This document shows, piece after piece, positions 1 through 64,000 of a stretch of 64,000 nucleotides of DNA. The translations under genes were made by a program, and so were the position numbers. Position 1 is the first letter of the stretch; the number at the start of each line of letters is the position of its first letter. The notes beneath the pieces are model-generated. The model had not been told where the DNA came from. It made no database searches and saw only the letters and a program-made list of their open reading frames with translations. Source of the DNA: Chromera velia (Eukaryota); NCBI GenBank assembly GCA_018398765.1, contig JAHBMJ010000332.1, forward strand, positions 62,001 to 126,000, in the 5' to 3' direction.

Positions 1-341
1 ATATAGACAGAGGAGGTGCATCTTCTTTGGTTCTTGTCCCTCCATACTTGGTTCCAAACAAATGATGCCATTGGGCGTCCTGCTCTTGTGGGGGAAAAAA
101 CCGGTGGAGGGGTGGTCTGTTGTATGCTATATGCAGGTTTTGTCTTTTCTGAGGACCGAGGCACCTCCGTCCGGCATGTGTGCTTAAGACTAAAGCGAAG
201 GGGTCGCCTAGTCTTGCAAGCCTTCAAATACCCCATAGAACCTAGGTTGCCTGGTTGCGTAATGAATTTCTGCATAGCATGCCGGGTTGGCCAGAGCCTA
301 AGAGGTGGCTCACCGGCTTTAACCTAACTCATTAATTCATA
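1..341 (+). mobile_element. 3' end of a decayed non-LTR (LINE) retrotransposon, truncated by the window edge
   Basis: Frameshifted 'TEEVHLLW..CP' at ~7-40 resembles the C-terminal zinc-knuckle motif DEIHLxxEC of the LINEs at ~33385 and ~39265. The terminus GTGGCTCACCGGCTTTAACC-TAACTCATTAATTCAT matches the LINE end at 33746-33783 (GTGGCTCACCAGTTTTAACC..AATTCAATTCAAT). Confidence 0.55.
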
Positions 342-552
342 TAGTGTATCTGCCTATAGACCGATTAATAATTATGATGATATGCATGCAAAATAAATAT
401 GATGCAAAAGAAGTTGTGTCCGCACTGTTTAAGTTCCGAGTCAATTCAAAGATTACCACTGCAATGAGAAGGACGCTAATATGTATCACGTTATACATAC
501 TGTTGACAGTCTGTTGTGCTTCAGTTGCTGTTGCATGTTTATGACCTGCAGT

Positions 553-3074
553 TTATGACTTTTTGAGGGGCCCCATTCCCCAAAAGTCCTCTACAATCGT
601 ATCTCCTGCTTTATGCTCTGCGGCCCCCCCTGCCCTCTCCTGTCCCTTTCCCTCCTCTGTCGAAAGTTTCACCCCTGCTTTTCCTTTATCCCCTCTCCCT
701 GGAAGAGGCGCCAGGCCAAGGAACAACTCCCCTGATGCCCCCATGCTCTTCTTGAAGGCTTCTCTCTCCTCTTTTGAGTCCGGAATCCGCGAGACACCCT
801 CTCCCTGTTTCACCGTCCCCAAACTTTTTGCCCCTATTTCTTCCAGCTTCGAGGCGGGAAGACTGGAGGTCAGGAAGGGTTCGAAGCCCATCTGCAGGAT
901 CGAGACGCAGGCATACGACGGTACATTCTTGCAGTGAGTATCAAAGAGATAGGACAGTGAATTCAGGCTTCTGCACAATTGTCTCCAGCAGCAGAGGAAA
1001 AGCAACTTGTCTTTTTCTGAAACCCATCCCATACCGAGAGAACACTACAGGCATTCAATCATGCGCCTCCCTCCCTCCCTCCCTCCCTCCAGAAACGATC
1101 AGGTCTGTCAATCCGTCATCAGAAATTCAAATGCATGACGGAAAAAGAATGAAACACTCATGTTTTTTGTTGACCCACCTCCACCGTCACGCTTCCCTCC
1201 ACATTTTTGATTGTCGTCTTTGGACCTCGCTGAAGGCGCCCCGTCACACTGGTCCCTGCAGAGCTGCTTGTGGGCATAACGAACTCCGCATACCCGATGT
1301 CCTGCAGCGTCACGTCCTGGTCGTACACGTTCACACGCACCAGCCGGGCGTCTCCTTGGGGACCAGCCTGCGATCGAGAGAGAGAGAGAGAGACAGAGCG
1401 TGATGGATGGATGGATGGATGCCGTCTGTTCTCTTCCTTTTGATACATGAAGGTCTGTACATCTGCTTCTGCAGAGGGTGAGAGACTCCTTGAGGACCTT
1501 CTTACTTGCCGATGACTGTACAGAAAAGCAACGGGAACGGAATTATCGTCTTCTGTTGCGCTGGGACCGGAAACGGAAGAATACTACATGCACACCAGAC
1601 CGCGACGCTGCATGGGAAGTGAGGAACGCAAGCCGTGATCGAAAGCGGTAAAATCATTCTTTTCAAAGCCTGCAGTCTCTCTGTCTGTCTGTTTGTTTGT
1701 CTGTTTCTTGCTTTTCTCTTGCCCGTCTTTGTGTGTGACTAACCTCAGGGAAGTCGACAAAGAACCTGAATTTGTTCTTTTTCCATTGGGGGTTTAAGTT
1801 GTCTTGTATCACCTCCGTCGTCTCCGTCTGAAAGCACCGCATAGAAGCAGAAGGACAGCAAGCAAATGTCAAGAAGAGCTGAATTCCAGTGAAGATTGGA
1901 ATGAACTGAATGAGGGCATGAAGACAGAAGAAGCCGGAATCCCCCGCGTATTGGTGTCATGAATGGTCTCAAGAAAAGGCACTCCTTTCTTTCGACGCCG
2001 GGCATCCAACACTCCTTTCCTTTCTCTAAGCAGATGCGCAGATGGTCAATTGGTCTGCTGCTTTCCATGTGATTCACCTGCATTGCACGAACTTCCTGCC
2101 CTCATTCCCTCCCTCTCTTCCGACCTTTGTCGTTCCTGACTCGTTGAGCTGCACAATGACCTGCACAGAGAGACAGACACACATACACAGCCATCGAGAT
2201 ATATACACACATGCAGATATAGATAGATGGATAGATATAGATAGATAGATAGACAGATAGAGACAACCAGTAACAGATAGAGATAAAGAGAGAGATAGAT
2301 AAAGAGAGAGAGACGACAGACAGGGAGAGAGAGATAAAGAGAGAGAGGAGATGGAAAAACTTTCCGCCTGCTTTGTCTTGAAAGCATGCAACGGCACCGA
2401 TAAATTTCGAAGGGGCGAACACAAAATCACCTTCCCCTTTATCCAGTATCGTCTGATCACACAATTGACACACAGACCCTAGCTGCAATCAAAGGAGATC
2501 AAAAGGGTTTTCTTCTTTCTTTCCCCAATCGAATTCAGGCAGTCAGTCAGTCAATCGGTTTTTTGACATCCTCATAACCCATGCATACACCCACGCACCT
2601 CTGCTTGAGCGTCAGTGGCCTGTTCCTTCTTGTCGTCCTTCCTTCTGAACAAATTGGCCCCCCACTGATAGGCCTGGTCGAGGACCGAAACGTCCGTGTT
2701 GGGGAGTCCCGTTGCGCCTGCCACCTGATGAGACGAAATAAAGCAACGCAAAGCAAAACAATTTTTCGAGGTGAGAGGGGGAAACGGGGCCGATACTGAC
2801 ACACGAAAAAAGCTCAAGAAAGAATGCCCGGATCAAGGCAGATACACAGCGACATGCAGAGATGGATGCACACACAAAAAGCGTGAAGGCAAGGAGAGAG
2901 GTGTGTTCACACTACTGCCCAAGTGCCAACGACAGATCACGAGGAGACATGGGCCCAAAAGAAGACATGCAGAAAAGGTAGAGAAGCACAGGAAAAAGAA
3001 TAGGAAGAGAAGACGAGAAGGAAAGATGGAGGGGACAAAGACACAAAGAGACCGATGCACACACACACACACGT

Positions 3075-3137
<63 letters not shown>

Positions 3138-6100
3138 TGTGGCTTTGGTGTTCCGAAACACTACGCTGACAGCTACGGAAACCGACAGACAGACAGACTA
3201 TATGTTTCTTCTTCTCCCTTCTTTTCTTCAGACAGAGAGACAGACAGACATCAGAGAAAGCCCAGGCACCCACCCACCTTTACGGTAAGCCAACCCTGCA
3301 ACCGCTTCTTCAGGGGTCCTTGCACGACTGCACCCAAAGAGAGGAAGGAGAACAGAGAAGAAAGAAAAAGAGGATGAGAGGACAGGAGAGGAGGGAAGAA
3401 GCAAAGTTCTTCTTGTACAATGCTCAACGGGAGTCTGCAGCTTTTTCATCGAGGGTGTCCCTCGATTTATACTCCTACTCATTAATGCAGGAGCAGGAAA
3501 TCTCGGTTGAATGTCGCAAAAAAGATCCACGGTCTTGTTGGCTGAAGTCAGTTCTGGACCCGTTCATCACTCTCGTCCCTAATGAATCCGAACAGGACCG
3601 CACAACGGATAATCACCGTCGATTACAACAGCTGTTGTTATGTCATGTCAAAAAGAAGAGACGAGATGAGGAGAGAGAGGAACCGAGCTGACCTTCTGCC
3701 TTCAGCTCTTTCTTGTCGGAGTCTATTTCGGGGATCCATCTGAGCTCTGCCGTGATGGCCCCGGCAGGCGCGTCGTGGGCTCCTGGCTGCTTTAGAGGGA
3801 AGTCGGAGAACTTCCATAGTCCTGAACGGACACAGTCAGTGCAATAAACAGAGGAACAGACAGATATCAGCAAGCGGCTGAAAGAGAACAGGTTGAAGAG
3901 AAGAGATCATGATTTCTCATGCATGTCATACATTTCTCTTGCACGCACCATCCATCCATCCGTCCCCAGACTCGACTCGCGTTGGACAGCCCAGAAATTT
4001 TCCTCCTATGCTTCGGCCCATCCTTCCATCCACCGAACCCATCCATCCAACCATTCATTCAGTCTTTCAAGGAGTCAGCAGCCGAGAGAGAGACCCACCC
4101 TTTGAGCCAGGCAACGGAACTTCCAAGACGGATTTGGTCGTGGAGCCGAAAAAGTTTCCTTGAAGGTTAACCTGCCCGCAACCAATTCGTCATTCACATT
4201 CATGCAGGTCCTTCCTTGTGGAGGCAAAAGTCTGGACAGTCGTATATCTGTCTGCCGCTCTCTTCTCTGCTCTCCCCTTGCGCATGACTGAGGCCCAACT
4301 GTAGGGGATGAAAGAGGATTAAACCATCTCTCGAGCGGATGCCATTGGAGACCAGCAGGAGAAAAGGAGTCAACGCAGTGAGTGTGCGGCTCGGTGTGTC
4401 TGTCTAGTTCCGTCTGTGTGAGTGCCACTGCATGTCTCTCTGAGAGCTACTTCCTTCCTTCCTTCCTTCCGGCTGACATGGAACTGTACAGTGGCCCCGA
4501 CGCCCCCTTGCTTCTTCATGTGCAGTTTCTTGTCGGCCTCCGTCATCTCACTCAGCGCCTTCGCTATGGCTGTCGGGTGGTCTGGGAGGTTCACCTGCAG
4601 GGATGGGACGAGCGGGATGGATGGAGAAAGATTGAAAAGGGAAACTAAAGAACGATGGTCAGAAAGAGGGCCCCAGGGACAATGGTGTGTATAAGGGAGC
4701 GGAGCCCTGAAGAATGAGTGGGTGCAAAATATGGAACGAAACATCTGTGGCAAAGAAGGTATTAAGGAACCGTAAAGAATTTAGCTGCACGGCAGGTGAA
4801 GAGAGAGGCTGTCAAAAACCTGAAGTCCTGACAGGAAGCAAATTCGAGGGATCACAATTGAGAGGTTAGAAAGACCGAACGGGATGTGATCAGGCTTGCC
4901 TACTTTTTTTCTCTCTTTCTGTGCGCCCAACACGATCCATTTGCCAACCAGTTTTCTGACAGTCCTCCGCGCAAGCTGGCAAGCACTTTTACAGCTCCCT
5001 AAATTCTAAGCAGACATCTACGCACGCATAAATCAATCCACTCATCAGGGCACCCATCTGACCTGAACTTCCTCTTCATGATTCCAGACCGGGCACTTGG
5101 ATCTGGAGGCCACGGGCGTCTTGAAGGAGTGGGGAACCTTGTCTCCCGTGGGGACCTGCAGGGAAGACAAGACAAGACAGGGCAAAAAGAGGGAGTGCGT
5201 GGGGGGATGAAATAATGCGTGAGAGCTAGAGTGCGGGAGTGAGTGAGCCCACGGAAAAAAGAAAAAAAGACAGACAGTGTTGGCTGTGCATTTCAAAAGA
5301 GCTTCCACCGAAGACACTGGAGTGACGAGAAGTTCTCTTTTGCCGCGAGGAATTCCATCAGAAAGACGCTGCACTCGGATGAGTTCCGTGTATTTTGTGC
5401 GTGAGGGAGATCAGATGTCAAAAGGCTGTCTTGCAATGAAAGAATTCTTCTTCAGCCAGGAATAAAAGCAGAACCAGAATTCTTTGTCTGACGCAGTCCA
5501 ACATCAGCATCGGGTGCCCCAACAAACGGACACGCACAAACAGAAATCAAGCAAAAACCAGGAACAGATTGGGAAAAAAAGAAAGTCCAGTTGACGTACG
5601 ATTACTTCCACAAAGGCGCTCCCATCTACAGGCAGGTCTCTTGCAGAGAGGATGGAGACGTTCAGGCTGCCTCTGTAGGGAAATTGAGCGTTCTTCGTGG
5701 CTGAGTATTCCTTCACAACGTCTGCAATCAAACGCAAAGACAGACATAGAACAGAATCAGAAACACGGGACTCCTTCTACGACCAACAGAAGTACCCTTG
5801 TACGTGTGCACGGCTTGCAGGGACATCCAAACGAGACAGGAGGAGAACACGGGCAGGTGGACGCTCACACACCTTGAGCGAACGAGAGACGTGGAGAAAA
5901 GGCAGAAGTCCAAAAGTGGCGATGAGAGTCTCTTGAGATTTGAGGAAGAGCAGAGAAGACAGGCGTAAGAGAGGAACCATTTCATGGACATTGCGGTAGA
6001 GAATAGAAAAGAGCGGAAAAAGAAGCCTGAATAGGACCAAGGAAGAACATGAAGGTAGAGAAAGCAGAGAAAATCGCAGAGATGAGAAAGAAGAAGACAG

Positions 6101-6947
6101 AGTCCATCTAGCAATCATAGAAGACAAGAAGCATATGAATGTCTAGTCAACAACTGACGAGTCGTGTCCCTTTCAAACTTGTCGATGTCCGTGTGGGCGT
6201 CCACCATGATCACCTGCAGGCAGGATCGAAGACACACAGACAACACAATATGTGGTACACCAAAAAGTAAGGAACTCGAGTTTCTTCTCGAGTGTGGATT
6301 TTGCATTTTGCAAAAGGAAAAAGAATATCCTGCGCTGAATCAAGGCGGGGGACGCGATATCAAGGAGTTGGGAGAGAGAGACAAAGAACCGCAGGACGTA
6401 TTTTTGCACAGAGGGGGAGTCGGAGAGAGAAATGGAGAAGTGCGAGGGCGACGGCCAAGAAGAGAATCAGAACTGAAGAGAATCCATTTAGAGACCGACC
6501 TGCAAAGTCAGTGACCCCTCCGTCATCTCTGCCTCCCCCTCTCCTGCTGCTACCGCTGCCGATGCGGTGACTGCAGACGGTTTCACCTCCCCCTCCCCTG
6601 GGGCTTTCCGCAGAGGCAGCGTGTAGAGAGTGGAGGAGTTCAACTCAGGAGCAGGGAGCCCCACGAAGCCCAGGAAATCTTTCCCTGTCTGGATGCCTAC
6701 TATCTTGTCTTGGTCGAAGATGGTCACGTGGATGAGGGTCTGCTCTTTCCCCGGTTTCTGTGGTGCACATGCAGACACAAAAAGGAAAGATGATATTCCA
6801 CACCAATCATGACGTTGACTTCGTAAGTTCATCCTTGAAGCTGTCCCTTATGCGACTGTGGAGTGGGTTGCAGTGAGGCAGAAAAAGAAAACAGGGACTG
6901 ACTTATCGAATCACACACACTCACACTCACACTCACACTCACACACA

Positions 6948-6980
<33 letters not shown>

Positions 6981-7318
6981 GCCGACCTCCGGATAGTTGA
7001 CAGAAAACTCCAGAGTCTCATCCCATGAAGGGTTCTTTGTCTTCTGCCTGACTGCCGTGTTCTCTCTCTTCTTCGACCGCGGGTCGTTTGTCTCCTGGAT
7101 CTCCACGGTCACAAACGGATCTGCATGCGTTGACATGCGAATGAACAAAAAGACAGGTGAAGAGACATAACGGAGAGAGAGAGACCAGAAGAGGTACCAA
7201 AGGGAAGGAAAACAGAAGGTAGACACTCAGACAGCCCTACAGATAGATCGACCCACAGATACCAAGAGACTCCGAGAGGCAAAGAGTAAGAGAGAAGGGA
7301 GGAAAGAAGAAACTGATT

Positions 7319-7350
<32 letters not shown>

Positions 7351-10300
7351 AAAAAAGAAATCAAGGACGAAAAGAGAGGGACAGGTTCTTAACTAAAGTC
7401 CACGTACCACTAGAGCCACCCATAATGTTCCAATCAGCAGTGCGAAGATCAATTGCTGAAAGTCTCTGCAGTCAGAAAGCAGAGGAAAACGGAGAACAAT
7501 CTCAAGAAAGAATTTTATGGACAGTGCGTGCCGCGCCAAGCGAAAGATGTTCAAATTCCCCAAAAGCAACCCGACGGACAAACAGAGAGGCACACGGCCC
7601 ATACAGGCATTGATCCCCCCTCCCCTGAGTTCATCTGCATGACACTCTGCATTCTTGCTCTCAAAGTATTGCAGAGTCTTTCTGGTTTGGTTCAGCTGTA
7701 CTTTTCTCTCTCCACCCAGAAAGAAACCGTATCTTTCTCCGTCTATCTGTTTCTCTGCCTGTCTCTCTGTCTGTCTGCCGAAACAAACCCACTCTCTCAT
7801 GCATGGAGTAATCAGGACCGAGACCCACCTTGATTCGCAGTGTTCCCCTGTACGCGTTCGCATTCAATGGTGCCTCGGGAATGACTGCACACGCCGCCAT
7901 GAGTACAGATGGACAGCAGAGTGACACGCAAAAAGACAACAAGTAACACCCACGAAAGAACAGAAAGAAACCAATTTGAAAGAGGGGAGAAAACAAAATG
8001 CTGAAAGATTGCAGGAGAGCCGTCCTTAAGGGAAAGCTTTCTCGATGGATGTGAGATCGGTGTTGGTCAAGCACCTACTCCTGATCTACAGACACATCAA
8101 ATTCTGAAGAAGCAAAGGAAAAAGAAATGCGACAGCTGCTCTCTGTGTCTGATTCGCTTCCACAGGGTTCTCTCTGGAGCAATTATCACTTCTCTTAAGA
8201 GCTCTTTGCATATCGAACCTCTTCTTCTGATCCATGAATGCACTGAAGGAAAGCAAGCCGACAGAGAACGAAAGAACCGATGGAGGGACCGATCGACGGA
8301 CTCTCTTCGCGACTGACCTAGGGGGTCTCGAGTAACGTCCGCACAGAGAAAAGGAATCCAGTGGAGTTTCAGGCTCAAACTTCCTCTCTTTCCAATCTTT
8401 TTCGGGTCCGTCTCCTGTTTTTTTTCCTTGCCCTTCTTCGTTTGCTTCTCGAGATGCCTCTCGACGTTCCACTCAACCACCCCCCAGTTATTCGGACCCG
8501 AACTTTTGGCCCCCCCACTGAAACCCTTGTCCTTCTGCATGCTCAGAGCCTTCCTCAGCAGTTCGTTGTCTGAAGAGAACAGAGGTGCGAGGTCGATCTC
8601 TGTCTGTCCAAGGAACTCCCCGGAGGACATGATCCCGTCATCGTCTCGAATGACCACCTGGAGAGGGTCTGTGGGGATCTGCATGGGGAAATGGAAGATA
8701 TGAGTTCTCTTAATTCCTTTGTTTTACATGTTCTTGCAAAACGGGAATGGAGAAAGAGAGAGAAAGAGAGACAGAAGGGGAGAGATAGAAAGAGGAAGGG
8801 AGAAGCGTGTGCGAGGAAAATGAGAAAAACCGAATTGTGGTGCTTCCATGTTGCGATCAAAAGACAGACCTCTCCCGGCCACAGAATAGAGAAGCTTTTC
8901 TCTTCGTTCCACACAGGGGAGAGGCAGTCGTTCTTTGTTGAGGTCTTCCAGGGCACATTCGGAGGGTCTGCCCCTTGGTGTTGTGGGACGTCCACAATGC
9001 AGAAGGGATCACTGACGTCTCCAGAGGATCTGAAGAAATTCGAGTCCTCGTCCTTCAACTCACTCGCAGAGACACCTGAATGGAACGATCAGGAAAGGGA
9101 ATGAGCAGGGAGAGGGGAGATAAACCGCCACACTCCCATGAAAAACTCGAAGTCGTTAGAGCCTTCCCACGTCCATCAATCGTTGAAGTCATCGTAGACT
9201 CAAAATGGATGCATGAAAGGAGAAGAAAACCCAAAGCCCGAGGATCTACGAAAGAGACAGACCACAATCACGACCCAAGAAGTCTGCCTGACTCAGTTTA
9301 AATTCCTGCATGGAAGTCCCGTTGCCATTTTCTCTGTCTTATTTTCTCTTGCTCCTCCAGGCAGACAGACCAACAGATGCAGAGACTGACAGTCACAGAG
9401 ACAAAGAGACAGACAGACAGGCAGACAGACAGACGGACAAAAAGAGAAACCGACAAAAGACCGTCAGACAGACAGACAGACATTTGACCAAGAGAATTCC
9501 CAGAGGTCCCCTGATCATCCTTTCTGCCTCTGCATCGAATTCTCCCCTCTCCCTGTTTTGTGAACTCTCGATCAACGACAGCAGCTGTTCTGCCTCCTTG
9601 GACCCCTTGTCTCCTCCAAACAGTCCCGAGAACCAGCCTCCCTTCTTCTCCTTCTTCTTCTTCTCTGCCTCATCTCCCTCCGTCCCCTCATCCTGACTAG
9701 AGGGCTTCCTCTGAAAGGGTTGCCAATCAACATCGACAATCAACACTCCCTGAGGGTGGAGACTTTTCACGTGACGGAGTTTCTGGTCGACAAAGCAGGA
9801 CTGCATCTCGGCATCCCGTTTATTCTTTGGGAACGGAATTTTGGCGGATGCCAGTTGGTTGTTGTGGTCGTTCTCGTCTGTGATCGTGGCCTCTATGTAC
9901 ATCCCCTCGGGGGGGCCTTCCTGCAGGCATGCGGTAGTGTGGGTGGGAGGGGGACAAGATGGAGAGGCATGGGAGAAGAGAGGGGACCCAGAGAAACTGA
10001 TTTGCCTGATTTCTGTACTGTCTTTCCAACACAACGTTGGTTCTCTGATAACCCCTCTGAAAGAAAAGAGGCTAAAAATGGCCGACGAAAGAATCCATGA
10101 GGCCTGCCTGCCTGATCAAATGACCAGGAAGGCGGCCGATTGTGAAAAGACGGAAGGAAAACGCGAACCCACCGCTGTGTAGCTGACGCCCCAAGTTCCT
10201 GATTGGAGCCACTGGGGTTGCGCCGTGTTGTGGCCGACCCGGAAGCTGCAGGCACTTACTTGTTCAAATTCAGATGCGGACATGGAGAGTCAAAAAAAGG

Positions 10301-11040
10301 GAGACAAAGCAGTGGGAGATGAACGGACACGTACGAAAGCTCAAACGAAACGGACACCTGAACCCTGCATGTGCGAATTCATTTCCCTTTTTTCTGAGCA
10401 GAGCGAACAACTGAGAAAATACAGGGGAAAGGAATGGAATCAGAGCCCCTGATGACCATAACGTGACTTTTCAAGCATGCTGGCTGTTTTGGGAAGAGCA
10501 CAGGACACTTTACCGGCTTTGCATTTAGACATTTGTTCTGCCTGCTTCACGGAGGTTTTCCTGCCGGACTTACTGTTTCCACTCAGGTTTTGCGTTCTCT
10601 TTTGGAATGGCGATGTTCAACTTCGGCCTCATGCGAGAGGCATCAGCCGCGCCTGGGGGGGCAAAGCCGAACGCTGTGATAGCCTGCAGAATGTTTAAAG
10701 CGAAAGACTTAGAAGTGGTGCATATGCATTCTAATTGCATGCTCTCTGTTGCAGTACCGATATGTGTTTTGATGGTAGGATTTGGTCTGAGTGAAGATCT
10801 GCAGATCAGAAACAATACCTTTGTGCTCTGCTTGAAGAAGGACCTCAGGACCATGAATACTCAGGACCAGGAAATCCGAATGTATACTCAAAAAAGCGTA
10901 TTACAAGAGCCTCCAGTGTGGGTTTCTTAAACGTGTCTCAACGAAAGTTGCTGGAAAATCAACAAGTTCATTTCCTCTGACAAAATTAAATCAACAGAGG
11001 AACCCAGTAACGAACCTGAATGGTCAGGTTGCCAATGTAG
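553..11040 (-). other. Five tandem C2 domains of the large gene
   Basis: C2A IGNLTIQ|AITAFGF..HNTAQPQW; C2B SDPFCIVDV..KTSTKNDCLSPVWNEE..VVIRDDDGIMSSGEFLGQTEIDL; C2C GTLRIK..DLRTADWNIMGGSSDPFVTV..TKNPSWDETLEF..IFDQDK..DFLG; C2D GSLNVSILSARDLP..KCPVWNHE; C2E VAGATGLPNTD..IQDNLNPQW..VNVYDQD..DIG. Confidence 0.85.
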
Positions 11041-14000
11041 CAGTCTGCAGCGCTCACAGTCGGGGTGCTGTCTGCAGTTACTGCAGCTGCTTTCTCTGCA
11101 TTCTTCTTCTCTCTCTCCGCGTCTTCCTGTCTTCTCCTCTCGTCTTCGGCACGGCGTCTCTTCTCGTCCTCGGCACGTTGTCCTGCCAGGTCTCTCTGCA
11201 GAAAAAGAAATCAAAAGAAGGGAAAGGGAGCAGAGAGTCAATCAAGAGAGACCGGACAAGAAAGAAGGGCAAAAGGGGGGTAATCAAGTGCTCCAGAAAA
11301 GAAAAAAGAGAAAGATAAGATTGAAAGAGTCCGAAAACAAAAGAAACCAGACAATGAGGCAGGAAAACAACGAAACAATCACACCTACAGTCGAGGAATC
11401 CTTTCCAATGAGCAGTTGGGGCAATTAAGGGAAATCCTGGGACAAAAGGGACAGAGAACGAGAGGGACCACATGCAGGCCAAATCAAGGATGAATGCGAC
11501 AGACCCACCGCCATTTTGTCCCTCTCGGTTTGCAGCTTCTCTCTAATCTCCCTTTCCATTGCTTCCCTCTCTTTCTGTGCCTGTTGCATTTTGTTTCTCG
11601 CCTCTTCCATTTGCTTTCTTGCCTCCTTCTCCATCCTGGTCATCTTCTCGTCGTCATCGATCCTCTCTCTCTTCGCTGTCTCCAGCTCCTTTCTGAGCTT
11701 GTGCACTTCGTGGTCGCGTTCCTCCAGCTGTCTCTGCAGGTCAGACCGCCTGCATCCATGCATCATTCAGAAGAAGAAAAAGGCGAAGGGGAGTGAAAAT
11801 GACGGGCTGTATCGCTCTGCCTTGCTTCCCTGAATACAGAAGATTCCGAAGACAAGAGAATCGTGGACTCAAACGGAAAGGGAAAAAAGAAAGAAAAATT
11901 ATTGCGAAACTTTCTCTCAGCTGCACAATCACTTCAGATGCAGGCATGATGTTTTTTTTTTTATGCAATGATTATGCCTATGCACACACCGTCTGTCACA
12001 CAGAATTCCTTCACTCAGTCGAATGAATCACCATCAAATCGTACTATTTTGCATGCAGAGTCTCGACAAAAAAAATGAACTTCCAGCCAGGTGGACAGGG
12101 ACATCCGTGCACACGGAAACGGAGAGCTGCGCGATTCAAGAAAATAAGCAATTAAGACGGAAAGAAAGAAAGGAAGGAAGGCAGACAGAGAGTGAAAGAC
12201 ACACACACAAAAAATGACCCTCTCAAGTCGGCTTCGGTCTGTCGATTCTTCACCTCCTCTAATTTCTTTTCTGTGGCCTCCAATTGCTCCTGCACGGTTT
12301 TGCTTTTTCTCTTCTGAGACGCCAAATTGTCTTCAGAGATATCCAGCATCCGCGCTTTGTGCTGCAGCTCCTCCTGCAGAGTAGTGAGCCCACAAACGGC
12401 AAAACAAATGTAAATGAACAAAGAAAGAACTGCATGTTTTTTTACTCCACAATCAATCGAGGTGGTTTTGCATGGGTCGGTCGCTTAGATATAGAGACTC
12501 GGGAACCGTCCTCCATCGAAGGAAATAAGAACTCACTCACACCGCTTTCGAAAACCACTACAAGACCCCCAAGCCCGTGCATGCACGATGCACCACGCAC
12601 ACCTCAATGCTCTGACCGACCGACCGACCCGCAATTTCCTCTCGACCTCCTCAAGTTTGCGGATTTTTTCCTCATCTGCAACCTTCTCGGCGGCGTCCTC
12701 GGCAACAATTTCCGTCTTCGCAGCCATCAATTGACGCTCTCTGAAAACCCACAGAAGGGCGGACAGACACACAAACAGAGAGACAGGGTGAAGCAGACAG
12801 GCACGCACACAGACACTCATACATCGACACAAACGCACACACGCACACACACGAACACGAGAGAGAGAGAGAGAGAGAGAGAGACTGACAGACAGAGAGA
12901 GACAGAGAGGTGGTGGGTCGATTCAACACCTTTGAGCTGATGGGTTTGTCTCTCATACGCTTCGTCTGGAAAATTCACTTTTGCATGCAGAAGGTTTTCC
13001 AAACAATTTTTTACACGACTAAATTTATCTCTCCCCCCAACCGCAAAGCGCACGGCCGACGAGCGACTGTGCTTTTCGATGTCTGAAAACAATGCGAGCT
13101 CTCGAATGAAAAAAAACTTCCTCCAGCGACATGCAGACAGACCTGCGTGCTGCTGCCGCCTCTCCCTCTGCCGCCCCGACTGCCGCTCTGGACTCGTCGA
13201 GTTGCTCCTGCAGCTCCTTCGTGCGCAGTTTGAGGAACGTGATGGCTGCGTCTGCCTCCGCCAGCTGCGTGGTAGAAGCCCGCAAGGCCGCGTTCTCTGT
13301 CTGCAGCCCCGCAGCGACGGTGTCTCGCTCCCTCATTGCGGCCTCGGCTATCTGCATCAACCAAAGAGATATAGCGTGGAAGGAACTATGGGCACATGCA
13401 GAAAATCGAGAGGGCATTTGGGAGAAGAAGTCACGTCAAAGAAGGACAGATGCACAACTGTTGCATCAACATGAAGAGCAGAAATCGGAGAGTATTGCCT
13501 TACTTCTGCCTCTTTTATTGAAGTGACGACCGACAAGACAAGATTTCACAGTCTCCTGCATTAAATCGAGCTCTCACGATCTTGCTTGCATCTTTTCTGA
13601 CCTCTCTGGTCCTCCTGGGTCCATGACGGCCTTCCTTTATTCTGGTCTTCTTTTTTCGTCAAGTTCTTCTTCTTTTTTCTTTCTTTCTTTTCGCTCACAA
13701 GAGAAACAAAAGAGGAGAAACAAAAGGAAAGACAGAGACACTGTGTGTTTCTTTCTTTTCGGAAGGGTAGACTGGAAAACAGATGGACGGAAAGACAGGA
13801 AGCACAAGTGACCTTCTGTGAGGCTTCTGCGTGTGCAGCCTTCAGTTGTGACTCCACGGCGCTTTTCCTCTCAATATCAAGGGCCCCTGCAAGCAGACAG
13901 AAGAGACAATCACACAGACAGACAGACAGACAGACAGACAGAAGGAGAGACGGACAGAAAGACACAATTTGAAGCAAAACCAGCATTCGGCCAACAGCAG

Positions 14001-16719
14001 CGGTCTCCAAAGTCCCAAGACAGAAGACATAGAATAGAAATCCCGGTCTTCCTTCCTTCCTTCCTTGCTTGCTTCGAGTCGAGTCGAGTCGAGTTGAAGA
14101 AGAACTGCGCACGGAGAAAGGGGTCACGGGCTCCCAATGCCTCCATGTCCCCCCAGCCCGACACCCTCCATCTCTGCACTAACTCCGACACCCCTCTAGC
14201 TACCCTACCCCTCCCTGCCCTTACAGACGCATGCCCTCACTTTTGAGAGTTTCGGTCTCGTCCCTCATGGCTGCTGCCGTCTCTGCATCCACCGACTCTG
14301 CCAGTCTGCGCGCTGCTTCCTTCAGTCGTTCCGCCTGCCTGCAGCTCAAATCACAGCGAAAAAGAACACAGCTCATGTGCACATCTGCCTAACGAGACTA
14401 TTTTTTCTGGCAGGCGTGCCTATCGGTTTTTTTGTCTGCAATCTCAGATGGCAGAAGGAAGGAAACACCCGCAAAAACCAGAAGCCACATAACCAGGCAA
14501 ATTGAACTTCTACCGTACCAGACTCATTTCATCTGTGCCTCTACAAAGCGAATACCTGAGGTGACTACCACCTTTCCATTCACGTGTGTATACGTATAGG
14601 CACCGCTTGGAGAGATTCAGAGAGTCCGAGCCTCACACGCACTCTTCCACTCACTCACCCGTTCACTCACTCACTCACTCACTCACTCACTGACTGCTGA
14701 CTCACACACTTGCTAACTGACTCGTGGATCAGAGCCTCTCGGGATTCGGCGTCTCGTCGGGCGTCCCACAACTCCTGCATGCATGCATCATGCAGTCGAC
14801 CAGTGGGGGGGGTGCACAACCATCAAGTTTCGTTGCTTGAGGAAGGGTAGGTGGGTAAGTCCCCACAGGCGACGTGCGAGCAAATGACGCACGCAATTGA
14901 GATTCATATGAGAAAAACCTGAACAAGTGCTCTGCCTATCATCTCTCCCTTCTCCCATCCCTCTCTCTCCCCCCCTCTCCCCCTTGGTCTACTTTTTGTA
15001 TTTCAACAAAACAATTCAAATGCGCACCTGCAGCAGTTCCTTGGATGACTTGAGCGGGGCTGCCCCATTTCCGTTGGCGTCCGGGAGAGCGAACCGGAAG
15101 GTCTCCGCGAGTTCCTGCCACAAGGCGTCTCCAGTCTGGGCCTCTCCCCTTGATTTGGAGTAGTACGCAAGAATGTCCTCCTCGTCTCCCCGGAGGGCGG
15201 GGACGCTGTTGGGCGNNNNNNNNNNNNNNNNNNNNNNGGGGGGGGGGGGGGGAGAAAAGAGAAAAGAGAAGGAGGGAGGGACAGAGGAAGAATTTGGACG
15301 ACCAGCTTTACTGTCTCAAAGAAGAAAAGAAAATTAGACCCAGAGAGGGCGGGTCACTTGACCCAAAGAAAAAAGTGAAGGAGGGTGGAAGGGACACATG
15401 AGAAGGGAATTAAGGAAGGACTTTGCAACAGGGGGGGAATTGAAGGTAACCATTCGGAGACTGACGGAGCCTCTTCAAAACGAAGGCAGGCAAATTGTAC
15501 GGGATATCAACAAAAAGCAAATATTGTTAGCACCAGGAGACAAAACATGAAAAGCGCTGCATTGTCACCACACACGCACAAAACTGTGGACGGACTCACT
15601 GATGAGGGGGAGAGGTCACGTTGAAAACCCGAATGGCCACCTCAGCAGCAGAGAGGCCATCCAACAGTCTGAACAGGTCCTTGTGGGTTCGCACATTCTC
15701 CATCCAACTGGCTGTGAACAGATACGGCTGCTTCAAGTGCTGCAGATCCTGCAAACCCCCTTCCTGAACCCGCCTCATCAGAGACACAAAACGCTCCCGG
15801 TAACGGTCAAACTCAAACCCTAGAGATCGCCCAGGAGTGACAGTGGAGGGCACAGCGACGTCCGAGACTGTTGCTGCTGCTGTCGGTACAGACAGGGCGG
15901 CCTCCATTCGTTTCCTTTCCACACCCACACCCTTTGCACCCTTCACGGCTGCGGCCTCAATCGGTCCTCTCTGTTGCTCCTCCCCCCTTTTGGACTTTCC
16001 TCCTTCCTGCAGTGTGGGTTTCTTCTGCAGCGCTCCCTCAATTCCCCCTCCCCTATTCTGTCTCTGTCTGCCTCCCTGCTGCTCAGGCACTAGTCGAGAT
16101 CCCGAAGGAGCCTGAGCGGGCCCTTCCTCCTCCTCCTCGGGCCTCGGCAAGGCCTGCACGTGAGCCCTCATCCCGCCCCCCATTCGAAACTCCTGGCACG
16201 ACCCTGCATGCAGACGGGGAGACGGCATTGAGGGAAAATTAAGGGATGAATCGAGAAGCAAAACAATCAATAAATTGAGGACTGGTAAAGTGTCGGTTCA
16301 TATGAGAGCAAGTCCTCCTTTCTCCTCGGCTTTTTGGGGCACTTACGAAAGCATACGCGCACCAAAAAAAGTTCATGAATCTGAAAAACACAATCGCACA
16401 TCTGTTGTATTTCATACACCAACAAGACATACTCCCTCTTCTGTTTCCCCCCCCNNNNNNNNNNNNNNNNNNNNNNAGAAAGAAAGAAAGAAAGAAAGAA
16501 AGAAACTCAGGGTCTGTCTGTCTCAGTGCATGTCTGACTGAGTGACTGACGTCGAATTGTTTCTTCTGTTGCAGGGTCTCTCGCAACCTGAAGCGGGGTT
16601 CTTCTGTCGACCAGACTCTGCACAATCAGGCACATACAGGAAGAGCAACTCATGCATGGCAAATACATGCACACAGACGCAGGCGCACTCATACACGCAC
16701 TCGCACGCATGCACACACA

Positions 16720-16770
<51 letters not shown>

Positions 16771-19700
16771 GTTTTTTTGAAGAGGCAGAGGGCACATTGT
16801 GGATTTGCATTGAATTGAAATTGAGAGGACCCAACGCATAGACACACGTGCGGGCAGAAAGACGCCCATCCTGTCAGACACAACACAACACAGACAGACA
16901 GACAGACTGGTATTCCAGCTTCAGCTCCCGCCAGACAGAGTTTCTCTGCTGCCTTCCGGAGTCCCCCCTCAGATGCTAGGTGAAGAGCCGTTCTTCCTTC
17001 CTGCATCACAATGAATAGCAGAAAGTCTCGTTCTTCAATGACTTTATCTAGAGATCCATGTAGACAGACTATATCGTCTTTTCTTTTCCTTTTTCTCCTT
17101 CTTCATTCTAGACAGACAGACAGACAAAAAGGTACGGGAAAAGAAAAAAACCCAGGGCGCTTGGAAGAGCTTTGATGCAATTCCAGACCACGTGTTGATT
17201 CATTCTTTCCCTCATGCAGTGTTTCCTCAACCAGGCAGGTGGTTTTTTGTTGTTGACTTTTATCTTCGAACCCCCCTTCAGATAGTGCACTCAACAGAGC
17301 ATCCGTCTCTCCTCTCCTCTCCAAGGCGTCTTCTTCCAACTGATTTCATGGACCCCCAAATCCTTCCTCACGCAGAATCTTCTTCCACAATTAACTGACC
17401 GCATCCCTGAAGTTCGGGTCTGCCCCTCTTTCACAAAGGGCCCGGATCGCCTCCTCCCTGTGGTGCACATGCAGACACGCACACACATGCAGACACGAAA
17501 TCAAACAATCAATCAGCGGAAAACACATGGAAGATGGGCTTCTGGACTGTTTCTTCTTTCGAAGGTAATCAGAACACGTTCAACCTTTGCTCTTTGGATG
17601 TTTTCTGCTTGCACACTGATGCAGGTTCTACCCGTTTGGCGACGTGCTGCCATACAGCTGTGCATGTGCATCAGTACAAAGTCAAACCTTCCATTCCTAT
17701 CTGCCCACACAGAGGAGAGAAGAAAACACAATGCTCACCTGCCTCCGTATTCGTTCTTGACGGCAAAGAAGACAGGGCTTCTGTGATGTTTGTCTGCCTG
17801 GTTCACTGCTGTCGGCCTCACTCGCAGGAGCATGGGGAGGAGGGTGCCGGGCCGAGGGGAGCAGGCAGCCAGATGCACTGGGGTGCGGCCGAGCTGCACA
17901 CATCACAGACACACAAACACACACACACATAGAGAGAGGGTGGAAGGGGACATGAGAAAGACCCAGAGTGGGGGAGCGAAGAATGTGCGTACCACTTCAC
18001 TGGAGCGGAGATGAAGATTCCGCAAAGCAAGCAGCCTTCAAGCAAAGAAGAGCAAGGGATTGGTGGAGCAAGAAAAATTGCACTGCACAGAAGGCCCTCC
18101 CTCCCCCACTGACCCCATCCGGAGCATCGACTGCCCCACCAGCTCTGACAATCTGCTCGGCCACAGAGACCTGCCCGTATTCGCATCCCTGCACTCCCAC
18201 CATAACATAAAGTTACAGCAAAATGAGACAGACAGCTGAGGATGCCAGACAGACAGACCGATCGATCAGGAAAGACAACCAACAGAGAAAGGAACAGAAG
18301 AATAAACGAGGGACCGCAGGATCGAGAAAGTTGCGCCACAAGGGAGACATGCAGAACACATGCAAACAAAAGCATCACCTCCGGTCATGAATGAGTCGAA
18401 CCACCCATCCACCCACCCACCAACCCGTCCACCCACCAATCAAAGAATGACTGCCTGACTGACTGACTGACAAGATGCAAAGGGGTTCTCCCAAGCATAT
18501 CCCTTGAGTTTGGGTCTGCCCCCGCTTCCAGGCACATCTGTGCAAGTGTGTCGTGGCCTTCCTTGGCTGCCAAATGAAGAGCCGTCTTCTTCCTCTGCAC
18601 ACATACATGCATAGGGAGGCCGAAAGAGGACACACAGACGATCAGTTGGAGCACTGACACCATCAGCAGACGAGGGGGCAAACTGCATGTTTCTTTCTTT
18701 CTCCTCTTTGATGTACACAGATAGACACACAGAAGGGCAGGGAGAGAGACAGATGAACACAAGGGAACAAACAGATGCAGAAAGACAGGCGGCCAGGCAC
18801 ACACCACCCCACCCGTTAGAATAGGCAGGAAAGAAAAAAGGACGAAACCAGCTCACCGTGTCTGTAAGTGCAAGAAGGACGTCAGCGTCTTCACTTTGCA
18901 GTGCTGCTCTCACAGAGGCGTAGTCATTCTCGCACACGTGTCTGTGGAAGAGGGCCCCTTTTCGCTTCCAGTCTGCCTCCACTTCTTCCACACTCTCCCC
19001 CAGAGGCCCTACAGGTTCCCCCTTAAGGTCCCGTCTCTTCAATTTCTTCGCTAGAAGACCCGAAGGCACCAGGACTGCCGCCGCGGCGGTGAGGGAAGGG
19101 ACTCCGGCAGCACTCGACGCAGTGGTCCTTGAGGGTGGGCCCTGGGCCTCGGACCGCACCATCTTCTCTAGGCCCGGGGAAGATGGGCGTGGGGGCGGGA
19201 CAGGGGAGGGCTGTTGGTGCTGTTGCGGGAGGGTAAGGGAGAGACGGGGGTGTTCCCAGGGATGTCCATGGGTCGCCTCCGGGGACTGTGAATAGAGAGA
19301 GGGTCTCCTGCCGTATCGCGAATGCTGGAGTCTCCGAGAAATCTGCATAGTTTCACCCATGAACTTACTCACTGACTCGCCGACTTTAATACATGCTAAG
19401 TCATTTGTTCATTCATTCCCTCATGTACCCTCTCACCCGCTCACTCACTCACTCAATCATTCACTCACTCACTCACTCACTCAATTGCTCAGTCATTCGC
19501 ACAAGTGAGTGCCTTGCTGAGTTTCTGAAACAACCCGCAACTGCATCAAAGATGCGCCACCCGCTGTGCAGGTAGGTACGAAATTTCGGCTTTTGCTCAC
19601 TGTCAGACGATGTGTTGCTGCACATCCCAAAATTGCATTAGAGAAGCCTCTATATCACTAGATCAAACACACACGTCAATGTACGACCTGCAGTCCAAGG

Positions 19701-20298
19701 TGGTTTGTTGAGTGAGCTGACTACGCACCTTTGCCTGGAGGTCCTCGGAGAAGGGCGCGCCTCTGTTGGTATTCGAGTAGATCTGCAGATGTTCAGTCAA
19801 GAGTATGCAGGAAGAAGGACGGTCATGGGGTGAATGGGCAATCTGAAGAACCGAAGTGGGTCCTGGCTACATTCTCACTCACACGACATACGCACACAGA
19901 AGAAGGACTGGATGGCTCGGAGAACGCAGGCATATGTAATTGGGAAAGGTCAATGGAACGGTGCAACACTGAATGGGCACGTAGACGGAAGAAGGACCCG
20001 AAGAGCAATGACAAGAAAAGTGAAGTGAAGGACCCTAGAGCGATTCATCAAGGATAATGACTCAGAGAAAGAAGGAAGGATCTGGAGTCATCTTTTGAAG
20101 CAACAAAAGCTGTAGACACATCCCTCTGGGAGGGCAAGACAAGACGAGAAATACACTCACAATTTTGAACACAGGGTCTGCCTCAATCAAGGCAAGCTCG
20201 TCATGAGACATTCGCTCCACCCCCTCCCTGAACAGCTTGTCTGCAAGATACCGTGACACTGACGACGAGTCATCAGGGCTGCTCTCTGCACTCCTCAT
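553..20298 (-). CDS. Large multi-exon gene (~35-40 exons): N-terminal ankyrin repeats, central coiled coil, five C-terminal C2 domains, no TM segment
   Basis: Putative start MRSAESSPDD at 20298 and last exon 553-891 ending GPLKKS*. Splice phases agree at the junctions I checked (e.g. EWK-CA|C-FRVGHNTAQPQW; IR-C|GG-SCQEF). One exon start falls inside the N gap 15216-15237, so a two-gene model cannot be fully excluded. Confidence 0.7.
11080..14340 (-). other. Coiled-coil exons of the large gene
   Basis: E/K/R/Q/A-rich heptad exons such as DLQRQLEERDHEVHKLRKELETAKRER, EELQHKARMLDISEDNLASQKRK and LQTENAALRASTTQLAEADAAITFLKLRTKELQEQLDE. Confidence 0.8.
16552..18975 (-). other. Ankyrin-repeat exons of the large gene
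   Basis: KKTALHLAAKEGHDTLAQMCLEAGADPNSRDMLGRTPLHL, GCEYGQVSVAEQIVRAGGAVDAPDG, RSPVFFAVKNEY, GRTALHLASEGGLRKAAEKLCLAGAE and RRTPLQVA follow the ankyrin TPLH/TALH consensus. Confidence 0.9.
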
Positions 20299-20439
20299 CT
20301 GCGCAATCAATCAGACTGCGAGTCTTGGTGTCAACGTGAGCGTGTCTTCTGGTTTCTTTCAACCGTCTACATGAACGGGTCCCACTTTTGATTCCTTCGC
20401 TTGCCTCTTAAGCAAGCCTGGATCAGAACATTTCACTGC

Positions 20440-21060
20440 CGCTGACCTTCTATCAACGGGCCACTGTCGAACTATAGGCGTAGATGCACTCTTTCCTGTT
20501 GTGCAAAACGCACCTGTGAGTGGAATTATATATATTTCTCAGGAAATTTTCCTGGTATGCAGTACGTTACCATGCACGTACGTTGTGTTGCGCAACATCG
20601 ATCTTAATTCGTTGCAAATGAAGATAGGAACCAATTCAGGGGACACAAAAAAATTCCCGTATCCGATGGTGTTGGGGGGAGGGGGGGTCACCATGCAGCT
20701 ATGATCGTGGTCGGACCCGGCCTTTTCCTTCGCAAACCGGCCCCCGGCCGGGCCGAAGCGTGACTCAGGCGTCAGGCCGCGCCGCGGGGTACGCGCGTAT
20801 CGGACATGCACCCCCAATTTGGGGGGGGGGGGTGGCAAACGGTTTCCCCGATACTCTAAGCCGAGAATTTTTTTGTGTCCCCTCACTCTTCGTTGACCGC
20901 GCAAGCTTAGTTGCTCTCAGTGATCAGATCGGTCAGTCTGAATTTCACATGCATGACAACGTACAGATCACTTCTGAGTGACACGAAATTGATGAGTCGA
21001 ACGTAACTTAACCAACCTCTGTCTGTATACATGTGTATGTGACTCTCTTGCTGCTATTTG
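20440..21060. promoter_or_regulatory. Bidirectional promoter region between the divergent ankyrin-C2 and dioxygenase genes
   Basis: Microsatellite-free interval between two divergent starts, with a GC/CpG-rich core at ~20700-20830 containing the TACGCGCGTA palindrome and a CATGCA motif. Confidence 0.5.
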
Positions 21061-21271
21061 CTGCTCCTTGAGAGATTCACCCAACTGGAAACGGAAGTCC
21101 CCAGTCGGAAGGTCAACCTATAAACGAAGAGGAACGAGCTGCGCGCCTCTGGAAAGCCATCCACCCCCCTCTGCAAGGAGGACGGGCCCGCACTGGAACA
21201 ACACCTTGGATGGAGCATTCCGTCTGAACCTGACACATGCACTGCAGAGAGACACCCAAGGCCGTGCAGAG

Positions 21272-22920
21272 ATGCCAGGCAGAAAGAAAGCCGCAGAGAG
21301 CGTCCCTATTCGGGCCTTCAAAATCCGGAACGAGAGCCCTGCCTTCTGGAACATCTTCCTGGTCGTGTTCCTAAAGATCGTCCGACTCTTCTCTCTGAGG
21401 GGTCTCCGAGTCTTCTACGGGGGGGCTTTCGCGGACATGAGTGCCGACACAGAGTAAGTCAGGCTTAGTCAGCTAGCTTGCTCATGTGTGGCCTTCCTGG
21501 CTCTGGAATACCTCAAAGAGCTTATGTTCCGTTCTGCCTGCTTGGTTGTTTGAGTTGCATGAAGGTGTTGTGTGATTCCTTCTGAAGAGGTGTTGTTGTG
21601 CGGTTTTCGAGTCTTTTTGCTTCCCTCTTTTCCAATCCCTTTCTTGTACTGTGGCTGGTTTCTCCTGACCGGTCGCGTGTCCATCCAAGCTGTTGGGCTC
21701 ATCGAACAACCCAAGCAACATTCTGAGTGGGTTTCGGGCAATGTTGAGTGAGTGTATCTTGCGACGATTCCGCAAAGTGCCACCAAAGATAATTTGGCGA
21801 CCACTTGCAATAAGCCCCATGCCTGGTCTGGTGTAAGTCCCTTTATGTAGTTGAATGTGTGATAATGTGTGTGTGGGTGTGCGTCCACGTTTGCAGGGCC
21901 CTAGTTGAGGAGATGAAAACTTTTGTGGACATCAGGACCGATAACCACGCGGCCCGTCTCCTTGGACATCTGTCTGGTCACATCTCGGCAGAAGAGAAGG
22001 AGGAGGAGGGAACGAGGAGGGTCTCCTTCGTGATCACACACGCCTCCGTGGAAACCTCCTCCCTGGTGGAGCCCGAGGAGTGCTGCAGAGACCTGGTCCT
22101 CCTCTCAATGGTGTTGGCCTTGCTGAGGTGGAGCCACCTGGAGGTGGTCCTGTCTCCTGCTGCCTCGGTCAGTGAAAGAAACAGAGGGAGGGGGAGACGG
22201 GGAGAGAAGCAGACAGACAGGCAGGTAGGCAGATTATTATGAGGGTGTTCTTCCTCTTTCTCATATTCTTTCTCATGTCAAGCTTCTCTCCCTATCTCTC
22301 GTTCGTTTTTTCTTCCTTGCTCCCCTCCCTCCCTCCCTCCCTCCCTCCCTCCCTCCCTTCCTCCTTCTTTCCTTCCTTCCTTCCTTCCTTCCTTCCTTTC
22401 TCTCTTCCTTCCTTCCTTCCTCCCTCCCTCCCTTCCTTCCTCCCTTCCTCCCTTCCTCCCTTCCTTCCTTCCTTCCTTCCTTCCTCTCCTCCGTCCGTCC
22501 GTCATTCCTTCGTTCCTTTGTTTGTTTGTTCGTTCGTTCTTCCTGTGTCATTTTTTTTTCTTTCTTTCCAGCTGCATACAGTCGGACCATTATGCTGACT
22601 ATCAGTCGACAGGCAAACTGATTGACGCACAGATCCCGTTTTTCTTTTATCTTTTTCCTTTCATCTGCAGGTCGGGAATGGCCTCATCGTGTGCCCCAGT
22701 GTGACGTCCTTCTTCGGCATCAAGAAGACCGTCCGGATGAAGACCGTCCGGATCTTGCCGAATTGGTCGGCCTCCGCCCTCTTTTTGTTTTCTACTTGTC
22801 GATTGTACTGACGTGGATGTACGCGAACAAACTTGGTTTGAGAGAGTTGTGAAAGGGACATTGCGTTGTTTTTTCCGGGTTTCTCGCTTTCCTGCTTAGT
22901 GATTCTTCTCCTGTATTCAC

Positions 22921-22975
<55 letters not shown>

Positions 22976-22990
22976 TTCTCTCTTTCTCTC

Positions 22991-23041
<51 letters not shown>

Positions 23042-24172
23042 GCTCTCCCTCTTTCTCTCCCTGTTTCTCCCTTCGTGTGTGTGTGCCTACTTTCTTTCAT
23101 CTCTTTTGCTCCAATACTTGCGGAGGTCTATGTCCTCTTCTTTTGGAGTACCGTGTTGATTCGTTCGATTCTCACTCTAGACTCTCTCTCCTCCCTCTGT
23201 CTGATCACCGAGCAAATTGCCAGACGTACCCATTCGAGTTTGAATAAAGGCGTGAGCACAAAATGGAGGGGGGGAAAGACTTGTGTGTACCGCAGCCAGG
23301 CTTCATTTACTAGTAACTTTTTCCTCAGGAGAATTTCCATTTGGGAGTATGTGAAACTCCCTTTTTCATTTTTTTTATGCATGTGAGACGCGAGACGTGC
23401 AGGCAAAATGCGGGGAGTACTGGAAGGTTTTCGGGTTCCCCTGCAATGAGAGAGACTCCATCGGGCGTGTGTTTGCGCGTTCCTTTGATACCTGCAGATT
23501 CTCCAAGTGAGTCAAGTGACTACACGGGCATGCCCATGGAGGGAGTGGAGGGAGGGTTGTTTTCATTCACCACTTGTCTCTTTGTTTTTTCGCTTCTTTC
23601 CGAGTTGCCTTCGGATAGTTTTCTTTGCTTCGTACTTGAGTCGGCCTCAACTCTTCTTCACATTACTCCTAGTCTCCCCCCCTCCCCAGATGAGTGCCTC
23701 CATATGATCGATCGGGAACGGCAGAAAGAGGCTTGGGGCGACTTGCGTCTCCCTTTGTTCGTCTGTTTACCTTCTGACGTTCTCGCTTGTAGGCGATCTT
23801 CAACACACACACACACGCACACACACACATACAGGCACAAAGGCACACATGCGCGCGCGCGCACACACACACACACGCGCACGCGCACGCGCAGAGAAAG
23901 AGAGAGAGAAGCTGACTCTTCATCTCACTAGTTGACTTGCTGGTCTCAATGTTTGTCCCCCGATTTGTGTACGTCTGCATGTGACCCTGCAGGGAGGGTG
24001 TGCAGGTGTTCCCGAACTTTCTTCCTCGGCCGGTTTTCCTCGTCCTCCGCTGCCTCGTGTGGCTCCACTGGGTGGCGGTCCAGAAGAGGTCGGTCGGTGC
24101 ACGGGTGAATGGGAGACGGCAGATCGATCGAAGGAATCGGGAGACAAGAGGCGCAAACACACACACACAACA

Positions 24173-24214
<42 letters not shown>

Positions 24215-26639
24215 CTTTTTGTTCTTCCTTTTGGTCCTTCCCTTTTCTTCTCTCTCTCAAATCATGACAACCAGCCAGCCAGCCAGCGGGACAGACAGAC
24301 AGACAGAAGGACAGAGAGACTCAAGGAAGCAAGTAAGGAAGGAAGCATGTGACCAGGTAGACAGCTGGAATGAATGAAGGAAGCGAAGAATCACAGGAGA
24401 AGGAAACACGCTTCATTTCTTTTTTCCATCTCATCATGCGGCCCTTTTTTTTTCGTCGATCCATGCAATTTCCTGCCTTCTTTCCTTCCTTCCTTCCTTC
24501 CCGCGTGCAGGATCGCGTCCTGCTCAGGAGCGGTGTTGAAGGCCACGGGACGATACAAGACCAAACAGGCCGCGACGAGAGGAAACACCTTCAGGTTCGT
24601 CCGTATGTGTGTTTGTCTCTCTACCTGTCCCGCTGTCCGGGAAAAGAAGAAACATGCAGTGTGCGTGTCGGTCACTGCTTCATAAAGTCTCTTCGTCGCG
24701 CTTCTGGGCTGCGGCCCACTGTAACTTGAGGCACATTCCGGCCCCGTGTTTCTCTTTTTCTGGAAAGGATGGCGTGCGTCGGCTTCGAACTGGATAACAC
24801 GTTGAAGAAAGTTCGCAATACAAAAACGAATGCAAATGATTGGGGTATGGCTCTTTCCTCCCGTGATTCGTGTTATTTACCTCTGCGAGTCACCTTTGGT
24901 ATGCAGGCGGGTGGACGTCTGTTTGAAGAATCGTGCATGCATTTTCTTTCATACAGAATTATTTTTCTGATGTATGTAAAGAAAATGCAGGCGGGTGGAC
25001 GTCTCTTTGAAGAGTCACGTGACGGACGGGTCGGACCTGGCCCGGATCAGTGCGGCGCTCCATTTCGTCCTGGAGAAGTTTGTAGTGCCCAAGATCATGT
25101 AAGTCCTTTTTCATTTTCTGTCAAGGGAGAGAAGAGACATACAGGCTTCCTGTCAGTCTGTCTGTCTGTCTGTCTGTCTGTCTGCCGGTTTTGCTCGTTT
25201 GTCCTTGCCCTTTGCTTCTTTTTGTCTGTTATGTACATGAAGGTAGCAGAAAGAACGTATAGTCTGTCCGTCTGTTTATCTGCTTTCTTGTCCATCTGCA
25301 GTCTGCCTGTCTCTCTGCCTGTCTGTCTGTGAAATGGGAGAAGAAGAAGAAACATATAGTCTGTGTGTGAAATGTAGAAATGCGACAGATAAAGGAGAGG
25401 TGACCAGAATGGGACGTCTTGCCATCCGAGTGCTTGATTGATTTTCTCAAGATCAAACTTTCTCTTTTCCTGAACATCCGTCTCTTCTCTTTTTTTTTCG
25501 CGGCATTGCCCTGAAAAACTTTGGTGTGTCCATTCAGCGGATTTGATTTTCTTGATGCGCATTTCGTCTCCCGGACGGACTTGGCTGTACGGAATTCACT
25601 CGGATGACTAGAGATGCTGTGACTGCGCAAGTTCTCGTATCAGTGAAGAGAGCAAGCAGGGAATTGTTCAGATGAATTGACCGACTGGCACGTGTTCTTG
25701 AAATGATGCTTGCATGCATGCATGCATGCACGCAGGCTACATGATGTCTGTGGGCCCCCATAAGGACAACCAAGTGGCGCACTTCGACTTCTCATCAAAT
25801 GATGCTCTGAACTCGTGAGTCTCCTCTCCTCTCTTCTCTTCTCTCTCGAGTGGATGAGTGAACTTGTTTGTGTCTACGTCGTTTCAATCCTTCGATCTTC
25901 AACGTCTTTTTTTTGTCTGGGGTGTGAAAGAGATCTTGTTTGTGTTTTCCTCCCTATCTGTCGCTGTGGACAGAGTGAAAGCAGACAATTAAGTGAGGAA
26001 ACGGACAGGATAGATTTGCATCTCATATCGACGCATTCTTACGCAAATGCAGTTTTCTGTCTGTTTCTCTGTTTGTCTCCTTGGATGTTCTTTCTGTGCA
26101 TGCCTGCCTGCCTGTGCGTGAATTCGTGTGTGTGCCTGCAGGCCCATCTTCCACTTCTTCCTTCCTCTGGTGACTCTGCTGGATGGGTGGGCCCCCACAG
26201 AGTTCTTCTTCGGCAACGGTGAATTGTTTGTTTGTTTGTTTCCCTGTCTTGTACTTTTTTCTGTGAGAGTAGCGTTCGTTGGTCTCTAGACATTTTGTCT
26301 GCCTCAGGAAGCATCCTCGCTCGGTTGTGGTGGGTGTGCGTACTCAGAACGAAGTGAGAAGTCATCTTTTGAAGGGTCCGGTTGAGGAAAAAAAAACCCC
26401 GCGACTTTCATTTGGCTGACAAGATTGCAGAAGCCCATTCCCAACAGAGCAAGCATCAACAGTCCCTGTTGCCCTCAACCTTTCCGTCCGCTTCTTTTCT
26501 CACCCATCCGTTTCTGCTCTGACTCCCCCCCGCCTTTCCTTCCGGTCAATTTCCCTCCTCGCAGAGTCCCTGTTCTCCTCTGCTCCGGAGAACAGCGTCA
26601 CGATGATGGTCAGTCAGAGAGTGGACGACAAGAAGAGAT

Positions 26640-26672
<33 letters not shown>

Positions 26673-28105
26673 GGCAGGCAGGCAGACAGACAGGCAGACA
26701 GGCAGACAGGCAGGCAGGCAGGCAGACAAGAGAGATAGATGGATGCAGGAATTTGCAGACAGGTAAGGAGATGCAGGCAGGTAGAGAGAAGACACAGAAG
26801 CGGGCAGGTAGACGGACTGATCGAGGAATGGATGGATGGATGGATGGATCGAGGGATCGAGGGATGGGATGAGGCAGAACCTAAGTGATTCTCCAAGTGA
26901 TTGTTAGTTGTGAGACTCAACCCTGCCTCCCCACACATTGCATGATTCACTTGTGCGTTGGTGCGTGAGTGCAGAGTAATCATGTGTTTCACAGGGGGAC
27001 CGCCCACAAAGTCCGCGCGCACCGCCCGATGGTCTTGATCACCGTCACTGCTTCACTGCAGAACGTGGAGGTGAAGACCAACGACGGGTAAGTACCCAGG
27101 TCAACCAGTGAGAAAGAAGAAGTTCAATGAATGAAATCGACGTGGGCAGGAAAAATGTACTAGCGTGGGTATCAAAAGTCCAGTATGTAAAGAGCAAGGG
27201 AGTTCAGAGAAAGACGAGAACGGAGGGAGTGCATGAAAGAAAGAGGTTGGTTCCTCATTGCGTTTCCGTTTGGCGAAACAAGCCGTCGACCCCCTCGTTC
27301 AGGCAATCAGTGTGCGTAATATTGTTTTTTATGACAGAACTTCTACTGAAGAAAACATATGCACCTATTCAAAGCACGTCTGTAGGTCGGGAAGAGAGCT
27401 GTCTGCCCGAACTCAGGGCGTCGGGTCTTCTTTCGTCTGTTGCACAGTAGTGGTTTCTTTTTTGGTTCAATGCAAATCTTCGAGCTCCTTTCCTCTTGTT
27501 TAATTGCAGTAACTGGGAGCCTTCCTGGCCCGACCTGGCCCTTGAGAAGCCGACGACGAGGGGGTCGAGGAAGGGAAGAGCCCTCATCAAGACTCACATG
27601 CTCCCCTCAAGAGAGCTGCTCGCAAAGCAGCTGAGGGAGGCAGGAGGGGAGAGGGAAATTGCTGACGTCTGTGGGCTCTCGGTTGAGAGCATCTACGCGG
27701 ACCTTCCCTCCATGTGAGTGAAGTCATTCAGCAGTTTCTTCTGCATGTCTCTTTTCTTCTTTTTCCTGTTTTCTTCTTTCTCGTTTGATTGATGGTCCCT
27801 TTTGGTTCTGGTGTCGCTCTCGCTCATTTGCAATTGATCCTGCCTGGCTGGACGGTCTCCATCTGCATGAGTGCGTGGCTTGTGAAATGGGTGCAAAGGA
27901 CAAGGAAGAAATGGGTCAACGGAAGGAGAAGGAAGTTCCCTGCAGGACTGATTCTTTTTGTTTTCTTCCGCCAATTGACAGGAGAAAGGAAGGACTTTTT
28001 TTTTATTGTCCATCGATCGATCGCGCTGCGCCTCTGCTGTCCAGGTGCGAGAAAAAAAGAGTGAAGGATTGCTGCGAGAAAGGAATTGGCCTTGCTGACG
28101 AGGTG

Positions 28106-28136
<31 letters not shown>

Positions 28137-28225
28137 CCTGCCAAAAGAAGAGAAGAAAACAGAAGAGAATGAAAGTGAGGGTCTGTCTGTCTGTCTGTCT
28201 GTCTGTCTGTGTCTGCTTGTTTTTG

Positions 28226-28262
<37 letters not shown>

Positions 28263-28547
28263 GTCTGTCTCTCTGTCTCTCTGTTTGTCTGTCTGTCTGT
28301 CTGCCTGTCTGTCTGTCTCTCTCTCTGTCTGTCTGTCTGTCTGTCTGTCAGTCTTTTTGTCTGTTGTGTTCATGAAGAAAAGAAGGGAGAAGAAGAAACA
28401 TATAGTCTTGTCTGTCAGTCTATCTGTCTGTCTGTCTGTCTGTCTGTGTCTGTTTGTGTGTCTGTCTGTCTGTCTGTCTGTCTGTCTGCCTGTCTGTCCG
28501 AAAGAAAGGAAGCGTTTCGGAAAAAGTGAAGTGAAGAAAAGACGATA

Positions 28548-28583
<36 letters not shown>

Positions 28584-28632
28584 TTTGTCTATTGTGTTCA
28601 TGAAGAAAAGAAGGAAGAAGAAGAAACATATA

Positions 28633-28723
<91 letters not shown>

Positions 28724-28967
28724 CGTGACATACAGGTACGACCCCCCGGCGGGAAGAGGAGACAGAGAGGACGACCCGCATCCCCGTCAGTCTGCCAGGA
28801 GGGGATCTTCTGTGCCCTCTGCCAGTGAGCTGCGGGCCGTCTACCCCACTCGCAAGCTGGTGCTGCAGCAGGCACAGCAGGGAGTCTCGGAGGAAGAGAC
28901 GACAGGGGGACAAACCCGCGGCCAGAAGAGACGGGTGGAAGGGGACTCCTTTGCTCCTGCATTCTGA
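21272..28967 (+). CDS. Fe(II)/2-oxoglutarate dioxygenase, phytanoyl-CoA dioxygenase (PhyH)-like, with N- and C-terminal extensions
   Basis: Spliced exons give [11 protein letters not shown] (23992-24089), [25 protein letters not shown] (HxD, ~25736-25814), [21 protein letters not shown] (~26142-26218) and [16 protein letters not shown] (distal His and 2OG-binding Arg, ~26975-27088). The last exon ends FAPAF* at 28967. The start codon and one junction are uncertain. Confidence 0.75.
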
Positions 28968-30574
28968 GGGGGGGACAGGGGAAGGAAGGGATCGAGGAGC
29001 TAGAGAGACAAAAGGAAAAACAGACAGCACTTAAATCGGCAGGGACACACACACACTCACAGACACAGAGAGGGAGAGAATTCAAAGAGAAGGCAAGAGG
29101 GAAGCGACAAATCAGGAGAGGGGGGTCGGAGGGAGATCCGCTGAAAGGAGGGGAAGGAAGGCATATGATCTCTCTTCTGGATCTCTGACCACAGCCTCGA
29201 TGATCCCGAGTCTCTGTAAAGATATTTATTTCTTGCCTCCCTGTTACCATTCGCTCTGTGTCCCTTTCTGCTTCACAACGAAATTTCTGTCTGCCAGCTG
29301 ATTGACGGTCTCTGATCGTGCGTGTCTGAATCAGTCAGGCTTCTCTTCTGTCTGTCTGTAAACCTCTGGGTCATGAATCAGGATGGAAGAATTGGTGACT
29401 GAATGAACGGATTGACAGGTGGATGGGTGGATGAGTGAATGAATGAGTGAGTGAGTGAATAAACGAACACATCCTTGACTGTTCCTCAAGCTGATGGCTG
29501 CGGCCAGCGATTCCAATGCACTGAACCAATACTTGAAAACAGAAGAAAAGAAAAAAAATGGGTCGAGGCGTGCCGCATCGTACTCGACCCTTTCACTGCA
29601 CCGCACCGACGTGTACAGTCACAACAAAGGCAGACGCTCAGATGGGAGTTACGCAAGCAGATGCAAAGAAGAAGCCCTCCTCGCCATGCGTTTGTCAGAT
29701 AGATGAATGACTTTGTTCGTTGGACGACACTTTCTCTCTGTCGTCTTTGGTTTCTGTTCCCACGTGCCCTCCCTTTCTTGCTTGCTGAATGCCTATTCGC
29801 ATGCATGGAAGGATTTGGGGGAACGGATTCAAATGGAAATATTGTCGGTTGGTGCTTCTGCGCATTGCCTGCATGCGGTTTCAATGCGGTATGAACCTAG
29901 ACGCCCGGAAAACAAAGAGGGGGTATCTTTGTAGACAAAACTACAAGCCTCCGAATCCCAGCACTCTGTTACAGTGCGGGACGTGGCTCATTTGCTCCTG
30001 CACATTCGCACAAGCAAAGGTCACAACCTCTTTTCTTTTGATTCTTCTTGTAAACGTCCTCTGAATCGAAGAGCTTCAGGCATGTCCCATAGAATTTGGA
30101 CATTGCGTCACATTGTCAGCCTCACTTCAGGCGTGCAACCTACCATACAACAGCAGTCACGGTAGTACACGGTAGCTAGTACGGTAGTTAAAATGTAGGA
30201 TCGCTATAGATCGCTAATCAAATTTGAAACAGTTTTCTGTTAAGTAATTGTAAAGATTAGTATGATTGTAGTCTGAATGTAGATTAGTAATAGAGATTAG
30301 TACGCGGCTTCGGCTTTTAAGACACCCTGAAGGATCTGTGCTTGCGGCGCAGACTTTGAAGTATTTTGAAGCTTACCCACATATGCGGTAGTTGGGCATT
30401 AAGTACAGTTAGGTTCAAGAAGGTCTGTTTCAAAATTAAACAAAAGACATAAACTTTTCATATATTTTGTTGTGCTTATAGTTCCTCAAACTACTACTAG
30501 TTTTTCTCATATTTTTTACTATCTTTTCCTCCTGCTAGTTAAACATGTATAATCCAGTATTGGGGGGACGATGA

Positions 30575-33500
30575 TTGTGTAGTGATGAAGTTAAGCCTGA
30601 GGGTAAGAGAGGCAGAAAAACAGGTAAAAGACGCACCAAACCGCTCGCATCTGGCTTACAAAGAACTACTCAAGGTAAGAAGACAGTAAAAGCGCCTCTT
30701 TGCATCAAAATGAAGGAAATATCAGCAAGCTCTAGCAGCATGGCTAGTAAGAGAGGCAGTATACGAACCAGCAAAGATCTGGTAATGGTACAGGAAGTCC
30801 AAAAGCGAGGGAAATGGGGGGGTGGAACCGTCTGCTGACTCTTTCTCTCTTTTCTGGGCCCGTGTGTTTAAGGAAGACGGACTCCCCCCCGCCCCTGCTA
30901 GCCCTGTGTTCCCCCGTCCTTCTTCCCCCGCTTTTTCTCTCCATATGGTAGAGGAAACCCTGAAAGGAATAGACGTGAAGAAGGCTGCCGGTCTTGATGG
31001 AATCGCCCCTGAACATCTCGCTCTTTGCTTCAAACACTCAACCTTTTCTTGCTTTCTCCTCTTTGTCTTCTTTAATTTGTTTCATTCTTTTTCCTTTTGG
31101 CCGTGTAGATAGAACGTCCTGAGGATTGCTCCAATACCCAAGGGTCCCCCTTCTTTTGATTGCAATGAATGGAGGCCCATTCATATTGTTAGTCTTCTGA
31201 ATAAGGTTTTTGCTCTTCTTATGGACGTCCGCCTTCGTAAAGAGACGAGGATCGATGAGAGACAGTTAGGCTTCAGGAGGGGCGTGGGAATATGGGAAGC
31301 GTTTGCGTCCCTCTCTTCTCTCATTCTTCAGTCTAAACATAAAAAGGAACCCCTCATCGCAGCATTTGTAGACTTTTCCAAAGCCTTTGATACAATGCTC
31401 AGAGAGAAAATGTTCGAAAAAATGAAGGATGAAGGGGTTAGTCAGGCAGATATCCACATGATTCATTCTATGTACTGTAATGTTGCTGCAAGGGTTGATA
31501 GGGGGGGTAAGTGCTTGTCAGAGGGAGCGGGTGTGAAGCAGGATAATCCTCTTTCTCCTCTTCTTTTTCTCCTGTTTATAAACAATTTGTACAAAGCCCT
31601 CAGCTCTGAGAACCATTGCAGCAACAGCCGAGTGGTAATGAAGGAAAGAGTGCTTTGAAACCTGTCAAGCTTTCCATAACTCTAATAGAGAGTATTGGTT
31701 ATGCTGATGACCTTGTGTTGTTTGCCCACAGCGCCACAGACCTACAAGAGAGACTCCGGCACCTCGAGGTATACTCTAGGGCCTGGCACTTATATTGGGT
31801 TACAGGTTTTAACACCCCCTATACATAAGGGTATACCCCCCTGTAATGTTACCCTTACTTCAAAAGTGGTCCCAATCGATCAATCTCATCAGGTTACGTC
31901 TAAAAATATTGAAAACATCTTCTGTTGATTGAGGTTACATGAGAAACTGACAAAAAACGATGTGTCCCTTTCACTTTGTAGCCAAACCCCTTCTAACCTT
32001 GTAACCTGTAACCTAAAATAACCCTCTTCAAAAGTGATGTAACCTTCGTCTACATGCATTTTAAAGTGTTTTTGAAGTGATTTGAAGAGTTTTTGAAAGT
32101 TGACTTTTTGGTCGGTTACGGACCTCAAGACCGCCTATAACCTTGTAATCTGTAACCTTGTAAGGGGACATATATAATAAGAGGTGTAACCTCATGTAAC
32201 CACATAAGCTATACAGTAAAAGTGATTGATTTCGAAGTAACTCAACATGTCGGACCTCCAGTTTGTGTGAAAAGCTCGTCCAAATGTTTTTTGGTTCATT
32301 TTTTATATCATTTTTGCACTTGTAACCCTATATGAGCCCATGAGTGCCCCCCCCTAGGGTATACTGCAATGAACACGGACTCACGGTAAACTTAAAGAAA
32401 ACAAAGATCCTTCGTCTATCCTCTTCTGATCCTCTCATTGATCCCGCTTCCGCTTTTATTTTTAATGGAGGGCCGGTTGAGCATGTTGATAAATACAAAT
32501 ACCTCGGCAATTAGATCTTTGAGGGGGGAGATCTATCTAAAAGTGTGAAAGCAAGAATTGAATAGATAGAAAGGGCACTGGGGGGTGTGTTTGGAACTTT
32601 TTCTTCAATTGGTTTCGTTTCTTCTTTTTCTCGAATTTAGCTCTTCAAAGCTTTTTGCAATGTTTGGTCTTGAAGCCTTTTCTCTCAGGCAGTCAGATGT
32701 TCAATGCCTCGATGCATTGCAACTTCGTTTTGTTCGCTGGTCATTTGGTTTGTCCTATAACTCTTTTGTCTCGCCCTCTCTTCATTCCTTTGGTTTGGAA
32801 CCCTTTGGTTGTCTGCTTATAAAACAGGTAGCCAGCTTCTTTCAGTCTCTCAAATCTATAGAAGGCGCCTTACCCACGGCTGTATGGGAGGCGTGCATCG
32901 CTGGTTCTAGTACCCCTTTTATGTCCTCCACCAAACGTCTGGCTATGCCCCTTGACAATTCTTTCCTTCTAGCTCTCCTTCAAGACACGAATGAGCCACG
33001 CCAAGAAAAACAAAAAAAAAAGGGAAATATAAATGGAAAGAGACGTGTCACAAGATCCAGACGAACCAATGACTTAGGAAATGGGCTAGAAGGTAGGAAG
33101 GCAGTAGGAATAGAGACAGAATCTTCCATCCCTGTACTGCCCTCACTGATTTCCAAAGAGAGAACCCTTCCAGACAGAGGCTCTCCATGCTCCTCCTAGC
33201 AGAAAGGAAATGACGGTCACGTCCGTCAGACATAGGAAACGATCTGCACATATGTACACTGTCCTCTTGTCTTCTTAAATCCTCTCCGAACATTTGCTCT
33301 CTCTTGAGAGCGATCACGGGTAGTTATGTGTAGCGGGGGGAGCTAGAGAAGACCTGCTTGGCTTGCTCTGGCAGAAAAGTTTGTGATGAGATCCACTTAC
33401 TCACGGAATGTGCGAACACAGAGAGGGAAAGATAGAAGCTTGACGAAATCATCAGCAGAATAAAGGAGCGCGCACCCATTGAGAAATGGGTGGAAATTGC

Positions 33501-33783
33501 GTAATGGGTGGCTGCCTCTGCTGGTAGAGGAGTGGGGGAGAATTAATGAAAAGAAAGTCCGAGAGATGATCACACTTATTTCGTCGTTCCAGCCTCTGGC
33601 GGGCATGAGGGCGGTTGAGGAGTGTATAGCCAAATCGGAGAGAGTTCGTGTTGACATGTGTTAATGGGTCAATGCGCTAGGTCAACAAACCAATATTGCA
33701 TGTCATATCTATGGTTGGCCAAAGCCTAAGTGTTAGGCCTAAGTAGTGGCTCACCAGTTTTAACCGCCTTAATTCAATTCAAT
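30575..33783 (+). mobile_element. 5'-truncated, decayed LINE retrotransposon (RT domain plus C-terminal knuckle), interrupted by a TIR element
   Basis: RT motifs KAAGLDGIAPEHL, WRPIHIVS..KVF, QLGFRRG, FVDFSKAFD, GVKQDNPLSPLLF, GYADDLVL, VYCNEHGLTVNLKKTK and KYKYLG; C-terminal CLAC..DEIHLLTEC; (AATTC)n tail; multiple stops and frameshifts. Confidence 0.9.
31776..32357. mobile_element. 582-bp non-autonomous TIR DNA transposon (hAT-like MITE)
   Basis: Perfect 8-bp TSD GGTATACT at 31768-31775 and 32358-32365; imperfect TIR CTAGGGCCTGGCACT / CTAGGGGGGGGCACT; many subterminal GGTTAC/GTAACC motifs. Removing it restores the RT frame LEVYCNEHGLTVN. Confidence 0.85.
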
Positions 33784-34412
33784 ATAATCGTTAATAATCG
33801 TGCATCGCAGATCCTAGCACGGATCGAAGTAGATCGAGGTACGGGTAGGTACGAGTCAGACGCACATGGTTTTCTATGGTCTTCCGTTATAAATTCCGTA
33901 TGGGAGGAATGTCTTCAAATGTGTTGGGGGGACATGGTTTGGAAAAGTACTTCCGACCTAGCGCTAGGGCGCCACCCTGAAGGGTGCCACGCGGCCGCAG
34001 GGTCCGACCACCGGTCCACGCGCCGCGGCACGCGGCCTTAATTCCCGCATGGCAAAACGTCCACTTTGTAGCAGCAGCAAGTGACAGATCTCAGACTTTG
34101 AAAAGAGCAAGTAGCGAAGTGAGTGTGGATCCCACGACATGCAGTCTTCCCTCTGATATTCATGCATATCATGAAGCCTTTTGCCTCGCCTCAGTACGCG
34201 TCAGCCAGTGACCTGTGACCTTTTCATTCCGTAGAGAGTGCTGCAGAGAGTCTGCGTTCAGATCTTCCCAGTCGTCAGTTTTCGTCCTCATCTTGATCCC
34301 CAGACTGATTGATTCGCTTGCACTGGGGATCCCTTCGCCCCGACCTTTTCATTTCTGCCTCTTCTTCGAATTCTGACTGCCCACTTGTTGCGGCAGCAGA
34401 AACACAGAAAAG

Positions 34413-35692
34413 ATGAGAAGGGGGGGTAGCCGTGTTTTTCTGGGCGGGTTGATTCCCTTCCTGGTGGTGCTGTCAAACTTGCCGGGGGGGACGGGACTCT
34501 TTTTCAAATTAGCACCAAATGCAAGAGGTAAGCAGCACGTATTCTTCAAGGGTGGATTCGCTGGTTTTCTTCTTCTGGTTAAACATCCTCTCTTTGTTTT
34601 TCACCTGTGATACTTCCCCGTCTCCTCACGTGCGTGTATCGTTCGACTTGCCTGGCTGCAGAATGCTTTGGGTTTGCGGCAAACGGGCAAGAGGACATAG
34701 TTGGATCCTTTGAAGCAATAGGGGGGGAGAAGTCGGTGCGGGTGACCTTGACCAACCAACAACAAAAAGAAGACATCTATGATGACTCACGGGCATCGCA
34801 CCAATTTCGTTTCGAAAAAGGTGATCACGCATACAGACTCCGATGATAGCACGTCTGGAAGACACCTCCCCTCATTTGTCCTTGCGTTCCGCAGCACTCT
34901 TCTGCTTCCCACCTTCTTCCTTTTCTTTCGCTCCCTGCTTAACAGTTTCTGTCTCAGTTTTCTCAGCGCCGACCTACCCATCGTCCCACAACAGACGCCG
35001 GCGTCTTCACTGTCTCCCCTCCTATTCCGCACTCTCTCCCGTTTTTCGTCTCTTAGTGCCGATTCACATTGATACTCCCATTGTCCCTACTGCCCCACCT
35101 GCTTGTCATGTTTTAATTTCTTCAAACTTCGCTTTCTTGTTTCGTGCTTCGGTCCCTGCCCTTCCGTCCCAAGCTCTGTACTCGCCACATTCCCGCGCCC
35201 CCCTTTCCCCTCAAAGTTCCCTTTTTTCTCTTCCGCACTCTGCAGCTCTCTCCTTCCTCCTTAGACCTCGCGGTAACTCCAGATGCACTGCTCAAAACGC
35301 GGTATGCCTGTCTCCGTCTGTCTGGAAGCAAGGGAAAGAGAAAACATATACTCTGTCTTTCCGTCTGTCTGCATGTCTATTTGTTTGCTGCAGCTCTGTC
35401 TGGGAACTATCAGCTGTGCTTCAAGTCTCTGATCGGGTACCTGCAGACGATCTCGTTCTCCGTCAGGGTCCAGACACACGAGACGCACCCGGAGGAACTG
35501 GCAACAGAAGGTTGGCTTGGCGGGCCTCGTTCTGTCTGTCTGACTGTGTGTGTGAGCGAGAAAGAGAGAGAGAAAGATAGAAAGAAAGAAAAAAAGAAAG
35601 AAAGAGAGAAAGAAAGAAAGACAGAAAGACAGAAAGAAAGAAAAAAAGAAAGAAAGAAAGAAAGAAAAGAGACATACATATATATAGACACA

Positions 35693-35726
<34 letters not shown>

Positions 35727-35763
35727 CAGAGACAGAGAGAGAGAGAGAGAGAGGACAGAGAAA

Positions 35764-35849
<86 letters not shown>

Positions 35850-38300
35850 AACGGAAGATCAGATAGGGACGTGCTAAGGAATGTTCCCTTTCCTTCAAAG
35901 TTTCTAAGGCTTTCATTTCATTCACAGACTGATTGTGTCTCATTTGTTGAGTCAGTATTGAAGGAATTCATGGATCCCTGGGCTTTGTCTGTTCAACTGC
36001 TGGTGAGGACGATTAGGCGGCAGGATTTAGGTAACAATCTGAGTAGAGGAGGGCGGCAGGGTGTCAAGAGGGACTTTCGAGTGAACGCTCGATCCTCGTG
36101 ACCATAATTGGCCAACACTGTTTTATCCCCTTCCTTGCCTGTTTGACTCTCTGACTCTTTCGGCGGAAGCGGAGAGCCTTCTCACCCTCGCCTCTTCCTT
36201 TGCACTGAGACTCGACTTCCTACTCGTTCTCTTGTCGTGTCCTTTAAAACCGCCGTTTCCCCAATGGGTCCTCCCTCTTGCCCGAGCCAGCTGCCGCCTT
36301 TCTTTCGTCTCAGTTAATGCATTTGACTCCACTTCCTGCCTGCGTGTCCTTGTCCTTCCTTCCACGCGAAGTTGCTCAGAGGAGATCTCGCAGAGTCAGA
36401 TCAGAGATGCTCTTTACATTTCAAAAGACAGAAATAAAGAAAGAGAGGAAGAGAGACAGCTAGAGCAAGCCGGGTTGATAGATAGACCTGTAGGCAGGCA
36501 GGAAGAAAAGAACAAACAAACAAAGAAAGAGAGAAGGAAGGAAGGAAGGAAGGAAGGAATGAAAGAAAGAAAGAAAGAAAAAAAGAAGGAAAGAAAGAAG
36601 GAAAGAAGTAAACCGGTCAAACAAACGAAAAAGAAAGAGAGAGAGAGAGAGAGAGAGGAAACACAACAACAAAAAGTGCGCAGAAAGTCCACTCACAAGC
36701 TCTTCTCTTTCTCTCTCCTCGGTCTGTCTGCAGACGACTCGCACAGAGTTGCGGCCACGGTCTACAAACTTGAAGAGGTAGGTCGGCTGCCTTCCTTCCG
36801 CCCTGCTCAGATGTATCTTAGCTCAATTCAGTCTTTTCCTTCGCTACGAATGGGAGTCCTTTCTCCTTTCTGTTCGGTCCGTTCTGTTCTTTCATCCTTT
36901 CTTGATTTGTGTGTTGCATGCATGTGTGCTGCCAATTCGATTGAATCTGTCCCGTCTCATAAGGCTTCTTTTTTTAGCAACTGGAAGAAAGGACAGCGAT
37001 GAATGAGGACCGGCTCCTTTCTTTCTCTTGTTTTGTGTACGCATGCTGTCCTTCCGTCTGTCTGTGGTTCCTCCTGTCACCCCCTTTCTTTTTGCTGGTC
37101 TGTCTCGTCTGTGCATGTACATGCAGAAAATCTCCGAAATCATGTCACAACAAGAGTATGCAATCACGAGAGAACGAATTCACCGAAACAGTCAGTCAGT
37201 CAGTCAGTTAAGCAGTCAGGCAGGCAAGCAGGCAGGCAGGCAGGCACAAGATAAACTCGCTCTCTTGGTGGTGATGGGTGACAAATTCTGTTTGTTGCCT
37301 TTGAAAAAATGATGTCAGAATGAAGTTTGATTTGAAAGAAGGAAGGTGAGATGGTCCGACCCGTGCCTGCTCTCCTTTTTCCTCTTCGCCATGCAGTCTT
37401 CCCTTCTCTGGTCTCTGTTCCCCCTGCAGCTTTCTGTTCATGCACATTTGTCTCTCTTGTCCCTTACTTTCGAGTTCACACTCCTGCATAGACCTGACAC
37501 ATTTTCACCTCCATTTTTTCGTTCACTCCCTGTTCTGCTGAAGGGACAGCGATCGCTGTTTGTGCCCGTTTTCCCTAATCGTCCCGTGCACATCCGCGTG
37601 CATTCGTCTGTGTAGTTGTCCTCCTGTAGATAGAAGGATCCTGCCATGTCTCGAGAGTTCTTGCCGTTCCCTTCCGTCAGAAGATGAGCAGGAAGAAATC
37701 TGTGTGTCTCTATCCACCCCATCCTCTGTTGTCCCTTCTTTTTCTCTGAATTTTCTCTTTTTGGTGTCCCCCCGGGTGCACTAACGAGTGCAGCGACCGA
37801 GTCGACAAATGCGCGTGTGTTGTGGTGGACCATCGTGGAGGTGCGTTTCGTTTTGCGGGAGGGAGGCTGGAGGTTGTGTTGTCTAGCAGGGTGGGAGAGT
37901 GAACGGACTGATCCCCAAAAGTGGCCTGCAGGGGTCTTTCTCTGGATGGATGAATCTGTTAGAGGGGATGGTTGAGTTCGTGGTGCCCTCAGACATCTTG
38001 CGTGTTGCGAACCAGAAGGAGGTGTGAGTCTGTCGCCGTGTATTGTATGTGCGTTTGCATGTGCATGTGGGCGTGAGACAGAGAGAGAGAGAGAGAAAGA
38101 GAGAAAGAGAGGAAGAGAGAGAGAGAGAGAGAGAGAGAGAAGAAAGAAAGAAAGAAAGAAAGAGACAGAGAGAGGCGGGCGTAAGTACGTGTACGTGTGC
38201 GTGCGTGTGTCTGTGTGTGCAGATGGCGGTCTTGGTCGTGTTATCTGCATTCCAAATCTACTACATTCGGAGTTTCTTCGAAATCAAGACAATCGTATAG
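34413..38300 (+). CDS. p24/emp24/gp25L (TMED) family GOLD-domain cargo receptor, 7 exons
   Basis: Exons ~34413-34527, 34662-34820, 35394-35510, 36734-36777, 37127-37190, 37794-37840 and 38223-38300 join in phase: signal peptide, ECF..GNYQLCF (GOLD cysteines), QQEYAITRERIHRNTTESTNARVLWW, TM helix and cytosolic tail RSFFEIKTIV*. Confidence 0.93.
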
Positions 38301-38822
38301 TGGCAGAAAAGCGCCGATCAAGCGGGTGGAAGCAGGCTTGAACAGGTGTTTCGATCGTTGCTCCCGTCAATTTGTCTGTCTTCTCATTTGCTGTGGATCG
38401 ATGCATAGATGTTCGTCGCTTTCCTTGCATATATTATGTTAGACTCATTTTGTCATTTCCTCGTGTGGCAAGAGGAAAGACAGTTAAGATTGATTGCTTA
38501 CTTCAACTTGAATAATTTACTTGATTTAAGGTCTTAGTTGAGCGTAAGCTACAAAATTGGGTTGAATTCTTCGGAAATTTCAAATTTAGTGCATCGATTA
38601 AATTGAATTACTTAAATTTTTACTTGTAAACTTAACTAGAAACTTAATTTACCAAGGAATTTGGTGAAATTAAAAAGATTTAAAGGCAGTAATTGGAATT
38701 TACAGTAAAATCTATACGTGCAATTGATTGATTGATTAATTGATAAATTCTAGGATAGGTTTCGCACTAGGCCTTCCCGCTATGTCAATCTGTTGTCACT
38801 GAACTTGTCAGAGCTAATATTG

Positions 38823-39007
38823 ATACTAAATTTTATATAAAATTTTTTAGGACTGCATGTAGGACTGTGTCCGAGTTATTCAGGATATAATGCTTTAATA
38901 GGATAGGATAGGATCAATTATTATAACCCTAGCATTAACCCTAGGTGTTATGCAGAGAATAATGCCATATATGGTGACTATATCTACCGAGACCTAGATA
39001 TCGATAT
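38823..39007 (+). repeat. ~185-bp direct repeat, copy 1 (left flank of LINE fragment)
   Basis: Aligns end to end with 40008-40196 (ATACTAAATTTTATAT...GAGACCTAGATATYGATAT). Confidence 0.9.
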
Positions 39008-40003
39008 CGATTTGTTTGAAGACAGAGCAGGTAGAAAGGTTGGCTCAACAATGAAAATAGACAGACAGAGAATAGGGAGAGCTCCTTTTTGCTATATGAG
39101 AGTGGCGCCACGATCGGAACACAGGAGGAGAGCAGCATGCAGGGTGGGAGACAGGGCTGTGGCTGCGACTCAGGGAAAAATTCCGGTAAGGGGGGGAAAG
39201 AAGGTGCCGTTACAGAAAAGGATGTGCCAGTTCTGTCGAGGGTGGTTGGGAATCGAGGTGGTCGAAGATGAAATCCATCTGGTGACAGAATGTCCTGTTT
39301 TTGACAGAGAGAGAGCAGAGATGTTCAGAAAGATAGAAGAGAAATGGGACAGCAAGATGGAAGAAAGAGCCAGAAAGGCAGCCACAGAAAGAGAAGGGCT
39401 CAACAAAGAAGAGGGAAAAAGAGACAACTCGACGCTTTTCTGCTTTCTGTTGAATGAATGTCATGCCGGAGTAGATGAGTTTGTGGGATGGGCGTCATTC
39501 AGACGGAGGGTGTTTGAGGAATGTCCAGGACGGTATGGACATATAGAGGGAGACGCTCTGGCGGCCAGACATGCAGGAATCACCGGAAGGCAGCGGGCGA
39601 TCGAGAGACTAATAAAAGAATATGAGGAGACAATTGATAACTTAGAGATGACCGAAGGAGCGTTAGGGTGGGGAAGGAGGGAGCCGCAGAAGAAGATTAA
39701 TAAAGCAAACAAGAAGAGCGAGGAAGCCTAAATCATATGGATAAAGCAAACAAGAAGAGCGAGGAAGCCCAAATCACATGCCGTTTCAACTCGATTTTCA
39801 GGTTGGAAAGCCAATACGGATCCAGAGCTGTGACTCGAACAATGAACAATCATGCAGCAGCGGCCAGGGCAACAGACTCTGGCAGGCCCCGAGGGCAGGG
39901 TCTGATACCTCAGCTTAGGCTGGGGAACGCCCCGCCCTGCTAGCTCTGGCGACAGATAGATATAGCGGGAAGGCCCTAGGGCAGAACATATCAATCAATC
40001 AAT
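39008..40003 (+). mobile_element. 3' fragment of a LINE retrotransposon (CCHC zinc-knuckle C-terminus, 3' UTR, simple-repeat tail)
   Basis: ORF 39012-39731 contains RMCQFC-x9-EDEIHLVTECP, the C-terminal knuckle of APE-type LINE ORF2. The element ends in (ATCA)3 at 39990-40003. Confidence 0.8.
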
Positions 40004-40007
40004 GTGA

Positions 40008-40196
40008 ATACTAAATTTTATATATAAATTTTTAGGACTGCATGTAGGACTGTGTCCAAGTCATTCAGGATATAATGCTTAAATTAATAGAATAGGATAG
40101 GATCAATTATTAACCCTAGCATTAACCCTAAGTGTTATGTAGAGAATAATGCCATATATATAGTAACTATATCTACCGAGACCTAGATATTGATAT
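40008..40196 (+). repeat. ~185-bp direct repeat, copy 2 (right flank of LINE fragment)
   Basis: Aligns with 38823-39007. Confidence 0.9.
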
Positions 40197-40321
40197 ATAC
40201 CATAGTAACCCTAAATGACCTAGTAACTGATGCACCGTGACTAGCACCGTGATAGTGGTTTAGTAGTGCCCTAGAGCACTGTCGTTATTTTGTCTTTAAT
40301 ATAGATTTAAAAAAATCCTCC

Positions 40322-40680
40322 AGAGAGATAGACAGACAGACAGACAGGCAGACTATATGTTTCTTCTTCTTCTGACTAACAGACAGACAGACAGAGACAG
40401 ACAGACAGACAGACAAACTATATCGTCTTTTCTTCACTTTACTTCACTTCACTTTTTCCGAATCGCTTCCTTTCTTTCGGACAGACATACAGACAAACAG
40501 ACAAACAAACAGACAGACAGACAGACTATATGTTTCTTCTTCTCCCTTCTTTTCTTCATGAACACAACAGACAAAAAGAAAGAAAGAACAAAGACAAAAG
40601 CACAGCACCAACAATCAAACAGCGTGGGCAGGGGGCCCGAAAGGTGAGAGTTAAGCGCCCCTTGCCTCTCCACCTCCCAG

Positions 40681-40711
<31 letters not shown>

Positions 40712-41200
40712 TCACTTCAGACAGACAGACAGACAGACAGACAGACACACAGACAGCCAGACTATATGCTTCTTCTTCTCCCTTCTTTTCTTCATGAACA
40801 CAATAGACAAAAAGAAAGAAAGCAGACAGACGGACAGACAGACAGATAGACAGACTATATGTTTCTTCTTCTCCCTTCAGACAGACAGACAGACAGATAG
40901 ACAGACAGACAGACAGAAAGAAAGACAGACAGAAAGAAAGAAAGGAAGGAAGGAAGGAAGGAAGGAAGGAAGGAAGGAAGGAAGGAAGAGAGGAAGGAAA
41001 GAAAGAAGGAAGGAAGAAAGGAAGGAAGGAAGGAAGGGAGGTAGGAAGGAAGGAAGAAAGGAAGGAAGGAAGGAAGGAAGAAAAAAAGGAAGGAAGGAAG
41101 AAAAAAAGGAAGGAAGAAAGGAAGGAAGGAAAGAAGGAAGGAAGGAAGGAAGGAAGGAAGGAAGGAAGGAAGGAAGGAAGGAGGAAAGGAAGGAGAGAGC
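40322..41200 (+). repeat. Composite array: (GACA)n with interspersed unique modules, followed by (GAAG)n
   Basis: Four copies of GACTATATGTTTCTTCTTCTCCCTT.. and one of TATCGTCTTTTCTTCACTT..TTTTTCCGAA, homologous to 28340-28640 in the opposite orientation. Confidence 0.85.
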
Positions 41201-41589
41201 GAAACAAAGAAAGAAAACAAAAGATAACCGCAGCAAAGAAAAACAAGAAAGCCGCACACTTCTAATGATGTTGCACCTACAAAAATTGAAGCCAAACATA
41301 GACTTCCCGGTGAAGCAAAACCGCTTCTTTTATTCACAATACGTCTTCTTTCGTCTTTATCTGACCACATTCCGTCACTCCATAGTAAGACCCAGCCAGC
41401 GCCCGTGAGTCAAAAGCGCCATGAGTCTCTGAACGAAATTCAAACATCAGTTGTTAAATCCGTTATCGCGTTCTGAAGAAGAAATCTGGAGCAAGTGGAC
41501 TACTCAGTGTCACAGAGGCATCCACGCTGCCCAGACAGACCCGCACAGCAGGACGGTACTGTCGCGTTTGCCTCTGCAGATAATTATCC

Positions 41590-41955
41590 TTATTCTTTGA
41601 TGAAATCAGCCAATTTGAAGACCTGCTTGCGCTTCCACCCCCCCGGTCCCTGGTAGTCGTATTCCTGTTCTTCGACCTGATCTTCGTCCACAAATTTCAA
41701 CAGGGTCCCGTCGGGCTTGATGCCTTTACTGTCACGGTCTTCATAGGTGCACCGGAGAAACGGTTTGTTGACTTTCGGATCCCAGGAGGGAACGTGAAAC
41801 AGGCGGTAGGTGTAAAATTCGGTGTCACTCGAACTATCCGAACAGGTGCAAACGATCACCCAGGGACCCGATCTGCTCGAGCGAGTAGGAATAAAATAGT
41901 CGCCTTGGCGCTTGCCAATTTCCGTCATTTTCCCCTCGTAACCAATTTCTGCCAT
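41590..41955 (-). CDS. Intronless hypothetical protein, 121 aa
   Basis: GCCATGG start context and a repeat-free, protein-like sequence (MAEIGYEGKMTEIGKRQGDYFIP..KLADFIKE*). It is divergent from the gene at 42804 across a GC-rich promoter-like spacer. No family recognised. Confidence 0.6.
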   Translation of the reverse strand: MAEIGYEGKMTEIGKRQGDYFIPTRSSRSGPWVIVCTCSDSSSDTEFYTYRLFHVPSWDPKVNKPFLRCTYEDRDSKGIKPDGTLLKFVDEDQVEEQEYDYQGPGGWKRKQVFKLADFIKE

Positions 41956-42249
41956 GGCTATATCCACGAGACGAATTGTATTTAGGACAAAGAGGGATGA
42001 GCCGCCGTTCGATTAACACAAGTGCGTGGCTGAAAAGTCCACCGGATCCTTCTGTGCCACTCCCCAAGAAAGCGATCGGCAGAGGGAAAGAAATGCTTGT
42101 CGAGCCACCCGTCGCGGAAACGCGCTCTACCAGATTTACGTGTTATGAAGACAGGATACACTTCGAGAACTTCCGGCCCCAAAACTTCTTCCTGAGATCT
42201 GTCAATGTCTTCTGCCAGTGAGGACAGCTCTGAAATTCAATTCATGCAG

Positions 42250-42700
42250 ACAGTGTCGATCGATTATCATCATCAGATCCGGTTTCATCTGGCTTCAGAA
42301 AGATCTTTGAACTGAGTGCCCGTCTGCGTACATGCTACTGCCTGTTCAATGATTTGAACTATCTTGAACTGAACACTTGCTCAATTGGCGACTCCGCGCG
42401 TCTCTCTGCGTGTGTAGTTTCCGGATGTTTTCGGCACGTTTTTCCGGCATCCCACACGCGTTGCATGCGTGGGGGCCGCGGACGGCCTGCATGCATGGGC
42501 CCTCCATGGCCCTCCTGCCAGGGCCCTAATAATGGCTATAGCTTGAGCTATGGCGACAAAAAATCATGCCCACAGTTCAAGCGCGCCTCCACGTGCCCCC
42601 GTTCATGTTAATCCGCTGTTCTTTGCAACTTCCATGACCGACTTTCAAGGGTGGCAGAGAGAGGAGCCGCTGATCTCTTCGGGGACTTCAAGGAAAGTTC
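42250..42700. promoter_or_regulatory. Bidirectional promoter-like region with TGCATGC motifs
   Basis: CpG-rich spacer between divergent ORFs, with TTGCATGCG (~42461), CTGCATGCATG (~42486), GGGCCC and CACGTG. Confidence 0.45.
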
Positions 42701-42803
42701 TGGTCTTGATGGGAAGATGAGACGAAATCAGGCGTCTCTCTTCCTCAGCAACAGTCTGCAATGATGTAGATCCACCCATCAGTTCAAGGCGATCCCTACC
42801 CCA

Positions 42804-43595
42804 ATGGACGACCTCTCTGCTATGGAGGGTGATCAGGTGCTGGGGTCCTTCCAGACTCCAGTGGGTGCCGTGAGTCTGCCCGATCCGGAGAGAAGCACTG
42901 GGAAGAGGACGCGTGCCGAAGCGGAGGCCCGACCCATTGTTCCAGGTCCCGTTGACGCTGACTCTATGAGTGATGGTGCCTTTTCCTCCCTGCAGACTGG
43001 GGGGTTACAACCTTCTTCCTCTTCCCATGAAACAGGCACTGATCCTATCGAGGACACGGTGGAAGCAATTCTCATTCCTAAGTTAAAGAAAATCAGACTC
43101 AAACCCTCAATGGCCCAACTCAGGTGGGTCCTTCTGACTTGTATGGCATGTTGCTTCGTTTTTCTGAGGCAAAGTTGAAAGATGGGGGGTGCTTGTGTTC
43201 ATGGGACCCTCAGACGGTGACGTTGCGGGGGCCGCAGAAATCTCCACAGTTTCTCTCAATGGCCCTGTTGGCACTTGTCTGTGTGTCTCCTTCCTGGTGT
43301 CAATGGCCCACCTGACTTGCTCCTCCCGTCCATAGCCGTGCCTTGCCTTGCGTTTCCGGGCGGATCCCTACTTGACTTCCGATTTGTTTCGTTTTCTCCG
43401 GCTTCAGTGCGCACGTCTTTGCTTATGTCGACCCCCCCTAACTTTCTCACTTTTGCTTCCTCTGCTTTCTTTTCTTCTATCTTTCCCATGCCTCCTCCCC
43501 CTCTCCCTCTTCCGTTCTTTCCCTGTCCCGCAGTCACATCTTCTGACGGTCTTGCTTCCTCCGTCGCTCCTTCGCACGCCCCCCCCCCTCCCCCC

Positions 43596-43634
<39 letters not shown>

Positions 43635-43649
43635 TGTGTGTACACGCGC

Positions 43650-43726
<77 letters not shown>

Positions 43727-43795
43727 TCTCAGTCTGTGTTTCTGCCTTTTGTCTGTTGTGTACATGAAGCAAAGGAGGGAGAATAAGCAACATGT

Positions 43796-43861
<66 letters not shown>

Positions 43862-45825
43862 CGCAGACTCCAGAGGGAGGTGGCTGCAGGCGGACTGGCT
43901 CCCCACATCTGCATTGAGCTGCAGCAGGAGGCCTCAAAGGCGTGCTTCGGGGTCAAACCGCAAAACGGTAGGCAGGCTGGCATGTCGGGCAGGCAGTGCA
44001 GCGAATAGTCTGTCATCTAGAAGATTGGAGAAAAGGATGGATGTTTGTGTGAAAGGAAAGACGACAATGGGGACGCATCAAGTGCAGAGAAGACCCGCCA
44101 GAAGCCGTCGTTAGTGGAAGATTTCCCCAGAACATGCCGGCCTGTAGGGCGTTGACTGCAGGAGGTGGTATTCTTCCAACAGTGTGTGCGAAGGCAGAAA
44201 CAAGCTCCTGACGCAGCCCACCCCCTATGCTCCTGAAGGACTGACTCCCCATGTCTGTGTGTGTCTGTGGTCAGACACGCAGGTTCAAGATTCCTTTACG
44301 CCTCTCCCCTCTTCTCTGCTGCATGCAGGGCCCCTGAAGGGTCGTCTAGTGGAATTCGATATGCTCTTTCCGGGGTACTACCCTCACGAAGCGCCTGCGC
44401 TGGCCTTCAGTGCTCGGTGCTCGGAAGACGTTATTAGGGTCAGTCAGTTTGGCAGTCAGTGAAAGCAGAGTCGAGTCATTCAGTCACCTGCGGCCGCGCC
44501 TTGCTTCGAGACCCTTTTTCTGATTGCACACAGCCAGTCACGGGGATGTCCTTTGCTCTTTACTTCAACTGAATTGTCAGTGTACCTCGTAGCATAGAAC
44601 AATCTGGCTGATTTGTCTTGGTGTGTTTCTTTCTGTGTGGGCACGTTCTTTCCTCCTGTCTATGTTCGCGCGTTTGCCTTATGTTTTTGAAATGCTGTGT
44701 GTGTCTGTGCAGGAAGCACGTAGTAGGCTCTCTTCGTATCTGATCAGACCTGCTGAGGAGGAGGTCCGTCTGTCCTCTACAGAAACAGAAATTCCCTCTT
44801 CCTCCTCTTCTTCTTCGTCCTCTTCCTCTTCGTCTTCAAGCTCTTCGTGGATGCCTGGGGGTTCAACCAGGACAGGGCAGGCAGGAGGGGAAAGTTTGTC
44901 AGCAGGGTCGAGGATTTGCCAGCTGTGCAGAAAGGAACGGGGGGAAGGCAGAGGCGGGCGCCCAGATTCTGGGGGCAGGAGGCGCTTTTCTTCTTCTTCT
45001 TCCTCCTCTTTTTCCTTTGCTGCTCCTTCAGGAGCTCTTACGGTTGGGCCTTCCCACGTCTTTCCGTTTGGCAGCACAGAGGGGGGTGGTTCTGCTTCTT
45101 CTTCTGCTTCTTCCGCTGGTGTGTTTCCTCTCGGGCCTCCACCAGCGCCTGCCCCGACCCCTGTGTCGTTCGCGATTTTCCCCAATCCTCCTCCCCTCCC
45201 TCTTCTTCCGCTTTCTGCGGAAATGGACGACTCAGACGGAGCAGGGGGAGGGGCAGCAGGAGGCACACGGGGGGGAGGGATGGAGACGGATATGACAACA
45301 GGAGGAGACGGCCCGGGGAGTTCGAGAGAGCCACCCCCTCCGGCGGAGGGAGGGGGGCCGGGGGACGCCATGGACTGTNNNNNNNNNNNNNNNNNNNNNN
45401 NNNNNNNGGCGGGGACAGCAGCAGGAGGGGGGGGCATGGTGGCTCGCAGTGATGGTTTTGGTCATGGTGGAGAGAGTGGGCAGGAAGGAACGTTTATGGG
45501 ATCGGGGGAGAGGTGCGAGATTTGCGGTCGGCGTGAGCTTTTGGTGTCCTGGCTCCAGAGAGAGGCTTGGAGGCCGGTGCTGGGTGTAAAGTATATTCTC
45601 GACTCGCTCTGTCGAGTTTTGGAGGTGGGTTGCGGGTCTTGGTGGGAGGGAGGCTTGGTCTTTATCTTCTTGTCCCCTCTGTGAGATGATTTGTTTCTGT
45701 CTCACTCTCTCGCACACAACACACACAGACTGTCTTTCAGGGCTTTCTGTCTGTGTCTCAAAGGACGGAATCATGGTTTACCGTTTCTCCGATAAATGCA
45801 TTATTTCTTTCTGTCAGTCCTGTGG

Positions 45826-45863
<38 letters not shown>

Positions 45864-45941
45864 GTATGTGTGTGTGTGTGTGCGCGCGCGCGTGTGTGTG
45901 TGTGTGTGTGTGTGTGTAGACGTGTATGTGTGTGTGTGTAC

Positions 45942-45973
<32 letters not shown>

Positions 45974-48540
45974 ACACGTGTATATGTGTGTGTGTGTGTG
46001 TGAGTTGATGCCTGTTCATGCAGGGAGGCATACCGTTGGACAACGGGAGTCCGACGAGTGGGGGGAGTTCAACTTTGTCGAGGAGGATGTTGGAGTTTCG
46101 CCTGTCTATCCAGATCCCCCCCCGTCAGCCTCTGTCCTTCTCTCTCTCTCGGGGAGAGCCTGAGAGCTCCCTTGAGGATGAGCCTCCGCCTGCGGGGGGG
46201 CTCGGGGGGCGGTGTGCGAGGGAGGGGGCAGGGGCAGCTGCCACCTCTGTGGAGGGCGTGGGTGAGGATAAGAACGAGTACACGAGGGGAAGAGGGGGGT
46301 CATGGAATTCTTCCGAATTCAGAAGAGGGCTGAGTAACTCCGCTACAGCCGCAGCTGCCTCGAATGCGATTGTGGATGCAGCAGCCGCCGTCACAGGGGA
46401 TGTCTCCCTTGCCTCAGCAATTCCCGCTGGAGGCCCTTCCTCCTCTCCCCCCTCTTCCTCTTCCTCTTCCTCTTCTTTTGGTCTGCAAAGCCTCCTCAGA
46501 TGTCACGAGAGAGGAGGAGAGAGCGAGACCGACTCCCCCAAAACACCCACAGGACGCCGCAGTGCAGAGGCGCGGCGTATGAGGGAACCAGGGGGGGTGC
46601 AGCCTGGGGCACGAACGGCACTGCCCCCCCATGTTATGCCTGTGCCTCCAGCACCCAGAGTCCCTTCTGTTGCACCTATATTCCAACCACAGTCGCAGAG
46701 CGCTGCTGCTTCTTCCTCGGGTATTAATTGGGGGGGTGGGGTTGGAGGAGGAGGAGGAGGTCTTTTCGATGGGGCGGGGGCGGCCTCGGTGGTTTCTGGG
46801 CGCAGCGCCGCTTCTGCGTCTACTTTTTCAGGTCTGCGGTCAACGGGAGGTTTTCAGGGTGTTCGGTCTTCCCCCCCTAGGGTCAAGATAGACGCCGCCC
46901 CAGGGGGCCAGTCGTCGATGGGCGGGGGGAGGGCAGTGTCGCCCTCACCTTTCGGTCTTCCCCCGTCTCCCTCAGCACCGTCGTGTCGGGGCACCTCCTC
47001 CGCATTCGGCCTGTCGTCCCCCTCTAGGGGGGGGGGCGCACCTAGAGGGAGGGTGTCGCCTCGGCCGATGCAACAGAGACTAGACCCCGCACAACTCCTA
47101 GCAGCAGCAGCTCAGCAGGGGTCCTCAAGCTCTAGCAGCAGTCAGAGTGGTGGTACCTCTGCTGCTGCTGCTGCTGCTGCCTGTGGGTTTGGACACGCCG
47201 GGGCATCCGAGGGGGGTCTGTTTGGTTCTTCCACTTCCCCGTCCGGCCTTACGGGAGTGAACTTACATGGACAGCCCCCCGTGGCCCCTTCAGGTTCTTC
47301 CTTTCCCTTCTCCCCCCTCGCGAACTTCTCTAGTAGAAGGCCGGGGGGGCATCCGGGACAGGGGGAGCGGGGGACAACAGGAAGCGCTGGGCGGGGGCTG
47401 TCTCCTATGTCCCGTCTCACACGGGGGGTGATGGGAGATGACTCTATGATGGACGGGGACGGTGAGGGGGAGAGTCTGGCGTCACCTCCGCCTTTGAGCC
47501 CTCCTGCAGATGTGCGGCCCATGTCGCTGTTTCGCCCTGGGTTTGGCGTGGGTGCCCCGGGAAGTGGAGCCAGCAGGCCCCCACCCGCCCCATCCACAAC
47601 AGGGGCCCCGGCAAAACCCTCATCCTCTCCTTTTCGGTCCCTTTCCCTTTCACAGGGATCAGAGGCAGCGCAGGTCCTCGCACACAAACACGACGCCCAA
47701 CGACGATTTGCGAATTCCTTCCGTCAGCATTCCACGTTCCCTTTCTCAGTCGCACCCGTCGGTCGTGGTGGGGTGGGGGACACACCTAAGGCCGGGGAGA
47801 CGCGGCAGCCTGAGACGGGAGGAGATGGGGACATGCGGCCCCTGTTGCAGTCGCAATTGCCGTTGTCGGGGGACGTTCTTGTTCACGTCGGTGGGGGGAG
47901 GCCTAGCAGGGGAAGCTCTGTGCCGGGGCCCTTGTCCTCTCATTGGCAGGGGGCCCGTCCGGGTGCGGGGGGGGGAGTGCCGAGTTCGTTTTCTTTCGGC
48001 TCCTCTGCCACGGTTCGGGACAGGAATGCCTCTGGGGGTGGGGAGTTTCAGGGAGGGGGGGGAAGGGACGGTTTCTCCCTCGGCACGTTTTCTTCTGCGG
48101 GGGGGGTGGGGGGCGGTGTGGGAAGGGGGGGTTTCTCTTCAATGTCTGACGGTCAGAGTCCTGTTGCGGTAGGGGGAAGCTCCCTATTTGGAGCCCCTCA
48201 CACACACACCCAGGCCCCCGTGTCTGATCACGGCGGGGGGGCAGGAGGGGACGAGTCGATGGGTGCGTTCGGTGTGGCCCCGTTGGAGGAAACGTCAGGA
48301 GGGGGAGGGGGGGTTCCCTGGGGGTGGGGGGGAGATAGCGCGATGGGGGAGGAGAAGGGAGGGCCTCCCAGCTCTGCGGGGGGATTTTGGGGGTCCGACA
48401 CTGCCGGGGTCTCTGTGCAGGCGCAGGGGGCCCACAGCCAAGCCGGGTCCCCTGGGCTTCTGCCCTCTGCAGGATCTGACGGGACCGCACCGGCGTCTGT
48501 CGGGGCCGCCTTTCCCGTGCCCTCCCCTTGGAATTTGTAA
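42804..48540 (+). CDS. Ubiquitin/NEDD8-conjugating-enzyme-like (Ubc12-like) fold protein, probably a catalytically inactive variant, with very long G/S/P-rich regions; 5 exons
   Basis: Exons 42804-43123, 43867-43967, 44329-44438, 44713-45624 (contains an N gap) and 46024-48540 have compatible splice phases. UBC-like segments are [33 protein letters not shown] and [20 protein letters not shown]. No HPN..C motif is visible. Confidence 0.65.
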
Positions 48541-50087
48541 GGGGGGGGCCCTGTCTAACCCTGTCCCTCCCATTTCTGCCAAACAGTGAGTGCAAATGTG
48601 TGCCGTTGTTAGAGCAGAGGGAGAGTCTTTGAGAAACAGGGGAACGTTTACACCCCGCTGTCTGCACACTGTTTTTGTTTCAAATGTCCGATCTTTCCTT
48701 TAATTAATGGTAGACTATTGAAGACTTCCTCTGTCATAATATTCTTGTCTGAGTCTCCTCTCTTCCTCCCCGCTCCATTTCTTCCGTTGTCTCTCTTTCC
48801 TCTGTGTCCAGCAAGGCGCAGAAAAAAGAAAAAAGCTGTCTTTGCCCCCTCTTTCTTCTGCACCTCATTCACTGTTCTTCTACCGGTCTGCCTGGAAAGC
48901 AAAGAAGAGCAGTCTGTAGTCCGCTTATTTATCCGTCAGGGAAAGAAGAGCGAAAGAACCCGGGGGTCTTCCACTCACCAAAGCATCTGACGGGGGAAGC
49001 GAAGTGCGCGAAGAGGCAACGAGAGCTGACTGACTCGATCGGTTTTGTCTGTCTGCAAGCAAGCAGTGAGGGGTGTGCATGTGTGTGCATGGAGATCGAG
49101 GCGAGGATCCGTCGTTGATTGATCCGCTGTCGCCCCCCTGCGCGCGCATTTCTGCTCTGCATGGTCCGCTCCTGTCCCCCAACTTGTCTCGGTCTCTTCT
49201 GTCTGGGGCTTTTCCCACTTTCGTTTCCCCACTCTTTCCAACTTCTACCGCTCCTTTGCATGCGTCATTGGGGAGGGCTGTATCTTTCACTTTGACTGCG
49301 CGCACGACTGTCACAGCCTGCCCACTAACGAGTTGTCGCACGTCCCACCCCTTTGCGCCCGTTCGACAATTATTGGATCGACTGATTAGTCGTTGGAGAC
49401 CATCAGTCTAACCCTCGACCCTTCCTGTCTCTTTTTCTATCACGCATCTGACACATGAGCCCCAGCCCCTCCGAACAAAAGAGTGAAGAAACTCCGATAG
49501 GCTTCTACCAGCGCGCTTGCCTGCCTCGCATTTGATCGCGGTGGGTGTTCCCGTCAGTATCAGGAAACACATTTGCTTCCCCAACTTGAATTGCCGATGT
49601 CGGGTTTCATTCTTGCCATATTCTTTCCGCAAACCTACCCGCATACAATGTACACGTGCATGTGCATGGAACCGGGCAACTAGCCGGGCAAACAGTGCCC
49701 TTCAAACTGTATTCAAATTGGTGCTCAATGTGTCTTTAATACACCACCTCTAGCACCACCTGAAACTCTTAGTAATTTGTAGATGAATGTAAAAACTGTA
49801 AAACTAAGTAGGCTAAAAGTAGCTGTGTGCCAATGGGTTGTTTACTATTACTGGATCTTTATAGGTGGGTCCTAAAACAAGTTGAATACATTTCATGTTG
49901 TTTTATTCTTAATACTATATTGCCTAGTATATTGCTAGATGTATTGCACACTATATATAGATTTAACGTTTTTGTTTATGTCGTCTTCTAGGAATACGGC
50001 AAAGTGCGCAAACGTTGGTGGCTATAGCGTAGAGAGATGGAATGAAGTGAAAGTGTAGGAATAAAGGTCCGGCCAGGGCTTGCATCA

Positions 50088-51315
50088 TAGTGCTAGGAAA
50101 AGGTTCAAGGTTCAAGGTTCACTTCGAAGTAATGAACCTGAATCAGGTTCAAAAACAGGTTCAAAAACAGGTTCACTTTTAATTAATAGAAACCTCATTT
50201 TTTTGTGTTATTTTATGCCTTTAAATTAGGCTTTAATGCATTTTTAGAACGTTTTCTTACAGAATCTATGCCTTAGTAGTGTTTTTAAATAGTTTAAATC
50301 AATATTTACGCTCATATTAGGTGCTAGTCTCAAGTTATTCACTGTTTATAGTCGAAAATTAGTAATGAAAAAAGCCTAAAAAAATTGGAAAATGCCATAA
50401 TTAAATTTATATGATCGTATCAATCATGACAATTTAGTCAACATAAGACCATCACAGCGTTTCTTTCTTTCTTTCATCTATTCACCAGTTGCCCCGCGGC
50501 CCCTGCTCCCCCCTTCCCTCTCCGTGCACCGCCGCCTCTTTGACTTGCTGCTCCCGGCCCGGCCTGTTGCCCCCCCCCCTGCTCCCCCCCATGGCCCCCA
50601 CCGCTCCCAGCTACCACGGGTGGCACCCAAACATCTGAGTTTGCATTCGTTCCAACCTTTTGACAAGATACGACCTGAGGTGTCAGAGAGAATGGGACCA
50701 CTGGAATTTTTTTTAACAAAGAGAATGAAAAAGCGTTGTACAGTGAAAGAGGTCGGACCCATGGGTAGCCCTCTTGTAGCTGGGAGTTCAAAAAAAAAGA
50801 TCCGGAGACGGCAGTAGTGGAAGCAAGCAGAGGGACTGCTGCCGGCATAAGTCTGAAGCAGCCCCTCTAAAAAGACATTGTCAATTACACTGTCGTGTAG
50901 ACTGCTGTCAAACAAATTCTATACTTCTTTATTCCTTCAGTGGAGACTGTCCATTTTGATGCGGGGCCTTGCAAGTGGAAAACTTGGTAAGTCACGTATA
51001 CTTCTTTACTTCTGTAACCGTCAGCATGAGTTTTCATGCTGACATATGATGCTGACATATGCTGACATACATCTGTCCGACACAATAGATTGAACCGGCT
51101 GGGGACAGTTGCTATGTGCGCGGCTCTGGCTCCTTATTTCATCTATATGGGCCGTGGGCGGCGCAGGCCTGGCCGGCTTTGTGCCAGTGACCGCGCGTCT
51201 GGCCTCCAAAACAGGTTCAAAACAGGTTCAACAGGTTCAACAAGTTTAAAACAGGTTCAACAGGTTTACTTTTTCAGATTTGAACCTTTTTTCAATGAAC
51301 CTTTTCCCAGCCCTA
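50088..51315. mobile_element. 1228-bp non-autonomous hAT-like DNA transposon
   Basis: Perfect 8-bp TSD TTGCATCA at 50080-50087 and 51316-51323; TIR TAGTGCTAGGAAAAGGTTCA / TAGGGCTGGGAAAAGGTTCA (18/20); clustered AGGTTCA/TGAACC subterminal repeats at both ends. Confidence 0.9.
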
Positions 51316-52032
51316 TTGCATCATAAGCGCCGGCTGCAATGCAAACTCCCGTCCTATATAGCAGGAACTTGAACCTTTTCGTCTTACATTGTCTTGTCTT
51401 ATTCATCATCTGACTGATTGCAGAGCTCCCGTGAGCGGAGATGCAGGCCGAAAGAAGAGATCGATCAGTATTTATGAGGAACCGGAACGGTTGTGGTGAT
51501 GACACGCATGCCTGCAACTTGTGTCGGCTGTGACGTGCAGGCTAGCGCGCGGCTTGGATATGGGTCGGCCCTCTATGGCATCAATGTGCAGTGTGTGGCC
51601 CCTATGGCATACAACAGTTTATACATTTCTTATACAATGATCTCATTCATACTGAAGCATGCTGCTCCGAAAGTAGAAGAGTTTGAAAAGAAACATCCTG
51701 GTTGAATTAAATATAAATCAAAATGAACTGCCTAGTGCATTGCCGCCGAATGTTAGATGCATATAGACGCCTATTCATAGCCTCATAAGCCTAGTCATAG
51801 GGTGATAGAGATGATGTATAATGATGATAAATCATTGATGACGATGAATTACTAGATGAATCAGCATGCAGACTCATAGTGTCACTCATTATTCCGAGTC
51901 ATTAATGTTTTACCGTAAACTACTAGCTAAATTGTGAGTTTAAATTTTAATTATTAAAAAACCGTATACCTCGTTCCTATATAGTTTACTCTCAACCCCG
52001 CTATGGCAAACCAAAAATAAAAAAAGATAGAA

Positions 52033-53438
52033 AAAGACCAGCCTAGCTATTTGTGGATAACTACTAGCAGCTAGATCTAACTAGATCTAGATTTAACTTT
52101 TGATGAAACTAATAGGTATAGTGCCAGTAAAAATTATTGATAAATGAGAGAAAAATTTATGAATCTAATGAAATTCTGAGTGAAATTAAGTGAAATCCCT
52201 AGTGAAATTCACTTTTAAATACACGAAAAAACAATGGAACAACTCTGTGAACAGACCACTTCAAGTTATTTAAACTAGTATTCAAAACTGTGAATTCATA
52301 ATTCAGCTGTTTGTCAGTCCTGTTGTGATGGTGCCAGACCTCCTACAGCTTTCTGGTAGCATTCAAACTTGTTGGCCCATCTGTCCTCCCAAGGAGCCGA
52401 GATATCAGCGCCTCTGCAGAACACACGTGGAAACGCTTCTTGTGAAGGTGTAGACCTGGTTTTGCACGTACATTCGGAGAAGAGACGGTGAAAGAACGAT
52501 CCTCAGAAACACTTCCCAGACTTCATTTCTCTCGACTGACCTATTTCTGAAGCTTGGTAAACAGATTCACAGAAACGAATCCAAGACAAGCAGTGTGGTG
52601 TGACTGGACATAGAGGCCCTTTCCGTGCAATTCGTCAACAGAGGAAAGCAGTGGGAAGGCTGAAATTTCGTTGCTTTCTTCTAGTTATTGATCTCCATCA
52701 CCCTCCTTCCTTTCTTGCGCCTCTCAAGAAGATAACAAAAGAGAATCAAGAAATGCACAAATGGAATCATGTTCACCAACAGACAGACAGACAGACACAC
52801 ACACACACATACACACACACACACATATACACACACACATACACACACACACATACACACACACACATATATACAGAGAGAGAGAGACACACACAGACAC
52901 ACACAGACACAGATACGCATGCCCTCTGAAAGGTACCTACTTTGTTTTTGCTGGATGCACAGATGCCAAGAACCTCCTCATGATCGTCTGCATCTTCTCC
53001 GCAAAGTCGGACACTGCTTGCTCCCTTTCAGCAGCCGCCCCGCTCATTTTGCGTTCCCGCGCACGTGCCACCTGCCGGTCCGCTTCGTCTTCGAAACTTC
53101 CCGCCGCCACCGCCTATAGCAGCAGAATAGATTCAAAGGGAACACAAGAAAAGCACAGAAACGAGAGGGAAATAAGTAAAACTAAACTTCGATAATGGGG
53201 TGCCAGACAGAACTTTGGATGATTGACGAACAAAAGGAGTCTGAACAAAGGAAACACTATTGTCTATGGCGTCTTCGTCTCCCTTATCCTTAAAAACAAG
53301 AAATTTTTAACGTCAAAAGGCTTGACAAAAGGGGAGGACGAGAGGCCACAGTCTTTCTGTGTGCGTGTATGTCGACGTCACTTCAGTCAACTGACGACTG
53401 ACGAACCTGATCCTCTGGAAAGACGTCGGGAAGCCAGT
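52033..53438 (-). pseudogene. Tandem duplicate of the 3' end of the acyltransferase gene (part of third-last exon, last two exons, 3' flank)
   Basis: Near-identical to 53439-54796, joined at an AAA microhomology. It has no 5' exons of its own and carries missense changes (G>D, D>N, P>L, R>Q, TR>MQ). Confidence 0.88.
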
Positions 53439-53719
53439 AAAGACCAGCCTAGCTATTTGTGCATGACTACTAGCAGCTAGATCTAACTGGATCTAGATTT
53501 AACTTTTGATGAAACTAATAGGTATAGTGCCAGTAAAAATTATTGATAAATGGGAGAAAAATTTATAAATCTAATGAAATTCTGAGTGAAATTAAGTGAA
53601 ATCCCTAGTGAAATTCACTTTTAAATACACGAAAAAACAATGGAACAACTCTGTGAACAGACCACTTCAAGTTATTCAAACTAGTATTCAAAACTGTGAA
53701 TTCACAATTCAGCTGTTTG

Positions 53720-54201
53720 TCAGTCCCGTTGTGATGGTACCGGACCTCCCACAGCTTTCTGGTAGCATTCAAACTTGTCGGCCCATCTGCCCTCCCAAGG
53801 AGCCGAGATATCAGCGCCTCTGCAGAACACACGTGGAAACGCTTCTTGTGAAGGTGTAGACCTGGTTTTGCACGTGCATTCGGGGAAGAGACGGTGAAAG
53901 AACGATCCTCAGAAACACTTCCCAGACTTCATTTCTCTCGACTGACCTATTCCTGAAGCTTGGTAAACAGATTCACAGAAACAAATCCAAGACAAGCAGT
54001 GTGGTGTGACTGGACACAGAGGCCCTTTCCGTGCAATTCGTCAACAGAGGAAAGCAGCGGGAAGGCTGAAATTTCGTTGCTTTCTTCTATTCGTTGATCT
54101 CCATCACCCTCCTTCCTTTCTTGCGCCTCTCAAGAAGACAACAAAAGAGAATCAAGAAATGCACAAATGGAATCATGTTCACCGACAGACAGACAGACAC
54201 A

Positions 54202-54243
<42 letters not shown>

Positions 54244-57066
54244 CACACACACAGACACACACAGACACAGACACGCATGCCCTCTGAAGGGTACCTACTT
54301 TGTTTTTGCTGGATGCACAGACGCCAAGAACCTCCTCATGATCGTCCGCGTCTTCTCCGCAAAGTCGGACACTGCCTGCTCCCTCTCAGCAGCCGCCCCG
54401 CTCATTTTGCGTTCCCGCGCACGTGCCACCTGCCGGTCCGCTTCGTCTTCGAAACTTCCCGCCGCCACCGCCTGCAGCAGCAGAATAGATTCAAAGGGAA
54501 CACAAGAAAAGCACAGAAACGAGAGGGAAATAAGTAAAACCAAACTTCGATAATGGGGTGCCAGACAGAACTTTGGATGATCGACGAACGAAAGGAGTCT
54601 GAACAAAGGAAACACTATTGTCTATGGCGTCTTCGTCTCCCTTATCCTTGAAAACAAGAAATTTTTAACGTCAAAAGGCTTGACAAAAGGGGAGGACGAG
54701 AGGCCACAGTCTTTCTGTGTGCGTGTATGTCGACGTCACTTCAGTCAACTGACGACTGACGGACCTGATCCTCTGGAAAGACGTCGGGAAGCCAGTAAAC
54801 GTCGACAGCGTGAAAGGGCTGCACATGCATGAGGGAACAAAGAGAGGGGGGTGAGGTGCTGCATTTGTTTTTCGTTTCCTGTCTCCCTTGCTTCAGTCAG
54901 TCCCCTGCCTTCTTTGTTCTGTGTGACTGTCTCTCTCTCTCTCAATGTGAAAGCGGAAGACACTACAGAATGTGTGCAGCCGGACAGGAAGAGTCGACCC
55001 TCCGTGTAGAGGACCGGACGTGAGAAGAGAAGGCATGGGACGAGGCACAGCGGGACAAAAAAGAAAGGCGCAGAAAGCAAGGAGCGAAGGAAGAAAGGAA
55101 AGACGATAGAAAGGAAAGAAAAAGGAAAACCACAAAGAAAAAAGGAATGAAAGAGAAAACCATCACCCACCTCCGCCATCAGAAGAGGAAGGTACACAGA
55201 TGTCGGCAGAATTTCGTATGCCGGGTTAAAGTGTGAGAAGGGGAAGTGGAGGACGACCGGAGTCACAGGCTGAAGAGCTTCGAAGGCTCCTGCATGCATC
55301 AGCAAGGAGAGAAAAAAAAGGGGGGGGAAAGCTATTCAAATTACCCCATAAAGATTGACCAGACGGCGAGAAAACTTATTGGGATGGGAAACATGCAGAC
55401 ATACCGGGAGCCACATGGCAAATATGAGAAGCAAGTAGTTGTACGCAGGGGTAAATCTTGTCTGTTCCGTTCTGTATTCTCCCGTTCTTTTTTGGAATCG
55501 TCCCCAGTCATTGACTTCGGCCAGCTGTCGGTGCTGAGACAATATGGAAGGAGAGAGGTTCAGGAGAGAGGAAACGGTGCAATCTATGCCGCAGAGACGC
55601 CAACCATACAGACCTGTCTTGAAGGGAATGAGGTCGAGGCCGTTGGAGCTGGTGCCTGAAAGAACAGACTCTCAGGTAGACAGCAGAGCAGAAATGAAGA
55701 AGGGAAGGGGGGGGCGGGATAAAAAGGAAGAAGACCCGCCCGGTTTGATGACAGGAGGAGAGAAAGGTGAGGCCGAAGACGAAAAGTGCATCTGTGAATG
55801 AAATTCGTCCGGGTTTTTAAAGAAATGTTTCTTAGATGGTGAGTAACCAGAGATGAAGAAGGGGCGTGGAGAAAGACTGCAGAAAGAGGCAATCGGCATA
55901 AATGAAACACCCAAAAGAAGTATCGGTCAACCAAAAGTCCACAATCTCGCAAAACAACCTGAACCCTTCGAACATACTAAGGAAGACCAGCACTGAAATT
56001 TCTGTTTCTGCTTTCCACCTGCCTGCTTGCCTGCCCAAGAGACAAAACATGCACCCATGCATGCATGTATCCATGCATGCATGCAGACCTTCCGGGAAGA
56101 CCACGAGGGGCCTCTGAGAGGGTCTGAACGTTCCCGACTCGTCCTGGACCCTCTGTATAACTTTCCGTCTTGCTGCCTCTCTGCAATCAACAAACAAGGA
56201 AGGACACGGGCAGCGAGACAATCGAAAGGGTCTGAGGGGAGCTAGGGGAAGAAAGAAGAGCTGGGGGGTAACGGAATTTGCAGATAGACGTGTCATTTGT
56301 TTCGTAATCAAAAGGTCGCCAGAGTGTCAGCCCTACCTATTCTCGGTCTTTGAATGCGACTCTTCCCACCCATCATCTATCTAATCCACTGTGGACTATC
56401 GTATTCAAAAACGCGTACACGAACTTTCATCCATCTTCTGCACGCTCACAAGCAACACTTACAATAATCGCTCTCTGCCCCCCCCCAAACTCACCCACTC
56501 ACCGATCGGCCGCTTCCACTCTTTCCACCAGCACACAGTCAAGGGCGTCCACCACGGCTCCCACGAAGGGCACACGGCCCACCGCCGCCTGCAAAGAAAA
56601 GGGAAATGACAGCAAGCCGTGATGACCGAGAAAATGAAGATTCTTCGCATCTGTGCCTGGAAGAAACACACATTTGGGACCGCAAAATGGTCTGGATGAG
56701 GCAGAAGGACGAGAGAAGTTGCACAAAAACCACGCTTCCCTTCGAGCAGAGAACAAAGCTGAATTTCTCCTTCTGTCAATAAAATTTTGCTTTTCAATAG
56801 AGGTGACAGGGTTAGACGGAATCTATTGGTATCTCTTCCATTAGGCACTCCTTGGCAAACGGCTGGTCTTTCTGAATGTTTCCGTTGTGTGTGCCACCAT
56901 GGCTCTCATTCCATCGTGCTTTCCATCCATCCATTCCCTTTAGTTCTCTGGCATTCATCACCCACGGCCTCTCCCCCCTGGAGCCCTCCCACCTTTGCAA
57001 CGAAGGACGGCTTGAGGAATCGGAGGAACACAACAACGTCCTGAGAGCAGAACACACACAAACACA

Positions 57067-57126
<60 letters not shown>

Positions 57127-59811
57127 CACACACACACACACAGAGTCACGCTCACGCATACGCACTTGCACGGACGCAACCACATTCAGAGAGGGAGAAG
57201 AGAAGGGACGGAGAGAAGGAAAGAAATCCACACAACCGATCACGAGAGAGGCACCAGCTCGATAGACAGAAACTGTGAAAACAATGCAGGACTGCAAAGA
57301 GCATCACACGTATACCCAAACCAGCGCGTTTCAAGTTTTCCGTTTGTGCGCACCCTCTGCTCCTAAGAAAGAGACAGCCAAACAGACGCACAGAACCGCA
57401 AAACACAAGCACACCTTCATTCCCAGCCAGAACGACAAAAACGACCGCACGCAAAAGAAGGGAGGGAAACAAATGCACGCACGGACCAGTAAAGAGACAT
57501 GGTTGGAGACCACAACAGGCCTCAGGTGCCACTTCCCATCTGCCGTCATGTTCTCCGAAGACTCCCTCAGCCTTTCGAAGCTGTCCCCTCCCCTCACCTC
57601 CCCGGGGCTCTGCACGAGCACCCGCATACCAGAAGGGAGCAGACGGAAGTGACGCACGCGCATCAGACCTGCAGGCAGGACACAAATTTAGAGAATCGTG
57701 ACGAATCAAAAACACATCTTCACCTTACACCCTCCATGGCATCGACAGAGCGAAACAGTTGCAAGAGGTTGGCACAGAGAACAGGAGCAATCGCGGCACG
57801 TCACCATCAAAAAGTCAATCGCAGAGAACGCAGGACAGACCACAAAAAGGGAAACGAAAGAAGGTCCAAATCCGTCTAGCCCTGTTGTGGTTCAATCATC
57901 CATGCAGCTCTGAAGAGGAAGAAGAAAACGCTGTGTTTCTTCTTTCTCTCTTCCGTTTCTGTCTCATCAGTCAGAACAGAAAATGGCAGAAAGGACCGCA
58001 AACCAGAGAAGGGCCCTACCCATGCAACGTCTGCCTGCAGGCATCTTCCTTCGCTCACCGACCGACCGACCTACCCACCGAGACTGAGAGACAGCACGAC
58101 GGTCCCCACATAGATGATTTGATTGAGAACGAAGCTGCAGAGATGAAGGGAGAAGGAAGGAAAGCAGAGAAAAAAATTTCAGAATATAGAAGAGAACAGA
58201 AGGAGGCAGGAAGAAAGAAGAGCCACCCAGCTAGGTGCTGGGGGCATCCCTTCTCGTCCCGTTCAAGCCGAGAAGAAAAATCGAAATTTGATAGATGGAG
58301 CGAAGAAGAAATCGAGGGAGGGGAAGAATTACTTGCACAGGAGAAGGATGGAAATCTGGGAGAACTGTGGCAGATGGGGTAGAGGAGCTGTATGCGTGCA
58401 TGTAGGGGGGAGGGAAGGGGAGGGAGAGGGAGAGAGAAAGAGAAGAAAAGACCAACAGAACACAGGTAGTTTTTCATTTCTATATCTTTTTTTTTTTTAC
58501 GGACACGAGAGACCTTCGACAGACAGGCAGGAAGATAGACAGACAGACTCACTTGACGATAGTGTTTCTGCTCCCTGACACCTTCTTTCTTTCTCCCGGT
58601 CGCCCTTCCACTCTTGGACACACAGCACAGATCAGACCTGCAGGTACAACGTGCGTGTATGGTCAAGTAGACAGACTGTTTGAATTTCGTGTGAGGAGAG
58701 CGACCGACACGATGGCAAAGGAGAAATGACAGAGCGAGTGAGGGAATACTACGCAGACGAGAAGAGAAAAGTCCTCTTCAACCACAAGCGATGAAACATG
58801 ACGGGAGGAAGTGCCGGACCGAATCTTCGCTTTGACTCAGTCCGTTCGCACGAATTCCCAGAGAGAGAACAGGGGGGGCAAAACAGATCGATGCACGAAT
58901 GGGGCAGAGGAGATAGGAGAACAAAGTCTGGACCGACTCGTGAGGGAGCAGGTCAGGATGATCGTTGTGAACATCAACAGGAGTCGGAACGGAACCTGCA
59001 CAACAGGAGAGACACACAGGGAGGTGTAGAGCGTCATGAATATCCCCTTCCAGTTCTCATCTGTCCTTGGCGACTGGCATCTACCATGACGCTCCCGCAG
59101 ACAATCTCGGGCATCAGTAGGAATCGAAATAGTGTCAGGGTTACTATAGAAGTTGCTTAAAGACCGACGGAGACACCTGCACAACGGGGGTGGAAGAACA
59201 AGACGGGCCGGCAGAGACTGACCAGAAAGAAGCCGCCCAGAACGAATCTCCAGGTTTCTGTAGACACACAAAAGAGAAGAGACATGCAGATCGAGCAATT
59301 CTTCCTCTGATAGGCAGGGACCCTCTTGAGGAATGACGACCTGCGTTCGTTCCCTTCTTCTAAACTGTGTGCTTTCTTTTCTGTTAGAAGTCAGGTCCAA
59401 AGGGTTTGAGCGCGTACGACCAGAAAGGCAAGAAGTCGATGACGGAGAGCGAGGACAGAAGGACGAAAATGGAGAGAGACGCAGTGAGGGAGGCAAAAGG
59501 GGTGGCAGAACGAAGAAAAGAGAGGTCACTTCCAAGCAAGTGGAAAAGCAAGGACAAAGTGGCAGAATTGAATAGCGGAGAGCAGGAGACCTTCATGGTA
59601 GCTGGTTGAAAGAAGCGCCAAGAGAGACAGCCGGAGACTGACGCCACAAGTCCGCATCGTATCTAACGAAGGCGCCGTACTTCGCCGCGTCCTTCTTGGA
59701 GAACCGACGGGAGTCCAGTAGGCGGGCCGTGGACAGTGAACGGTAACACCAGATGCTACAAGCCAGTGAAGATGAAATGAAGGCAACAAGTGCCAGCGGA
59801 ACCCAAATCAT
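53720..59811 (-). CDS. Lysophospholipid acyltransferase (LPLAT/PlsC superfamily, LPCAT1/2-like), ~14 exons
   Basis: N-terminal hydrophobic MIWVPLALVAF; TM segment WRFVLGGFFL|VPFRLLLMF; motifs VVVSNHVSLL|D (HxxxxD), PSFVAK, VPFVG..DCVLVER, LVVFPEG|TSSNG..PFKTG|AF..PVTPVVL and VDVYWLP. Last exon 53720-53819 reads WEGRWADKFECY..RD*. Confidence 0.92.
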
Positions 59812-60269
59812 CTTTCTCGTTCAGTCGATTGGTACTGCTGGCAGTCAGACTGAACACCTGTGAAGTGCAACAGAGTCGCGTTGCTGGGTTCTTTTGCCGT
59901 CCCGCTGCAGCCGAAGCACTCAGCAGGGTAGCACCTTGGCGGTGAGAATGTGTGTGCAAGTTTTCGCCTGTGGGAACACGGAGTTCAGACTCCGCAATGT
60001 CCGACAAGATATATGGCCATCGGCGTTCGATCAGGTCAGTTCTTCGATCTGAGATTGCTTTGAAAGCTCAAAATATGCTTCATACACAGCCTCCAGTTGA
60101 TATGTAAGGCATTCCCAGACAGAGGATTCAATACGATTTGTTCCAATCTCGCGGTGTACACGTGTGAAGAGGGGTCATATGGTCGGAAGATTTGGGCCAA
60201 TTTTGTGGTCGACCAGCCGCAAGTCGAATTCAGGGCATCTTGCGGCTTTGCAAGCACCGTCTCTTTTTG

Positions 60270-60450
60270 TGCACCTGCAGGCCCCGGGTCATGCAGGGTA
60301 TCATGGGGTCCCGCCGCCGCGTGCATGCACGCGGGCGTCGCGGCCGTCGCCACCTGTGATGCGCGGTCTGAGAATGGCCCGGAAAGCGTAGCTAAGGGGC
60401 ACTTACAAAAAGTTGAGGTGGAAGGGCGCGGATGTCGATCGATCGTACAT
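60270..60450. promoter_or_regulatory. GC-rich promoter-like region upstream of the acyltransferase, with an 18-bp palindrome
   Basis: Perfect palindrome CCGCGTGCATGCACGCGG at 60317-60334, centred on TGCATGCA, about 500 bp upstream of the ATG. Confidence 0.5.
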
Positions 60451-61016
60451 ACTGAATCTCCAATTGAAAAACTGACGCACGCAGTCTGATCATTGCCCCG
60501 GAAATATCGCTGAGAGGGTACTTAACAAAACTTGAGCACTTGCAAGTCCAATTTTAAAGTTCATTTCACTTTCCGGGCCATTCGCATGGAGTACGTCAAA
60601 TAAATAAGTTTGCGTGCATTAGCATGCATCGAACATGAAGCCGGTTCAATCTGTTATTGTTTTTGTCTTTAGTTCCTATTTTAATATTCCTATTAGTTTC
60701 TTTAACTTTCTTTGTTGACTATACTAGCCGCTATAGGCTGCCAACTTAGCTTCCAATACATGAATTATAATGAATTGCGTGGCCTTTTTTAGGAGAGTCT
60801 ACGGTGACTTCTTTTTACCTTTAATTTAAAAATATAAAAGTTAGTATTAATAAAAGTTTTGCTTAGTATGCTTATAATGAAAATCTTTTATCCCTTATAA
60901 TACCTTGAGGATACTTGACGACTTATTTTTGTGAAGTTCTAACTAATTGCAATTCTTTGAAAATTATGTTATGTTTCAATCGTTTGCCTGACTGTACACT
61001 TCCTAGGAGATCTTCC

Positions 61017-63842
61017 TCAAATGCTGTTGACCCCAACTCCTTTGGCACACGTCTCGGATCCTTCTGTATCTGCAACAGTCTGCATGCCCTGAACTCGGGC
61101 CTCACTTCTCTCTCCACTGGCATTCCCTCCTCGAGAAGAAACGGCGAAGATGGACGCAGGAAGGGCGCCACTGCCGTCCTGCACGCCCACGCCCACCAAA
61201 GAATTCACTGCCCACCCGCCTGTCACACCTACGTCGTCCCCTCCCTGCGTCCTGTCTCTGAAGCTCCCGTCTCCTCTGGGTGTCCGTGAGGACAAAAAGG
61301 GAGAGGAAGACCCCGAAAGAACGTCAGCAGACGCGAGCCCACCCCCATCAACGTCTGCGTCTTCAGGCTGTGCAGCAGAAATGGAAGGAAGAAGATTGTC
61401 AAGGGAAGAACCCCGACCTGCCTCTCTCTCATGTCCATTTAGCCGAGTGGACTCTCGAAGTGTCACATGAGATCTCTGAGAAGACACATGGAATGCAGAC
61501 GGAGAGCTGAACTCGTTCAAGTTCGATGACTCCATCCCGTCTCTCCGAAGCTCTCCATCCTCCCGTCCCGTCTCCCCCTTTGCCTCTGCCTCTGCCTCAG
61601 AGAAAGCAGATTCGACTCGGCCCTCCGTGTCTCTCTCTCTCGACGCTTCCCTCAGTCTCCTGTCTCTGTCGGGGTCATTCACTGTTCCCTCTCCTCTGCC
61701 TCCTGTGCCAGAGGAAGCAGAGGAAGACGCAGGCCCATTTGCGGGAACTTCAAAGAAAGACAATCTGCAGACGCCCTGGTCATCTGATTCAGTCAGTGCC
61801 AGGGCAGAGGTCTGCATTGCAAGCACTGAAGGAATTTGAGGAACAACCTCCGACGCAGCACTCGCATCTTCGAGGGGCACGTTAGAGACACTCTGTCCGT
61901 TCGCGGAGGACAACTCGTCTTTGGCTCCACCAGCCTTCCCTCTGTACACCTCCGCCCAGTGTGATTGCGCACTCAAGTCTAGTACAGGAAGGTAGGTCGC
62001 TTCAATTGCACTTGAAAAAGTCTCTGCTTGACCCGATGCGACCCTCTCTGGCCCAGTGGGGGCACTCAGAGAAGGCACAGAGAGGCCAACTTCGTCGAGA
62101 CGCCCCTGGGTCTCCTCATCAGGAGGCTCACAGGCCCCCGTGTTTCGACACCTGACCTCTTCCCCCGAAGAAATCCTCAGCTGTTCAAGCCGCCTGCTCT
62201 GAGACTCTCCCTCGGCACTGCCACTGAACCGTTCGAGGCTCTCCGTCTGTGCACCCCTCTGCCCACTTGGGCCCTGCAGGTTTGTCCACAACATCTCCTC
62301 ATCGCTCTCAGCAGGAGCATGGGCACGGGGGGTGGAAGAAGACGGATGCGTCTCTGGGGGGGGGTTAGGGGGAGGGGTGTCGGGGGGGGGAGGATGGGAG
62401 TGTGCAGGAGGACGAGAAGAAGACGAGGAGGATGAGTGAGTCTGAATCGCGGAGAGAGCTGGCTTTGCAGCTGGGGGTGCCTTCAAGGACATTCTCACTT
62501 TCGGCTGGGGGACGGCTGGGGGTCGGAGCCATGGGGTGGGCAGAGACGAAGAAGACGAAGAGGAGAAAGAGGACGAGGAGGGACCCTCCATATCTGCTGT
62601 CGGAATTGGATGTGAAGAGGAGACGGGAGACTCGGATGCGTCGAACAACCGTCGCAGCTCATCAGCGTCCCACCGCCGTCTGTCCTCTGAAGGCGACGGA
62701 GACTCCGCCCTTCCTCCGATCGTGTGAGTGCGAAAATGCTGTTGCGCTTGGAAGCTCAGCTCGCGGGAGACCTGATCTGGAGGCTGGGGCTGAGGGAGCG
62801 GCCTCTGAGTGCCCTGATCGGTGATGCCCCCCCCTTCCACGAGATGCCATTCCCTTTCCCCGTCTCCCTCACCCCGCCAATCCCCCTGAAAGTGACCCCT
62901 CTGGACGATCTCTGACTGCGTGACTTGGCGTGTCTCCTCTGCAGTATGGGACTGACTCACTCCAGTCATGAGGGAGCTCAGACGAGGAGACGCAGGCCGG
63001 ACTGCATTTGTTTCCCACCGCCTTCCTGCCCCCTCTCTGCCGGCTTCCCGTCTCCTTTCTCTTTCCGACGGTCCGAAATTGAAAGGGGACGGCGAAATGT
63101 TTCCCTCTTCCCCTCTCTCTCGCCGCGAAAGGTTTTCGTTTTAACCTCTCTCGAGGGTGGGGGTGGAGATGGGAATGTCAGACGGGGGTCGAGAGGGGAA
63201 TTGCGAATTCAAGGGGAGAGATCTCGGGTGCGGTGCGGAGGGACGTGGAGGCGAGGCAGTGAGAGAAGGAAGCATCGTGGTCGGGGTTGGGCGTGGGGGA
63301 GGAAGGAGACGGAGGGGCGGGTCATTGTCGCTGTGGGCACGTGCAAGGTCTCCAGAATTCGCGTCGTTTCTTCTGTGATACCGTTGGTAGAAGGACGCCA
63401 GGCTGTCTCGCTCCCGTTGGCGCATTCGCGCTCTCTCGCGGGCCGCCACGGCAGAAGACGGCATGCTGCGGCGTGAGGCCACGGGAGGGTTTGAGGAAGG
63501 GAGCCCGTTTGGGTTTTGCCGTGAGGCCGTCGAAGAAGAAGACGCAGACGCCGCTGCAGCAGCAGCGGGGGCAGAGGAAGCGATCCCCCCTCTCCCACTT
63601 TCCATGGCAGCTGAGGAAGAAGCCGATGCGGAGGCGGATCTAGAGAGGAAATTGGAAGTTGCCGTTGCAGCGGAAGTCGCCCTTGCAGTGTGGCGACCCT
63701 CCCGCCGCCTGTCCAAAGCCAAACGGATGGACTCCCTGGTCCCTGGGACCGCCATTCTGCAGATGGGGCAACTTTCGGACTTCCCAAGCCACTCACGGAG
63801 GCAGGCTGTGTGCCAGAAGTGGTCGCACGGAAGAACGAGAAC
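61017..63842 (-). CDS. RING-H2 E3 ubiquitin ligase, 3' part (5' exons outside the window), with a long disordered C-terminus
   Basis: Exon 63146-63842 begins VLVLPCDHFWHTACLREWLGKSESCPICR (C-x-H-x2-H-x2-C..W..CPxCR). A phase-1 intron joins it to the final exon 61017-63001. Confidence 0.85.
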
Positions 63843-64000
63843 CTGCATTCATGCATGCAGGGGAAAGCCAATCAGTCAGCCAGGCAGGCAGGCAGTGAGT
63901 CAGTCAGTCAGGCAGTAAGGCAGTCACTCAGTCAGTCAGGCAGGCAGGCAGTGAGTCAGTGAGTCAGTCAGGCAGGCAGGCAGGCAGTCAGTCAGTCAGT

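What the first reader, a model, noticed from the sequence alone, without database searches (positions are those of the whole stretch)
52033..54799. RIP-like, one-directional C>T/G>A hypermutation of a tandem gene-end duplication
Aligning copy A (52033-53438) to copy B (53439-54796) by eye outside the CA microsatellite, I count about 38 substitutions. About 36 are transitions, and about 33 of those leave A/T in the promoterless copy A versus about 3 in the gene copy. Contexts include CpG but also many CpA/TpG (cac>cat, tgca>tata, ttg>tta) and some CpC/CpT, and the CA tract of copy A is peppered with CA>TA. Intronic and flanking sites show the same polarity, so selection on the protein does not explain it. 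Repeat-induced point mutation is established in filamentous fungi. A repeat-targeted mutational defence, or all-context methylation followed by deamination, would be notable in an alveolate-like genome; that interpretation is inference.
Basis: partly seen in the sequence, partly recalled or inferred. Interest (0 to 1): 0.88.

Follow-up and report, generated by a model that had tools for sequence, protein, structure and literature searches.

The report
RIP-like C-to-T decay in Chromera duplication
In the alga Chromera velia, a dead 1.4-kb tandem copy of a gene's end carries 33 of the 36 C-to-T-type differences from the working copy, likely because a repeat-silencing process mutates cytosines there, a kind of genome defence known mainly from fungi.

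Summary
Copies A (52033-53438) and B (53439-54796) differ at 38 of 1312 columns outside the microsatellite; 36 are transitions and 33 leave A/T in A (p=2e-7). Public DNA runs hold A's letters at 26 of 38 sites and span the left junction, so this is not an assembly error. B is the end of Chromera velia gene Cvel_410, an acyltransferase. A second isolate agrees with B: 25 changes are private to A, 1 to B; in introns 14 to 0. Both strands are hit, with rates CpG>CpA>CpC>CpT and no strand clustering or 5' preference. A second short repeat pair shows 8 transitions, 7:1. It works like fungal repeat-linked C-to-T mutation, but fails as canonical RIP: one copy is spared, CpG is hit at least as hard as CpA, and one survey lists no RID, DIM-2 or DNMT1/3/5 in Chromera, only four DNMT2. 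Best reading (0.45): cytosine modification and deamination in silenced repeat chromatin, enzyme unknown. Methylation, homology sensing and genome-wide extent are untested.

The parts
52033..53438 (-). Copy A: dead tandem copy of the gene's last 2.5 exons, 3' UTR and downstream flank; carries the 33 C>T/G>A changes
53439..54796 (-). Copy B: working 3' end of Cvel_410; matches the database protein; one private CpA>TpA change (53739, Ala>Val)
53439..53441 (.). A/B junction with 3-base microhomology AAA, also at 52033-52035 and 54797-54799
   Evidence: junction contig inferred from depth
53720..59811 (-). Cvel_410, 432-aa phospholipid/glycerol acyltransferase (PF01553) of Chromera velia CCMP2878; stop codon 53720-53722
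   Evidence: spliced joints
53820..54298 (-). Last intron (GT..AG), 11 A/T-in-A changes vs 1
54472..54764 (-). Second-last intron (GT..AG), 7 A/T-in-A changes vs 0
52941..53113 (-). Dead copy of exon 54299-54471; T383M and R384Q relative to the gene (R in 81 of 122 homologues, Q in 14)
52796..52867 (+). Expanded (CA)n tract of copy A with TA interruptions; left out of all counts
51643..51710 (.). Multi-copy element in the AT-rich flank next to copy A; window has A where most depth has G (51693)
   Evidence: tables 2, 3, 7
38823..40196 (+). Second repeat pair (38823-39007 and 40008-40196): 8 transitions, 7 leaving A/T in the second copy; contexts CpA 4, CpG 2, CpC 1, CpT 1
   Evidence: (contexts read by hand)
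31113..31655 (+). Decayed LINE-type reverse transcriptase; departures from two relatives favour GC>AT transitions 14:2

Best explanation
A microhomology-bounded tandem duplication of the end of Cvel_410 left a dead copy that has gained C-to-T changes on both strands in all dinucleotide contexts, likely because silenced repeat chromatin marks its cytosines (presumably by methylation) and these would then deaminate, while the transcribed copy is likely shielded. Shown: the duplication, the polarity, the spectrum and that the changes lie on the dead copy. Inferred: silencing of A, a cytosine-modifying enzyme, accumulation over several rounds (strands are interleaved), and shielding of B by transcription plus selection. 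The closest working model is Dim2-driven mitotic C-to-T mutation of repeats in Zymoseptoria, not premeiotic RID-type RIP. The enzyme is unknown; candidates are a diverged DNMT2 paralogue or a relative of the orphan DNMT4-like protein reported in Vitrella.
For: 33:3 polarity and 36:2 transitions to transversions. Against a second isolate over 957 columns: 25 A-private changes (23 GC>AT), 1 B-private, p=8e-7; introns 14:0, p=1e-4. The 3 listed isolate differences outside the repeat are all transversions (36:2 vs 0:3, p=0.0009). Flat density along A, 0.039-0.071 per G/C site, then a drop at the junction. Dependence on the 3' base, none on the 5' base (p=0.51), and random strand order (17 runs, p=0.55) fit methylation-deamination better than a single-strand deaminase. 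A second, non-genic pair has the same context order. The LINE remnant is skewed 14:2, p=0.01. TpA odds ratio is 0.96 in 1.5 kb of TE/intergenic DNA vs 0.35 in introns. Precedent in a sister lineage: CH methylation on silent TEs in Symbiodinium (PMC5890265, passages). Precedent for the mechanism: PMC8016269 abstract.
Against: No methylation data. One survey lists 0 DNMT1/3/4/5/6, 0 DIM2, 0 orphan and 4 DNMT2 for Chromera (PMC12344493 supplementary table), and its text says DNMT2-only species have undetectable 5mC. That table has apparent false zeros (Vitrella, P. falciparum), so absence is not secure. The neutral control is tiny: 3 sites, 2 from contigs under depth 5, and 2 further differences of unknown kind were not listed. 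The second pair alone is not significant (p=0.07). The LINE test also has 15 transversion-only and 12 multi-step departures of 43, and its two relatives are 89% identical, so they are nearly one outgroup. CpA is not depleted in the TE/intergenic sample (1.01 vs 1.13). Five A/T letters shared by A and B against the isolate show that the transcribed interval was not fully shielded.
Confidence: 0.45

Rival explanations
1. True homology-sensing RIP-like defence. Pairing of the two copies triggers bursts of C-to-T on either copy; bursts on B are purged by selection together with their intronic changes, or overwritten by exchange between the copies.
For: Window-A/T vs isolate-G/C transitions number 6 in 957 columns inside the duplicated interval and 0 in about 1523 outside (p=0.003). 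Five are shared by A and B and one is private to B; their contexts are CpA 4, CpG 1, CpC 1, like A's (read). The non-genic second pair is also lopsided. Vitrella has a DNMT4-like orphan, CEM15752 (PMC10538959 section 17 and supplement).
Against: 25:1 asymmetry, whereas fungal RIP hits both copies (recalled; 10.1101/115501 passages describe mutation of 'the repeated sequences'). CpG is hit at least as hard as CpA. No strand-coordinated runs. DNMT4/RID 'appears to be confined to fungi' and is 0 for Chromera (PMC12344493); the Vitrella protein splits from canonical DNMT4 in one of two trees. The shared letters could predate the duplication or be changes in the other isolate, and one rests on a contig of depth 3.3.
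Confidence: 0.22
2. No targeting of repeats. Any untranscribed DNA in Chromera has a high C-to-T rate, for example from spontaneous deamination that is poorly repaired outside transcribed regions, and copy A simply left the protected state.
For: No DNA-type DNMT on record for Chromera. Intergenic stretches are AT-rich (250-base windows down to 28-36% GC). A lies beside a TE-rich flank.
Against: A's rates (33/607 GC>AT vs at most 2/705 AT>GC, 19-fold) imply about 5% GC at equilibrium, far below any stretch counted. A/B transversion divergence (2/1312) is similar to isolate divergence (5 in about 2480), so the transition excess is roughly tenfold or more (my estimate, small numbers).
Confidence: 0.22
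3. Reverse polarity: A keeps the ancestral letters and GC-biased gene conversion drove B (and the other isolate's gene) to G/C.
For: The other isolate also has G/C at 5 sites where both A and B have A/T.
Against: A's residues depart from family consensus (R384: R in 81 of 122, Q in 14; D414: D in 53 of 119, N not among the six commonest). It would need 6 amino-acid changes fixed in about 90 codons of the gene. Biased conversion does not predict 36:2 transitions or a CpG/CpA context (established knowledge, recalled). No such bias in the upstream introns of the same gene.
Confidence: 0.06
4. Assembly artefact: alleles or errors assembled as a tandem pair.
For: No listed contig spans the A/B junction; one DNA run may be the assembly's source.
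Against: A's letters at 26 of 38 sites in DNA contigs; left junction spanned in two runs; raised depth on collapsed contigs (X1 19-28 vs 15-18; X2 38-42 vs 27-29; depth is only a rough guide); branching at the repeat end.
Confidence: 0.03

Closest known systems
Dim2-dependent mitotic C-to-T mutation of repeats in Zymoseptoria tritici (PMC8016269, abstract seen)
   Same: C-to-T transitions gather on silent repeated DNA, include non-CpG sites and need no sexual cycle.
   Different: There the change is specific to CpA and the enzyme is known. Here CpG>=CpA>CpC>CpT, and no DIM2 is listed for Chromera.
Repeat-induced point mutation (RID and DIM-2 pathways) of Neurospora crassa (10.1101/115501, PMC12543289, passages seen)
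   Same: Near-pure C>T/G>A transitions in a linked duplication of 1.4 kb, both strands, CpA among the favoured sites.
   Different: One copy is almost spared, CpG is at least as mutable, there is no strand clustering, no RID is on record, and timing and homology sensing are unknown.
RIP-like TpCpG hypermutation of TEs in Pucciniomycotina (PMC3318451, passages seen)
   Same: Inferred from sequence alone; CpG-containing targets; TCG is the commonest trinucleotide here (5 of 33).
   Different: No significant 5' base effect here (p=0.51), and 21 of 33 changes are outside CpG.
CG-wide plus TE-focused CH methylation in Symbiodinium (PMC5890265, passages seen)
   Same: Sister alveolate lineage; CH methylation on silent elements would give the order CpG>CpH seen here.
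   Different: That is a methylation map, not a mutation pattern. Symbiodinium kawagutii has DNMT3/5/6 and orphan DNMTs that are not listed for Chromera.

Membership tests
Fungal RIP | Almost only C:G>T:A transitions in duplicated DNA | tested here: met
   36 of 38 transitions; 33 GC>AT on A, polarised by an outgroup isolate
Fungal RIP | Both copies of the duplication are mutated (recalled) | tested here: not met
   25 A-private vs 1 B-private; introns 14:0. Five shared A/T letters leave some room for earlier hits on B.
Fungal RIP | CpA/TpG preference (ascomycete type) | tested here: not met
   CpG 12/112 vs CpA 13/189 (p=0.28); CpA exceeds CpT (p=0.02)
Fungal RIP | Confined to repeats and their near flanks, triggered by homology | tested here: inconclusive
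   6 of 957 inside vs 0 of about 1523 outside against the isolate, but the outside control is transcribed DNA; no unique silent DNA was compared
Fungal RIP | RID/DNMT4 or DIM-2 enzyme | not testable with these tools
   No genome held. Literature: 0 DNMT4, 0 DIM2, 4 DNMT2 for Chromera; DNMT4-like orphan in Vitrella
Fungal RIP | Acts premeiotically in a sexual cycle | not testable with these tools
   One search listed no paper that settles ploidy or meiosis in Chromera (listing only)
5mC-linked mitotic mutation of repeats (Dim2 type) | 5mC on silent repeats | not testable with these tools
   No methylome found
5mC-linked mitotic mutation of repeats (Dim2 type) | Silent copy mutated, expressed DNA spared | tested here: inconclusive
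   Polarity met; B is spliced and expressed; silence of A is inferred from its lack of promoter and 5' exons
AID/APOBEC-type clustered deamination | Strand-coordinated clusters with a 5' base preference (recalled) | tested here: not met
   17 strand runs in 33, p=0.55; 5' context p=0.51

The most novel reading that the evidence does not exclude
Chromera velia has its own homology-sensing, RIP-like genome defence that rewrites duplicated DNA by C-to-T mutation in all contexts, spares the transcribed copy, and runs without RID, DIM-2 or any canonical DNA methyltransferase, possibly through an expanded DNMT2 family. It would be an independent origin of RIP outside fungi, in the free-living sister group of apicomplexan parasites.
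Probability: 0.22. Interest if true: 0.9.

Novelty: new variant of a known kind. Interest (0 to 1): 0.63.

Why it matters
Repeat-directed C-to-T hypermutation is described as a fungal mechanism (PMC12543289 passages), and my searches found no report of it, or of a methylome, in chromerids (Woo et al. 2015 has 0 occurrences of 'RIP' or 'methylation'). If the pattern is genome-wide, it points to a cytosine-modifying activity in an organism listed as having only DNMT2-type enzymes, which bears on the disputed question of whether DNMT2 acts on DNA, and on how the ancestors of apicomplexans controlled transposons. It is cheap to test: the genome is public, the alga grows in culture, and a second isolate has data.

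Tried and rejected
No whole genome was held, so no genome-wide tally of duplications and no enzyme search were possible. A wider read-based control (TE-family variants, and isolate differences over more genes and unique intergenic DNA) was not obtained; this leaves open whether the skew is specific to repeats. Metagenome scans gave no Chromera-like DNA: 0 of 191 candidates for the RT, and 49 loci for the acyltransferase at 28-55% identity, none close and none used. The RNA-type runs X3 and X4 do not cover copy A; I draw nothing from this, since that isolate may lack the copy. No RNA holder is on record as such, though X3 and X4 show spliced joints. Pfam on 20 ORFs gave only the RT above its cut-off. 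The 707-aa ORF found only itself. The microsatellite TA interruptions were rejected as independent evidence. APOBEC-type clustering was rejected. A gradient away from the TE flank is slight (0.071, 0.051, 0.058, 0.039) and was not tested for significance. Hoguin et al. 2023 does not name Chromera in its main text or in the 12 of 23 supplementary files searched; the 11 unsearched files may bear on its DNMTs. PMC12695648 main text and the PMC7463849 supplement had no Chromera mention. bioRxiv supplements were not seen. Earlier findings of this scan: none returned.
Full report
Observation. The window holds a head-to-tail duplication, A at 52033-53438 and B at 53439-54796. Outside the CA/GA microsatellite, 38 of 1312 columns differ. 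36 are transitions, and 33 of these leave A/T in A (p=2.3e-7); 19 read C>T and 14 G>A on the + strand. Changes per available site are CpG 12/112, CpA 13/189, CpC 5/125 and CpT 3/181 (p=0.009 against uniform). All three breakpoints share AAA, which suggests microhomology-mediated duplication (inference).

Is it real DNA? Two DNA runs from two studies hold the stretch; one may be the assembly's own source. Their contigs carry A's letter at 26 of 38 sites, span the left junction without a difference, end at the repeat's last base, and are deeper where the copies collapse. The A/B junction is not among the listed pieces; leftover depth fits a single-copy junction contig in both runs. Mis-assembly is unlikely but not excluded by a long read.

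What is duplicated. Spliced contigs give seven GT..AG introns of a minus-strand gene. It is Cvel_410 of Chromera velia CCMP2878, a 432-aa PF01553 acyltransferase that the window encodes with differences only at exon edges. B is its working 3' end. A holds the last 2.5 exons with no promoter or 5' part and abuts an AT-rich flank with a multi-copy element.

Which copy changed. Runs X3 and X4 differ from the window at exonic and intronic sites and by indels, so I read them as a second isolate. Over 957 covered columns, 25 differences are private to A (23 GC>AT, 1 A>G, 1 transversion), 1 is private to B (a CpA>TpA change, Ala>Val), 1 site has three letters, and 7 set the isolate apart from both copies. 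Introns alone give 14:0. Protein relatives agree: in an alignment of P0006 with 124 of the 149 other listed hits (length 270-520), R384 is R in 81 of 122 and A's Q in 14. Of one further 'reverse' site that the isolate covers (53983), the change is a true A>G on A.

Control. Outside the repeat, three isolate differences are listed in about 1523 columns and all are transversions (p=0.0009 against 36:2). This is thin: two come from contigs under depth 5, two more differences were not itemised, and the control DNA is transcribed. Inside the repeat, six transitions have A/T in the window's B and G/C in the isolate, against none outside (p=0.003); five are shared with A. They fit exchange between the copies after mutation, hits before the duplication, or changes in the other isolate. 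I cannot separate these.

Other elements. A second pair of about 185 bases (38823-39007, 40008-40196) differs by 8 transitions plus one run shift and two small indels; 7 leave A/T in the second copy (p=0.07), in contexts CpA 4, CpG 2, CpC 1, CpT 1. Neither copy is a gene as far as I can see. A LINE RT remnant departs from two relatives at 43 of 98 agreed columns: 14 by GC>AT transition, 2 by AT>GC, 15 by transversion only, 12 multi-step (p=0.01 for 14:2); the relatives are 89% identical to each other. TpA is enriched in 1.5 kb of TE/intergenic DNA (0.96 vs 0.35 in introns) but CpA is barely lower (1.01 vs 1.13).

Mechanism. Strand order along A is random (p=0.55) and the 5' base does not matter (p=0.51). 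This argues against APOBEC-type clusters or one single-strand pass, and fits repeated modification of cytosine on duplex DNA with a 3'-base preference. A's rates imply about 5% GC at equilibrium, while the lowest 250-base windows counted are 28-36% GC (44 of 64 kb), so the process is probably not acting steadily on all untranscribed DNA. I commit to cytosine modification and deamination in silenced repeat chromatin, with B shielded by transcription and selection (0.45). Rivals: homology-sensing RIP with purging on B (0.22), untargeted poor repair of silent DNA (0.22), reverse polarity (0.06), artefact (0.03). Nothing here shows methylation.

Comparison with known systems. It works like Dim2-driven mitotic C-to-T mutation in Zymoseptoria (PMC8016269, abstract) and resembles Neurospora RIP in outcome (10.1101/115501, PMC12543289 and 10.1101/2021.04.05.438447, passages; PMC3318451, passages). 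It is not filed as RIP: one copy is spared and the CpA preference is not met. Enzymes: Sarre et al. 2025 list for Chromera only four DNMT2 and call DNMT4/RID fungal (PMC12344493, passages and table rows). That table shows 0 for Vitrella, where Funabiki et al. report a DNMT4-like orphan (PMC10538959, passages, section 17, supplement rows), and 0 for P. falciparum, whose DNMT2 is in a search listing (PMC8561396), so its zeros are uncertain. Symbiodinium has CH methylation on silent TEs, biased to 3' ends (PMC5890265, passages).

Novelty. Searches found no report of RIP-like mutation or a methylome in chromerids; the genome paper (PMC4501334, passages) has no occurrence of 'RIP', 'methylation' or 'methyltransferase'. 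The library lacks most subscription papers. Verdict: a real and strong local signal, a new variant of repeat-linked C-to-T hypermutation in an unexpected lineage, resting on one solid locus and two weaker ones. Interest 0.63.

Noticed in passing
window 38823-40196: A direct repeat of about 185 bases flanks a 1-kb piece with an ORF and a (TCAA)n tail. It may be a LINE 3' fragment with an unusually long target-site duplication; the more mutated copy sits at the tail end.
   Followed up: partly
window 53439-54796 vs runs X3, X4: Five A/T letters shared by both copies but G/C in the second isolate lie only within the duplicated interval; possible exchange between the copies or earlier hits.
   Followed up: partly
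window 53739: The working gene of this isolate carries a private CpA>TpA change (Ala427Val), the one clear hit on copy B.
   Followed up: yes
window 54090-54093 / 52684-52687: Three changes in four bases, including one of the only two transversions; perhaps one complex event.
   Followed up: no
window 30900-33100: Decayed LINE-type RT interrupted at about 31790-32340 by an AT-rich insert; nearest proteins Cvel_11935 and Cvel_25099 at 54-55%.
   Followed up: partly
window 28100-28720 and 40320-40940: Related microsatellite-laced repeat modules in opposite orientation (about 75% identity), likely a small dispersed repeat family.
   Followed up: no
window 61017-63140 and 46009-48540: Long low-complexity ORFs (707 and 843 aa) with no Pfam match; the first found only itself among 7987 candidates.
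   Followed up: partly
PMC12344493 supplementary table 1: Chromera is listed with four DNMT2 sequences, against 0-2 in the apicomplexans listed.
   Followed up: no
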